Source: Chrysochromulina tobinii (taxonomy: Eukaryota). Taken from it: 54,903 bases of DNA. Location: positions 1 to 54,903 of the forward strand of contig JWZX01003338.1 in assembly GCA_001275005.1 (NCBI GenBank), given 5' to 3'. The notes under the pieces are model-generated. The model did no database searches and was not told the origin of the DNA. It saw only the letters and a list, made by a program, of their open reading frames with translations. The first letter of the stretch is position 1. The number at the start of each line of letters is the position of its first letter. Below, in pieces: positions 1 through 54,903 of this stretch. A program made the position numbers and the translations under genes.

Positions 1-1638
1 GTGGTACTGCTGCTGCTAGCGGTGCGCTCGCTGAACCGGGTCTCGCTGCTCGTGCACGACTCGGGCGCTCGCGTGGATGAGCTCTCGACGGTCACCGTCG
101 CCGACCTCATCGAGTCGGTCATGTCCCCTGGCTCACCTTTCGCCATACCATCGATTGAGGCTCTCGCATCCGTGCCCGAGCTCGCCACGAAAACCGCCAT
201 CCTCGCGTGCCCCTTCCGCTTCGACCGTTTCGCATTGGGCGAGTCGAACGTGAAGCAGCTCGAGACATACTTCCAGCTCAGGGTGAGCGACGGGTCGGTG
301 GCTACCGGTAATGCTACCGAGGCCACGCGTACCCGTGCCGCGCAGCTCCTTCTCGTCTCATGCTTGGGCGAGTTCGCGCCCGAGCTGCAGCGAGCTGTCG
401 CCGCGATCCCGCCCTCGCGCAATAGTTCCGAGGGGGGATCCACGCCCTCCGATTCCAAGCGCACGGCAATCGCCTTCCTGCAGCTTGTTCACAGCGCCGT
501 CGATGCGCTGCAGACGGTGGGCGAAACCAGCGCCCCAAGCCCGTCGCCGCTGCAGGCGAGCTCAGCCCGGAATTCACGCAGCATTGGTGGCGGCATGGAC
601 GGCAGCAGCCATGGACCCGGCGGCAGCCTGGGCGGGAGCGTGGGTGAAGGCGACCTGACCAAGTTAGTAAGCAAGCAGGCGCAAGCCGCAATGAAGCAAT
701 TCCTGCGTGCGGCTGAGGGCAACATACGCAAGGAAATGGAGGAGCTTCCGAGCTCCTTTTCGAACTCTTTATCAGGAAGATTATCACGTACGAATTCAAG
801 GAGCTTCAGTAAGGGAGGTTCAGGATGCTTCTCGCCACTTATGCCGAGTACGAGCCCCACGGCCTCGCTGTCGACGGCCGATTCCTCGCTCAAAGCTGTG
901 AGCGAAGACGTGTCGATGCGCGAGGAGCAGGAGCAGGAGCAGGAGCAGGAGGGTGCGCTCTCGACCGCCTTCGTGCGCCTGTACTGCATGCTGCGGTGGC
1001 GGCCGGGCGCGGCGCGACATCTGCAGCTCGCCATTGAGGGCCTGAGCGACGGCGACTGGGGCATCTTGCAGCGTGAGCTGGCGACCGACGCTGAGGGTTC
1101 TACCTCGGTGCTCCCTGCGCGCCGTTCTCAGTTGGTGCTCCTTGACGCATGCCGCATACTGCAGGCCACTGATGAGTGCTCATCGTCAGCGTTGACGGAG
1201 GAGCTCGGTGTCATCATCGGTACCGAGGCACTACCCTCCGCCACCGCGAACGGCCAGCACGACGAGATGCGCGCCACCGCTCTCCGCGTAGGTCTTGAGT
1301 GCCTCGCACAGCTGCTTCTCGTGGTTCGCTCGTCCGTGTCGGAGGAGGATATGACGGCTGACTTTCCTTACGAAGTCTTTTGCGGCAACGCGCTGCGCGT
1401 GGCGTACACGGAGCGGGCGGCCGCGCTGCGCGAAAAGAGGTCCCTGCGCCCGAAGCCAGATTTGAGCTGTCCGGAAGCTCACGTGAGCTGCGGCGCAGAG
1501 ATGACGCTGCCGACCCAGCTGGAGCTGCTCAAGGCGGCGCGCTTCTGCGTGCTGTGCGCCAATCCGCACTACGCTCACCTGGGTCTCGAACCGCCCACGG
1601 ATCGCTCATCCGACTCCGCACTTGTGCACTGGATTTGA
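1..1638 (+). CDS. 3' part of a hypothetical protein, open from the window edge, with Ser/Gly-rich linkers
   Basis: 545-codon stop-free frame from base 1 to TGA at 1636-1638 with GC3-rich codons; no recognisable motif. Confidence 0.7.
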   Translation: MVLLLLAVRSLNRVSLLVHDSGARVDELSTVTVADLIESVMSPGSPFAIPSIEALASVPELATKTAILACPFRFDRFALGESNVKQLETYFQLRVSDGSVATGNATEATRTRAAQLLLVSCLGEFAPELQRAVAAIPPSRNSSEGGSTPSDSKRTAIAFLQLVHSAVDALQTVGETSAPSPSPLQASSARNSRSIGGGMDGSSHGPGGSLGGSVGEGDLTKLVSKQAQAAMKQFLRAAEGNIRKEMEELPSSFSNSLSGRLSRTNSRSFSKGGSGCFSPLMPSTSPTASLSTADSSLKAVSEDVSMREEQEQEQEQEGALSTAFVRLYCMLRWRPGAARHLQLAIEGLSDGDWGILQRELATDAEGSTSVLPARRSQLVLLDACRILQATDECSSSALTEELGVIIGTEALPSATANGQHDEMRATALRVGLECLAQLLLVVRSSVSEEDMTADFPYEVFCGNALRVAYTERAAALREKRSLRPKPDLSCPEAHVSCGAEMTLPTQLELLKAARFCVLCANPHYAHLGLEPPTDRSSDSALVHWI

Positions 1639-1910
1639 AAATCGGGTGGCGGGAACAGGGGAAATAGTGTTCTCGTTTTCACAAATACAAGCATGAAACT
1701 CTACTGATGTCGCGGACACGCATGCATCGGGATACTAAATGACCTTGCCAATTTCGTTGCTCGCGCTCCCCGCCAGCATGATGCGACATGGCGGCCGCAC
1801 TTACTCAGCGTGGGAGACGACAGAGGCGGGCCGTGTCACGGAGCTCCACGCGCGTGAATATGAGGACCACCAGCGCGTCGGTTGGCACGCGGCCCCTCGA
1901 GGCAATTTGC

Positions 1911-2648
1911 TCACCTGCCGTTCGGCGTCACGTGGACCATTGGGTGAGTCTGAAAGTTGTGCGTCGGGTGGCGGAGCTGTCGCGCTCTCTGAAGGATCTC
2001 GGGTTTGCCCTGCTTCAGGTAGACCGCGCCGCAGCAGACCACACACAGGTCAAACAGACCGCCCTGCTCCTCGCGGCACTCGGCGCAATGATAGTAACGA
2101 TTGACCACGTCACCGCAGAGGTCGCATGAGGCTGTGCTGCCTGGCAGCGGATACTCGGCCTCGCCATGAGCCTCCGGCTCCTGTGTCTGCATCATCATCA
2201 TCATCTGTCGTTGCTGTTGCTGTTGCTGCTGTTGCGGTGGCACGCGCATCGGCCCGTTGCCGGTCTCACGGCTCGGCCCGTCTATTCCAGGGGCGAATTT
2301 CGCGTGCTTGCCGCCGAACTCGGGTCGCGCGGGCGGTAACTCGTTACGCGCCTGCCCCTGGTTGTACGCCGCCTGTGTTGCGTCGTACACCGCCTGGCCC
2401 TTGAAGGTGCCCTGCAACTGGTTTGCGTCCCACGCCAAGTGGCCTTGGCCGAGTGCCCCCTTCATCCCGTTGCCGCTCTCGCGCTCGCGGTAAATCTTCG
2501 ATTGGCGCACGACGGGGCGTTCGCCCAGCTTGTTGTCACGCTCTATGCTGCTCGCCGGCGATCCGAAGGTCATGCGGGGCGGCATGTCGTGTTTCTCGAC
2601 GTCAACTCTCTCGGCGAGCCGAAAATTGCTGCCGTCCGTCGACGTCAT
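1911..2648 (-). CDS. Protein with a C-terminal ZZ-type zinc finger and a polyQ/polyM tract
   Basis: First ATG at 2648 (MTSTDGSNF). The C-terminus CDLCGDVVNRYYHCAEC...FDLCVVCC...HPTH...THPM fits the ZZ pattern (CxxC, YxCxxC, FDLCxxC, His ligands). Confidence 0.75.
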   Translation of the reverse strand: MTSTDGSNFRLAERVDVEKHDMPPRMTFGSPASSIERDNKLGERPVVRQSKIYRERESGNGMKGALGQGHLAWDANQLQGTFKGQAVYDATQAAYNQGQARNELPPARPEFGGKHAKFAPGIDGPSRETGNGPMRVPPQQQQQQQQRQMMMMMQTQEPEAHGEAEYPLPGSTASCDLCGDVVNRYYHCAECREEQGGLFDLCVVCCGAVYLKQGKPEILQRARQLRHPTHNFQTHPMVHVTPNGR

Positions 2649-2881
2649 CACGTTCAATCAACGCAGTTTGGCGCTGTGAGTTACACGTACAAGAGGAAAG
2701 CGTTTTGAAGGAACCGCGTTTCCCGTGCCCTTTTCAGATGAAAGCCGATTTTTGCTCTGATGTTTTGCGGCGTCGCGCATCTCGAATTTTTGCGATTCCA
2801 CAGAAGGGCATCGGTCCAAACGCCCCTTCTAGAGGCGAGAGAAAAAAATTTGAGACCGGACCGGGCGTCTTGCCGATCAAC

Positions 2882-5800
2882 ATGGCACCTAAACGGAGCT
2901 CATCGCCAGCTCCATCGAAAAAGAAGGACAACGCCTCTCCCGCGCCTGTGCGTCCGCCCGCCACTGGCAAGGTGCGCAGCCATTCGGCGCCCCGCTTCGC
3001 TGCGGCCGCTCCGCTGAGAGCTGTGTCCGATGGGCCATTGACTCAAGTGGCCTCGCGCCCGTACCGCCGAGCGTGCGCGCGCTCTGACGTGCTCCTCCTC
3101 CCTCCCCCGCGTGCATAGGGCGGCGACAAATCCTCGCGCTCGTCGTCGCCGCTTCCCGAGAAGCCCGACAAGGCCGACAAGAAGAAGTCTTCCGTCGTCG
3201 GGGCAGCGCCCGAGGTGAAGAAAATGAAGTCAGCGGGCTCATCGAACGATCTTGAGGACATGGACGACATGTCGTCGCCGCTGACGCTCGGCGAGGGTGC
3301 GCGCGTGAAGGCATGGGTCAAGATGGCCGCCGGCGCGAGCTCAGGCGTCGATGCCGAGGACGCGATCTGCGTGCGCTCGGAGGTGGCCGAGGGAGGCGCC
3401 GTCGTCGTGTACGCGCTGGACGGCGCCGGCCGCAAGATGCAGACGGCGGTGGTGGATGGCGTGATCTCGGACTCGGAGCCGCTCGCCGCCAAGAACGCCG
3501 ACATGCTCTCCCCGCTCGTCGATAATGTGATGTGCGAGCCTGACCTGAAGATCAGCTGCCTGTTGTGCTACGGCGAAGACGGCACCGGCCTGTCGGAAGC
3601 AATGACGGGCAATCAGAGCCTGGTGACGCAGACGGCGCAAAAGATGCTCGCGCAGACTGCGGGCGCAGGCGCGAACTGCACCGTCTACCTCGGCGTCACC
3701 CTCATCGCCATGGAGCTTCTCTTCGACTTGCTCGAGCCCTCCAGCGGCCGCGAGATGGAGATCACCGAGACGCAGTTCGCCGGCGTCACCATCCACGGCG
3801 GACACTGGCAGTCGCTGAGCTCGGCGGCAGCCGTTGGCCCGCTGCTCGCCAAGGCGAGCGCCAACCGCGAGTCCACGATGGCCTCCCTGGGCGGCGGTCT
3901 TTCGCAGCGCAGCTGCACCGTGTACTCTCTGCGCTGGGGCGCGACCGACGGTTCCGCATATGGAAACTCGATCATCATCGTGGAACTCGCCGCACCGCCA
4001 ATTGTGCGCGCATCGGGCGTTCCCGGCCTCAACCTGGACGACTACTGCTCCATCAACACCTCGCTCAAGACGTTGACCAAGTGCCTCACCGCCATGGGCT
4101 CGAAGAAGAAGGCAGCCACGCCCCCGCTGCGCGACTCGCGCCTCACGCACGCCCTCGGCCTCGTGCTCGGCGACGACACCGCCCTGCTGCACGCGCTGGT
4201 CTTCGTGCCGGCGCGCCGTGGCAAGCGCGCCGAGGCGTGCGCCGCTCTCGGCTGGGCGAGCAAGGCGAGCGCCGCGCGCCTCAAGAAGGAAGTGTACTCG
4301 TCGGCCTCGTCCAAGGCCCTGGTGAGCTCGCTACAAGGCGTGGTGGCCTCCCTCGAGGAGCCTGGGCCCGAGATGGAGTCGGAGATGCGTGACCAGATGA
4401 AGCCGAAGCCGGAGGCGCTCGCGCAGCTCAAGGCGGCCGCCGAGCAGAAGCGCGGGGTCCTCTCGGAGGTCGAGGCCGAGCTCCGAGCGTCGAAGGCCAA
4501 GGTCGACGACGCCAAGGCGCGCAACCAGGCCGCCAAGAGCGAGCGTGTCAAGGAGCAGCAGGAGGTCAAGGACGCCATCCAGGACCTCAAGCAGCAGGAG
4601 GAGGGCGTCCGGAGCGGCAAGGAGCTGCAGAAGGCCATGGACACTCTCAAGAAGAGCATCACCGAGGACAAAGCCGAGATGCGCCGCCAGCTCGAGGAGC
4701 TCGAGCAAAAGGTCACAGATGCCAAGGCCGACCTCGTCGGCATCGGCGCGCAGACCGACAAGCTCGACGATGGCGCGCCGGGCATGTGCGACGCGCTCAT
4801 CGAGAAGGGGCGCATGTACGTCGACGACGGCAAGAACAAGTACGCCTCGCTCATGTTCATGAGCGCGATCAAGCTGATGGAGTCGATCGGCCTCGGGCGC
4901 TCAGCGTTCGTGGTGCCGCCCGTCTCGGCGCTCGCCGACCTGTACTCCGCCGAGGGCATGGATGAGGAGGCGATCGCTCTCTACAAGCAGGCGTACTCGA
5001 TCGAGAAGGACTCGAGTGGCCCCGATGCGCCCGCGCTCGCGCGCCACCTGCAGAAGCTCGGTGCCGCGTATGAGAAGCAGGGCAAGATGGAGGCGGCCAC
5101 GCTCACGCTCGAGGAGGCGGGCTCGGTGCTCGAGCACGCGCACGGCCCCGACCACCCTGAAGTGATCGCGATCCGCGAGCAGCTCGCGTTGCTCATCGAG
5201 CCCGAGGAGGAGGAGGAGGAGGAGCTCGAGGACGACGAGATCGACGTGGAGCCCTCGGGCGACGCACCGCATCATATGGACCGAATGTCGGAGATGCCGA
5301 GCGGCGGCGTGCTCGAGTCGAAACACTCGGACCTCGCCTCGCCGCGCTCGGCGCAGGCCGCGCAGGCGATGGCCGAGGAGGCTGGCAAGAAGGGCGATGC
5401 CAAGAAGCCCGCCAAGGCCGGCGCCAAGCCCAAGAAGGGTGACAAGACCGACAAGGAGGCCAAGGAAGAGGTAACTACCAAGGGCGCGAAGCCCAAGAAG
5501 GGTGCCAAGGGCGACAAGGCTGCCAAGGAGAACAAGGAGGGCGACGCCAAGCCAAAGAAGGGCAAGAAGAGTGCCGCCGCAACCGGCGACGCGGATGGCG
5601 AGGAGGCGGTCGCCATCAGGCCGCAAGGCGCCGTCAAGCAGTCGATCGTTGCGGGCGCTGACGAAGCGACGGTCCAAAAGTTTTCGTCGCAGCGCATGAA
5701 GGAGCGCGTCAAGGCACGGATGAAGCGCGTGAACGAGGAGGAGGAGGGCAGCTCAAAGCAGCTCTCGCTCTCGCTCGGCTTGCCGCCGTCGCTCCCTCCG

Positions 5801-8800
5801 CCTTCGGAGCGCGACAACACGCCGGACAACGCGTCCGACCTTCCGGAGTCTCTCCAGAAGAAGCGCGACCTGTTCCGCGCTCGAATGGCGTCGCACAAGG
5901 CTTCGCAGGAGTCGCGCGAGGCCATCAAGGCGAGCCGCGCCGAGCGCGAGGGCCAATGGCGGCGTCGGCGCGAGGACGAGGACGAGGACGAGGACGACGA
6001 GGAGGAGGAGGAAGAGGAGGAGGGCGAGGAGGAGGAGTTCGGCGAGGAGGATGCAGACGGCTCCGAGCTCACCATGATCGAGTCCGAGCTCTTCGAGATC
6101 ATGGGCTCGGCGAACAAGTCGGCGCAAAAGGAGGACTGGGCGGACGTGCTCGACCAGTCGGCGAAGCTCGAGGGCCACCTGACCCGCGCCAAGGGCAAGG
6201 TGGCCGCGTGCGCGACCGCGGCGCGCGTGCTGCTCAACACAGGCCTTCGCCACTCGAGCGACATTACGGACGAGCCGCGCGTGCGCTCCATCCTCGGATG
6301 CCTGATGATCGTCGAGTGGTGCGTGCCCACGTGCCCCGAGGCCTTCCGCCAGGCCATCGCGTCCGACCGGTGGGTGCGCAAGCTCGTCTCGCTCTGCGGC
6401 AAGGACCAGTCCGATCAACTCCTCGTGCGCACGACGACCATGCAGCTGCTCGCCAACTGGGCGCAGTGGTATGGCTCGCAGCCCGCATGCGCCGGCTTCG
6501 AGAAGGCGCTCGAGATGCTCGAGAACGAGGGGTTCGAGCCGCCGGAGGCCGCGTCGCGCGATTCCGACGAGCTCGAGATGACGGCACGCCAGGCGACCGC
6601 TCGCGAGTTCAACCCGCTCGGCAAGGGCGCGCTCGGCGTGCCTGGCCTGCAGCTCCAGCTCCAGCTGCCCCTCGCAGGCTCGCATCTGGGCTCGCACTTG
6701 GGCAACAACAACTCCAAGATCGCCACGGAACTCGACATTATGCGCGAGGACGTGCGCACGCTCGAAACGGCGCTTGTCAAGCTGGGCGCCAACGGCGAGG
6801 GCAAGCTCAACGCCATCGAGCTCGCGGACGCCGTGCAGGCGGCCACCGATACGCGGGGTTGGCAGTCGCGACTCACCATGCTCCTCGACGAGCTGCCGAC
6901 TGACGGAACCGCCGGCACCCACCGCGGCGAGGTCTTCCCTGAGAAGACGAAGAAGGAGATGCACGCCCTGCTCGAGCAAATCACGGACCTGCTCGCCAAG
7001 TGGTCGATCGCCGCTCCGCGCGAGCGAAGGGGACGCTCGACCATCCAGGGAGCATGGTCGACTCCCTCCGAGGAGGCAGAGCGCAAGGTCGGCAAGAAGC
7101 CGACGGTCGCGGAGATCAAGGCGTCGGGCTCCATCGGCGGCGTGGCGCTGCCCTCGTTGTTCACGCCGCGCGACCTGAACAAGATTGGTCTCACTGCGGC
7201 GGGCCAGCTCAAGGAGGGAGAGAAGCTCGCCACCCCGCGCAACCCGCAATTCTTCGTGAGCAACCCGAAGCTGCTCACCGCGCGCGGCCCACTCCAGGTG
7301 CCTCCGGAGATGGCCGCGCAGCTCTCTTCGCGTGGGGGGCTCAAGCCGCTCGCCTCGCACCGGCAAGCGATGGGCAACGGCGCCGCCGCGACCACCAACC
7401 TCGCGTCCAACCGCAACAAGAGCCGCGTGCCCGGCGGCGACTCGGCGCGCTCGGCGCGCACTGGGTTCGCCACCATGGAGGACCCCCCCGATGCCCGGGA
7501 TGGTCAAGGTGCCCTCCCTCTCGCTGCCCACCGAGCAGCTGCCGCACCTCGACCTCGCCATTGCATCCAACCGCACCAACCGTAACGGCACGAACCGCAC
7601 GGCGCGCCCGGAGACGGCGGCGCCCAGCTCGTTTGGCGACGACGATGACGTCTTCGGCCGCGACATGCACTCGCTCTCATACCTCGACCTCGCGCTGCCT
7701 GGCCGCGGTGGTAAGATGATGTTCGAGGGCGAGCCTGACTTTTTCGCCTCGGGCTTCATGGACGACTCGCTCTTCTACGTGGATCAAGACCCGTCCGCGG
7801 GGCTCGACGCGCAGCTCGCCGAGCTCTCGCTGCTCCTCGGCGGCGATGCGTGGAACGCGCCCCAGTTCCTGCAGGAGATGCTCATGCTCCAGATGCAGGC
7901 CGAGGCGTGGCGCATGCAATGGTCCGTCGCGATGCAGGAGAATGAGGAGCTGCGTACCCAGCTGTACGACACGCGCAACTCGCTCGAGGCCGCGGGCGGC
8001 GGCGGCTCCGGCGGTGAGCACTGGCGCGAGCTGTGCATCTCGATTGCCAAGTCGGCCGAGGACGAGAAGGGCACGATCCTCGAGCAGATCCGCGTGATGC
8101 GCGACGACATCGACGTGGTTGAGATTGTCGATTCGGAGCGCAAGGAGGCCCTCGACGAGCTCATGGAGGCCGCTGAAGAGTCGCGCCGCGCTGCGGATGA
8201 ATGGTCGGCCAAAGCGAACGAGGTGATCAAGAAGCGCAACGAGCTCAACGCGGCGCTCTACCAGGCGGACGCGGCGGCGGCCGACCAGGAGGCTGACGTG
8301 GAGGCGCAGACTCTCTCCCTCGAGGAGCAGGCACGCAAGGCGCAACTGGCCGAGGAGGAGGCGGAGGCGCTCCTGCAGAAGCTCGAGGAGGAGGAGCTTG
8401 CCTTTGAGGCGACGCTGCGCGAGCTCGAAGAGGAGCACAAGGAGGCCGTGCAGAGCCTCGCGGCCGACGCGTCGAACAACGACGACGACGTGCAGCAGGC
8501 GTCCGCTGCGATGAACCAGTGGCGCACGCAGTGGGAGGAGGAGCTGACGGAGAAGAACTCAATCGACGCCGAGCTGCTCACGCTGCGCTCTGAGTTCCAG
8601 AAATCGTCGGCCACGTATGAGCGCGAGATCGAGGGGCTCAAGGAGCTCCTCGGCAAGGAGAAGCAGCTGCGCAAGGAGATGGGCGCGAGCCTCGAGACGG
8701 AGGAGGCGGAGCTCGAGCGGAGCGCGGCGCTGCTCGAGCAGCAGAGGGAGCAGGTCAACTCACAGCAGGAGGGCAAGCTGAGGGAGGCCCAAAAGTCGTC

Positions 8801-10991
8801 CGAGACCGAGGCCCAGTTGAGCGCCATCAAGGCGGAAGAGGAGGCGGCGCGCGCGCGCTGGGAAGAGGCGCTCAAGGCTTCGAAGCTCGCCCAGGGCGAA
8901 GCCGACGCGATTCGCGCCGCCGCGGGCGGCGAGGCGGGCAGTGTGCAAGAGCAGATCGCAAGCTTGCGTGCCCAGCTCGAGGAGGCCATGTCAGAGGCGG
9001 CCAAATACGAGGGCGTGCAGGCCAAGCTCGACGAGACGCTCGCGATGGCACAGTCGCTCAAGGCGGAGGCCGCCGCGCTGCGTGCGCAGACCGATCAGGA
9101 AGCGGCGTCGGCCTCTTCCGAGCACTCGGTTCTGCAGGAAGCGCTCAGCGACGCCAAGTCGGCGGACGTCAAGTGGGCGCAGGAGCAGGCGCTGCAGGTG
9201 ACCGCCAAGGCAAACCTGGTCGATGAGGTGAATGCACTCAAGCGCGAGGCCAAGGAACTCACCGACGCGCACAACACCGAGGTGGAGCGCCTGCGAGATC
9301 GCCTGGGCCAACTGGAGCGCGTGCACGACACGCTCGACGCGACGCTTGCCGAGGAGGAGGCGGCTCATGAACAGGCCGTCAAGGAGAAGAAAGACTCGCA
9401 GGGGGGTGCCCAGGCCTCCAAGGCGGCGGCCATCGCCGAGATCGTCGCGCAGCACGAGGCGGTACGCTCTGAACTAGCCGATGTGCGCACGAAGCTCACG
9501 CAGGAGCAGCGCGAGCGTACGGCGGCAGAGGAGAAGATGAAGGAGGCACGCGAGCAGGCAGAGGCCAAGAGTGGCGACGCCGAGGAGCGCGAGAAGCGGC
9601 TCACGCAGGCGCTCGCGGGGCTTCGCGGCGAGCGCGCGCGCATCGAGAAGGAGGCGTCCGCCGAAAAGGCGCGCTTCGAGCAGCTCATCGCGGGGCTCAC
9701 GGGCGAGAACGAGGAGACGCGACGCAAGCAAAAAGAGGCTGAGGAGCGCGGCGTCGAGTTCGAGAAGCAGTGGGTGAGCGAGTCCAAACTGCGCAAGGAG
9801 CTGCATAACCAGCTCGAGGAGATGGTGGGCAACCTGCGCGTGTACTGCCGTGTGCGTCCCGCCAAGGGCGACGAGAAGGGCTTGCCGATGTCGGTCGAGG
9901 TGAAGGGCTCGGACACTGTCATCGTCACGGACTACGAAGATGACAAGAAGGAGCCGAGGAAGTTTACGTTCACGCAGGTGTACGGCGGCGACTCAAAGCA
10001 GGAGGACGTTTTCAAGGGCTGTGAGTCGCTCATGACTTCGGTGCTCGACGGCTTCAACGTGTGCATCTTCGCTTACGGCCAGTCCGGCACGGGCAAGACC
10101 TTCACGATGAACGGCACCGACGAATTACCGGGCCTCGTGCCGCGGGCGATGTCCAAGATCTTCGATCTCGTGGCTGAGCGCGTGGACAACTACCAGCACG
10201 AGTGCTTCATCTCGATGATAGAGATCTACAACGAGTCAATCCGCGATCTGCTGCGCGACCCGAAGGTGGATGTGTCCAAGCTCAAGTACGACATCATGCG
10301 CGATCAGCTCATGGGCATGTACGTCAAGGACCTCACCTCTGAGCAGTGCCACACCGCCTCGCATGCCAAGAAGCTCATCACACAGGGCGACAAGAATCGC
10401 TCTGTCGCGTCCACCGGGCTGAACGACGTCTCCTCGCGCTCGCACATGGTGGTAACGCTCACCATCCGCACCAAGAACCTCAAGGCAGGCGACACGTACG
10501 TGGGCAAGCTCTCGCTCGTCGACCTCGCAGGCTCCGAGCGTCTCTCCAAGTCGAATACGACCGGCCAGGCGCAAAAAGAGTCGATGGCGATCAACAAGTC
10601 GCTCTCAGCGCTCGGCACCGTGATCGCGTCGCTCGCGACCAACGAGAAGCACGTGCCTTACCGCGACTCGAAGCTCACGTACCTGTTGCAGGACTCGCTC
10701 GGTGGTAACTCGAAGACGCTCATGTTCGTCAACTGCGGCCCGGCGCAGCAGAACTGCGCTGAGACGAAGAACTCCCTCGACTTTGCTTCGCGCGCCAAGA
10801 CGGTAGCCCTCGGTAAGGCGACCAAGAACCGCACCGAGGACGATGAAGGCGGTGCTGGCGACAAGGCGGGCAAGGCGTCCACCGTCATGGCGGCCGCCAC
10901 CAAACTTGGCAGTGACCATGCGGCCGCGCCATCCGCCGAAGCGCCCAAGGCCTCGGCACGCGGCAAGCCGGCCGCCAAGCCGAAAAAGTAA
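2882..10991 (+). CDS. Giant kinesin-14 family protein (~2650 aa reconstructed): degenerate motor, coiled coil, TPR, VHS, GAT, coiled coil, kinesin-14 motor
   Basis: Exon 1 is 2882-2971, followed by a GTGCGC...TAG intron at 2972-3118 (CTGAC branch-like site). Exon 2 from 3119 is in frame with ORF 3215-7585. The frame changes near the C7 run at 7483-7489 into ORF 7332-10991. The C-terminal motor has the neck LRKELHNQLEEMVGNLRVYCRVRP, P-loop GQSGTGKT, SSRSH, DLAGSER and HVPYRDSKLT. Confidence 0.8.
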
Positions 10992-12194
10992 CCACCCGCA
11001 GCAGCAGCAGCAGCTATTATTGCCACTCGCAAGGCGCGGGTGCACGGCGGCATGGGTGCAGGGGCAAGGCAAGCACACGGATGGCAGGCACAGGCGCACT
11101 GAGGCGCTCGGTGCATGCGCGGTGGCAGTGGACGCCCCCGCTGCGAGCAGCGAACAGCAGCGCCTGTATGACCGCGGGGGAGGGACGACAACATCGGTGG
11201 CGCGACGACGCCGGCTGCTCTATGTATGCGCAGGCGACGACGCGCGGGGGCTATCATGGGTGCGCGGGGGGCTACAAACGGGCTACGGGGCGTGTTGGCG
11301 TGCGGAAGCCGGAACTCGAATGTTTCCGATGACAAAAGAAGAGCCACGTGCTCATCGTAGTCGTTTGTGCAGCTCGTCACAGACGAGAAGTGGTCGTGGG
11401 GCGTGGGGGGGTCGCGCCCAGGGTCGGTGCGAGATGTGTGATCGCACGGTGTCGGTGAGTCGTATATTAAAAACGCGATCGCGGAACGGGAATTTACGGG
11501 TCCCGCAACGACCGCACAGGCGCGGACAAGGGACATCGACATGTTTTTGTTTGATTTCGTTCTAACGTTCATTTTTCATTTTATGCATCTTCATGCATCG
11601 GCAGACGCTCCGCACGGCATGGACCGGCAAGCCGGCCGTCGACCGTACGGTACCGTACGACCATGATCGCGGTGCGGATGCCCGGAAGCCCGGGATCATA
11701 ACGCGATTCGTATAACGCGCCGGCGATGCGTGACGAAATTACATAGACAGAGCGCTCTGAGACGAGCGGACAGTGGATACACCTTGCTGGACCTTGCGCT
11801 GGCGCCCGCTGCGCGCTGGCGGACCGACCGTCGGTGGACCGCGCGGCCGCGCGACCACCGCACGCGACCATCGCACGATCACGCCGTGACACGCGCTTTG
11901 ACTTTCACAGCAGGACAGCACACGCACAACTTGTTCCCCCCCGCTACCGGCAGGTGTGTACAGACCACCACTGGCTCTGCTCCCTCCTCGCCCGCGAAAG
12001 GCAACGCACACGATGTTCCACCCTGGGCTTGTTGCTGCCTGCCTGCCTCGCAGGAACCAGATCATGTACTAAGCATGGTCAAAGCATTGTACGAGGGTGG
12101 TAAGGTGGGGGGAGGCAACCGCCCACAGAGACGCACGTTGGTTGCGTCGTGCTGCGTTTGACTCGCCGCTTGCCTCTTCGCGCGCGCGCCCTTC

Positions 12195-13129
12195 TCAGCC
12201 GAAAACGAAGGAGCCCGCGTTGCCGCGAGCCTTGAAGCGCTGGCGCTGCGACGACGCGTCCTCAGAGGCCTGCATCGACACCGCGCTGCCCGGCCGTTGT
12301 TCGGGCTCGCTGTAATGCTGGTAGCCGCCGACGGGCGCGCCCCGGCCGCGCGCGGACGGCGGCGCCGACGTGGGCGCCGAGTCCCAGTTGCCACCACCGA
12401 ACACGAGGCTACCTTGGTTGCGCAGGCGCGCAGCACGTGCGCCGGCAATTGCGTCGCCATGGGCCTCGGCGAGGCGTGGGTCGAAGTCACCCCGCGGCGT
12501 CGGTGGCGCGGGCGGTGCGGCCGGTGGCCGCGCGCGCCCTTCATACGCGAACGGGGACGGCGGCGGCACATACATTCCCGCATGGACTACTTCCGGCAGA
12601 TCCGGCATCGTGGCGTACGGAGCTTGATGCGGTGCTGGGGGCAGGCCCTCGCGGGTCGGCGGCCGCGCTGCTTGTGGTTGCGAGGCCCCGAAGTGGACAG
12701 TTTGTTCTTCGGCCTCGGCCAAGGTGGCCGGCGCGCCCCACGCTGCAAGAGTGACCTCGGGAAGCCCGACGGCCTCGCAGAGCGTACATTGAGCATTGAG
12801 GATCCAGCGGATGATCTTTTCGGGCTGCGAAGTCATCGTCAGCGGCATGAGCCGGTCGGCACCAATGGAGTCGCGCAGGTTCATGGCGCCTTCAGTGATG
12901 ACGGTGCAGCAACCACAACATGCCATGGCGTGTGCGATGGAACAGTCAGTTGCAGATGATATGGAGTGTGCGTGTCACCATCAGGTGTCCCACGGCAGAT
13001 GTGTGCGGTCCGAGGGTGACTTCAGTGCGCACGCTGCTTCAGGTTCATCTTCGAGAGCTTCTCCAGCTGCACATAAGTCCAGACTGGCACCTCCTTTGAC
13101 TCGAATTGGATGGACTCGGGGCTAGGCAT
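12195..13129 (-). CDS. Hypothetical protein (263 aa, two exons) with a Pro-rich tail and a repeated GSxVFG motif
   Basis: Exon 1 13129-13033 (MPSPESIQFESKEVPVWTYVQLEKLSKMNLKQ), GTGCGC...AAG intron 13032-12890, exon 2 12889-12195. The spliced length of 792 nt keeps frame. Confidence 0.7.
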
Positions 13130-13689
13130 GTCCAGCCAGGCGGCGGGTGTGACGCGGGATGATGAGGCACGTCGGGCTAATCTCGCGCCCTTTGCGGCTG
13201 CTGTGAAACACAAAATACGGGGGCCGCCGGGGGCCTCTACGCAATGGACGGAGGTGTGACCTTCACCTTGTATTTTCGCACGCCTTTGAGCGCACAGAAG
13301 CCTACTTACAGTACTTTGCACTTTGTGTTGAGCAGCAGAAGGGTCTACATGTACTCAATTTTAAGGCCGCCTCTCCCAGCGTACAGGGTTCCCTGCCGCT
13401 CGCTGCCCGATACTGCTGGGCTGACTGCTGGGCGGGATTGTGATCGGCCGTAATCAGGTGGGGCTGGGGGGCCGTTCAAATGGGGCAGGGGCGGGATTTT
13501 CATATTTCGTGCCCGCGAGAGATCTCTCCTTAAATGTTACACGTAACATCAAGGTAACATTGATATTAGATATAAATGTTAAATCCAAACTGTCAGTTTT
13601 CAACAGGGAACTGTCCAGAGACTCGCGCAATTTGGGTGGGTCGGTGGAGCATTTTTTCGTGTCGAGCGTTGCTCACGTCGGGCCCACCT

Positions 13690-14608
13690 CTATCCTACTG
13701 CTGCCTTACTGCTGCCCTTCTTTCCGGTGTCCGCCCTCTCTTTTTCCTCGTGCCAACGTGCCACGAATTCCTTCTGCACCGTGGACTGCTCGCCCGCCTC
13801 CAGATATTGCCCAAGTTGCGTCAAACGCACACTCCCATCTGCAGCAACGAGCATTCGGCTTTGGTAGCCACTAATCGTCAGGGGCAATGTGCTCCTCGTA
13901 GAAGCTCAGGTCGTCGCAACCAAATGTGAAGCATAAGAACGCATGCGGCGCACCCGCACCACCACGTGCGAATCCCGGCTGTGTCGAATGCTCAAAGTGA
14001 GATCCGAACAAAATCGCCTCGCCTGTCGCGTAACGGTATTGACAATCCTCGCCAGCTCGGTTGCGGTACAGCAGCTGAAAATCGTCAGTCCCGTAGTCTT
14101 CGAGCGGGGTGAGCAGTGTCCAAGCATTTGTGCCGACTCCCGCACCCCAGTCCGTGTGCCAGTTAGGCTCAGCACAGCGCGAGCGCACGACATAGAAGCT
14201 TGAGTAGAGTCGGATTCGCTCGTGCGTGGCCACGAGTGGCGCCACTGCCTCAGCAACGCCAGTCTCCTCAAAGATGCTGCGAAAAGTGTGCTATGTGTCC
14301 ATATTGTCTACTGAGATCCAGGAGAGGTCCGACGTGCCCATCTTTGACACATCCGTACTGCTCCCGGCCCGCATCACGAAAAAGTTGCCATGTGTCTCGT
14401 GCGCGAGATTAGTGCACGGCACAGGCTGGCGGTCGAGCTCTGCTATCAGCCCACTCTCTAGATGAGGCCGGATGGCGGTGTCGTAGTGCTCCCTCGCGCG
14501 TTGTAATGCACCAGCCGGGATCTTGACAGTGATTACGTTGGGCGCGTCTAGGGACCCTAGCAATACTGCCGGCGCTAATGTCATGAGAGCCGCAAGGGCG
14601 AAAGCCAT
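13690..14608 (-). pseudogene. Disrupted 2OG-Fe(II) oxygenase-like gene with a signal peptide (pseudogene or consensus errors)
   Basis: ATG at 14608 opens a hydrophobic leader. An in-frame TAG at 14293-14291 separates two same-frame ORFs. The HxD (WHTDW) and distal His (FEHST) are present. A probable +1 shift at G4 13881-13884 leads into TISGYQSRMLVAADG. Confidence 0.6.
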
Positions 14609-14963
14609 CCTTTCGTTTATCGGGACTCTTGACCAAGTGCGACTATGCCAAAAAGTCGGCCCTCGAGTTGATGAATCCGGCAGACCGCCGAGATGACGTG
14701 CGAGATCGATGGAACACGGAGTTCGCTCTAAAAAGAAACGGAGCGTCCACTTTACACGCGCGTTTATATTCAAGTATCTCGCAATACGACCACAAAACCA
14801 CGCAGCCAATCGGATCCGGAGGCTGAGCCGCTGAGGCCATCAGACGATACAGGTATCAAGTTCAGCCAAGGCTCATCATCCGCACACAATCTCTCGCCCG
14901 CCCTACCCAGCCACATGCTGATCACTGGCTCGCCATCACTCGGTCTCAGGCATGCACCGCCAC

Positions 14964-16332
<1,369 letters not shown>

Positions 16333-16596
16333 CTAATGAGGTTTCACAATGGCTGGAAAACGACGTTTCGGTAAGTTTCGAATTTTGGTTTGACCATCTC
16401 GGTTTGACCGAGGTTTATGACGGCACAGCACTTGCATTCCACTGAATACGCGCACATAGCAGAACCGCGCACGAGATCACGTGTCGCAAAAAAACAGGAT
16501 CGTAAGGTGCGCAGCACGATGCCGGCCGTAGGCAACGAGCGGCACTGGAGGTTACAGCAGCAGCAGCAGCGGTTGGCAGTCCGGCGGCCAATCAGC

Positions 16597-17545
16597 TCAC
16601 TCGAGCTTGCCCTCCATGGCCTTGACGGCCTGCACCAGCTTCTGACCCGAGGCCTGCTTGGTGACCTTTGCCAGGCGCTGGGCGCCGGCGTTGTTGAGCG
16701 AGCGCGCGAGCTTCGTGGGCAGCTGCTTGATGAGCATGGCCGTCTGGCCCATCAGCTCCTGCTTCGTCGGAAGCTTGGTAATCTGGATGACGCCTTTCTT
16801 GTCGAGCTTCTGACCGTCGAAGACGCCGCCGACGATGTCGTATTCCTCCTGCGAGGCAGACGAGGCGAGGAGAGGAGCGTGTGCGTCAGCCGCCAGCTAT
16901 GGGCACGACGGCGACGCGCGTGCGCAGCGATTAAGCGGGGCGCAATGCCTTGGCCGCAGCCCTCACAACGCAGAGGGAGCATATCGTCACCGATTCACAC
17001 AGCGGCCAGCCTGCCGCAGTCGCCTGCCAGTCACCCGGCAGCCGCCTCCACCCAAGCGCCTGCCTTGGGGGCCGCCTGAACGCTTCGTCGGGGCTGGCGA
17101 TGGCACGCACCTTCTTTGATACCTTGACGTAGTCCAACCAAAGGTCCACCGTCGGTCGCATCTGGTCCGCAGGCACGAAGAAGAAGAAGTTGGAGTACAC
17201 AAGCAGCTCGTCGCCGCCCTGGAACTTGGGGTAGTCCTGAGCGGCACGCTTGACGAGCGTATTCTTGACGCAGCGCATGGTGACCGACGGCGGCAGCTTC
17301 TGGCGCATGGCGTTGAGATCGTTCGCAGGGATGCCCTCCGAGCGCACGCAGAACATGAGGTCTGTGTCCGCCATCGCGGCCTTGACCTCGTCGACCACCT
17401 TTGACTTCTTGGCAATGATGGCAGGCGCGGCCATGACGGCCGGCGTGGTGCGGCTGGCGGCTGCAGGCGACGGCGCACGCACCGCGGGCGCAAAGCCCGC
17501 CAGGCTCTCGCACAGGGCGAGGAAGCAGACGACGCGAGCGACCAT
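16597..17545 (-). CDS. rpl10: Nucleus-encoded plastid 50S ribosomal protein L10 (uL10), two exons
   Basis: Motifs KKSKVVDEVK, LNAMRQKL, VKNTLVKRA, GGVFDGQKLD and KLPTKQELMGQ. Exons 17545-17111 and 16848-16597, intron GTGCGT...CAG. Leader ...SLAGFAPAVRAP resembles a signal peptide followed by a Phe-start transit peptide. Confidence 0.9.
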
Positions 17546-17831
17546 GGGCAGTCCAGGCGACCAGGCGAGGAAAAAGTGTCCTCCTACTCAGGAGATGAAC
17601 ATCTCCACGCGTCGTAGCGGGCGCTCCGTCCGAGTTCATATAATTGTAGTGTGCGTCTCCTCGGGACCGGTGGTCGTGCGTCTTGCCAAGATGAAATCGT
17701 GAACGTGTTGAAGACTCCCTCGAAACCGCCCGACCGTCGGGAATGGCCGCTTCCGACGCAGAGCTTTTCGCTCGGCCGATCGCAGTGCAGAACGCGGGCC
17801 ACCCACGAGCCTCCTCAGCCTTCGCCCGCTC

Positions 17832-19427
17832 ATGCGCGTGCGGCTCCGCCAGTCTCACAGCCAAGCATCCTCGCACTGTGCCACCTTCACCTCCTCGCAC
17901 AGGCGCGTCGCCGTGATCCTACACGGCCGTATTGGCATCTGGAAAACGAAAGCGACGGACATCGACCTCCCGCGCGTCGTGTGGCTCGCCAATGCGCCTG
18001 AGTTTTGGAAGCGGGCGCCAGCCGACATGACTGGAATCGACGTGACGCCGCACTCGACGCTCGCCGGCTTCGCCGCCTTTGGCCGCGCGAGCCTGTGGCA
18101 TTACGTTGTCGAGCCCAACCGGAAAGCCGGCCTGACTCTCGATCTGTTCCTGCACTCGTGGCACGCGGAGATTGGCGGTCAGCTCGATGCTATGTACCAG
18201 CCCGTCGCCTCAAAACACGAGAGAGTACGCAAGCGCCTCGACCCAGTGCGCAGCCAGCACCTGTCGATGAAGACGGGCCTCGATCTGATGACGGCACACG
18301 AGCTCCGGCCGGGCGGAGCGCCGTACGACCTGACGCTCGTGGCGCGGTACGACATCCTGTACTTTACGCCGCTGCTGCTGCGACCGCTCGGCGCCGCGCC
18401 GCTCTGGCTCGCGCACTGGTGCCACCGCTATGATCTCTCGGCGCAAGCGGGCATGCTCGTGCGCTCCGCCTGCGGCAATTGGCCTGGCCACGGCGAGGGG
18501 TATCTTGTCGTGCCGGCGAGGAGCGTCGGCGTGCTGCCAAGTCTGAAACGGTCGCGCCAGCTCACGCGCGACGCCGACTATGACTTTGCCTACCTCGACT
18601 GGTGGTTCGTGGCCACTCCAGCACTCGCGCGCACCTTTGGCGACATCTATGACAAGTATTACGAGTATGCGGCGGCGCTCAAACGCATTGCGGACTTCCC
18701 GTTGTGGTCGCACTTTTTCTGGGGATACCATATCAACAGGCGGCTGCGTCTACGCCGAACCGTCCGCCACATCTTCTACGAAGGAGTCGACTTCAGGCTT
18801 GCGCGCCACTGGCATCTCGGCACGCACTGCATGAGCTATCTTGGCGCGCACCCGACGGAGCCGGTGGCTGCCGCCGCGCAGACGGAGGCCGAGGCGGCCG
18901 AGGCGGCGGCTATCTTGGCCGTTACCACCAGCGGCCCGACCGCCGCCGCGACCATTGCCACTGCCGCCGCCGCGACCAATACCGCTGCCGCCGCCGCCGC
19001 CGCCGCCTTGCGCGCCGTCCCGGGCGGTGCGCTCGCGGCGGTCGCCAACGCGGGCGTCGACCTCAGCGTGTTCTATCGACGGCGCCCCAAAACTACGCGA
19101 GCGCACTACGACAGCGCTGGCGCCGGCGCCGCCCTTGTGGGGAGTACAAGCGGCGGCGGCGGCGGCGGCGGGAATGAGACTCGGCAAGTCGCACAGCTCG
19201 CCAGGCAATGTCCTCTCGACCCGCGCGTGCGCCTCTACTGCCCTTGGCACTCGGCCGTATGCCCCGCGAGCATGCGCGCGGCCGTGTTCGACGCGGAGGC
19301 CGCTGCGCAGGCAGCGCTCAATGCAACCTCCAAGTTGCCGCGGAGGAGCCTGTGGGACTATTACGGGGAGGCCAAGGATGCGCGCGCCGCGGACCAGCCG
19401 CCGCCGCACACGTCGGGACGAGCCTGA
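17832..19427 (+). CDS. Hypothetical protein, possibly with a glycosyltransferase-like fold, and an Ala-rich insert
   Basis: 531-codon ORF. RVAVILHGR, DLFLHSW, YDLTLVARYDI and YLDWWFVA resemble uncharacterised GT-like families. Start codon uncertain. Confidence 0.6.
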   Translation: MRVRLRQSHSQASSHCATFTSSHRRVAVILHGRIGIWKTKATDIDLPRVVWLANAPEFWKRAPADMTGIDVTPHSTLAGFAAFGRASLWHYVVEPNRKAGLTLDLFLHSWHAEIGGQLDAMYQPVASKHERVRKRLDPVRSQHLSMKTGLDLMTAHELRPGGAPYDLTLVARYDILYFTPLLLRPLGAAPLWLAHWCHRYDLSAQAGMLVRSACGNWPGHGEGYLVVPARSVGVLPSLKRSRQLTRDADYDFAYLDWWFVATPALARTFGDIYDKYYEYAAALKRIADFPLWSHFFWGYHINRRLRLRRTVRHIFYEGVDFRLARHWHLGTHCMSYLGAHPTEPVAAAAQTEAEAAEAAAILAVTTSGPTAAATIATAAAATNTAAAAAAAALRAVPGGALAAVANAGVDLSVFYRRRPKTTRAHYDSAGAGAALVGSTSGGGGGGGNETRQVAQLARQCPLDPRVRLYCPWHSAVCPASMRAAVFDAEAAAQAALNATSKLPRRSLWDYYGEAKDARAADQPPPHTSGRA

Positions 19428-19809
19428 AACTACTTGTGTGCTAGCGCGTGGTGTCCGAATGAGATCGGACCAAAAAGATGTTTAACCGCCCCCCCCCCGG
19501 TAACACAGGGTCGCACACACGAGCGAGACGGCGACACATCGACCCGAGCACCGACGCATGCCGGACGGGACGATCTCGTCTGGAGCTCTGGAGTCTGGAC
19601 ACTGGAGATTAACGTTAAAGGAGGACCGAGGACGGTCAGGCTACAGTGTGTGATATACAGCGACACCCCCAATCTCCCCAATAGCCCTCAAGCCTCCAAA
19701 GGCACCCCGAGTCCTCCTACTCTGAGGTCTTACATGTATTGGAGGTCCCGTGAATTGTCCCGTGAATTGTCCCGTGACCCGCGCGTGTGACCCACTTTTG
19801 CCGTCCACA

Positions 19810-20586
19810 ATGGCCTACACTTCCACGATGGCCAACCCTCCCTCAGAGAAGCTGCGTATCCTCTTGCTCTGCATCGCAGCGCCGATGATCATCTGCACCC
19901 AGGAGAGTGGCGTCTGCACGGATACGCGCTGTGGCGGCGCGGCCAAGGGTTGCTGCGAGGGCTCTCCTGCGCTGCAAAGGAAGGACATGTGCCAGGGATC
20001 TGTCGATTGCGACGCCTGCTGTGGCTGGGTCTCCGTCACGATTCCAGAGGCTGCCGCGAACTGGGTCGAGGCGCTCAAGCTGCAGAAACAACCATATGGA
20101 AACTTTATGACCGAGACGTACACCTCGGATCTGCAGGCCCGTCTTCCCTCGAGGTTTAAGGGTGGCACACGCGCACTGTCAGCCGACATCTACAATCTGT
20201 TTGCACTGAACAGGACGGATACGACGTCTTCGCAGGGCGGCTTTCCGTTGCACATGCTTGAAGGCGATGAGACCTATCACTACTACGCTGGCGATGGCCC
20301 ACTCACGCTCTTCATCTTCGACTTCGGATCAGGCACAGTCAGCAACGTGTCACTCGGGGCAGCCAAACCCATGCAAGACCAGCCGCAGTATACCATCCGT
20401 GGACAGACTTGGAGTGGCGCCTTGCTTGCAAAGGGCAGCACGTGGGCGTTGACCGGGGCGAGCACGACGCCGGGCTTCGATCCGAGGGACTCGCACATGG
20501 CAGCAGGCAACGCGACGCTTATGCTCGAGTTCCATGACCGTTTCCCACAGTACGCTGATCTCATCAGTCGCCTCACGGCGTTTTGA
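19810..20586 (+). CDS. Cupin_5 (DUF985) family protein with a hydrophobic leader and a Cys-rich N-terminal module
   Basis: WVEALKLQKQPYGNFMTETY, IYNL, LHMLEGDETYHYYAGDGPL, PQYTIRGQTW and TPGFDPRD match the DUF985 pattern. Start is at 19810 or 19828. Confidence 0.8.
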   Translation: MAYTSTMANPPSEKLRILLLCIAAPMIICTQESGVCTDTRCGGAAKGCCEGSPALQRKDMCQGSVDCDACCGWVSVTIPEAAANWVEALKLQKQPYGNFMTETYTSDLQARLPSRFKGGTRALSADIYNLFALNRTDTTSSQGGFPLHMLEGDETYHYYAGDGPLTLFIFDFGSGTVSNVSLGAAKPMQDQPQYTIRGQTWSGALLAKGSTWALTGASTTPGFDPRDSHMAAGNATLMLEFHDRFPQYADLISRLTAF

Positions 20587-21035
20587 GCCCTTCAGGGCCG
20601 GCATTGTGCAGCGGTCACCACATGATGTTCGTGACGTGTGCCGGCTACATGGATGTCGGACTGTGAAGACGTGCGAGGTCTCAAATAGTCTCCCAGCACT
20701 GGAGATTGGAGGTACGATCCCCGCCCGGCCCCGGTCCTTGCCGTAGTAAAATGTACCGGTATTTGCGTCAATTGTGTGGCAAGTACATGTGGACGATTCT
20801 CTGGTACTTGTACATGTCGACATAACTTCACTTCTCGCTATGATGGCCCGAGATGCGCCACATGGACGGATTAATCGTCTATGGCTATGTGGCATGTTGT
20901 GGCCGCCCCGTGGCTTATTAGCTACACGGATGGCTTTGGCTACAGCTGTCAGCTCGGCACTCTAGATGCTATTCCCACCACACATCGCCAACATATCCAC
21001 CGCCATCCAAACCGCCGACGCCCAGACCATCCTCA

Positions 21036-21157
21036 ACGCCGCCAGCGCGCGCATGCTCCGTGTCTCGTTTGGGGTCCTGTAAGGTGTGTGTATTCTGAGC
21101 GGGCAGTAACAGTGTCGTAGCTTCGGTTGTCGCGTCTGTCGTGTTAACGTTCACATC
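21036..21157 (+). repeat. Dispersed ~120-nt repeat, copy 1 (copy 2 at 33245-33522)
   Basis: Shares acgccgccagcgcgcgc...ggggtc.tgtaaggtgtgtgtatt.tgagcgggcagt...ggttgtcgcgtctgtc with 33245-33355, and gtcgcgtctgtcgtgttaacgtt with 33494-33516. Confidence 0.85.
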
Positions 21158-21194
21158 GGGGAAAAGTACCGGTATGAACGGACGCCGTTTGAAA

Positions 21195-22031
21195 ATGTGT
21201 CCGCGGGTCACTGCTGTCATCATACTCCTCGCGTCGGCGGCCAGTAGCGAGGAGCACCCGCTATGCGACGAGCGTTTCCTCTTCCGGCAGCTCTTGGCTG
21301 GTGTTGATGTTGCCCAGCCACAGAGAGCACGTGGGGCAACTCAGATCAAGGTCTTCAACATGGCAAAGAGCATGCAGAATTACATGTACCTCGTGGGCGA
21401 CCGGCATTCTGGCCAATGCATCGCTGTCGACGCGGTGTATGACCCAGAGGGCGTGTTGGCGGCCGCTGAAAAATTGGGTTGCAACATCACGGCTGCAGTC
21501 GGTACGCACTTCCACTACGACCACATTGGGGGCGAGGTGCCCGGAGGTCCCGGTCTGGTGCTGCCAGGCTTGCGTCATTTTGTGGATGAGCTCTCAGTCC
21601 CCAGCTATGTGCACCAGATAGAGCTCGCCACTGCCGCTATGCAAATAGGTGTCGCGCCACAAGCGCTCTCTCCGCTGCGGGACGGCGACGTGCTGCGAGC
21701 CGGTGATTGGGTAGAGCTCAAGGTCATTCTGACGCCGGGGCATAGCCCCGGTGGAATGACGCTCGTCGCGGCCGTCGGCGGCGAGGACCGTCTAGTTCTC
21801 ACGGGTGACACCATCTTTCCGGGCTCGTGCGGCCGCCTCGATTTGCCTGGCTCGAGTGTGGATGCGATGTTTTCGAGCCTGAGCTTGCTGCGAGCCATGC
21901 TCGACGACGCATTGCCGCTCTTCCCTGGGCACGCCTACAATGGCGCCTCCTCGACGGTTGCACGCGAGAAGACGTCGGGCCTACCGAGGCAGATGAGCAT
22001 GATGGAGTGGCAGCAAATGATGGCCCGGTAG
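21195..22031 (+). CDS. Metallo-beta-lactamase-fold hydrolase, glyoxalase II-like, with a signal peptide
   Basis: Motifs THFHYDH (HxHxDH), LTPGHSPG, LTGDTIFPGSCGRLD and LFPGHAY; leader MCPRVTAVIILLASAASS. Confidence 0.88.
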   Translation: MCPRVTAVIILLASAASSEEHPLCDERFLFRQLLAGVDVAQPQRARGATQIKVFNMAKSMQNYMYLVGDRHSGQCIAVDAVYDPEGVLAAAEKLGCNITAAVGTHFHYDHIGGEVPGGPGLVLPGLRHFVDELSVPSYVHQIELATAAMQIGVAPQALSPLRDGDVLRAGDWVELKVILTPGHSPGGMTLVAAVGGEDRLVLTGDTIFPGSCGRLDLPGSSVDAMFSSLSLLRAMLDDALPLFPGHAYNGASSTVAREKTSGLPRQMSMMEWQQMMAR

Positions 22032-22426
22032 ACGCGCGCCACGCGACAGGCTCAGCCCTCACACAGGCTCCGCTCACTGCCGGCTCAGGCACTGCGCTCA
22101 GCGGGGTATCTCGCGAACTCCGCGGCTCGGCTGACACACTTTAGAGCGCGTGTCCCAGCCGCTTAAATAGACAAACGCTAACGCCTAAACCAATCACAAC
22201 CATACGCGCACAACGAGAGGAATGCGATATATGCGTCCCTCGTCCGCGGCGCGTGCCCGGTGCCGACCGATCCGCAGGCATCGCGCACGCGCTCGGCTCT
22301 TGGAGCGGTTCACTTATTACATGTACAGTACTGACTTCTTATCGCGTCGCAGTGACTGTCGAGAGCGCGCGCGCTGCCGCTGGGAGGAGCAGTAGGGGGG
22401 GCGAACGCGTGGTGGCCACCCCCGCA

Positions 22427-22483
22427 CCCTAGGGTCGATGTTCTCGGCATCGATGTTCTCGGCCCTAGGGTCGATGTTCTCGG
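22427..22483. repeat. Short imperfect tandem repeat (TCGATGTTCTCGGC core x3) downstream of the SR-like gene
   Basis: cctagggtcgatgttctcggc atcgatgttctcggc cctagggtcgatgttctcggc. Confidence 0.8.
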
Positions 22484-22553
22484 CAACGGCCGGCCGCGTC
22501 GAAGCGACACGTGGCCTGCCCCGCATCGACCGCGGAGGGTTGCGCCCTACGTA

Positions 22554-23982
22554 TCATCTCTGGCCACGATCGTGGCCGCCCTGCTCGTAGTTCTGATATC
22601 CGTAGCCGTTCGAGCGCGCGCCGTCGTAGCCTCCGCTGCCTCCGCCGCCTCGCGCGTACAAGCCGTCGCGCTCCCGCTCGCGGTAGGAGCCGTGCGTGCC
22701 GCTCCGCCGGTCGCCGTACGCGCCCTCGTATCGGCTGTCCTGCCGGACGTCATCGTATCTACTGTAGCCCCTATTGTAACTCCTGTCGTAACCCCTGTCA
22801 TAAGTGCCGCTACCGTCCCTGTCATAAGTGCCGCTACCGTAGGCGCCGCTACCGCCGCGCGTGTCGTTGTAGGCGGCGCGTTCAGTGTCGCGCATGTCGC
22901 TGTAGCCCCTGTTGTAGCTCCTGTCGTAACCCCTGTCATAAGTGCCGCTACCGTAGGCGCCGCTACCGCCGCGCGTGTCGTTGTAGGCGGCGCGTTCAGT
23001 GTCGCGCATGTCGCTGTAGCCCCTATTGTAACTCCTGTCGTAACCCCTGTCATAAGTGCCGCTACCGTGGGCGCCGCTGCCGGCTGGTGCGCGCGCATCG
23101 TACCCGCCACCTCGATCATCGTAGCTCGAGGCAGGCGGCGGGTCGTAGCTCGACGCAGGCGGCGGGTCGTAGCTCGAGGCAGGCGGCGGGTCGTAGCTCG
23201 ACGCAGGCGGCGGGTCGTAGCTCGACGCAGGCGGCGGCCCTTCGGCTTCCTTGTAGACGACAATGTAGTTGCCGTCGAGGCGCGATCCATGCAAGCGTTG
23301 CACGGCGCGGTCAAGGTCTTCAGCCGAGGCGAACTCGACGTGGCCGTCGCCTTGAGCGTCCATGTCCGCATATATCACGCTGCCAAGCTGTCGCATTTCA
23401 TCCTGCAGCTCGCGCCAGCTAAAGGACGCGGGCAGATTCTTGAGCACCGCACGGTGCCGGCAGCTTGGCGCAGGTTTGGCTGGCGGTGGTTCCTTAGGAC
23501 CGTTCGTCTTGGCAAATTGTGCGGTGACGTTCTGGTGCCCAAGCCGCGCATCGTGCACCACGTCAATGCACGCCTGCGCATCCTGCTCCGTCTCGAACTC
23601 GATGAAGGCAAATCCTGGAGGTGAGCGGGCGACCCACACTGACTTGGTGGGCCCAAAGCGGGTCACATAGGCTGCCAATTGCGCTTGCGTGAAGGCAGGG
23701 TCCAGATTGCCAATGTCTGCGAAAGAAGCGAGGCGAGGGTGGTGAGGTGAGGTGAGGTGAATGGCGAAGGGTGCAGCCGTCGAAGGAGGCGGAGGTGAGG
23801 GTGTTGAGGTGATGTGTGATGCGGCATCAAGGTCGTCAGTGCCTCGGCTGCCAGCACGCGCTGCTGGCGCTGAGCGCCTGACAATGCACGCTGGTGGAGA
23901 GCGGCCGTGGGCGATGCGTGGGGTGGTGACGTTAGCGCGTACAGACGCGAAGGCGAGGTGGAGCTGGGTCCGACGACGCCAT
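22554..23982 (-). CDS. SR-family-like splicing factor with two RRMs and an Arg/Gly/Tyr/Asp-rich repetitive tail (400 aa, two exons)
   Basis: Exon 1 23982-23943, intron GTACGC...CAG 23942-23717, exon 2 23716-22554. RRM1 reads VYIGNL...VWVARSPPGFAFIEF. RRM2 has SWRELQDEMR, equivalent to the SWQDLKD pseudo-RRM motif. Confidence 0.88.
22764..23240 (-). repeat. Coding tandem repeats in the SR-like gene: 24-nt unit x5 (PPPASSYD) and a 114-nt unit x2 plus partial copies
   Basis: gtcgtagctcga(g/c)gcaggcggcgg repeats at about 23120-23240; 114-nt units start at 22821 and 22935. Confidence 0.9.
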
Positions 23983-24064
23983 GACAACTTCGCTTCTCGT
24001 CGCGGTCGCGACACCGAAACGAAGCCGCAACTTTTTCTGCGCGATACAAGTCAAGAATGACAAG

Positions 24065-26557
24065 TCAAGTCAAGCAAAAAAGGAGCGGAAACATTGTACT
24101 GTACGGGGGACACACTGCACAAACTGTTAATAGACCTTCATCCCGAATGTCACAAAATCTGATGTTTCTCCTCCACCTCTTGCTCCTCCTCTGCATGCAC
24201 CGCCCTCCGAGCCGCCTCGACGCCCGTCGAGCCTCCAAGCTGCCGCCGCCGCACCCGCTCGTCCACGCGCTGCTGCTGCTGCCGCTGCTGCTGCCGCGCC
24301 CCCTCGGGGCGCGGGGTAGGTCGTCGACGCTCGCGCCGTCGGCGTCGCTCGTCATCACGTCGATGAGCCCGCGCACCTCCGAAGCGCTCATCGCCGCATG
24401 GTGCAGCCGATACATGCGCACCTGCTCTGCGCGGCTCGCGCGCTCGTGCGCGGCGCGCTTGATGCCATGGGCGCTCGAGTCGTTCCTTAGGCGAATCTCC
24501 TCCTCCGCCGCGCCCGCTTGCCGTCGCTGCTCAACGGCCGAGCGCTGTAAGCTCGCGCCGAGCGCCTTATGCGCGCTGTCCTGAGCTCTCTTGGCATGCC
24601 GGAGGCGAGCCGTCTCTTGGGCACGTGATGCACCCCTCGACTGGTTGCCCGCGAAGCCGAGGAACTTGTGATAGTCGGACTTGCGCCAGCCCGGCGCGAA
24701 GGTGCCAGCAGGCGAGAGCTCCTCGGGGATCCGGTGACGCCGCATCTCATCCTCTGCGAGCGCGTACCCGTGGTGGTCCTCGGCGTAGCCAGCGCGATAG
24801 CAAGCCTCGCACACGCACAGGTTCTCCTTGTACCAAAACAGGCCGGGCTCGTAATTGCCGCCGTGCACCGCGTGCGCCGTCGGTCGCAGGCAGCCCTCCT
24901 TGCCAATGTCGCACCACCAGTCGTTAATCTCTGGATGGCCGAAGCTCGTCGCCATGCTCAGCGGAGCTGTCTCACCGTACCGGAACGGGTTGACGGCGGC
25001 CGCGGTGGACGCACGGATAGTGGAGCCGAGAGAGGCACTTGAGCCAGGGGGGTCCAACTCATACACACCCGGCCCCACCACCACGGAGGTCTGCGGCTTA
25101 TGCGCGGGGGCGCGCCAGTAGGCGGCGAAGCGCGTGTCCCGGGAGCCAAACCCAGCCGTATTCGCAAAAGGCGACTGCCAGCCTGGCGCGGGCGCCGTAC
25201 GCCGCGCGCAGTAGTCGTCTAGTCCTGCGTTACGCTCCTCGATGTCGAGAAACGCGCGACGCGCGCTCCGATGCTCGGCCTCGCGCAGCGCGCGTCGGGG
25301 ATTCGTTGGCGCAGCGCTCTCGAGTGCCGCGCTGCGGGCGGCCAGGAGCGCGTGCGACGAGGACGAGCCGGCGCCGGTAGAGCGGATTCGAGCAATGTCC
25401 TTCATGTCCTTCATCAGAGCGTGGGACGAGGACATGGTGGTGCGTGCGCTGCGCCCCTTCGTGTCGGCCGCGCCGCTGCCACGTCCCAGAGTCGAATGAG
25501 TCGCCGCGGCCGACACGTCGATGCCACCTGCATCATCCTGGCCACTTCCACTGCCGCCACCGCCACCGCTGTCGCCACCGTCGCCATCGCCACTGCTCCT
25601 GCCGGCGCCACCACCGCCGCGGTTTCCCCTTGGGTCGGCAACATCTGGTTCGTTGGCCACGGGCTCGTCCACCAGCGGATCGGGCTGGACTGCGCTGTCG
25701 TCGGCAGCCGCCTCGGCCGAGCTCACGGCCGAGCTAGCGGCCAAACCAGCGACGCCAACGGCCGCCGGCTGTCCTTCGGTTTCTTTGTTCGGGACACCAA
25801 ACAGGCGACCAAAGAGGCCCAGCCGCGGTGCTGACGCCCGTGGCTGCTTCGATCCCTTGGTCACTGCCTCCGTGTTCGCCGCTGCCCTCGTCTTCGCTGC
25901 TGCCTCACCAGCGTCGGCTGCTCCTGTCACGGAGGATGCCAGCCTGTCGGCGGCCTGCTCGGCGACTGCCTGCTCGGATGCTGCCAGCTCGGCTGCCAAC
26001 AACGCTCGCTCCGCGGCCGCTCGCTCTGTTTCCTCAGCTGCCCCTCGATCCGCCATCGCGCGCTCGGCGGCAGCGTGCTCTGCGTCGGCCCGCTTGGCGG
26101 CTGCCGCTGCCTTCTTGAGCGCCGACTCGCGCTCCAGGGCAACCATCTTCGCCGTCGCTTTCTCCGCGGCCGCTGCGGCGGCCGCTGCAGCTTTCTCTGC
26201 TGCGATCCTTTTTGCAATCGCCCTCTCAGCAGCATCAGCCATCTCAACCGCGGCCCTCTCCGCGTCCGACTTTTCCATGGCTGCTCGCTGAGCAGCACGA
26301 ATTTGCGCGGCGAGGCGCTCTGCTGCCTCCACCTTGACGCGTCGCTCGCTTCGCACGGCTGTCGGCTTCGATCTCGGCGTGCCTAGCCTCAGGCGCACCT
26401 CGTTGCTCAAGCGTTGAGAGGTTCTCGGCGTATTTCGCGTCGGGAAATCCGACCAGGCTTGCTCACCCAGCTTTATCTTGCGCGGCGGTGCAGTAGCTTG
26501 CATCCGCTCCTGCACGCGGTACATCTGCTCCATCTTATCATTCCAGGAGGCCGGCAT
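24065..26557 (-). CDS. Hypothetical protein with an Ala/Glu-rich helix, a SHIPPO/PG-rich-like motif and a Cys cluster; true stop may be at 24150
   Basis: 830-codon ORF containing FGSRDTRF...VGPGVYE and WWCDIGKEGC...LCVCEACY. The last ~80 codons look out of frame. Confidence 0.65.
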   Translation of the reverse strand: MPASWNDKMEQMYRVQERMQATAPPRKIKLGEQAWSDFPTRNTPRTSQRLSNEVRLRLGTPRSKPTAVRSERRVKVEAAERLAAQIRAAQRAAMEKSDAERAAVEMADAAERAIAKRIAAEKAAAAAAAAAEKATAKMVALERESALKKAAAAAKRADAEHAAAERAMADRGAAEETERAAAERALLAAELAASEQAVAEQAADRLASSVTGAADAGEAAAKTRAAANTEAVTKGSKQPRASAPRLGLFGRLFGVPNKETEGQPAAVGVAGLAASSAVSSAEAAADDSAVQPDPLVDEPVANEPDVADPRGNRGGGGAGRSSGDGDGGDSGGGGGSGSGQDDAGGIDVSAAATHSTLGRGSGAADTKGRSARTTMSSSHALMKDMKDIARIRSTGAGSSSSHALLAARSAALESAAPTNPRRALREAEHRSARRAFLDIEERNAGLDDYCARRTAPAPGWQSPFANTAGFGSRDTRFAAYWRAPAHKPQTSVVVGPGVYELDPPGSSASLGSTIRASTAAAVNPFRYGETAPLSMATSFGHPEINDWWCDIGKEGCLRPTAHAVHGGNYEPGLFWYKENLCVCEACYRAGYAEDHHGYALAEDEMRRHRIPEELSPAGTFAPGWRKSDYHKFLGFAGNQSRGASRAQETARLRHAKRAQDSAHKALGASLQRSAVEQRRQAGAAEEEIRLRNDSSAHGIKRAAHERASRAEQVRMYRLHHAAMSASEVRGLIDVMTSDADGASVDDLPRAPRGRGSSSGSSSSAWTSGCGGGSLEARRASRRLGGRCMQRRSKRWRRNIRFCDIRDEGLLTVCAVCPPYSTMFPLLFCLT

Positions 26558-26629
26558 GTGTGATGCGTGTGAATTTGTGTGTGAATGAACAATTTGCTGT
26601 GTATTGGTGTGGAATTTTTGCAGGGAAGC

Positions 26630-28156
26630 TCACAGCTCACCTCTCAATCTCTCGTCTGCAGTGCTTCCGCCCGTACGTCGCTCCGCATTCCAGGCCCTCT
26701 CCACCGCCTGACCGTGCGATAGCAGTAATTTCGCTGAACACCAAAGCAGGGTTTGAGCTGTGCTGCCGACGACCTCCAGCCCGGAAAGGGCGGCGCCCAT
26801 CCACATCGCCACATCGCCAACGGCAAGGTGGATTGCACGTGTCGCTCGGGATTCCTTGTGCCGCAAAAAGGCGAGCGACACTGCGCTGTCCTCGAGCCCC
26901 ACGAGCAAATGAGCGTGGGTCCACCTTCGCATCTTTGCCCAAACATCGGGCGACGCTCTCTCGAGCGATGCGGCCACGCCCGGGCTCAGGCGAATGGCGG
27001 AGCATTCCATCGACTGCAGATGCTCCATCGCGTGCCGCTCGGACTGCTCTTGTGTGTATGACAGGAACTCACCCCACAGAGATCGAACAGTCATCAAGGG
27101 TGCCTGAAACGCCGCGCCAGCTCTCAGCAGGTTGGCCGTGACCACGTGGCCTGCGGCACGTTGCCAAGAGCTGGTAGTCAAGGCCTCCCTCATGCCCATC
27201 ATCTCGCTCTCGCCGAATGTGGGCGCGCTGCCTGGAGCCGGCGTACCCAGCCGGAACCCAAACAGAGGTTGATCTTTGTCGTTCTCGTCGGACCCATGCA
27301 TCTCAAGTCCAAAAGTTTGGCCTTGGCCACCCCAGGCGACGGTGAGGGATGCGTTGTTGCACGTGCCGTGAAACCAGCCGTTGGGAACGATGATGGTATC
27401 ACCCGGCCGCTGCACGCACGCCGGCGCGGGCGCGTTCAGACCAAAATAGTAGTCGCACACATTGAGCGGATCTGTGCAGTCGGCTGCGTTCATGGCACAC
27501 TCCTCATCTCGTGGCGGGCGGAGTGCCCAGATCTTCTCGCCCTCGAGCAGCTTCAGCGCAGTGATCGGGTGGTAGTGATGCGCGAGGTCGCGCTCTCCAC
27601 TGCCCTTCAGCCCGACAGAGATGACAGGGCGCTGCTGCACAGACGACACTGCAGGAGGGAGAGGATAAGCTTTGCTAACCTGGGCTATGATTTCGGGTGA
27701 GTACCCTGCGGCTGAGAGTACATATGGACGGCTCGAAGAGATCTGAAACTCAACCAGGTCGACATTCATGCCAACACGCTGGTCGTGGCGAGCAAACTGC
27801 TTTGCAAGGTCGATCACCTCCGAAATCGCCTGTCGGATGACACGCGGCCGAGGGTCGCGGCTCATCGTCTCCCACAGGGAACTGACATCGTCAAGCACAG
27901 GGCAGCCATGGAACTTGTGTTCGCCGTAAATCGTTCGGCGAGCTGGGGTGTCGAGAGCCTCAAGGGGCTGCGAAACATGGGAGCTTCGGTAGTCGGCAGC
28001 TCGAGGATTGCAATTGGAATCCAAGCCGCATTTTCCACACTCGTAGGCTAGATCACCGTTGAGCTCAGAGCACTTGGCTGAACACCATGGCTCGCAGCCT
28101 GGGATGGCCAGGACGTGCGAGATCCATAGCAGTATATGAAGGAGGCGAAGGCTCAT
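26630..28156 (-). CDS. JmjC-domain protein, JMJD8-like, with a signal peptide and a Cys-rich N-terminal module
   Basis: Leader MSLRLLHILLWISHVLA; GSG...HHYH...LLEGEKIWALRPP...CVQRPGDTIIVPNGWFHGTCN. Confidence 0.8.
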   Translation of the reverse strand: MSLRLLHILLWISHVLAIPGCEPWCSAKCSELNGDLAYECGKCGLDSNCNPRAADYRSSHVSQPLEALDTPARRTIYGEHKFHGCPVLDDVSSLWETMSRDPRPRVIRQAISEVIDLAKQFARHDQRVGMNVDLVEFQISSSRPYVLSAAGYSPEIIAQVSKAYPLPPAVSSVQQRPVISVGLKGSGERDLAHHYHPITALKLLEGEKIWALRPPRDEECAMNAADCTDPLNVCDYYFGLNAPAPACVQRPGDTIIVPNGWFHGTCNNASLTVAWGGQGQTFGLEMHGSDENDKDQPLFGFRLGTPAPGSAPTFGESEMMGMREALTTSSWQRAAGHVVTANLLRAGAAFQAPLMTVRSLWGEFLSYTQEQSERHAMEHLQSMECSAIRLSPGVAASLERASPDVWAKMRRWTHAHLLVGLEDSAVSLAFLRHKESRATRAIHLAVGDVAMWMGAALSGLEVVGSTAQTLLWCSAKLLLSHGQAVERAWNAERRTGGSTADERLRGEL

Positions 28157-28704
28157 GAAAAAGGATATTATGCTGAGTTGTCGTGTGTGGGCGCCGCGGG
28201 ATCGTGCTGCGGGATCGTTTGTCTGGTGTGCTTTCTGTGCTGCGCGCTGCGCTGTTCACACTCTCGCCGCAAACATGGTTTGGTGTGTTCGACCCAGACA
28301 CGATATAGAGGGCTTGGCTTCTTGCTGAGGTCAAACGGTTCCTCGAGGTCGAGCGTTAATTGATGTGATCAGCGAGTAGCGCGTTAATTGAAGACCTGAT
28401 CGCTTTCATCAGCATTCACACAACCGAAACCGCTTGCTCGGGCTCGGCTGTTGACGTGAGATCTTCTGCGGTTGACCAATCGCCATACGCGGCGCCACGG
28501 CTTGTCGTATGGCCTGGGTACCCCCGTCGCCACGTGTGCGTTGCCGTTAGGCGTGTTTTACTTACTTACTTTCTTAGCCCACAGTCGTCAATCGCACCCT
28601 CAGCTGAGGCCTGAGCGGGAGCGTTCGTCATTCATGACGTCGCCCTCGCTGGTGGCCGGGCTCTCGAACTACATGCCATCGGGCTCGTCATATCTAATCC
28701 GATA

Positions 28705-31085
28705 TCAGGCCTCGGCGGCGATCCGGAGCCATTTAGGAGACGCTTCGAGCGCCGCATAGAAGGGCAGGTCGTTCGAGCGCGTAGGACTTGATGTGCCCGG
28801 GCGGCATCATCCGGGTGACAAACGATTGGGCGAGAGGGAAGCGATGTATCTGGACTGAGCTCCGTTGGGCGCAGCGTTCGCGCGAGGCCGGCTTGCGCCT
28901 GAGCCGAGGCGAAGAGATCCTCCGTGTGCAGGACGAGAACGAGCTCCGCGATCCCGGGCGCCTTCAGCTGCAGCCGAGGTAGCTCGTCGAGAAGCACGTC
29001 GTTGGCCGGGTCGATGGAGAGCATTGCCTGGGGCGCCGCATTGGTCATTGCGAAGACAAGCGCGAAGGGAAGCAGCTCATCGAGCGTCGTCAGCTCCGCG
29101 CAGCGCAGCGCTGTCAGCTTGCCATTGAGCGGCGGGCACTGCAGCCCGTAGAGGCCAGTGCGCTTGCCCACGCAGCGGCGCGGGCCCACCGCGGCGCTCT
29201 GTAGGTAGCTGGCCAGCTCGAGAAGGTAGCCGCGCGTCTCAGCGCTCGAGGCCGCCTCGACAATCGCCTTGACGGTGGCGGCGGCGGAGGAGGAGGAGGA
29301 GGCGGGCTTTAAGTTGGCGGCGCGGCCGACAAGGCCGTGGCGACTCGCCTGCTGGCGCAGGTACTCGGGTCTGTACGAGGCGAAGAAGACGCTGTTCGGC
29401 GCGGGCCCGATCACGGGGAACGTGGTCACCTCATTCATCTCGCCCAGCGGCGGCAGTTCTCCAAAGATCTCGCCGTCCTGCGGACGCGCCTGCGCCGTAA
29501 GGCAGGGCCGGGAGGCGTCGCCGACGGAGTAGACGCACAGGGCGGAGGTCTCGAACAGCCGGCGAGCGACACGTAGGTGCGGCAGCCGCTCGAGCGCGAG
29601 CGCTGCCGCCGCACTCTCATCAGCCGTAGGCAGCGCTGCAGAGCAGCTTGCGTGCACCGCGTCATCGGTGGTGCCGTTGACGGCGAGAGAGATGGGCTGA
29701 TGGCGCACCAGCCAGGCACCGATGCGCTCGATCACCTCGGCCGAATCCACCGCGTTCGCAGGGGTCACCACGTCGAGCACCACCTGCCGCCAGTACTCAT
29801 CGAGGGGCGGTTCCGGCACGTAGGTGGCGTCCGTTGATGAGCCCGCGTGCGGCGGCAGGTCGGGGAGCGTTGGACGCGTCTTGTATGCGATAGGCATGGT
29901 GGCGTGCGCAGTGTAGCCGGCGGGCGGGGTGAACGCGGCACTCAGCTTACCGGCGAGCGGCGAGGGCGAGGGCGCCGGGTCGAGCACGCCTGCGAAGGTG
30001 CCCATGGCAAGGTACTCCTGCGCCCGACCTCCCGACGGTGTCGGATCGAACATCAACTCGAGCGCAGCTGGAGACACGTCGCCGGCCGGAGCCACGAGGA
30101 CGCGCAGCGCAGTGCACTGGCCCGAGTGCTCGATGGTGGCCGAGAGCGCAGCCGCGGTCGCGATGCTTGGCGTCAGCCCGAGCGCCACCATCATGTTGGG
30201 CCCCTGCGTCGAAGCGATCAACCCGGGGCTCACCGTCGTCTTAATGTGCTTCGCGAGCGCACGTGCGCCCGTGAAGAGGCAGGGGGTGGGCGCAAGCAAG
30301 CCGGCGGGCAAGCCCGCAGCGGCATCGGCGGCGTCGGCGGCCTTCATGACGCGCTGCTGCTGCTCGACAGTTGCTGAGCAGAAGCTGAAGTACGCGGGCT
30401 CGACGCCCTCTGCCTGCAGCTCTTGCGCCAGCAGTGCCGCCCAGCGGTAGCAGTACTGCTGCGTGTGCGTACGCGAGAGGACCATGGCCGGCACGCCAAT
30501 CTCGATGAGCCGGATCGTCTTGCGGCACATGTCCAGGAAGTGCGAGAAGTTGCTCACGCACGGCACGAGCGCCACGCGACGCGGCACGCTGATCACACCT
30601 GCTTCCTCTGTCTTCCACAGCTGGTCATTGAGCCGCCGCTCCACCTCGTTGGCTTGCAAGGACTCCTCGATCTCGGTCACGCCATCCTGCTTGCCAAAGT
30701 CGAGCGTCTGGTTAGCGATCAGTTCGCCCGCATGCTTGGTGAGCATCGTCGCCTCAGCGCGCCGCACGGCTGCACGCAGATCGGCGCGTGCAGGCCGAAA
30801 GGTGGCTGCGTGCTCGACCAGCCGCTCGAGTTCGGTGTCGGAGGCGAGGAGTTGGGAGCCGTTGACGGCGCCAAAGGCATCGATCGTATTCACGCGCGTT
30901 CCGCCTTTGAGCGCCACGCCGTGCAGGAGCGATACAATCGGCTCGCGGTACCATTGATCAGCATCCTTGCGGCCGAGCGCGGCGACGGCAGCGGCACGAA
31001 TGGCCGAGGCTTCGACCGGCACGGCGGGTAGGAAGCACGCGTGATACGACGGCGTTCCAAAGTGGAAGTGGCGCACCCTGCGCAT
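28705..31085 (-). CDS. Divergent aldehyde-dehydrogenase-fold protein with two apparent frameshifts near the C-terminus
   Basis: CVSNF, LFTGAR, STQGPN, HSGQCTALR and EIFGE occur in ALDH motif order. Removing single bases near 28847 and 28783 gives RFPLAQSFVTRMMPPGHIKSTRSNDLPFYAALEASPKWLRIAAEA-stop. Confidence 0.65.
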
Positions 31086-31288
31086 TGCCAACTGCGAGCA
31101 GCATTTTTCCATGAGAGATAGGATGACGAATTGACGAATCCACGATGCTGTCGAGGTTTCGTAAAAGACGTTGCTTCCAACATCGGTCACGTTCACATCA
31201 CGCTCTGCAACCAAGTCTCGTCAAAAACTAAACCTCCGGTCATTGAAGACGTGACGAGATCGTTTTCGTTCTTTCCGCGACCTGGGGA

Positions 31289-31696
31289 ATGCGCTCTCCG
31301 CTCTTCCTCGCGCTCCTCGTGGCGACGGCCAGTTGCTTCACGCCTGCGGCGCTGCCTGCGGTGCAGTCGCGTGGCGCTGCCCCTCGCACCATCGTGATGG
31401 TTGAGGGCAGGCGCGCGGCCCTCGCGACCTTTGGCCTGGCCGCGCTCGCCTTCCCACTCACGGCCTCGGCAGACTCCATTGAGGATATCGCGGCTCGTTC
31501 GAATGCTGCGGCCAAGGCTGAAGCCGCCAAGAAACAGGCGGCCTTGGAGGCTGGGGTGGAGGAGCCGAAGGCCTCGTACACGCCCATCATTGCCATCGCA
31601 GGTGGCGGTGTGCTCGCCAGCACTTATTTCTACTCCCAAAACCTCAAGCGCCTCGGAGAGAAGGTGATCACGGGTAAGGGGCGCAAGTACGATTGA
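31289..31696 (+). CDS. Small thylakoid-targeted membrane protein of unknown function
   Basis: Signal peptide ending ASC-F, a transit-like segment, a twin-arginine GRRAALATFGLAALAFPLTASA lumen signal, and one C-terminal hydrophobic helix. Confidence 0.82.
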   Translation: MRSPLFLALLVATASCFTPAALPAVQSRGAAPRTIVMVEGRRAALATFGLAALAFPLTASADSIEDIAARSNAAAKAEAAKKQAALEAGVEEPKASYTPIIAIAGGGVLASTYFYSQNLKRLGEKVITGKGRKYD

Positions 31697-32013
31697 AGCT
31701 CCGATGAGCATCAGCATATTGGGCCTCTATGAGTGGGTGAGTTGGTGCCGGGAAAAAATTCGGGTGTCGTTACTATCTCGAGTTCAGACACGTTTTAGAG
31801 ACAGATCTCGACGACTGCTTACATTGTACCATCAAGATGGGGAGGAGCTGCACCAGAGCTGGCACTGGATCAGTGGCAGCTGGTACATGTACTTACAGAA
31901 ACTTGACTCTTTTGGACGACTTCGATCGGAAGCGGACATAACGAGGCCGTCCTCTCCCCAGTTCCCCCTCGTGTGCGGCATCGAGCCATCGACGCGCACC
32001 AGGGCGGTCAGCA

Positions 32014-33014
32014 ATGTACAACTCGTCGACGTGTCCTATCGACTGGCTCGTGAGCGCGGTCCAAACAAACGGGGGGAAGGGAAATGCCACCGGGATCGAT
32101 GGCTGCCCTGACGGATACGGGGAGCTGATCTGCATAGGGAAACAGCTGAACGATCACACAGTCACCTCCGTTATCTTGGCCCTGGCCCTCATGTTCATTT
32201 CGATCTTCATCCTATTGCTCGGCAACGTGCTCTTGCGCCCGACGTTCTTCCTGACCTCCTTCCTGTGCGCGGGTTCGGTCGCCCTCGCGGCCATGCCCAG
32301 CATCGTGTCCAACTTCGTCATGGAAGACAATGCAACATGCCTCACCGTCGGCATGGTGCCCTTGGCCGTGGGTATCATGGCGGGGCTCATCAGCATCTGC
32401 CTTTTCAGAGTTGGCCTGGCGCTACTTGGCGCCGGCGCCGGCGCCGGCTCGGGCTACATTTTCTGGCTTCTCGTTTCGTTATTCGTCCCCATCGGGCCAT
32501 GGAATGTCGAAGTCGGGCCGACCACTCTCATGCACATTGTCTGCATGTTGATCGGCGCCCTGCTCGGCGCCTTCCTCTGCATGTATTGCTACCAGAAGAG
32601 CGTGCTCATCGTCGCCACATCCGCCCTCGGCGCGTTCGGCGTCGTCGCTGCGTCCGCCTTTTTGTTGGCCCACGCCGATGTACGCCACACGCTGCACCAC
32701 GCACGCGCACCAACCGCGCGCCCTCCACTGCCGGAGGTCTCTCTGCTGTCCCTCTCACGGCGCAGCCCGTCTATCCCCGCTCGCAGACGCGCTTCCTCGG
32801 TATTGTGCGCCTGGGTGATCAGATAAGTCCGGACGCGTACATCTTCATTTGGCCGCAGGCGGTCTTCATGTTCGTGCTTTTCCTGTCGGGTGTCTACTTC
32901 CAGTGCAAACGGGCGCGCCCACGGAAGCGTACCGACGACCAGACCACTGGGCTCGCCCTCGCGCGCGTGCGGCTCATCGAAACGAGTCAGACTGCGAGTC
33001 AAGAGGTGAGTTGA
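32014..33014 (+). CDS. Multi-pass membrane protein, DUF4203/TMEM198-like (297 aa, two exons)
   Basis: About seven hydrophobic segments; LGNVLLRPTFFL, VGLALLGAGAG and IVATSALGAF. Exons 32014-32679 and 32787-33014, intron GTACGC...CAG. Confidence 0.8.
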
Positions 33015-33244
33015 GTTGAGTTGAGTTGAAGACTTGAAGCTTGAAGTCAGCCCTGGGATGCGACAACGGCGTTCATTAGTGTTGTTTGGTCTTTGTGTTA
33101 CTGATAGAAGGCGTGAAGGGGCCCTAGTCAGAGTGTGGTACTGTGTCTTATCTCAATTGTAACTATTAACACTTCACCAATCACCAAAGAAGGGACAGGA
33201 CTGTGTCTGTTGCGTGTGGTCTGCGTGGTGTGTTCTTCTCTTCT

Positions 33245-33522
33245 ACGCCGCCAGCGCGCGCGCAAGCTCCGCGTCTCATATGGGGTCATGTAAGGTGTGT
33301 GTATTATGAGCGGGCAGTCGAACAGTGGACCGTAACACCGGTTGTCGCGTCTGTCATGGTCTTCAAATTCCCCCACCGCAATTCAGGGGGTCCTGCCAAT
33401 GTGTAGGTAGCTTGGTAAGTTACAACTCTCTCTCTGTCATGGTCTGTCGTGTTATCGTTCACATACTCGTGTACCTTCCACGTAGCACCGTTTGTCGCGT
33501 CTGTCGTGTTAACGTTTACATG
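33245..33522 (+). repeat. Dispersed repeat copy 2, interrupted by a 65-nt insertion and with a duplicated 3' part
   Basis: Aligns to 21036-21157; the ctgtcgtgtta(t/a)cgtt(c/t)acat block occurs twice (near 33444 and 33501). Confidence 0.85.
33361..33432 (+). mobile_element. Short retroelement-like insertion (probable 5'-truncated LINE/SINE 3' end) with a CT tail and target-site duplication
   Basis: The 65 nt are identical to the reverse complement of 48621-48685, and are flanked by TCTGTCATGGTCT at 33350-33362 and 33433-33445. Confidence 0.7.
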
Positions 33523-33534
33523 TCACACATAACG

Positions 33535-34437
33535 ATGCAAAGCTCGCACCAGAGCTCCCAGAGCTGCATCGCAGGCGGCTGGGGCGACTACCACGACACT
33601 GTGTGGGGCACCCCGATTACTGACAGCACCGAGCTCTTCGGCCAGCTCATGCTCTGCACTCAGCAGTGCGGCATCTCGTGGAACATCGTCTGGAACAAGC
33701 GCCATCACTATAGGCAGGCATTCCATGGGTGGAATATGGCTCGAGTGGCTGCAATGACGGAGGCGGAGATGGACGCGCTGTGTGATAAGGAGGGGCCATG
33801 GGCGGGAAAGGTCATCCAAAATCGCGCCAAGCTCTCCGCGATCATCCACAACGCGCGGCAGTGCCTCGTCATCCACCGAAACACGGCCGGAGGGCTGGCT
33901 GCCTTTCTGTGGCGCTTCGTCGCCGCGCCCGAATCGGAGTCTCCCTTCGCCGTGCGCCTTGCCGGGCTCGCCGAACCCATGGCGGTGACGCCAGACGCAA
34001 TCAACGCGTTTACCGATTGCGAATGCGCAAGCTACTTGCACGCGTTTGGTGCAACGAGTGCGGTCTCGGACCGCCTTTCCGCTGAGATCAAGGGCAAGGG
34101 CCCGAAGCGCGAAGGCGGGATCGCGTACGAGCCGTTCAAGTTCCTTGGGAGCACCACGATCCAGGCCTTCCTGTTGCAGAATGGGCTGCTCAATGGCCAC
34201 GGGCCGCAGTGCGCCAAGAATCCTCGCGCGGGTCCGCTTGGCGCATATGGAGCTCAACATGGCGGGACGTCCTCGCCGCCGTCGTCGAGCGACGACCGAC
34301 GGCCGCCCGCGACGAGAGCGCTTTGTGATACGATGATGGTAGCGACCACGAGAGCTTTGCGCAAGCGTGCACGCGGGGCCGCAGGCAGCGAACACGAGGC
34401 AGACGTCAGTACGAGGACGGCGGCGGTGAGTGAGTGA
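33535..34437 (+). CDS. DNA-3-methyladenine glycosylase I (Tag) family protein
   Basis: Motifs YHDTVWGTP, LFGQLML.TQQCGISW, KRHHYRQAF, VIQNRAKLSAIIHNAR, FKFLGSTTIQAFL and NGHGPQC. Confidence 0.88.
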   Translation: MQSSHQSSQSCIAGGWGDYHDTVWGTPITDSTELFGQLMLCTQQCGISWNIVWNKRHHYRQAFHGWNMARVAAMTEAEMDALCDKEGPWAGKVIQNRAKLSAIIHNARQCLVIHRNTAGGLAAFLWRFVAAPESESPFAVRLAGLAEPMAVTPDAINAFTDCECASYLHAFGATSAVSDRLSAEIKGKGPKREGGIAYEPFKFLGSTTIQAFLLQNGLLNGHGPQCAKNPRAGPLGAYGAQHGGTSSPPSSSDDRRPPATRALCDTMMVATTRALRKRARGAAGSEHEADVSTRTAAVSE

Positions 34438-34616
34438 GCGAGTGCGTGAGTGAGTGGGGCGGGAAGGAGCCTGTTCACACTCTTTTCACAACATAGATTC
34501 GGCGCTGTTGAGCTGCCGTAATTGTAGCCGGCCGGCCGAACCGAGCTGAGGCGGCTCGACTGACCGCGCAGCTGCACCTGCCCTGAGGGGCGCTCGGCAT
34601 CCAATCATCTCCCAAC

Positions 34617-37600
34617 ATGATGAAAAAGGAGTTGGAGGAGATCACAGCGCGAATCGAGGCGACGCTGACACACTACGAGATGATGGAGGAGAATGGTGCT
34701 GACCGCTGGTCCGGCATGCGACGGGACGATCAGGTGGACGCGACACTCGCACAGCTGGCCGAGCACGGGCGAGAGCGTGTCGACGTCGTGCTTATCGCGT
34801 TGCGCGAGGTTGCGACCGAGCGCCAGATGGTTCTGAATGAGCTGCGTGCCCAGCTCGAGGCAGCAAGGTCGGCTGACGACACTGGCCGCGGGCGTGCCGA
34901 CAGCGACGAGAGTGAGGACGCGTCTGCAATGGAGGAGGCGCGGCTGTTCGAGAAGCTTGACCGCCTCGAGGCGATCCAGAGACGCATCCAGACGGCGGGC
35001 GAGCGTCTGCTCGAGTACCAGCGCAAGTCGCAGTCGCAGGCGCTTCTCACCTCGCTGCAGGAGGAAGTGGCGAACCAAAAGGGGCGCCTCGAGAAGTTGA
35101 TGGCGGAGGCGACGGAGCGCGCGGCTCAGCTCGAGGCCAAGACGAGCGCACTCGAGGCCAGCGAGTACGAGGTGGGTCGTCTCACTTTGGATCTGAGAGA
35201 GGTCAAGGAGCGGGCGGCCAAGGCGGGCAAAGAGAAGGAGAGCGAGAAGCTCGAAAAGGAAAAGGCCGAGCGCGAGGCTCTCGAGGCGGCGCAGAAGGAG
35301 CGCGACGTGCTCCAGAAGCTGTGCAACAAGCTCAAGGCCGAGCGCGACGAGCTCAAGGGGCAGCTCGACTCAATCTCGATCTCGATCTCGGAGGCCACCT
35401 CTCCGAGCCCACCTCGACCGGTTTCGTGCGACCACGCGTTCTCGTATGAGTGGGCCCTCGAGAGCTCAGAGGGCTTCGGGCGCCACGTCGAGGAGCTGCG
35501 GGAGCTCGGCCGCTCGCTCGGCGCCCAGCTGCGGGAGCACGCAGCGCTGACCATTGAATCCGAGGAATCGCTCACCACGGCGCTTGCCAGTGGCTTCGAT
35601 GCGGCGGCTCGCGCGCACACTGCGATCGTCGCGGCCGTCGAAGCTGAGCGTGACGAGCTCAAGGCACAGCTGGCCACGCGCCCGGCGAGTGCGCCGAGAG
35701 CCGGTGACGACCCACCGCCGTCGACACCCCATTCCTCGCGGCCTGGCTCTGCAGGGGCCCAGCCGCCGAACTTTCGCGCCTCGAAGATGGCGCGTGCGGT
35801 CAGCTTGCTCAAGGCGGACTCGATGCGTGCTTCGGCGCGCGGCAGCGCGGGCCTCGAGTCCGAGCTGCAACGCACGCAGTATGCGCTGATCAGCGCGAAG
35901 CAGGAGCTCCAGCAGGAGCTGACGAAACTTGACGAAGCCCGCGCCAGCCTGCTCGAGGCGAGGCAGCAGCTCGCTGAGTTGAGCGCGATGGCCGACGAGC
36001 AGCGCGCTGCGGCCGCTGCGGACCTCGAGGCTGCGCAGGCAGCCATCAAGCAGGCGATCGCCGACGCGGCTGCCGCGCGCAAGCAGGCGTCGGCCAACGA
36101 GCAGGGCGACGCGCACACAGCCGAGGACGCCGCCGCGGCCGCCGCGGCGGTTGCACAGGCACGGCTGGAGGCGGAGCGGCTTGAGCAGGCGCTGACCCAT
36201 GCAGAGGCGCAGGCGCGAGAGGCCCGCAGGCAGGCAGAGGCGGAGCGGGCCGCCAAGCTCGCTGCACTCGACGGCCGGATGGAGGCGACGCTCGTGCCGC
36301 AGCCGGAAGGTGCGCTCAGTACGGCGCTCGACCCGGAGGCCGCGTCGGCGCTGGCGCTGCTGCACAAGGCGCGTTCGGGCCAGTTCACGGACAAGCTGCA
36401 GCAGGCGCAGCGCATCAAACGGCTCGAGGAGGCGCACGCGGCAGCATTGGCCGAGCTCAAAGAGGAATCGAACGAGCTTGAGCGCAGCGCACAGGCCGAG
36501 TGGTGGGTGGCGGCCATCTGCAAGCGAGCCCTGAGCGCCGAGCTCAAGAGCTGCGAGGCGCTCGTGCTCACAACGGCGCTCGCGCAGCAGGGCGGCGGGG
36601 CGGCGGCTGCAGCTGCCGAGGCGGCCAAGTCGAGGGCCGAAGCCGCCGAGGCCGAGAGCGTAACGGCCAAGCAGGCGGCTGACGAGGCGTGGAAGGCGGC
36701 TCGGTTACTCGAGGGCGAGCTCGAGGCGGCAAACGCGCGCTGGGGCAAGCTGCAAGAGCAGCTCAAGGCTCAGGCCCTCGAGAAGGCGCAGCTGGCGAAG
36801 CAGCTCGACGAGGCGGGCGAGCTCCAGAAGGCGCTCGAGGCGCAGCGCGACGACCTCACGCGCACGCGCGACGAGCAAAAGGCAGTGCTGCGCAAGCTTG
36901 AGGAGGAAAAGGAGCGCGCGGGGGGCGAGCAGCTCGTGAACGCTCGTGCTGAGCTCGAGCGGCTGCGCAAGGCGAGCAGCGCCGAGCGCAAGGCGAGCGC
37001 GGAGCAGCTAGCCCAACTGAACGTGCAGCACGCGCTCGAGTTGTCAGAGGCGCAGAAGGCGAGCGCGGCGGCGCTTGCAAACGCCGACGAGCGGATCGAG
37101 CGTGCGGTGGCCGCGCGCATGAGGATGCTCGACGACCAGATGGCAGCCGAGGCGGCCGTGCACGAGGCGCTCACCCGTGAGCTGGCGGCTGCCGACACGG
37201 CGCGCCACGTGGCGGAGGATGCTCTCGAGGACGCTCGCCAAGCAGCCGCTGAGGAGCGTCTGGCGCTGCAGGAGGCGATGCTCTCGCTCGACGCGGCGCA
37301 CGAGGCGAAGCTCATGAGTGCGACCCACGCGCTGCAAGTCTCGAGCGAGGTGCCACTCGCCGATGCGAAGCGAGCGGCGCGGAAGGCGGCCACGCGCATC
37401 GGCGCGCTGGAGGCAGAGCTCGAGCAGCTCAAGACAGCGCTCATGACGAGCCTGCTGCCGCCCACTGCGAACGCCACCTTCCTCACTGAGAGCGATCCGC
37501 CGATCGTCATCGACCCGCCCGTCGCCTCAGCCCCGCCCATGGGCGGTTCCCCCATCGTGGGCTCCGTCGGCGGGCTCGGTCGGTCGCTCGATGGGTTTGC

Positions 37601-39326
37601 AAGCACCGTCGAGGACGACGGCTGGGGCGACGTGCCGCCGCCGCCTCAAGGGAGCTATGCGTCGGGTCAGGGCAGCAACACGGCGAGTGGCGTGTACGAC
37701 GGGCGCGACGAGCGGCCACGCTGGCGCCCATCGGGCCAGCTACCGCTCGAGATGCCCGCCGCTGTCGCGCTGCTCGAGCGCACGCAGCGCCAGCTCCTCG
37801 AGGTGTCCGATCTCATGGTCTACGAGCGAGGCGTCCTCTTGGGCAGCGCCGTCGCGGGCGTCGCCGCCGCGGCTGCCAATGCCGCGGCTAAGGCGGACGC
37901 TCTCGAGCAGCTGAGCTCAGTGAGTGCGGTAGGGGCCACCGCGGCGGGGGCGGCACCTCCTGCACCTCCGGGCTCGCGCGGCGGCTTCGCCAGTTTGAGC
38001 GTCGCGAGTGCGGTAGGTGCGGGGGCGCGGGTGGCGTGGCTGCTGCGTGAGGGCATTGGACACACGGATGCGTTTGGCATCCGCGGCGCTGTGCGCCCAG
38101 CCACCAAACCGCTCGACACAGCGCAGCTGCAAAGGGTGCTGCGCGCCCTGTTTGCCCAGCAGCGCGCGCTCAGCTCCCAGGCGGCGCTTGGGAATTGGGA
38201 GCTGCTCGGCGCCATGGCCCTGCTCAGGCCGCGCCAGAAGCGGCTGCAGGCACTGCACGCGAGCCTTCTTGCCGAGCTCCGAGGCGAGGGCGGGGGCGAG
38301 GCGGCCGGCACTGGCAACCCTGACGCGGCACTGGCACCAGCATCAGCACGCATCGCACTCACGGATCGTCGGCGCGCAGAGCTCGATGCGCAGCTCCCTC
38401 GCATCGCCGCACTCGCGTCACAGCGCGAACAGCAACGCGAGTGGTGCGCCCAGGTCTGGGTGCTGCGTCGGCAGGCCGTCAGGGCCGTGGGTGCGCGTGT
38501 GATGAGCCAGGCCGTCTATGCTCTCACGAAGCTCACCGACGCGGCCAATGTGCAGCCTGTGGGCGCAGGGCTGCTTTCGAGGCCTGGCTCGGCCGCTCGC
38601 GCGTCCTCGGCACGCGCCGCGGCCTCCCCGCGACTGAAAAAGCGCGACGCGCTGGCCGCGGCCATCTTCGCCGACCCGCCCGTGCTCCCGTTTGTGCTCC
38701 CTGCCGACGGGGGCGAGTTTGGCTCCCTCGCGCACGGGCTGGAGTCCTTGGGCGCCAAGGACGGCTTTGCCACTCGAACGCACTCGGTCGTAGTCCAAGG
38801 CACCCAATCCGAAGCTCTGCGGCGCAACTCTCCGAGCCGCAACGGAGGCGGCACCGACGACGAGGCGCTCGCTGGGCTCTTCGGCGGCGCTGCGGAGGTG
38901 TGGGGCAAAGGGGAGGGTCTCAAGACCGAGGTCATGCAGCGCATCTGCGTGGCAGCCCAACACTGGCCGACCGACTTTGGGCGTCTGGGCGCGCGGCTAC
39001 AACGGCAGGTGATCGCCGAGGCGGTGCAATACTGCCTGACGGGCGCCACGCACCATGCCCAGTTGCTCGGGCGTGAACCCATGGCAGAGAGCGCTCCTGC
39101 CCACGCCGCCCATCCGAACAATGATCTCCGCGCCCGAGCTCCGAGCTCTGCGCCGCCCAGATCCGCGCCTCTAGAGTCTCAAGGCACCCGGCTTGTGCGG
39201 CCGACTGTGCTGCTTGCACGACCGACCACCGCACCGCCGTCGGCCGCGCCACCCGCGCTCCCGAGCACCTTCCGCGAGAGCCGCGCGAGCGCGCGCAGCG
39301 GCGGCGGTGGTGTGAGGCGGCCGTGA
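34617..39326 (+). CDS. Large coiled-coil protein (1569 aa) of unknown function
   Basis: Uninterrupted ORF with long Ala/Glu/Leu heptad-rich stretches and several RPxSA/RPxTA motifs. Confidence 0.8.
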   Translation: MMKKELEEITARIEATLTHYEMMEENGADRWSGMRRDDQVDATLAQLAEHGRERVDVVLIALREVATERQMVLNELRAQLEAARSADDTGRGRADSDESEDASAMEEARLFEKLDRLEAIQRRIQTAGERLLEYQRKSQSQALLTSLQEEVANQKGRLEKLMAEATERAAQLEAKTSALEASEYEVGRLTLDLREVKERAAKAGKEKESEKLEKEKAEREALEAAQKERDVLQKLCNKLKAERDELKGQLDSISISISEATSPSPPRPVSCDHAFSYEWALESSEGFGRHVEELRELGRSLGAQLREHAALTIESEESLTTALASGFDAAARAHTAIVAAVEAERDELKAQLATRPASAPRAGDDPPPSTPHSSRPGSAGAQPPNFRASKMARAVSLLKADSMRASARGSAGLESELQRTQYALISAKQELQQELTKLDEARASLLEARQQLAELSAMADEQRAAAAADLEAAQAAIKQAIADAAAARKQASANEQGDAHTAEDAAAAAAAVAQARLEAERLEQALTHAEAQAREARRQAEAERAAKLAALDGRMEATLVPQPEGALSTALDPEAASALALLHKARSGQFTDKLQQAQRIKRLEEAHAAALAELKEESNELERSAQAEWWVAAICKRALSAELKSCEALVLTTALAQQGGGAAAAAAEAAKSRAEAAEAESVTAKQAADEAWKAARLLEGELEAANARWGKLQEQLKAQALEKAQLAKQLDEAGELQKALEAQRDDLTRTRDEQKAVLRKLEEEKERAGGEQLVNARAELERLRKASSAERKASAEQLAQLNVQHALELSEAQKASAAALANADERIERAVAARMRMLDDQMAAEAAVHEALTRELAAADTARHVAEDALEDARQAAAEERLALQEAMLSLDAAHEAKLMSATHALQVSSEVPLADAKRAARKAATRIGALEAELEQLKTALMTSLLPPTANATFLTESDPPIVIDPPVASAPPMGGSPIVGSVGGLGRSLDGFASTVEDDGWGDVPPPPQGSYASGQGSNTASGVYDGRDERPRWRPSGQLPLEMPAAVALLERTQRQLLEVSDLMVYERGVLLGSAVAGVAAAAANAAAKADALEQLSSVSAVGATAAGAAPPAPPGSRGGFASLSVASAVGAGARVAWLLREGIGHTDAFGIRGAVRPATKPLDTAQLQRVLRALFAQQRALSSQAALGNWELLGAMALLRPRQKRLQALHASLLAELRGEGGGEAAGTGNPDAALAPASARIALTDRRRAELDAQLPRIAALASQREQQREWCAQVWVLRRQAVRAVGARVMSQAVYALTKLTDAANVQPVGAGLLSRPGSAARASSARAAASPRLKKRDALAAAIFADPPVLPFVLPADGGEFGSLAHGLESLGAKDGFATRTHSVVVQGTQSEALRRNSPSRNGGGTDDEALAGLFGGAAEVWGKGEGLKTEVMQRICVAAQHWPTDFGRLGARLQRQVIAEAVQYCLTGATHHAQLLGREPMAESAPAHAAHPNNDLRARAPSSAPPRSAPLESQGTRLVRPTVLLARPTTAPPSAAPPALPSTFRESRASARSGGGGVRRP

Positions 39327-39761
39327 CGCTCGCGCTAACAGCCTACAGCGCCCGCGGATGCGGCTGCCCTCTCTTAACAGCTCTCAACTGACGAGAACAA
39401 ATACGACGTTTTTTAGGTAGGACTGAGGAACTGTTTGCATAATGTATACCTACCAAAGTCGCAGCCTTTTCCCAGCGCCGCTACTAGAAGTATTAGTATA
39501 ATACTTAACTTAGTATAACACCAAACTCCAAAGTCTACTGTAAGACAAACGCGAAACGGCAGTGGGAAGAAATTACGATGAACGCGACAAATCCAGCTAG
39601 TTTTAGCGCATGGACCTCGAAGCAGAGTTCGGTTGGAAACCTGAAATAAAGTGAGTTTGTGTAGGAACTTGTGTTGAGAAAGGCAGCTCGAACGAAAGTA
39701 ACGGCAGAATTGGAGCGCACCCGGCTTGGAAGCGCTCGACTCCCGGGCTGCACGAAGCGGT

Positions 39762-41093
39762 ATGGCGTCAATCGACGTCAAAGGACTTGCATTGGGCTTC
39801 ACTTTACCGCCACGGTACGAGGCCAAGAAGATGGTCGGCAAGGGCGCTTTTGGTGTGCTCATCTCGGCCTTTGACCACGAGGAGAACGGCCCGGTGGCCA
39901 TCAAGAAGGTCTGCCTGAGCGGCGCCATGGGCTGGGACCGGCATGAGGCCAAGAGCCTGATCCGTGAGCTGAAGCTGCTCCAGCACTTTGACCACGAGAA
40001 CATTATGCGCCTGCGAGACCTGCTCGTTCCGGCGGGAATGATGCCAGCCGGCAGCAGCTGCATCATGGCGGGACCCTCATCGTCCTTCTCCGAGGTGTAC
40101 ATGGTGCAGGACCTGATGGCGACCGACTTGCACTACATCATTCAGTCGGCCGCTCGCGGCAAGCAGCCTATGACCCCGGAGCACATCCAGTACTTCACGT
40201 ACCAGCTGCTTCGGGGCCTCAAGGCCATCCACTCGGCAAGGGTGCTGCACCGCGACCTGAAGCCGTCCAACCTACTGATCAACAAGGACTGCGAGCTGCG
40301 CATCTGCGACTTTGGGCTCGCGCGCGGCGTCGACTTTGACCCAGCACACGCGGCACAACTCACCGAGTACGTTGTGACGCGATGGTACCGCGCGCCCGAG
40401 CTGCTCACTGGCAATGAGACGTACGGGCCGGCGATCGACATGTGGTCAGTCGGGTGCATCCTGGCGGAGATGCTCTCGGCGCTGCAGCCGGGCAATGTGG
40501 GCGACAAGGCGGCCCTCTTCCCGGGCACTGACGTGCTCGCCACCCTCAAGTTGATCATAGGATCGCTCGGCGCGCCATCCGACCTGAGCTTCATAGACAA
40601 CGCCAAGGCTGTCGCCTACATCCAGGCACTCAGCCGTACATTGGCGCCGCCCGTGCCGCTCGAGGCGCGCTACCCGGGCGCGCCCCCGCTTGCGCTCGAT
40701 CTGCTCAAGCGGCTGCTGCTGCTCGAGCCTTCCAAACGGCCGAACGCTGTCGAGGCGCTCGAGCACCCGTTTCTGGCCTCGTTGCATGCTTGCAATGAGG
40801 AGCCGAGCGCGCCGGCCTTCGACTTTGCATTCGAGGCGGCGTCGGACGAGGCGCTGCAGGGGCTGCTCGACGAGGAGATCCGGCGCTTCCAGCCAGACGC
40901 GCCCACCACGCCCTCGCCGCCCGCGCCCCACCCACCGCTGCTCGCGCCCTCAACCCCGGGTGGTGGCGTGCTAGACTCTCCGTTGGAGACGCAGTCGGGC
41001 GCGGCCACAGCTGCCGCTGATAAGCCCTTCGACGCGCCACGCCCCGAGACCAGAAAGCGCGGGAGCGACCAGATTGCGCGCAGCCCGGGCTGA
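39762..41093 (+). CDS. Mitogen-activated protein kinase with a TEY activation loop
   Basis: Motifs GKGAFG, VAIKK, RELKLL, HRDLKPSNLL, CDFGLAR and TEYVVTRWYRAPE. Confidence 0.95.
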   Translation: MASIDVKGLALGFTLPPRYEAKKMVGKGAFGVLISAFDHEENGPVAIKKVCLSGAMGWDRHEAKSLIRELKLLQHFDHENIMRLRDLLVPAGMMPAGSSCIMAGPSSSFSEVYMVQDLMATDLHYIIQSAARGKQPMTPEHIQYFTYQLLRGLKAIHSARVLHRDLKPSNLLINKDCELRICDFGLARGVDFDPAHAAQLTEYVVTRWYRAPELLTGNETYGPAIDMWSVGCILAEMLSALQPGNVGDKAALFPGTDVLATLKLIIGSLGAPSDLSFIDNAKAVAYIQALSRTLAPPVPLEARYPGAPPLALDLLKRLLLLEPSKRPNAVEALEHPFLASLHACNEEPSAPAFDFAFEAASDEALQGLLDEEIRRFQPDAPTTPSPPAPHPPLLAPSTPGGGVLDSPLETQSGAATAAADKPFDAPRPETRKRGSDQIARSPG

Positions 41094-42025
41094 GATGCTC
41101 GGGCGCGAGCCACAGGGCACGAAGCCGCGCGAAACAAGTTAAGACCTCTCTCGTGTGTGCGCTGTGTGAGTGTATACCGAGCCGTGACTGACGCGTGTGC
41201 GTGACTGTCCCGCGAGCTGTGAGCAGTGCCACCTCCTGCGTGCCCGGACACGGGCCTGCATGATGTGCCACTGAACCGCTATTTAATCGTCCTTGAAAAA
41301 TCGGCGCGCCCCCCGGCCGCCGTTGCCGCCGCCGGTAGCTCGGTCGGCACGCGCTCGGTCCGTCGTGGTCGGGCGCCCGCGGCCCGGGCCGCCCCGCCCG
41401 GCCCGCCCACGCGCCGCGGCCCGCCCCCCGGTCCAGAGTGACCGGCAGACCCGGGCGCGGGTCCGACCGGCCGGCGCGCGTTCTGCGAGGGGCGGCGCCG
41501 CAAAGATGCTTTTCGATTCAGCAGCCGCGCGGCGGCCCGCGCGGCCCCCAGCGGGGCTCACGAGCTTCAACATACACTCGACTCGGCACTCGGCACGTCG
41601 GAACGATACGGACGTGCGCCGCGCATCCGATTGGCCATCCGATTCTCCGCACCGCCGCGGGTCACGTGTAAGGAATAAAAACGCGGTCGCGAGCGGTCGC
41701 GATCATACGCGAACGTGGCGTGTCATACTACATACATTATAGTCATTTACTGACGCACTCAACTGAACATACGCAACAGGTAGGGGTCTCAGGGTACAGC
41801 AGGGGGATTCAGCAGGGGGGGTGTAGCGACGCGTCTAGAGGCGCGCAGGCGGACAACGAAATGCATCGATCGTCCAATTTTCCATCGCGCAACGGGTCGT
41901 CGTTTCCTGCACATCTGCCGCTGTCCGACGCCGCGGGGTCCAGCAGCCGCACCGCGCAGTTGCATCACCTGAGAGATGATCTCGGATCTCCACCACACCG
42001 CGTGCTCCACACTGAGAGCGCGTGC

Positions 42026-44234
42026 TCAGGGTCCCATCTTGGGGTACCACGGGTTTTTGGTGTCAAAAGTCCGGCCGAAACGGTCTCTGTGCGGTAGCAC
42101 GTCCCACAGGAAGTCGTACCAGATGTGGCCGGCGCCGCGCCCGCCAGGCGGATTGCTGCAGCACCAGAGGCTGGAGTAGCCACGCATCACATTCTCGAAC
42201 GCGTCGACCTTATTCGCGGGCAGCAGCGCGCGGTAGTCGGGTGGGGGGGTACGGAGCCGAAGGACTTTGGCGGAGCCGTGGTCGGCCTTCAGCTGCGCGA
42301 CCAGCTGCTGACCCACCTCGCGCGCCACCGCCGCGTCCGAGCCATCGGCGGCGACGCGAGGCACTCCGGCGACGCTCACGTTGCGCTGGCTGCTGAGCAC
42401 GGCGGCGGGCGTGCGCGGGTTACAGAGCATTGAGGACTCACGCAAGACGAGCTCCGGCTTTCCAATGCGCTCGAGGTCGATGACGTGGTCCGCCGGGCAC
42501 TCGAGCAGCGGCAGCCGCGCCGCGGAGCCCGGGATGATGCCCTGGTGCGGCGCCCACCAGCGGTCGAGGCCGCACACGAGCCGAGGCAGGATCAGGATGC
42601 GCCCGAGCTCCTTGGCGAGTGCAAAGGCGTTACGCATCTGCGTGAGCTGGTGGTGCACAAGCGCAAAGTGCTGCTCGACTGAGCCGCGCAGCTTGAAGTC
42701 CTGCGTACCGTCCGGCCCGACCTTGCCGCCGTTGGGGTAGACCATCTTGTAAGGCAAGTCGGGCTCGTAGACGAGGAACTGACCGGTGTAGTACTCGTGG
42801 TCATCTTCCCACATCATCGACTCGCGCAGCCGGTGCCGCTTGCCTTGCGCACCGCCGTACTGGAAGGTGGTGTGCACCATGTACGGGTGCTCGTGCATCA
42901 GATGCGCCATGCGCGACACGAAGAATGTGTGGCCGGACGCGAAGAGCGCGACGGGCAGCACGCCCGCCATCACGTGCGTGCCGTCGCTCTTTTTATACAT
43001 TTTGCGCAGTCGGTTCTTATCGACCGCGTGCTCGCTGTCCATCTGGAGCACCTGCCCGAAGAGCACCTGGTCCCAATCGTTCTTGCGCTTGAAGCACATG
43101 TCGCGCCACGCCTCGACAAACTCGACCGCGTTCGCCTTGATGTAAATGTAACCGATATTGAAGGCTGAGTAGAAGCCCCCGAGGCCCTCGAGGCCCGTGT
43201 CTTCGTAACCGTTAGTCGCGACAAGGTGGTCCGACGACATGAGCACGTCCGCCGTGGGGCGGCGCGCGGATGTACGGGAACGGGTCGCGCAGGATGAACG
43301 CGTCCGCGTCGACGGTGATGCAGTCGACGCCCGTCTTCGCAAGGTTCAGCACGAGCTGCACCTTATGCAGCCCAAGCTCGCGAAAGGCTTTCGTACCCCA
43401 ACCGTAGTCACTGGTGGTGAGCCCGGTGCCATCACTGCCACTCATGATGAACGACGGGATCCCGTTGGTCTGCAGCCCGCGCAGCGCCTTCACGTCCAGC
43501 GCCCCCACAAGGAAGTGTGGGTTGCGGAGAGCGAGCAAGTGCTTGACGAAAGTGTACGCAAAGTCAAGCCGATTGTAGTTGACGTACGTGGCGATGAGCA
43601 AGTTGTCCGACGATGCATGCTTCTTAGCGAGCTCCTTCGTGAGGAATGGCTTCTCGTCGGGCGGCGTCAGCTGCGGCAGCGGCGGCTTGAGCGCCGAATA
43701 CGGCGCCGGTTTGGGGCACCACTCGCCGTTGGCCATCTTCACCTCTTTATCGGACCACCACGAGCCCATAGGCACGACGCCAGTCGGAACGGGGGGCGCC
43801 TTGCGCTCCGGCAGTGGCGCAGCGATGTGACCCGATACGCCCGGTACGTCCGCGGCCTCGACCGGCACCGGGGCCGCGGCTGCAGCGGCTTCAGCGCGCT
43901 TAGCAGCGTCCTCGGCTTCAGCTGCGATGCGCTCCCCCTTCCTTTTTTCTTTCTTGCGGCGATGAACATCTAGCTCCTCTCCCGACACTGGCGTCGGAGC
44001 AGCGGCATCGTCAGGAGGCGGGAGTGTGAACGCGTCGCCACTCTGCTTTAGGAGCCGCGCGTTCAGCTTACGCTCGAGAGTGGCAACGCGCTCACGAAGA
44101 AGCAGGAGCTCGGCCTGCGCGGCCGGGTCTTCCGAGGCGTGCACGCTCTGGTTCTGGCTGCCCTGCATGTTGAGCACTGCGATGATCAGCACAGTGCCGC
44201 CGAGGGCGCCGATCCAAATGCCGCGACCCGACAT
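42026..44234 (-). CDS. GT77 nucleotide-diphospho-sugar transferase, XEG113-like arabinosyltransferase, with one +1 frame break at 43256-43259
   Basis: Type II membrane anchor and stem; DxD motif in VDADAFILRDPFPY; then ADVLMSSDHL, FNIGY, WDQ, LFASGHTFFV, VHTTFQYGGAQGKRHRLRE and HFALVHHQL...LILP..VCGLDRWW. Confidence 0.85.
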
Positions 44235-44370
44235 AGTTATTCCACTTCGCAAATGTTTCCGTAAACAGAGCCTTCACATGCTCGCATGAACGCCGTCGTA
44301 CTGAGTCGTCCCATTCATGTACTCATCGTGATGCCGTTCTGTACACATCGCGCTCGTATTTTCCGCGCCA

Positions 44371-45417
44371 ATGGACACGACCGCCCAAGAGAGTCGGCCG
44401 CTCCCCGTGCGGCCCGTGAGCGCCCGCGTGAGAACCCCGTCCGAGGCGCCGCCGCCGATCCGTTCGGCCACGCAGATGCGGCAGGATCAGCTGAGCGCCC
44501 GAGTCAATGGGGACGCGCTGCTTCCGACGGGGCTGCGCGGCGTCGACTGGTTGCTTGGAGGCGGTCTCGCGACGGGCGAGGTGACCGAGATCTTTGGGGG
44601 ACCCGGCGTGGGCAAGAGCCAGCTGTGCATGCTGGCCAGCGCCTCACAGGCGCTGTTCACTGGACGCACGGCGCTGTACATTGATACGAGCGGGCAGTTT
44701 TCGGCGCAGCGATTGTTCGCGCTAGCGAATGCCACGGCCACGCGTGAGGGGCTGTCGCGCGACGCGTGCAAGATTCGTCTGAGTCAGCGGCTACGGGTGC
44801 TGACGACGACGACGCTGCCCGACTTGCTCTGCCAGCTCGACGCCCTCGATGAGCTGCTGCGCCGAGGCGCGGCGCCCGCCGCGGTGTGTGGCGGTGCACA
44901 TACAGCCGGTGCACACATGGCGCCAGTGCACGAACCGGGCTCCATCGAGGCCGAGTGGGCGCGGCACCTGCGGGTCGTGGTCGTCGATTCGGTCTTCAGT
45001 GTTTGCTGTGGCGAGCGGGTCGAGGAGCCGGACACGGTTGCCGGTGCGCAGCTTGCCAGACTGGGAGCGCGCCTCAGAGATCTCGCGGTGCGCCATCGGC
45101 TGGCCGTGCTCGTCACCAACGCCGCCCGCTTCGAATCCACACATATTCGTCACGGCGACGCGCCCCCGACCGATGCCCGCCCGCCACGGCCCGCGCTTGG
45201 CGTTGCCTGGTCCAGCACGGCGCACGCCCGAGTGTTCCTGTACAAGAAGGCCAACGACGATCGGACCGTGGTGAAGCTGCTCCAGCACGGGCTGACCGCG
45301 CGCGCGGTGCCGCAGACAGCAACTCTGTTGGCTTCGGCCTTCGTCCAGTTTGGACCCGACGGCACGGTTACGAGCGAGCGGCGCCTGGCGGCACGGAATA
45401 GACCTCTTGGCCCTTGA
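44371..45417 (+). CDS. RAD51 paralog, RAD51D-like
   Basis: LPTGLRGVDWLLGGGL, Walker A GGPGVGKSQ, LYIDT, Walker B VVVVDS, VLVTN and PALGVAWS. Confidence 0.85.
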   Translation: MDTTAQESRPLPVRPVSARVRTPSEAPPPIRSATQMRQDQLSARVNGDALLPTGLRGVDWLLGGGLATGEVTEIFGGPGVGKSQLCMLASASQALFTGRTALYIDTSGQFSAQRLFALANATATREGLSRDACKIRLSQRLRVLTTTTLPDLLCQLDALDELLRRGAAPAAVCGGAHTAGAHMAPVHEPGSIEAEWARHLRVVVVDSVFSVCCGERVEEPDTVAGAQLARLGARLRDLAVRHRLAVLVTNAARFESTHIRHGDAPPTDARPPRPALGVAWSSTAHARVFLYKKANDDRTVVKLLQHGLTARAVPQTATLLASAFVQFGPDGTVTSERRLAARNRPLGP

Positions 45418-45432
45418 AGTGGAATTTGCGAC

Positions 45433-45570
45433 CTCGCCGGCTCCTTTGCGACGCCGGAAGAGGCAGCCTTGCACTACGCGAAACGCTTTGGAGCGGAGCG
45501 GGCGGCGGCAAAGGCGGCCGAGGCGAGGAGCGAGGGTCCACGGCCGCCCTCGGCGGACGAAACCAGGGCT
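45433..45570 (+). pseudogene. Isolated AP2/ERF-like domain fragment
   Basis: Translates LAGSFATPEEAALHYAKRFGAERAAAKAAEARSEGP, the C-terminal half of an AP2 domain; it has no start codon of its own. Confidence 0.6.
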
Positions 45571-46367
45571 ATCCCAACCCCGAAGAGACTCCAAAGGAGC
45601 AATGCAAAGGAGGCTGTCCATACAAGAAGAAGGTACGTGAATAGTAGCAAACGGATGAAGAAAGTGTTGGGGAAACTGCGGCGGCCGACACGCCATCCCG
45701 CGACACAATCGACACAAATGCCCCCTCTCGTGGAAAGCCTTGTCAAAGATAATACGTAGATAATACGATCTCAGCAGCACAAATCTAACACAAATCAGCA
45801 CGACGCCCCCGTATTAAGCCCCCGTACAGTCCTACAGAAGGCCCGTCTACGGTAGCGTGATGCCGCAGCACGAATCGAAAAGCGAGCGGCGCGGCGTGTC
45901 GTCGCTGTCGGCTCCGTTCGGTTATTTCGTCCCTCTCGCACTCTCGGAGTCGCCGTCAGGCCTTGTGACCCTGAAGGCTTTTTCGATCGAACTTCGAAGC
46001 CTATAAGGCGTCGAAAGGGGCTGTGGCTGCTCCAGCACCAAACCCTCAACTTCGAGAAGTGGCGTGGGCCTCCAGTGGGAAAGATTTGGTGTTCGCGCCG
46101 TGGCTGTTTAGTTCGGCGTTCACGGTTCGGTTGGGTTGACGCGCCACGCGGATCGCGGTTCGCTGTGCGAACAGCGAAACAGCGAATTGCGGCGTACATC
46201 CTGATCCTCGGGTCCGACGTTCGCGGACAATGGCGACCGTCTAGATGCTCCTCTGAGCCTCGCAATCTGCTCGGCCGGCTGTTAATCCTGCCTCTGCATG
46301 GCCTTCTGATCTTCTTGAAAATTTATTGACGTACACCGCAAACTCTCGTCCTTTCGTTTCCCAGGAT

Positions 46368-47051
46368 CTATCGTCTCGAACCCTCCTGTCCAGGAATGAA
46401 CGGGCGCGGCGCGTCTGCGCGCTGGCCAGCTGCTTCAACGTCCGCGAGCACGTCCATTGTAGTGTACACGACGCGCATCGACTGTTTCAGCACTGCCGCC
46501 TGCATGGAGGTGCGTGAGCTTGTACCTGCGAGCTCATCGACTGAAAGCTCTGAGAGCGGCCGACCGGACGCCTTGGCTTCGATGAGCTGTTCGACGAAGG
46601 GGCGGTGCTGTGCATACAGCACGGCCGGCACTAGGCTCTCGACTGTTCCACTGCCGATCCCACGGCTTGACAGCGTCATGTACGCAAGCGCAAGCCAAAG
46701 TGTGCGAAGGTCGTCTTCCTCCGTCGCGAGCGGTCGGCCAGCGCTTTGCACGGGCAATGCGCGCATTCTCTGACCGAGCGCGTCGATCGCGCAGTCACGC
46801 TCTAACCCAGCCTGCGCCGCCGCGATCAGCAGCTTGAGTTCTGTCACGTCGCCTCGGGCAATGCCCATGACTGCAGGCACAAACGCAGCCTCGACAAGCT
46901 GTGCCACCGATTGCTCGTCAAGCACAAAGCCATCCGCATCGGGGCTCGTCACAGTGCAGCGCGCAGCCCGCAACCGCGAAGGGCGTGGGTGAGCTGCGAA
47001 GGCCAGGAGAAGCACGACCGAGTGCACAACGCCTGTGACGACGCCAAGCAT
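46368..47051 (-). CDS. Hypothetical protein, probably plastid-targeted
   Basis: 227-codon ORF with a hydrophobic leader ending LA-F, an Arg/Ser-rich transit-like segment and a helical-looking body. Confidence 0.7.
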   Translation of the reverse strand: MLGVVTGVVHSVVLLLAFAAHPRPSRLRAARCTVTSPDADGFVLDEQSVAQLVEAAFVPAVMGIARGDVTELKLLIAAAQAGLERDCAIDALGQRMRALPVQSAGRPLATEEDDLRTLWLALAYMTLSSRGIGSGTVESLVPAVLYAQHRPFVEQLIEAKASGRPLSELSVDELAGTSSRTSMQAAVLKQSMRVVYTTMDVLADVEAAGQRADAPRPFIPGQEGSRR

Positions 47052-48620
47052 CGCGACCTCCGTTTCCGACGTTTCGTCAAAAGTTTCCGAAAAGTGCGCG
47101 AGCCTCGCATCTTAGATACCGAGCGATGCGGCGCGGCGCGCTTTTGACGACAACACGCGCGGTGGTTTCATTTCGGTCCTAGAACACTTTCGCCATGCGT
47201 GGTGTCCAGTGGTCGGCCGGAAACGCAGACGGCACGGACAGTAAGGACACGGCACCTATCACGTTCGTTCAGTACTACGAATGCTGCTAGTCAGCGGAAC
47301 GAGACCGCTCATGCCAGCTACGGGCGTTCGCATCCCGCAACGAGGGCAGCCGCACAGCCAGTCTAGTTTACGCAACGCGCAGTTACGCGTTGACATTTCC
47401 GGCGCCATCGTGGCTCCCACGGCTGGCAACGATGGAGCAGCGTTAAGATTGGTTACGCGGATGCAGTCGTCACTGCTTTCTGGTACGATCGTGCAGCATC
47501 ACCCTGGCCAGCGGCCGCCGAGTCAGCTACGTCCGCTGCCGAGTACCCTTCTTGGGCGCAAACCCGCAGTTCCGCTGGTGATCGCGCCGTTTTCTGAGGA
47601 ACGGCTTCGCGAGCTGATCCCGTCTCCAACGGTCGGCACGGTCGCCGAGCTGGCTCCGATAGCGCACCCTTTGCACTCGTCTTCCTCGGGACCGCTCTTT
47701 CCAGCAGCACACAGGCAACAGCTGAATTCAATGCCGACCCAGCGGCCTAGCCCGGCGGCCGACCATGACCCAGCGGTACGGCGTCTGCACGTCGGCCGAG
47801 GACACAGTGCGGCGGTACGTGCGTCGCGCACACCCGAAGCGCGGCTCGCCGAGATATCGAGCTTGCAGATCAACATGTCGAAGTCTGAGCCACCTGTGAG
47901 GCCGCGTGGTAGCGGCCGGCTTGGCGGCAGGCTCATCCTCCCGCTTAGAGGAAACGACCCGGAGGACATGACAGATGTAAGCGGGCCACCGCGTCGACGT
48001 GTCCGGTCCACAGTGGTGCCGCCTGTAACACCGTCACAGCTATTTCCGCCTGGCCGGCAGCCACCTCCAAAATCGCCTGTAACGAGTAGTAGAAGTCCGG
48101 AGGCGGAGCAGCCGTCCTAACCTCAGTCCTAACCAGTCCGAAGTAATCACAATGACAACCACACAACATCAACGCTTATCAACGCGTCGCAGGAGTAGGA
48201 TGAAACGACAGAGTCGTCAAAACCACTGTCCATGCTACTGTGATCTGTGTTACCCTGTGAACTGTCACCTTGATTACGAGGTTTAAGCCGAACTGTCCTG
48301 GACGCCGCGCGCCGACGACCGCGGCGCGGGCGGCGGCGGGGGCGAGTCGGGCTAACCGCCGCCCGCCACCGGCAGACCGGCACCCGCGCCGCGGCCGCCG
48401 GGCCGCCCCAGGGCGTGGGCGGCGGAATCGCAGATTGGGACGGGACTGCGGACAATTGACTGCGGATCATCATCAAACATCATCGATCCATCTTCCATGC
48501 ATCGATCATCGGCCGCGGTCCGCGGTCGGAGTCGCGCCCCGCCGAGCGCCGTGCGCGGACCCTCCCGCGGTGGTGCTCGTGCAAACCCCAAGTGGATAGT
48601 GGTGAGCCCGATGATGAACT

Positions 48621-48685
48621 TTGTAACTTACCAAGCTACCTACACATTGGCAGGACCCCCTGAATTGCGGTGGGGGAATTTGAAG
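48621..48685 (-). mobile_element. Second copy of the 65-nt element
   Basis: Exact reverse complement of 33361-33425. Confidence 0.7.
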
Positions 48686-49639
48686 GGGATGTCGGCGTGG
48701 GAGTAAGGCGGCATGCGGCATGGAACATGTAACGGCACCTGTTGACACGACGGGACCCGGGCATGGAAACCTGCTTGTTCTCCTCGTTGCTTGTTCTCCC
48801 CGTTGCTTGCCGTGGGCTCGGTGCTCGTCGTCATTCCTTACTGTCGGGGCTTGAACCCCTCCGGTCTCTTGTTGTCTGTTTCATTTCGTCGTTCACAGTT
48901 CTCGCCTCGCTCTGGAACCGTGACTGACGCTTTTTCATGGACGTGTCGTCCCGCGCACTCTCAAGGCGGCCGCCGTGTACACGCTGTTCGTTCTCTCCTC
49001 CGGCCCGTGACGCTCCCCGGGCCTTTGGCGTTGTGCCCCTCTCCTTCCTCCAGCCACCACCATAGCCGGATTCCTTCTTTGACTCCCTCCATCGCCGTTT
49101 GTGCTCTGCCTCGCCTCCTGCCTTCCACCTGTTGTTGCTGCCCTTCCATGTCTGCCGTCGTGTCAATCCCTTCCGCCGTGCCACTCCCTTCCGACGAGGG
49201 CGGACGGCGGAAGTCGAAACGGCTTAGAGTTACCCGCTTACCCCGCGAACTCATCTTGACAGCACCGCAGCTGTCCCACGTCACTAACAGCAAACTCCAA
49301 ACAGAGTACGACCTCCACTTACCACTACACGGTGCACCGTTAACTACGTACATCTTCAACCATTGAAACAGTTGTTAATGTGCACTCCACTGTGTTGTCA
49401 GACCAGAGGTCACCAGTGCATGTGAGCTCCCCAATGTGAGAGGTCACCAATGACACCATATCACCAAACTTGGCTCTTGAGGGCGTTCGTGCGCTTCTTG
49501 ATTGAATGGACGGCGGGCGCTCCAAGGTCCGAGGCGGGCTGCGCGATCTCACCGCATATTTCGTGTGAGTGGAGACTGCAAGCTGGAGACTGCAAGCTGA
49601 TCTATTCCGAGATGCCCCCACCGCTTCTTCCGAATGATT

Positions 49640-51654
49640 TCATGGCGGAGCCACGGGCAAAGCCGTTGGCAGAGCCATAGGCAGAGTCGACGGCCCAGGT
49701 GAAGGGATTGGCAGTGCCACGGGCAGCGCGGCGGCCAAGCCTGACATTCCGCCTAGCATGACCTGCTGTCCCGGCGGCAAGCGCATCGCGGGCAGCGCGC
49801 GCTGCCCGCGCTGCGTGATGAATCGCTGGAGCTCGTCGACGTTATCGTGCGCGGTTCGCCCCTGTGCGGCTTCGGAGATGATCTCGAAGGCCCACTCGCC
49901 CGTGCCTGATGAGCGAGGCCATCAGAGGGCTATTAGAGGGCAATCAGAGGGCAATCAGAGGACATCAGAGGCAATTAGAGGGCTATTAGAGGGCAATCAG
50001 AGGGCCATCAGAGGCAATCAGAGGCAATCAGAGGGCTATTAGAGGGCAATCAGAGGGCAATCAGAGGCAATCAGAGGCACGGCTCGCTCGCCCTGTACGT
50101 ACCCGCGTCGCGGTAGAGCATGCCCACAACCATCGCGGTGTGCTTGTCGAGAAAGGAGCAGTTGTGGATTTCGAACTTTGCGAGGTCGCGGCAGCTGCCG
50201 GTGTCGTACAGGTGGCACGAGGCGCCCTTGACGTCATCAAGCTCCTGGCCGCTGTACGAGTTGATCACGAAGCCAATGTACGCGACCGCCGGGTGCACCT
50301 TGGCAAGGTTCAGGAAGATCTTCTCGTCGTCGCCCTTTTCGTCGCCCTCGCGCTCGTCGCCGCCGTGCCGAACCGAACCGTCTGAGGAGCTCAGCTTATT
50401 AAAGAAGACGAGGTCGACTTGGCGTAGGTTGGCGTCGAGAAGCAGCGCAGAGGCGTCGAGGTCGATGTTGACGCCATTCGTCACGTCCCATGCGAGGCCG
50501 AGGCCTAGGGTAGGGGGCAGCTGCCCTTCTGGCACGTAGTCGCGTACACGGATCACGCCGCCCTTGCGCATGATCGCGACACGGTCCGCCAGGTTGACCT
50601 TGATCCCAGGCACGAGGTCCTTCGAGTACATTTGAATCTCGGGCGCGAGGGTGCCCCAGTCACGCGCCGTGTGGTCGTACTCGCCGATGGCCTGCAGGGT
50701 CCATGGCGTGCTGGCCGACACGCGCGCGATCCGACCGAGGAAGCAGGCCGTGTGCATGCCGCCCGTGCCAGGGTAGAAGCGGCACTTTTCAACGCCGGTC
50801 TGCATATCAATCAGGCGCATGCGCGCGCTCTTGACGTCTGCAAAGGACTTGCCCTCGGTCGCAACCGTGCCTACAAGGTAGAGCGCGCACACGCTCGGCG
50901 GCACGCGCTCGAGCTGGATGTGGATCATCTCGTCATCGCCTTCGCCCAGGTCTGCGTCGCCTTCACGTTCGTCGCCAGAGTGCCGCACGGCACCGGAGGC
51001 TGAGTGAAGCTGTGCGAAGTAGACGCTCTCGGACATGTTGATCTTGCCGTCGAAGCCGAGTGCGACACACGCTGTGTCCAGATCGATGGCCGCCTCCGTG
51101 AGCGAGCGCTTGCCCGCGAGCGGCTCCCAGCCGAGGCCGACTGCGAGCATGCCGCTCGGACCGAGCTTCGTGGTGTCCTTAGGCTGCAGCGAGACCGCGC
51201 GGCGCAGGAGCGCCACGATCTTGATCTTGAGCTCCCCCGTCGCGTTACTGCACCCTTTGCATTTCTGTACGGGAAAATACCCCTCGCGCTCCTTGCCTTT
51301 GATCAGCTCTCGCAGCGGGATGTGCACCTCACCCATCGGGTCGTCGCTACCTTCGAGGATGCCCTTGTCCGAGTCGAAAATGCTGAAGACAATCGGCAGG
51401 TCGGGTTGGTACTGCTTTCCGACCAGCACGGACTTGAAGCCGTGGTCGTACGTGGGTGCCAGCGTCTTGTCTTTCACCTCGGTCTTTGTCAGCTTCTGGC
51501 CGCCAAAGGAGACGACAACGTACGGGTCGGAAGTCTTCTTGGCGCCCATACTGAGCATACCGGTGCCATCCTTGGCGACTAGGTTGCGGCCAGAGATAAT
51601 CGTGCAGTCGATCTCGCAACCAAGCACGTCGTCGTCCTCGCGACGAGCCGCCAT
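49640..51654 (-). CDS. C2 domain plus two TerD domains (605 aa, two exons) with a Pro-rich tail
   Basis: C2: IISGRNLVAKD, SDPYVVV, KTLAPTY, FDSD. TerD motifs GLGWE/GLAWD, DLD and VRH.GDEREGD...DDE.I occur twice. Intron GTACGT...CAG 50102-49906 joins exon 2 GEWAFEIISEAAQGRTAHDNVDELQ. Confidence 0.9.
49915..50078. repeat. Intronic minisatellite of 10-11-nt units (AGAGG(G)CAATC / AGAGGGCTATT)
   Basis: About 15 degenerate tandem units fill most of the 197-nt intron. Confidence 0.92.
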
Positions 51655-52059
51655 CGGGTGAGCAAAACCCTCGCTCGGAAGGTTCGCGGACCCTAAATCG
51701 CGGCTGTGAATGTGGGAGTTTCAAGAAACAATTGGTTGTGATGCGACCCCGTACCGAGCAACTTACGGTAAAAAGAACCTCGAAATTCCGCAAGGGCACT
51801 TCCCGAGCGCTTCAGCCTGGCGCATGGACCAAGAGGATCCGCCATCTCGATTCTCGTGCCAGGTGGGTGCGGGTGGCCTGGCTCCTGGCTACCGTACGCC
51901 CGCCCCACAATTATGTAGCGTGTGATGTGGGAGTGAAGGTGTGAAGTCTGCAGACAGTAGACGATGGGAGTTTGATGGAGGGAGAAGACTCGGACGTGAT
52001 GGAGTCATCACGGCGCACGACGACAGGTGTATGCAATTGGGTGTATGCATGGAACGAAA

Positions 52060-52208
52060 CACTGTTGTACATGTCGGTACTACGCAGTCTCTGTTTAGCG
52101 TGCCCCCGGGCACGATGGCCGGTCCCGAGCGCGCACTGTTGTGCATGTCGGCACTACGCACAGTCTCTGTTTAGTGTGCCCCCGGGCACGATGGCCGGTC
52201 CCGAGCAC
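52060..52208. repeat. Tandem duplication of a ~75-nt unit containing a GTGCCC-cc-GGGCAC hairpin
   Basis: Units start at 52060 and 52134 and differ by a few substitutions and a 2-nt indel. Confidence 0.88.
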
Positions 52209-52503
52209 TAAGCTTTCAGGGATCCCCGGCGTATACATTCCGAACGGGCTCGCGCCATCTCGAAGTGGATCTCGAGCATGGGTACTCGCAGAGAGCCTCT
52301 TCAAGTAACCATCTTCGTTCTCGTTCAATCGGCCAGCTTCCAAGCATTCAACCCCGTATCAGATACTCTGTGGTCTGTGGAGAACGGATTGGACTTTCCA
52401 GCGCCGCTGTGTAACGCTCGTTCCTTGGTATCGTTCCATGCGCATCGAGGACCTCCGTGCTGCGCATTCACCCATCCGCAGCCAGGATTGGTTGAGCTCG
52501 TGG

Positions 52504-54759
52504 TTAGGCGGCCGTTGTAGGGAGCGCAAAGGTGGCCTCGGTCGCGCCCTCAGTACCCTCGCTGCTGCCCCAGGCCTTCCAAACATGCTCCCAAGTCTTC
52601 TCGTCCTGGGGGGTGAGCTCATCATCCTCGCCGAAGTTGGACGCACCCTCCTCGAGCTCGAAGTGTGAGGTGTCCGTCGCGCTCATCAGTTTCGGTCGCC
52701 ACGGCGGCTCGATGTAACAGTTGACCAGCCGGTCCCAGTCGACGTCTTCAAACCACGCGTGTGAGAGGACGCTGTTGGCGCCACCGTAAGCGTAGCCGAG
52801 GCGCGAGGCGAGATTGACGCTGAGCATGCCGGCGACGAGCGCCTTGCACGAAGCGCTGAACGTCGTCTCTCGCGGGAACTGGAGGTCCCCCTTAAGAATG
52901 TTGGAGAACGTCTTCATCGTATCGCCGCTCATGTCCGTGAACGCTGGGTTGCCCACGATCATCTCGAAGATCATCACCCCGAGTGCCCACCAATCGCATC
53001 CGTGGTTGACGCCCTGGCCGTTGAGCATCTCGGGTGCGACGTAGTCGGGCGTGCCGCACTGCGAGTACGTGCGGTCGAGCGTGAGCTTCTTAGCGAACCC
53101 AAAGTCGCAGAGCTTGACGAAGCCGCGGGAGTCGAGGAGCACGTTCTCCGGTTTGAGATCACGGTACACGAACTCGAGCAGGTGCAGGTGCTCAAGCGCG
53201 AGCGCGAGCGAGCTCACGTAGAACCGCGCCATGGGCTCGCTCATCAGCCCGTGCCGATCCATCAAGCCAAAGAGGTCGCCGCCAAGGGCGAGCTCGATCA
53301 GGAGATACAGGTACTTGGAGTCCTGGTAGTGCGCATGCAACCCCGTGATGAACGGGTGAGAGAACGTGGAGAGGGCGAGCTTCTCACTGAGAATCTGGGC
53401 GGTGCGCGTGTCGGCCTTGCGCTCGAGGAGCTTGCTCTTGTGGATCACCTTCATCGCGAAGAGGCGGCGCGTCGCGCTGTCTTTGGCGAGCAGCACGCGC
53501 GCAAACCCGCCCGAGCCGAGCGGCTTCAGGATCGCAATGTTGGTCTTGGCGGGGGAGTATTGTCGCACAGACTGGGAGGCGTCCTTTGCGCTCAAACTGG
53601 CGCCGTCGCCCTTACCGCTCTTTTTCAGCCAGGTGGGGCTCGAGTCGACGGGCATCGCCTTCTTCATCTCCTCGTGCAGCGGGTCAAGCATGCACTTGAA
53701 CGCATCGCGGTCGACGCGCAAGCAGATTGTCGGGCTCACGGCTTCGATGGAGCACGAACGCGGCTCCTGCGTGATGAGGGCGCGCTCTCCGAAGTAGTCG
53801 CCCGACTTGAGGATGCCGACGAGCCGCTCGGTCTTGCCAGACGAGTCGCGGTTCTCCTCCGGGATGGCCTGCTTCACCACCACCGAACCCTCCTTGAGGA
53901 AATACATGCACGGGTCGTCGTTGCATTCGGTGCCTTCCTTGATAATCATTGCGCCCTCGTCAAACGTCTGCTCGACGACCACGTCGGCGACGCGATAGAT
54001 AGCACGGTCATCGAGCGCGTCGAAAGTCTTGCAAGTGCGCAGGAAGAAGAAGATCTCGCGACGGCGGGTCACGGTATCCAGTCGTATCGTACGCCGAAAG
54101 GCGAGCCGATCCAGCACAAAGAGCGACGCGTCGCTCACCACCTCGATGGTGGCTGTGCGCGGCACGTTGTACATGAGGGCGAGCTCACCAAAGATCTGTC
54201 CCGCCCGGATTCGATCCTTCTCGACGCCCTTGACCTTGACGCACAGCTCGCCACTATCCAACAGGTAGCAATGCTGCCCCTGGTCGCCCTCGGTGACCAG
54301 CACAGCCTGCGCCTTGGCCTGCAGTGGCGTCATCGCGTCGGCGATACTGTTTAGCTGTGCCTCCTCGAACGTGTCAAAAGGTGCCTTCTTGGACAGCGCC
54401 GCCACGATTCGCTTCACCTGCTCCTTCGGCTTGGGCTTGGCTGGCGGTGCCTCCGAGGACACCAGAGCGGGATCTTCCGCGGAGATGTCGGCCGCGCTAG
54501 TCCAGACCTCCAATTCCGCAAGCGCTGAAGCGGATAAATGCTGGTTTCGCGCGCGCTCGTGGGGACGCTTCCGTATCGCGCGCAACTCGTTCACCTTGCC
54601 CGCTCGGCTTGGAGGTGGAGTCATGTTGGGAGGGTCACTCTCCTGCTTGGCCAAGCGCAGCTGCTCGGAGAGCAAGTCGTTACTTTTTACAAGCTCCTGG
54701 TTGCTCTTGAGCAGCTCCTCCACCCGCCGGCGCAGCGCCGCAGCCTCCGCCTGCGCCAT
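52504..54759 (-). CDS. cGMP-dependent protein kinase-like protein (coiled coil, two cyclic-nucleotide-binding domains, AGC kinase)
   Basis: FGELALMYNVPRTATI and FGERALITQEPRSCSI; LGSGGFARV, YRDLKPEN, DFGFAK, CGTPDYVAPE; AGC tail PPWRP...DTSHF. First ATG at 54759. Confidence 0.92.
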   Translation of the reverse strand: MAQAEAAALRRRVEELLKSNQELVKSNDLLSEQLRLAKQESDPPNMTPPPSRAGKVNELRAIRKRPHERARNQHLSASALAELEVWTSAADISAEDPALVSSEAPPAKPKPKEQVKRIVAALSKKAPFDTFEEAQLNSIADAMTPLQAKAQAVLVTEGDQGQHCYLLDSGELCVKVKGVEKDRIRAGQIFGELALMYNVPRTATIEVVSDASLFVLDRLAFRRTIRLDTVTRRREIFFFLRTCKTFDALDDRAIYRVADVVVEQTFDEGAMIIKEGTECNDDPCMYFLKEGSVVVKQAIPEENRDSSGKTERLVGILKSGDYFGERALITQEPRSCSIEAVSPTICLRVDRDAFKCMLDPLHEEMKKAMPVDSSPTWLKKSGKGDGASLSAKDASQSVRQYSPAKTNIAILKPLGSGGFARVLLAKDSATRRLFAMKVIHKSKLLERKADTRTAQILSEKLALSTFSHPFITGLHAHYQDSKYLYLLIELALGGDLFGLMDRHGLMSEPMARFYVSSLALALEHLHLLEFVYRDLKPENVLLDSRGFVKLCDFGFAKKLTLDRTYSQCGTPDYVAPEMLNGQGVNHGCDWWALGVMIFEMIVGNPAFTDMSGDTMKTFSNILKGDLQFPRETTFSASCKALVAGMLSVNLASRLGYAYGGANSVLSHAWFEDVDWDRLVNCYIEPPWRPKLMSATDTSHFELEEGASNFGEDDELTPQDEKTWEHVWKAWGSSEGTEGATEATFALPTTAA

Positions 54760-54903
54760 GCCCAGCGCGCGCACACACGCGATGCAAAGAAATCCCCCTT
54801 CCAAGACTACCGAGTAACCAACAGTTTGGTCGAATTTAGAACACGGTTTTCAAAATGTGCGGAAACGGTGTGGCGTGTGCCTTATCCCAATGCGTGGGCA
54901 CAA

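Follow-up and report, generated by a model that had tools for sequence, protein, structure and literature searches.

TbKIFC1/LmjF19.0260 of the trypanosomatids (about 840 aa in Leishmania) carries a VHS domain, a coiled coil and a C-terminal kinesin-14B motor in one chain. In the report on TbKIFC1, the VHS domain is described to bind anionic, cholesterol-containing membranes, and the motor to move endosomal membranes via this domain (PMC7479354). In yeast, Kar3-Vik1 and Kar3-Cik1 join an active kinesin-14 head to a partner of kinesin fold but without ATPase elements; PMC4338441 states that these dead heads bind microtubules and confer processivity. The adaptors TOM1, TOL and GGA have a VHS domain with a helix-2 Trp followed by a GAT bundle, and TOM1 couples to the minus-end motor myosin VI. 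In plants, a lineage without cytoplasmic dynein, minus-end transport is performed by the kinesin-14 KCBP, which has a second cytoskeleton-binding site in its tail. Kinesin-1 distributes a head, a coiled coil and TPRs over a heavy and a light chain, and the cargo-binding TPR domain of the light chain is made up of six repeats. For the Haptophyceae, the cytoplasmic dynein DHC1 and dynactin have been reported to be absent, in reports that rest on few haptophyte genomes. No motor for minus-end or haptonemal transport in haptophytes was identified in the literature searched.

The gene described here (2882-10991, forward strand) lies in a 54,903-nt stretch of DNA from Chrysochromulina tobinii, contig JWZX01003338.1 of assembly GCA_001275005.1 (hereafter, the window), and shares features with each of these systems. 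As in TbKIFC1, VHS domain, coiled coil and C-terminal motor share a chain; however, the surveys list only VHS-KISc for the trypanosomatid proteins, without GAT, TPR or a second kinesin domain. As in Kar3-Vik1, an active head is accompanied by a dead one, but the latter belongs to the same chain and sits at its opposite end rather than beside the motor on a separate chain. The VHS-GAT module is placed in the middle of a kinesin, is very divergent from TOM1, TOL and GGA (13-16% identity in structural matches) and has no DxxLL-type motif in its linker. The tail of KCBP is a MyTH4-FERM tail, whereas here its place is taken by pseudo-motor, TPRs and VHS-GAT. Finally, the N-terminal half repeats the order of kinesin-1 heavy and light chain, but does so in one chain; its head is degenerate in the catalytic motifs, and it has three TPRs instead of six.

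In the window as deposited, the gene appears as two open reading frames, 3119-7585 and 7491-10991, the split being caused by a surplus base in the run of Cs at 7483-7489. In the four sequencing runs compared at the locus (X1, X2 and X8, RNA; X11, DNA), the surplus C was absent at full depth without exception. Codon preference changes frame at about 7480, and all three RNA runs gave a contig across the junction (6040-7882, 6299-7882 and 6319-8071) rather than transcripts ending near 7585 with a separate start near 7491. Moreover, the translations of the window are identical to the 2653-aa protein P0079 of C. parva at 30/30, 1454/1454 and 1166/1166 residues. This confirms that the two reading frames are one gene for one protein, and the single polypeptide of 2653 aa proposed in the first-pass annotation was correct. 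The idea of two separate genes or of an assembly chimera could draw on the two ORFs, on the public model KOO21738.1 that spans only 948 aa, on the many database matches that are half-length fragments, and on the lack of an RNA contig covering the entire gene in any of the three RNA runs; it is largely refuted by the absence of the surplus base from every run, by the RNA contigs that traverse the junction, and by single full-length ORFs in this species group, in a paralog and in other clusters. The RNA contigs are interrupted at an acidic repeat (5958-6039) and at several further sites, part of which lie in sequence that the paralog matches as well. Steps in RNA depth at 7853 and 9815 were considered as internal starts and rejected: they differ among the runs, contig depth cannot reveal such starts, and the break at 7853 falls in sequence shared with the paralog. 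Our work also corrects a public gene model that was left partial by the region of a one-base assembly error. The features of the gene are listed in Table 1.

Table 1. Features of the gene, in positions of the window.
Feature	Positions	Strand	Details and evidence
Exon 1	2882..2971	+	30 codons; N-terminus rich in Ser/Pro/Lys; 30/30 identity with P0079 and P0072
GT..AG intron, 147 nt	2972..3118	+	joined in 3/3 RNA runs; unjoined in the DNA run
Kinesin-fold pseudo-motor (predicted)	3290..4285	+	without P-loop Lys and switch II; microtubule face (L11-a4, L12-a5) kept; Pfam, PDB, motif alignment
Coiled coil 1 (predicted)	4286..4765	+	inferred from composition; weak CCDC93_CC match
Three kinesin-light-chain-type TPRs	4766..5200	+	KLC1 E 4e-23; TPR_12 E 7.4e-10; 77-86% identity among close homologs
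Low-complexity linker, acidic / Lys-rich / acidic	5201..6064	+	short conserved motifs; sequence, charge counts, conservation profile
VHS domain	6065..6547	+	helix-2 Trp aligned to TOM1-family ubiquitin-site Trp; structure match, Foldseek, alignments
GAT-like three-helix bundle (probable)	6710..7021	+	model helices 219-244, 254-279, 297-320; Tom1 GAT best match
C run with one surplus base	7483..7489	+	assembly error; base missing in 4/4 runs and in L001
Stalk start, highly conserved	7830..8099	+	92% column identity at aa 1601-1650
Coiled-coil stalk (predicted)	7887..9827	+	length 647 aa in 11/11 close homologs, 651 aa in the divergent locus L005
Intact C-terminal kinesin-14 motor	9828..10810	+	GN neck, RVRP, P-loop, switch I, II; Pfam E 9.3e-108; PDB ranking
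Short basic tail at the C-terminus, then stop codon	10811..10991	+	ORF; alignment to P0079

Pfam found the domains other than the GAT-like bundle in the order first proposed, and the domain order is repeated in several other full-length proteins, in an expressed paralog (P0092) and, completely, in the divergent locus L005. The homologs are not always encoded as two unlinked genes, as single-ORF full-length homologs exist. Among the long matches, two kinesin stretches and the TPRs were present in five out of five, and the VHS domain in three by Pfam and in all five by BLAST. A word search with the VHS-GAT region yielded no homologs of at least 2605 aa; the same search with the stalk region yielded five long proteins. 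The tree did not resolve the branching order among the close homologs. Judged from these comparisons, we are dealing with a single protein that is conserved among haptophytes.

Its sequence identifies the C-terminal motor as an intact kinesin-14, complete as originally claimed: it occupies aa 2267-2594 behind the stalk, and the GN neck and all nucleotide motifs are present. In a comparison with the PDB that provides a score ranking only, KCBP (277 bits) and KIFC3 (266 bits) came before Kar3 and Ncd (about 240 bits) and KIFC1 (210 bits). KIFC3 and TbKIFC1 are classed as 14B, and the haptophyte motor likely belongs to the same subclass. Its family and its neck predict that it is minus-end-directed.

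The N-terminal head is a kinesin by profile (Pfam Kinesin, E 1.9e-21) and in comparison with the PDB (kinesins, E 6.6e-10), but it lacks the motifs that define an active kinesin (P-loop GxxxxGKT/S, switch I SSRSH, switch II DLAGSE). It is very improbable that this head is a divergent but active ATPase, in a protein with two working motors: the fold is recognisable over the full length, the P-loop glycines are retained and four of the six homologs have an Arg in place of the P-loop Lys, but the Lys itself is absent from all six, the Gly and Glu of switch II are replaced in all of them, switch I is variable, and RxRP remains in only one. As the first-pass annotation had recognised, the head is degenerate, and the face that contacts microtubules in other kinesins has been kept: identity is 71% in L11-a4 and 74% in L12-a5 as compared to 46% for the whole domain, and there is an extra basic patch. 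Conservation also reaches 72% in the degenerate switch II region, so that tubulin binding need not be the only reason for keeping this face. By sequence and profile the head resembles Vik1 and Cik1 in being a kinesin fold without ATPase elements; however, it scores better against N-type kinesins, as the profile of the N-terminal half gave 84.5 bits for N. crassa kinesin-1 and 60-68 bits for the protein family's own C-terminal motors.

The TPR block follows the head at a spacing of 239-240 aa in seven of seven proteins. Its top matches are KLC1 and KLC2, and it consists of 42-residue repeats of the light-chain type located behind a coiled coil. Thus, the proposed likeness to kinesin light chains holds for the type of the repeats but not for their number and arrangement, with three repeats fused to the motor instead of six in a separate chain. 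The Asn ladder known from light-chain TPRs is missing in an alignment inspected by eye. TPRs and stalk start are the most conserved parts outside the motor, with 85-92% of columns conserved. A complex prediction for TPRs, linker and stalk start, performed without alignments, gave no answer (score 0.02). The stalk start has a Trp-rich likeness to P0046, an unrelated VHS protein, but this was discarded because 91 of 200 shuffled sequences reached an equal score.

In the case of the VHS-GAT module, the first part of the proposal is firm and the second only probable. The VHS domain is internal (aa 1013-1173) and not the N-terminus of a motor-less adaptor. Pfam gives it an E of 5.3e-6 at 26.8 bits, below the cut-off of 29.8; with the kinesin match of the head, the N-terminal half is therefore not devoid of profile matches. 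An alignment-based model of VHS-GAT (pLDDT 80), which replaced a poor single-sequence model (pLDDT 48), contains an eight-helix superhelix whose five best matches are all VHS domains (VIA Z 17.0 to the Hrs VHS, then 16.5, 16.1, 14.4 and 14.3; CID 13.4), and on this model the VHS fold is secure. Foldseek with the VHS-GAT model returned nothing at E 0.001 or better, and its top rows were all VHS. The helix-2 Trp is conserved in 46 of the 48 rows of the alignment and aligns with the Trp of TOM1-like proteins; in TOM1, this residue (W30) is critical for ubiquitin binding, as stated in PMC13386808. The bundle behind the VHS domain is probably a GAT: the model matches the Tom1 GAT best (Z 10.6, rmsd 2.8, 93/95 aligned), tied with CNOT3/Not5 (10.3) and close to the GGA1 GAT (9.9); helical bundles can attain such Z values by chance. 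The bundle has no Pfam match, and its profile found no GAT among the PDB sequences. An HMM of the GAT region gave only 2.6-4.9 bits on three TOM1-like proteins, yet exceeded all 200 shuffles in each of them. The Asn-Asp pair known from helix 3 of the TOM1 GAT is missing by eye, and motif scans (SxIP, clathrin-box, DxxLL, AP2) revealed nothing persuasive. That VHS-GAT would bind cargo through ubiquitin is a tentative assignment, less likely than not; otherwise, the module may bind anionic lipid or sorting motifs. Lipid binding is a rival to ubiquitin binding because of the membrane binding of the TbKIFC1 VHS, even though the basic cholesterol motif in helix 7 of TbKIFC1 is missing here by eye.

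We propose that the protein is a kinesin-14 that acts as a minus-end motor for membrane cargo, a reading to which we give about an even chance. The C-terminal motor would move towards microtubule minus ends, the VHS domain and the probable GAT would grip endosomal membranes, and the N-terminal head would serve as a passive microtubule anchor. The chains probably dimerise through the stalk, and the TPRs may bind a specific partner. Kinesin-14 is normally non-processive, and the anchor could prevent it from leaving its track or keep the cargo between two microtubules. The foothold mechanism of Kar3-Vik1 is not directly transferable, since the dead head is more than 1800 residues away from the motor here but adjacent to it in yeast. 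The protein may take over part of the work of cytoplasmic dynein. It is tempting to go further: the fusion of a dead kinesin head of heavy-chain type and TPRs of light-chain type with a receptor for ubiquitinated cargo like TOM1 and a kinesin-14B motor might replace the dynein-dynactin-adaptor system throughout the haptophytes, with direct choice of cargo and the protein's own second head as track anchor, and might carry prey or membranes along the haptonema towards microtubule minus ends. This extended proposal is speculative and, on the whole, rather unlikely.

Two other functions have to be weighed against membrane transport. With a microtubule-type domain at either end and a stalk of nearly invariant length, the protein could be a fixed-length cross-linker or slider, in which the dead heads hold one microtubule, the motors pull another, and the array is linked to a membrane through the TPRs and VHS-GAT, for instance in the haptonema, the flagellar roots or the spindle. 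Kinesin-14s are known to slide and cross-link microtubules, and PMC6398456 mentions both links between haptonemal microtubules and the transport of food by the haptonema; the same paper states, however, that a motor-like structure has never been observed there. Long coiled coils tolerate few indels anyway, and the fixed stalk length is equally compatible with a structural spacer and a transporter. Moreover, the motor ranks with KCBP and KIFC3 and not with Ncd, Kar3 or KIFC1, and VHS-GAT and the precedent of TbKIFC1 point to endomembrane traffic, so that we regard the cross-linker as possible but unlikely. The dead head and the TPRs might also form a regulatory or partner-binding module, for fold-back autoinhibition or as a dock for another motor, leaving only the C-terminal head in contact with microtubules. 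The strong conservation of TPRs and stalk start and the similarity of the N-terminal half to the head of a kinesin heavy chain with a light chain behind it, including its preference for N. crassa kinesin-1, would suit such a module. It is nevertheless an improbable one, as the conservation of the N-terminal head is centred on L11-a4-L12-a5 and the basic patch, the surface with which kinesins bind tubulin.

The first-pass annotation had considered the architecture as not known from characterised kinesins. This stands for the whole, for which we found no describing paper in a search of the open-access literature that included 12 of the 20 supplements of PMC1434745, but not for the fusion of VHS and kinesin-14B, which has already been tested in trypanosomes with TbKIFC1. 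A chain with an active kinesin head at one end and a dead one at the other was not found in a kinesin survey of 45 genomes, none of them from a haptophyte, nor in the papers searched. For parts of the architecture there are precedents in TbKIFC1, Kar3-Vik1 and TOM1-myosin VI. The occurrence of VHS-kinesin-14B fusions in both trypanosomes and haptophytes raises the question of an ancient origin or convergence. If our proposal is true, the protein shows how anchoring and the choice of cargo can both be made part of a single motor. As a conserved and expressed protein, it is a concrete candidate for minus-end or haptonemal transport in haptophytes, and one that can be tested part by part.

The kinesin feature is real, expressed and conserved. 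Two long ORFs lie on the forward strand of the window (3119-7585 and 7260/7491-10991), and codon preference places a switch of frame near 7480. The first-pass annotation had joined them into one polypeptide, and this assignment holds: The base at 7483 is absent at full depth (60.5/60.5, 24.8/24.8, 24/24 and 43.3/43.3) in all four runs used (three of RNA and one of DNA, from 20 listed), RNA contigs cross this junction in all three RNA runs, and P0079, a protein of 2653 aa from Chrysochromulina parva, is identical at every residue compared (30/30 in exon 1, 1454/1454 and 1166/1166 for the window pieces). The base is likewise missing in the homologous locus L001, a single ORF of 2623 codons. The intron 2972-3118 is joined in 3/3 RNA runs and not in the DNA run. 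None of the contigs from the three RNA runs covers the entire gene, and across the acidic repeat 5958-6039, where the contigs break, continuity is given only by the genomic ORF and the uninterrupted ORFs of homologs. The public C. tobinii model KOO21738.1 comprises the first 948 aa only. A second surplus base, at 11405 and 3' of the stop codon, is absent from all four runs and is another assembly error.

The predicted domain order was found again in homologs. A search for long proteins (7982 candidates scored) gave five matches of 2329-2594 aa, one of which, P0063, belongs to the window's own species group: All five contain two kinesin stretches and TPRs, and the VHS domain was detected by Pfam in three and the VHS and GAT-like regions by BLAST in all five. 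Locus L002 is a single ORF of 2594 codons, and the divergent locus L005 has every part in order at 36-61% identity, with two introns seen. The same order is present in the C. tobinii paralog P0092 (2561 aa; L003:4793-13008), whose depth in the DNA run is similar and whose 179-nt intron is spliced in 2/3 RNA runs; since the stalk lengths are identical, heterodimers with the window protein are conceivable. P0005 (head 29% identical) and the Chrysotila dentata fragment P0006 extend the N-terminal half to distant lineages. All family members with an organism name are haptophyte except P0059 (C-terminal half), labelled Planctomycetaceae bacterium and probably a misbinned haptophyte contig; the family is likely haptophyte-wide.

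The C-terminal kinesin-14 motor is complete, as annotated: no catalytic motif is missing, and the GN neck is present. Among PDB entries KCBP and KIFC3 score above Kar3, Ncd and KIFC1, which suggests subfamily 14B (classes from the PMC2867816 supplement). The stalk measures 647 aa in 11/11 close homologs, which represent about eight distinct sequences; in L005 it has 651 aa. Coiled coil rises 0.15 nm per residue, and the stalk would span about 95 nm if it were continuous coiled coil; the heptad signal is modest and Gly-rich breaks are present. The stalk start (7830-8099) is nearly invariant across homologs and gives weak scores (4.6-8.5 bits) against helix 7 of the VHS domain in two TOM1-like proteins. 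The light-chain nature of the TPRs is borne out by three 42-residue repeats that match KLC1 (E 4e-23) and are 77-86% identical among close homologs. Kinesin light chain TPRs carry an Asn ladder, which is not retained in the alignment of the window repeats.

Of the proposed VHS-GAT module, the VHS part stands and the GAT part is probable, with a structural match but no profile match. For a structure model of 6053-7033 (36-row alignment, mean pLDDT 80), the top five VIA-align rows are VHS domains, led by Hrs (Z 17.0, rmsd 2.6, 147 residues aligned). The Tom1 GAT ranks first for residues 218-326 (Z 10.6, rmsd 2.8, 93/95 aligned), tied with CNOT3/Not5 (10.3) and followed by the GGA1 GAT (9.9). This region has no Pfam match and no GAT match among PDB sequences; a profile of the region itself scores 2.6-4.9 bits on three TOM1-like proteins, weak values that exceed all 200 shuffles of each, and in a large HMMER search two TOM1-like proteins match across VHS and GAT. 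Sequence support for the GAT is thus weak. The helix-2 Trp of the VHS domain is present in 46/48 aligned rows, both exceptions being an unrelated VHS protein, and aligns with the TOM1-family Trp called critical for ubiquitin binding in a review (PMC13386808). Ubiquitin binding is putative, as a lone Trp does not suffice to establish it. In P0024 of Prymnesium polylepis a VHS domain of the haptophyte type occurs in another context, followed by a stretch that by eye recalls the VPS13 C-terminus and has no Pfam match.

The N-terminal head matches Pfam Kinesin (E 1.9e-21). The motif count covers the six homologs whose head is complete and excludes three N-truncated models as well as the L005 head, which is split by an intron. 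The P-loop Lys is missing from all six, with Arg instead in four, switch II has become an LA(A/S)PP-type stretch in 6/6, switch I is variable, and RxRP is retained in one. Pairwise identity is 71% in L11-a4, 74% in L12-a5 and 64% in a6 vs 46% for the whole domain; the altered switch II also reaches 72%. Such a pattern would be expected for a non-catalytic head retained for its microtubule face, and we consider an active second motor quite improbable. Because the N-half profile ranks Neurospora crassa kinesin-1 (84.5 bits), OSM-3 (79) and kinesin-5 (75) above the family's own C-terminal motors (60-68), a heavy-chain/light-chain origin appears more likely than duplication of the C-terminal head, with small margins.

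We infer that the protein is most likely, at about even confidence, a dimeric motor that would move toward minus ends and hold membrane cargo on the central VHS-GAT, with the dead head as its anchor. A cross-linker or slider of fixed length, attached to a membrane, would fit the constant stalk; this reading has a smaller though appreciable chance and is compatible with the cargo motor. That the N-terminal half is a regulatory module is rather unlikely, and two separate genes, as the ORFs of the assembly would have it, deserve next to no credence given the missing base. For context, published reports based on few genomes find neither DHC1 nor dynactin in Haptophyceae (PMC3583065, PMC5100056), the accessible part of PMC12338079 holds nothing further on dynein-1 in haptophytes, and moss reportedly uses KCBP for such minus-end transport (PMC5461021).

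Other features in the window
Feature	Position	Strand	Domain search
Upstream gene, end of a large protein	1-1638	+	cNMP-binding, AAA_16-type NTPase
Head-to-head neighbour	1914-2645	-	no Pfam match
Long high-GC3 ORF, 571 codons	17712-19424	+	no Pfam match
Long high-GC3 ORF, 862 codons	28635-31220	-	no Pfam match
Long high-GC3 ORF, 1579 codons	34587-39323	+	no Pfam match
C2 and TerD protein	50074-51720	-	C2, two TerD

The head-to-head neighbour lies about 240 bp from the kinesin start, combines a Gln run with a Cys-rich CxxC cluster that looks ZZ-type zinc finger-like by eye, is overlapped by RNA contigs (1525-2606), and has no counterpart beside the other homolog loci examined. The upstream gene is extended in L001:1-5571.

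The annotation knew of no characterised kinesin with this architecture; as far as the open literature was searched, this holds for the whole and not for the VHS-kinesin-14B part. VHS-KISc is the published architecture of LmjF19.0260 and TbKIFC1 (PMC1434745, PMC2867816), and both features are shared by the window protein; in TbKIFC1 the VHS domain binds membranes that are anionic and contain cholesterol, and endosomal transport requires it (PMC7479354). The dead heads Vik1 and Cik1 are separate chains (PMC4338441), whereas here the dead head lies within the same chain. The 45-genome kinesin survey (PMC2867816) includes no haptophyte; its 14 'KISc-KISc' entries, which either are kinesin-related tails or carry that label in 1-2 of 3 architecture columns, contain no kinesin-14. 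In the open literature, mostly represented by abstract openings, we found no account of the protein or its architecture. A role in the haptonema, which transports food and where a motor-like structure has never been seen according to PMC6398456, is speculation. Among kinesin-14s, the architecture of this protein is a new variant: No precedent was found for the whole, but its single parts have tested ones.
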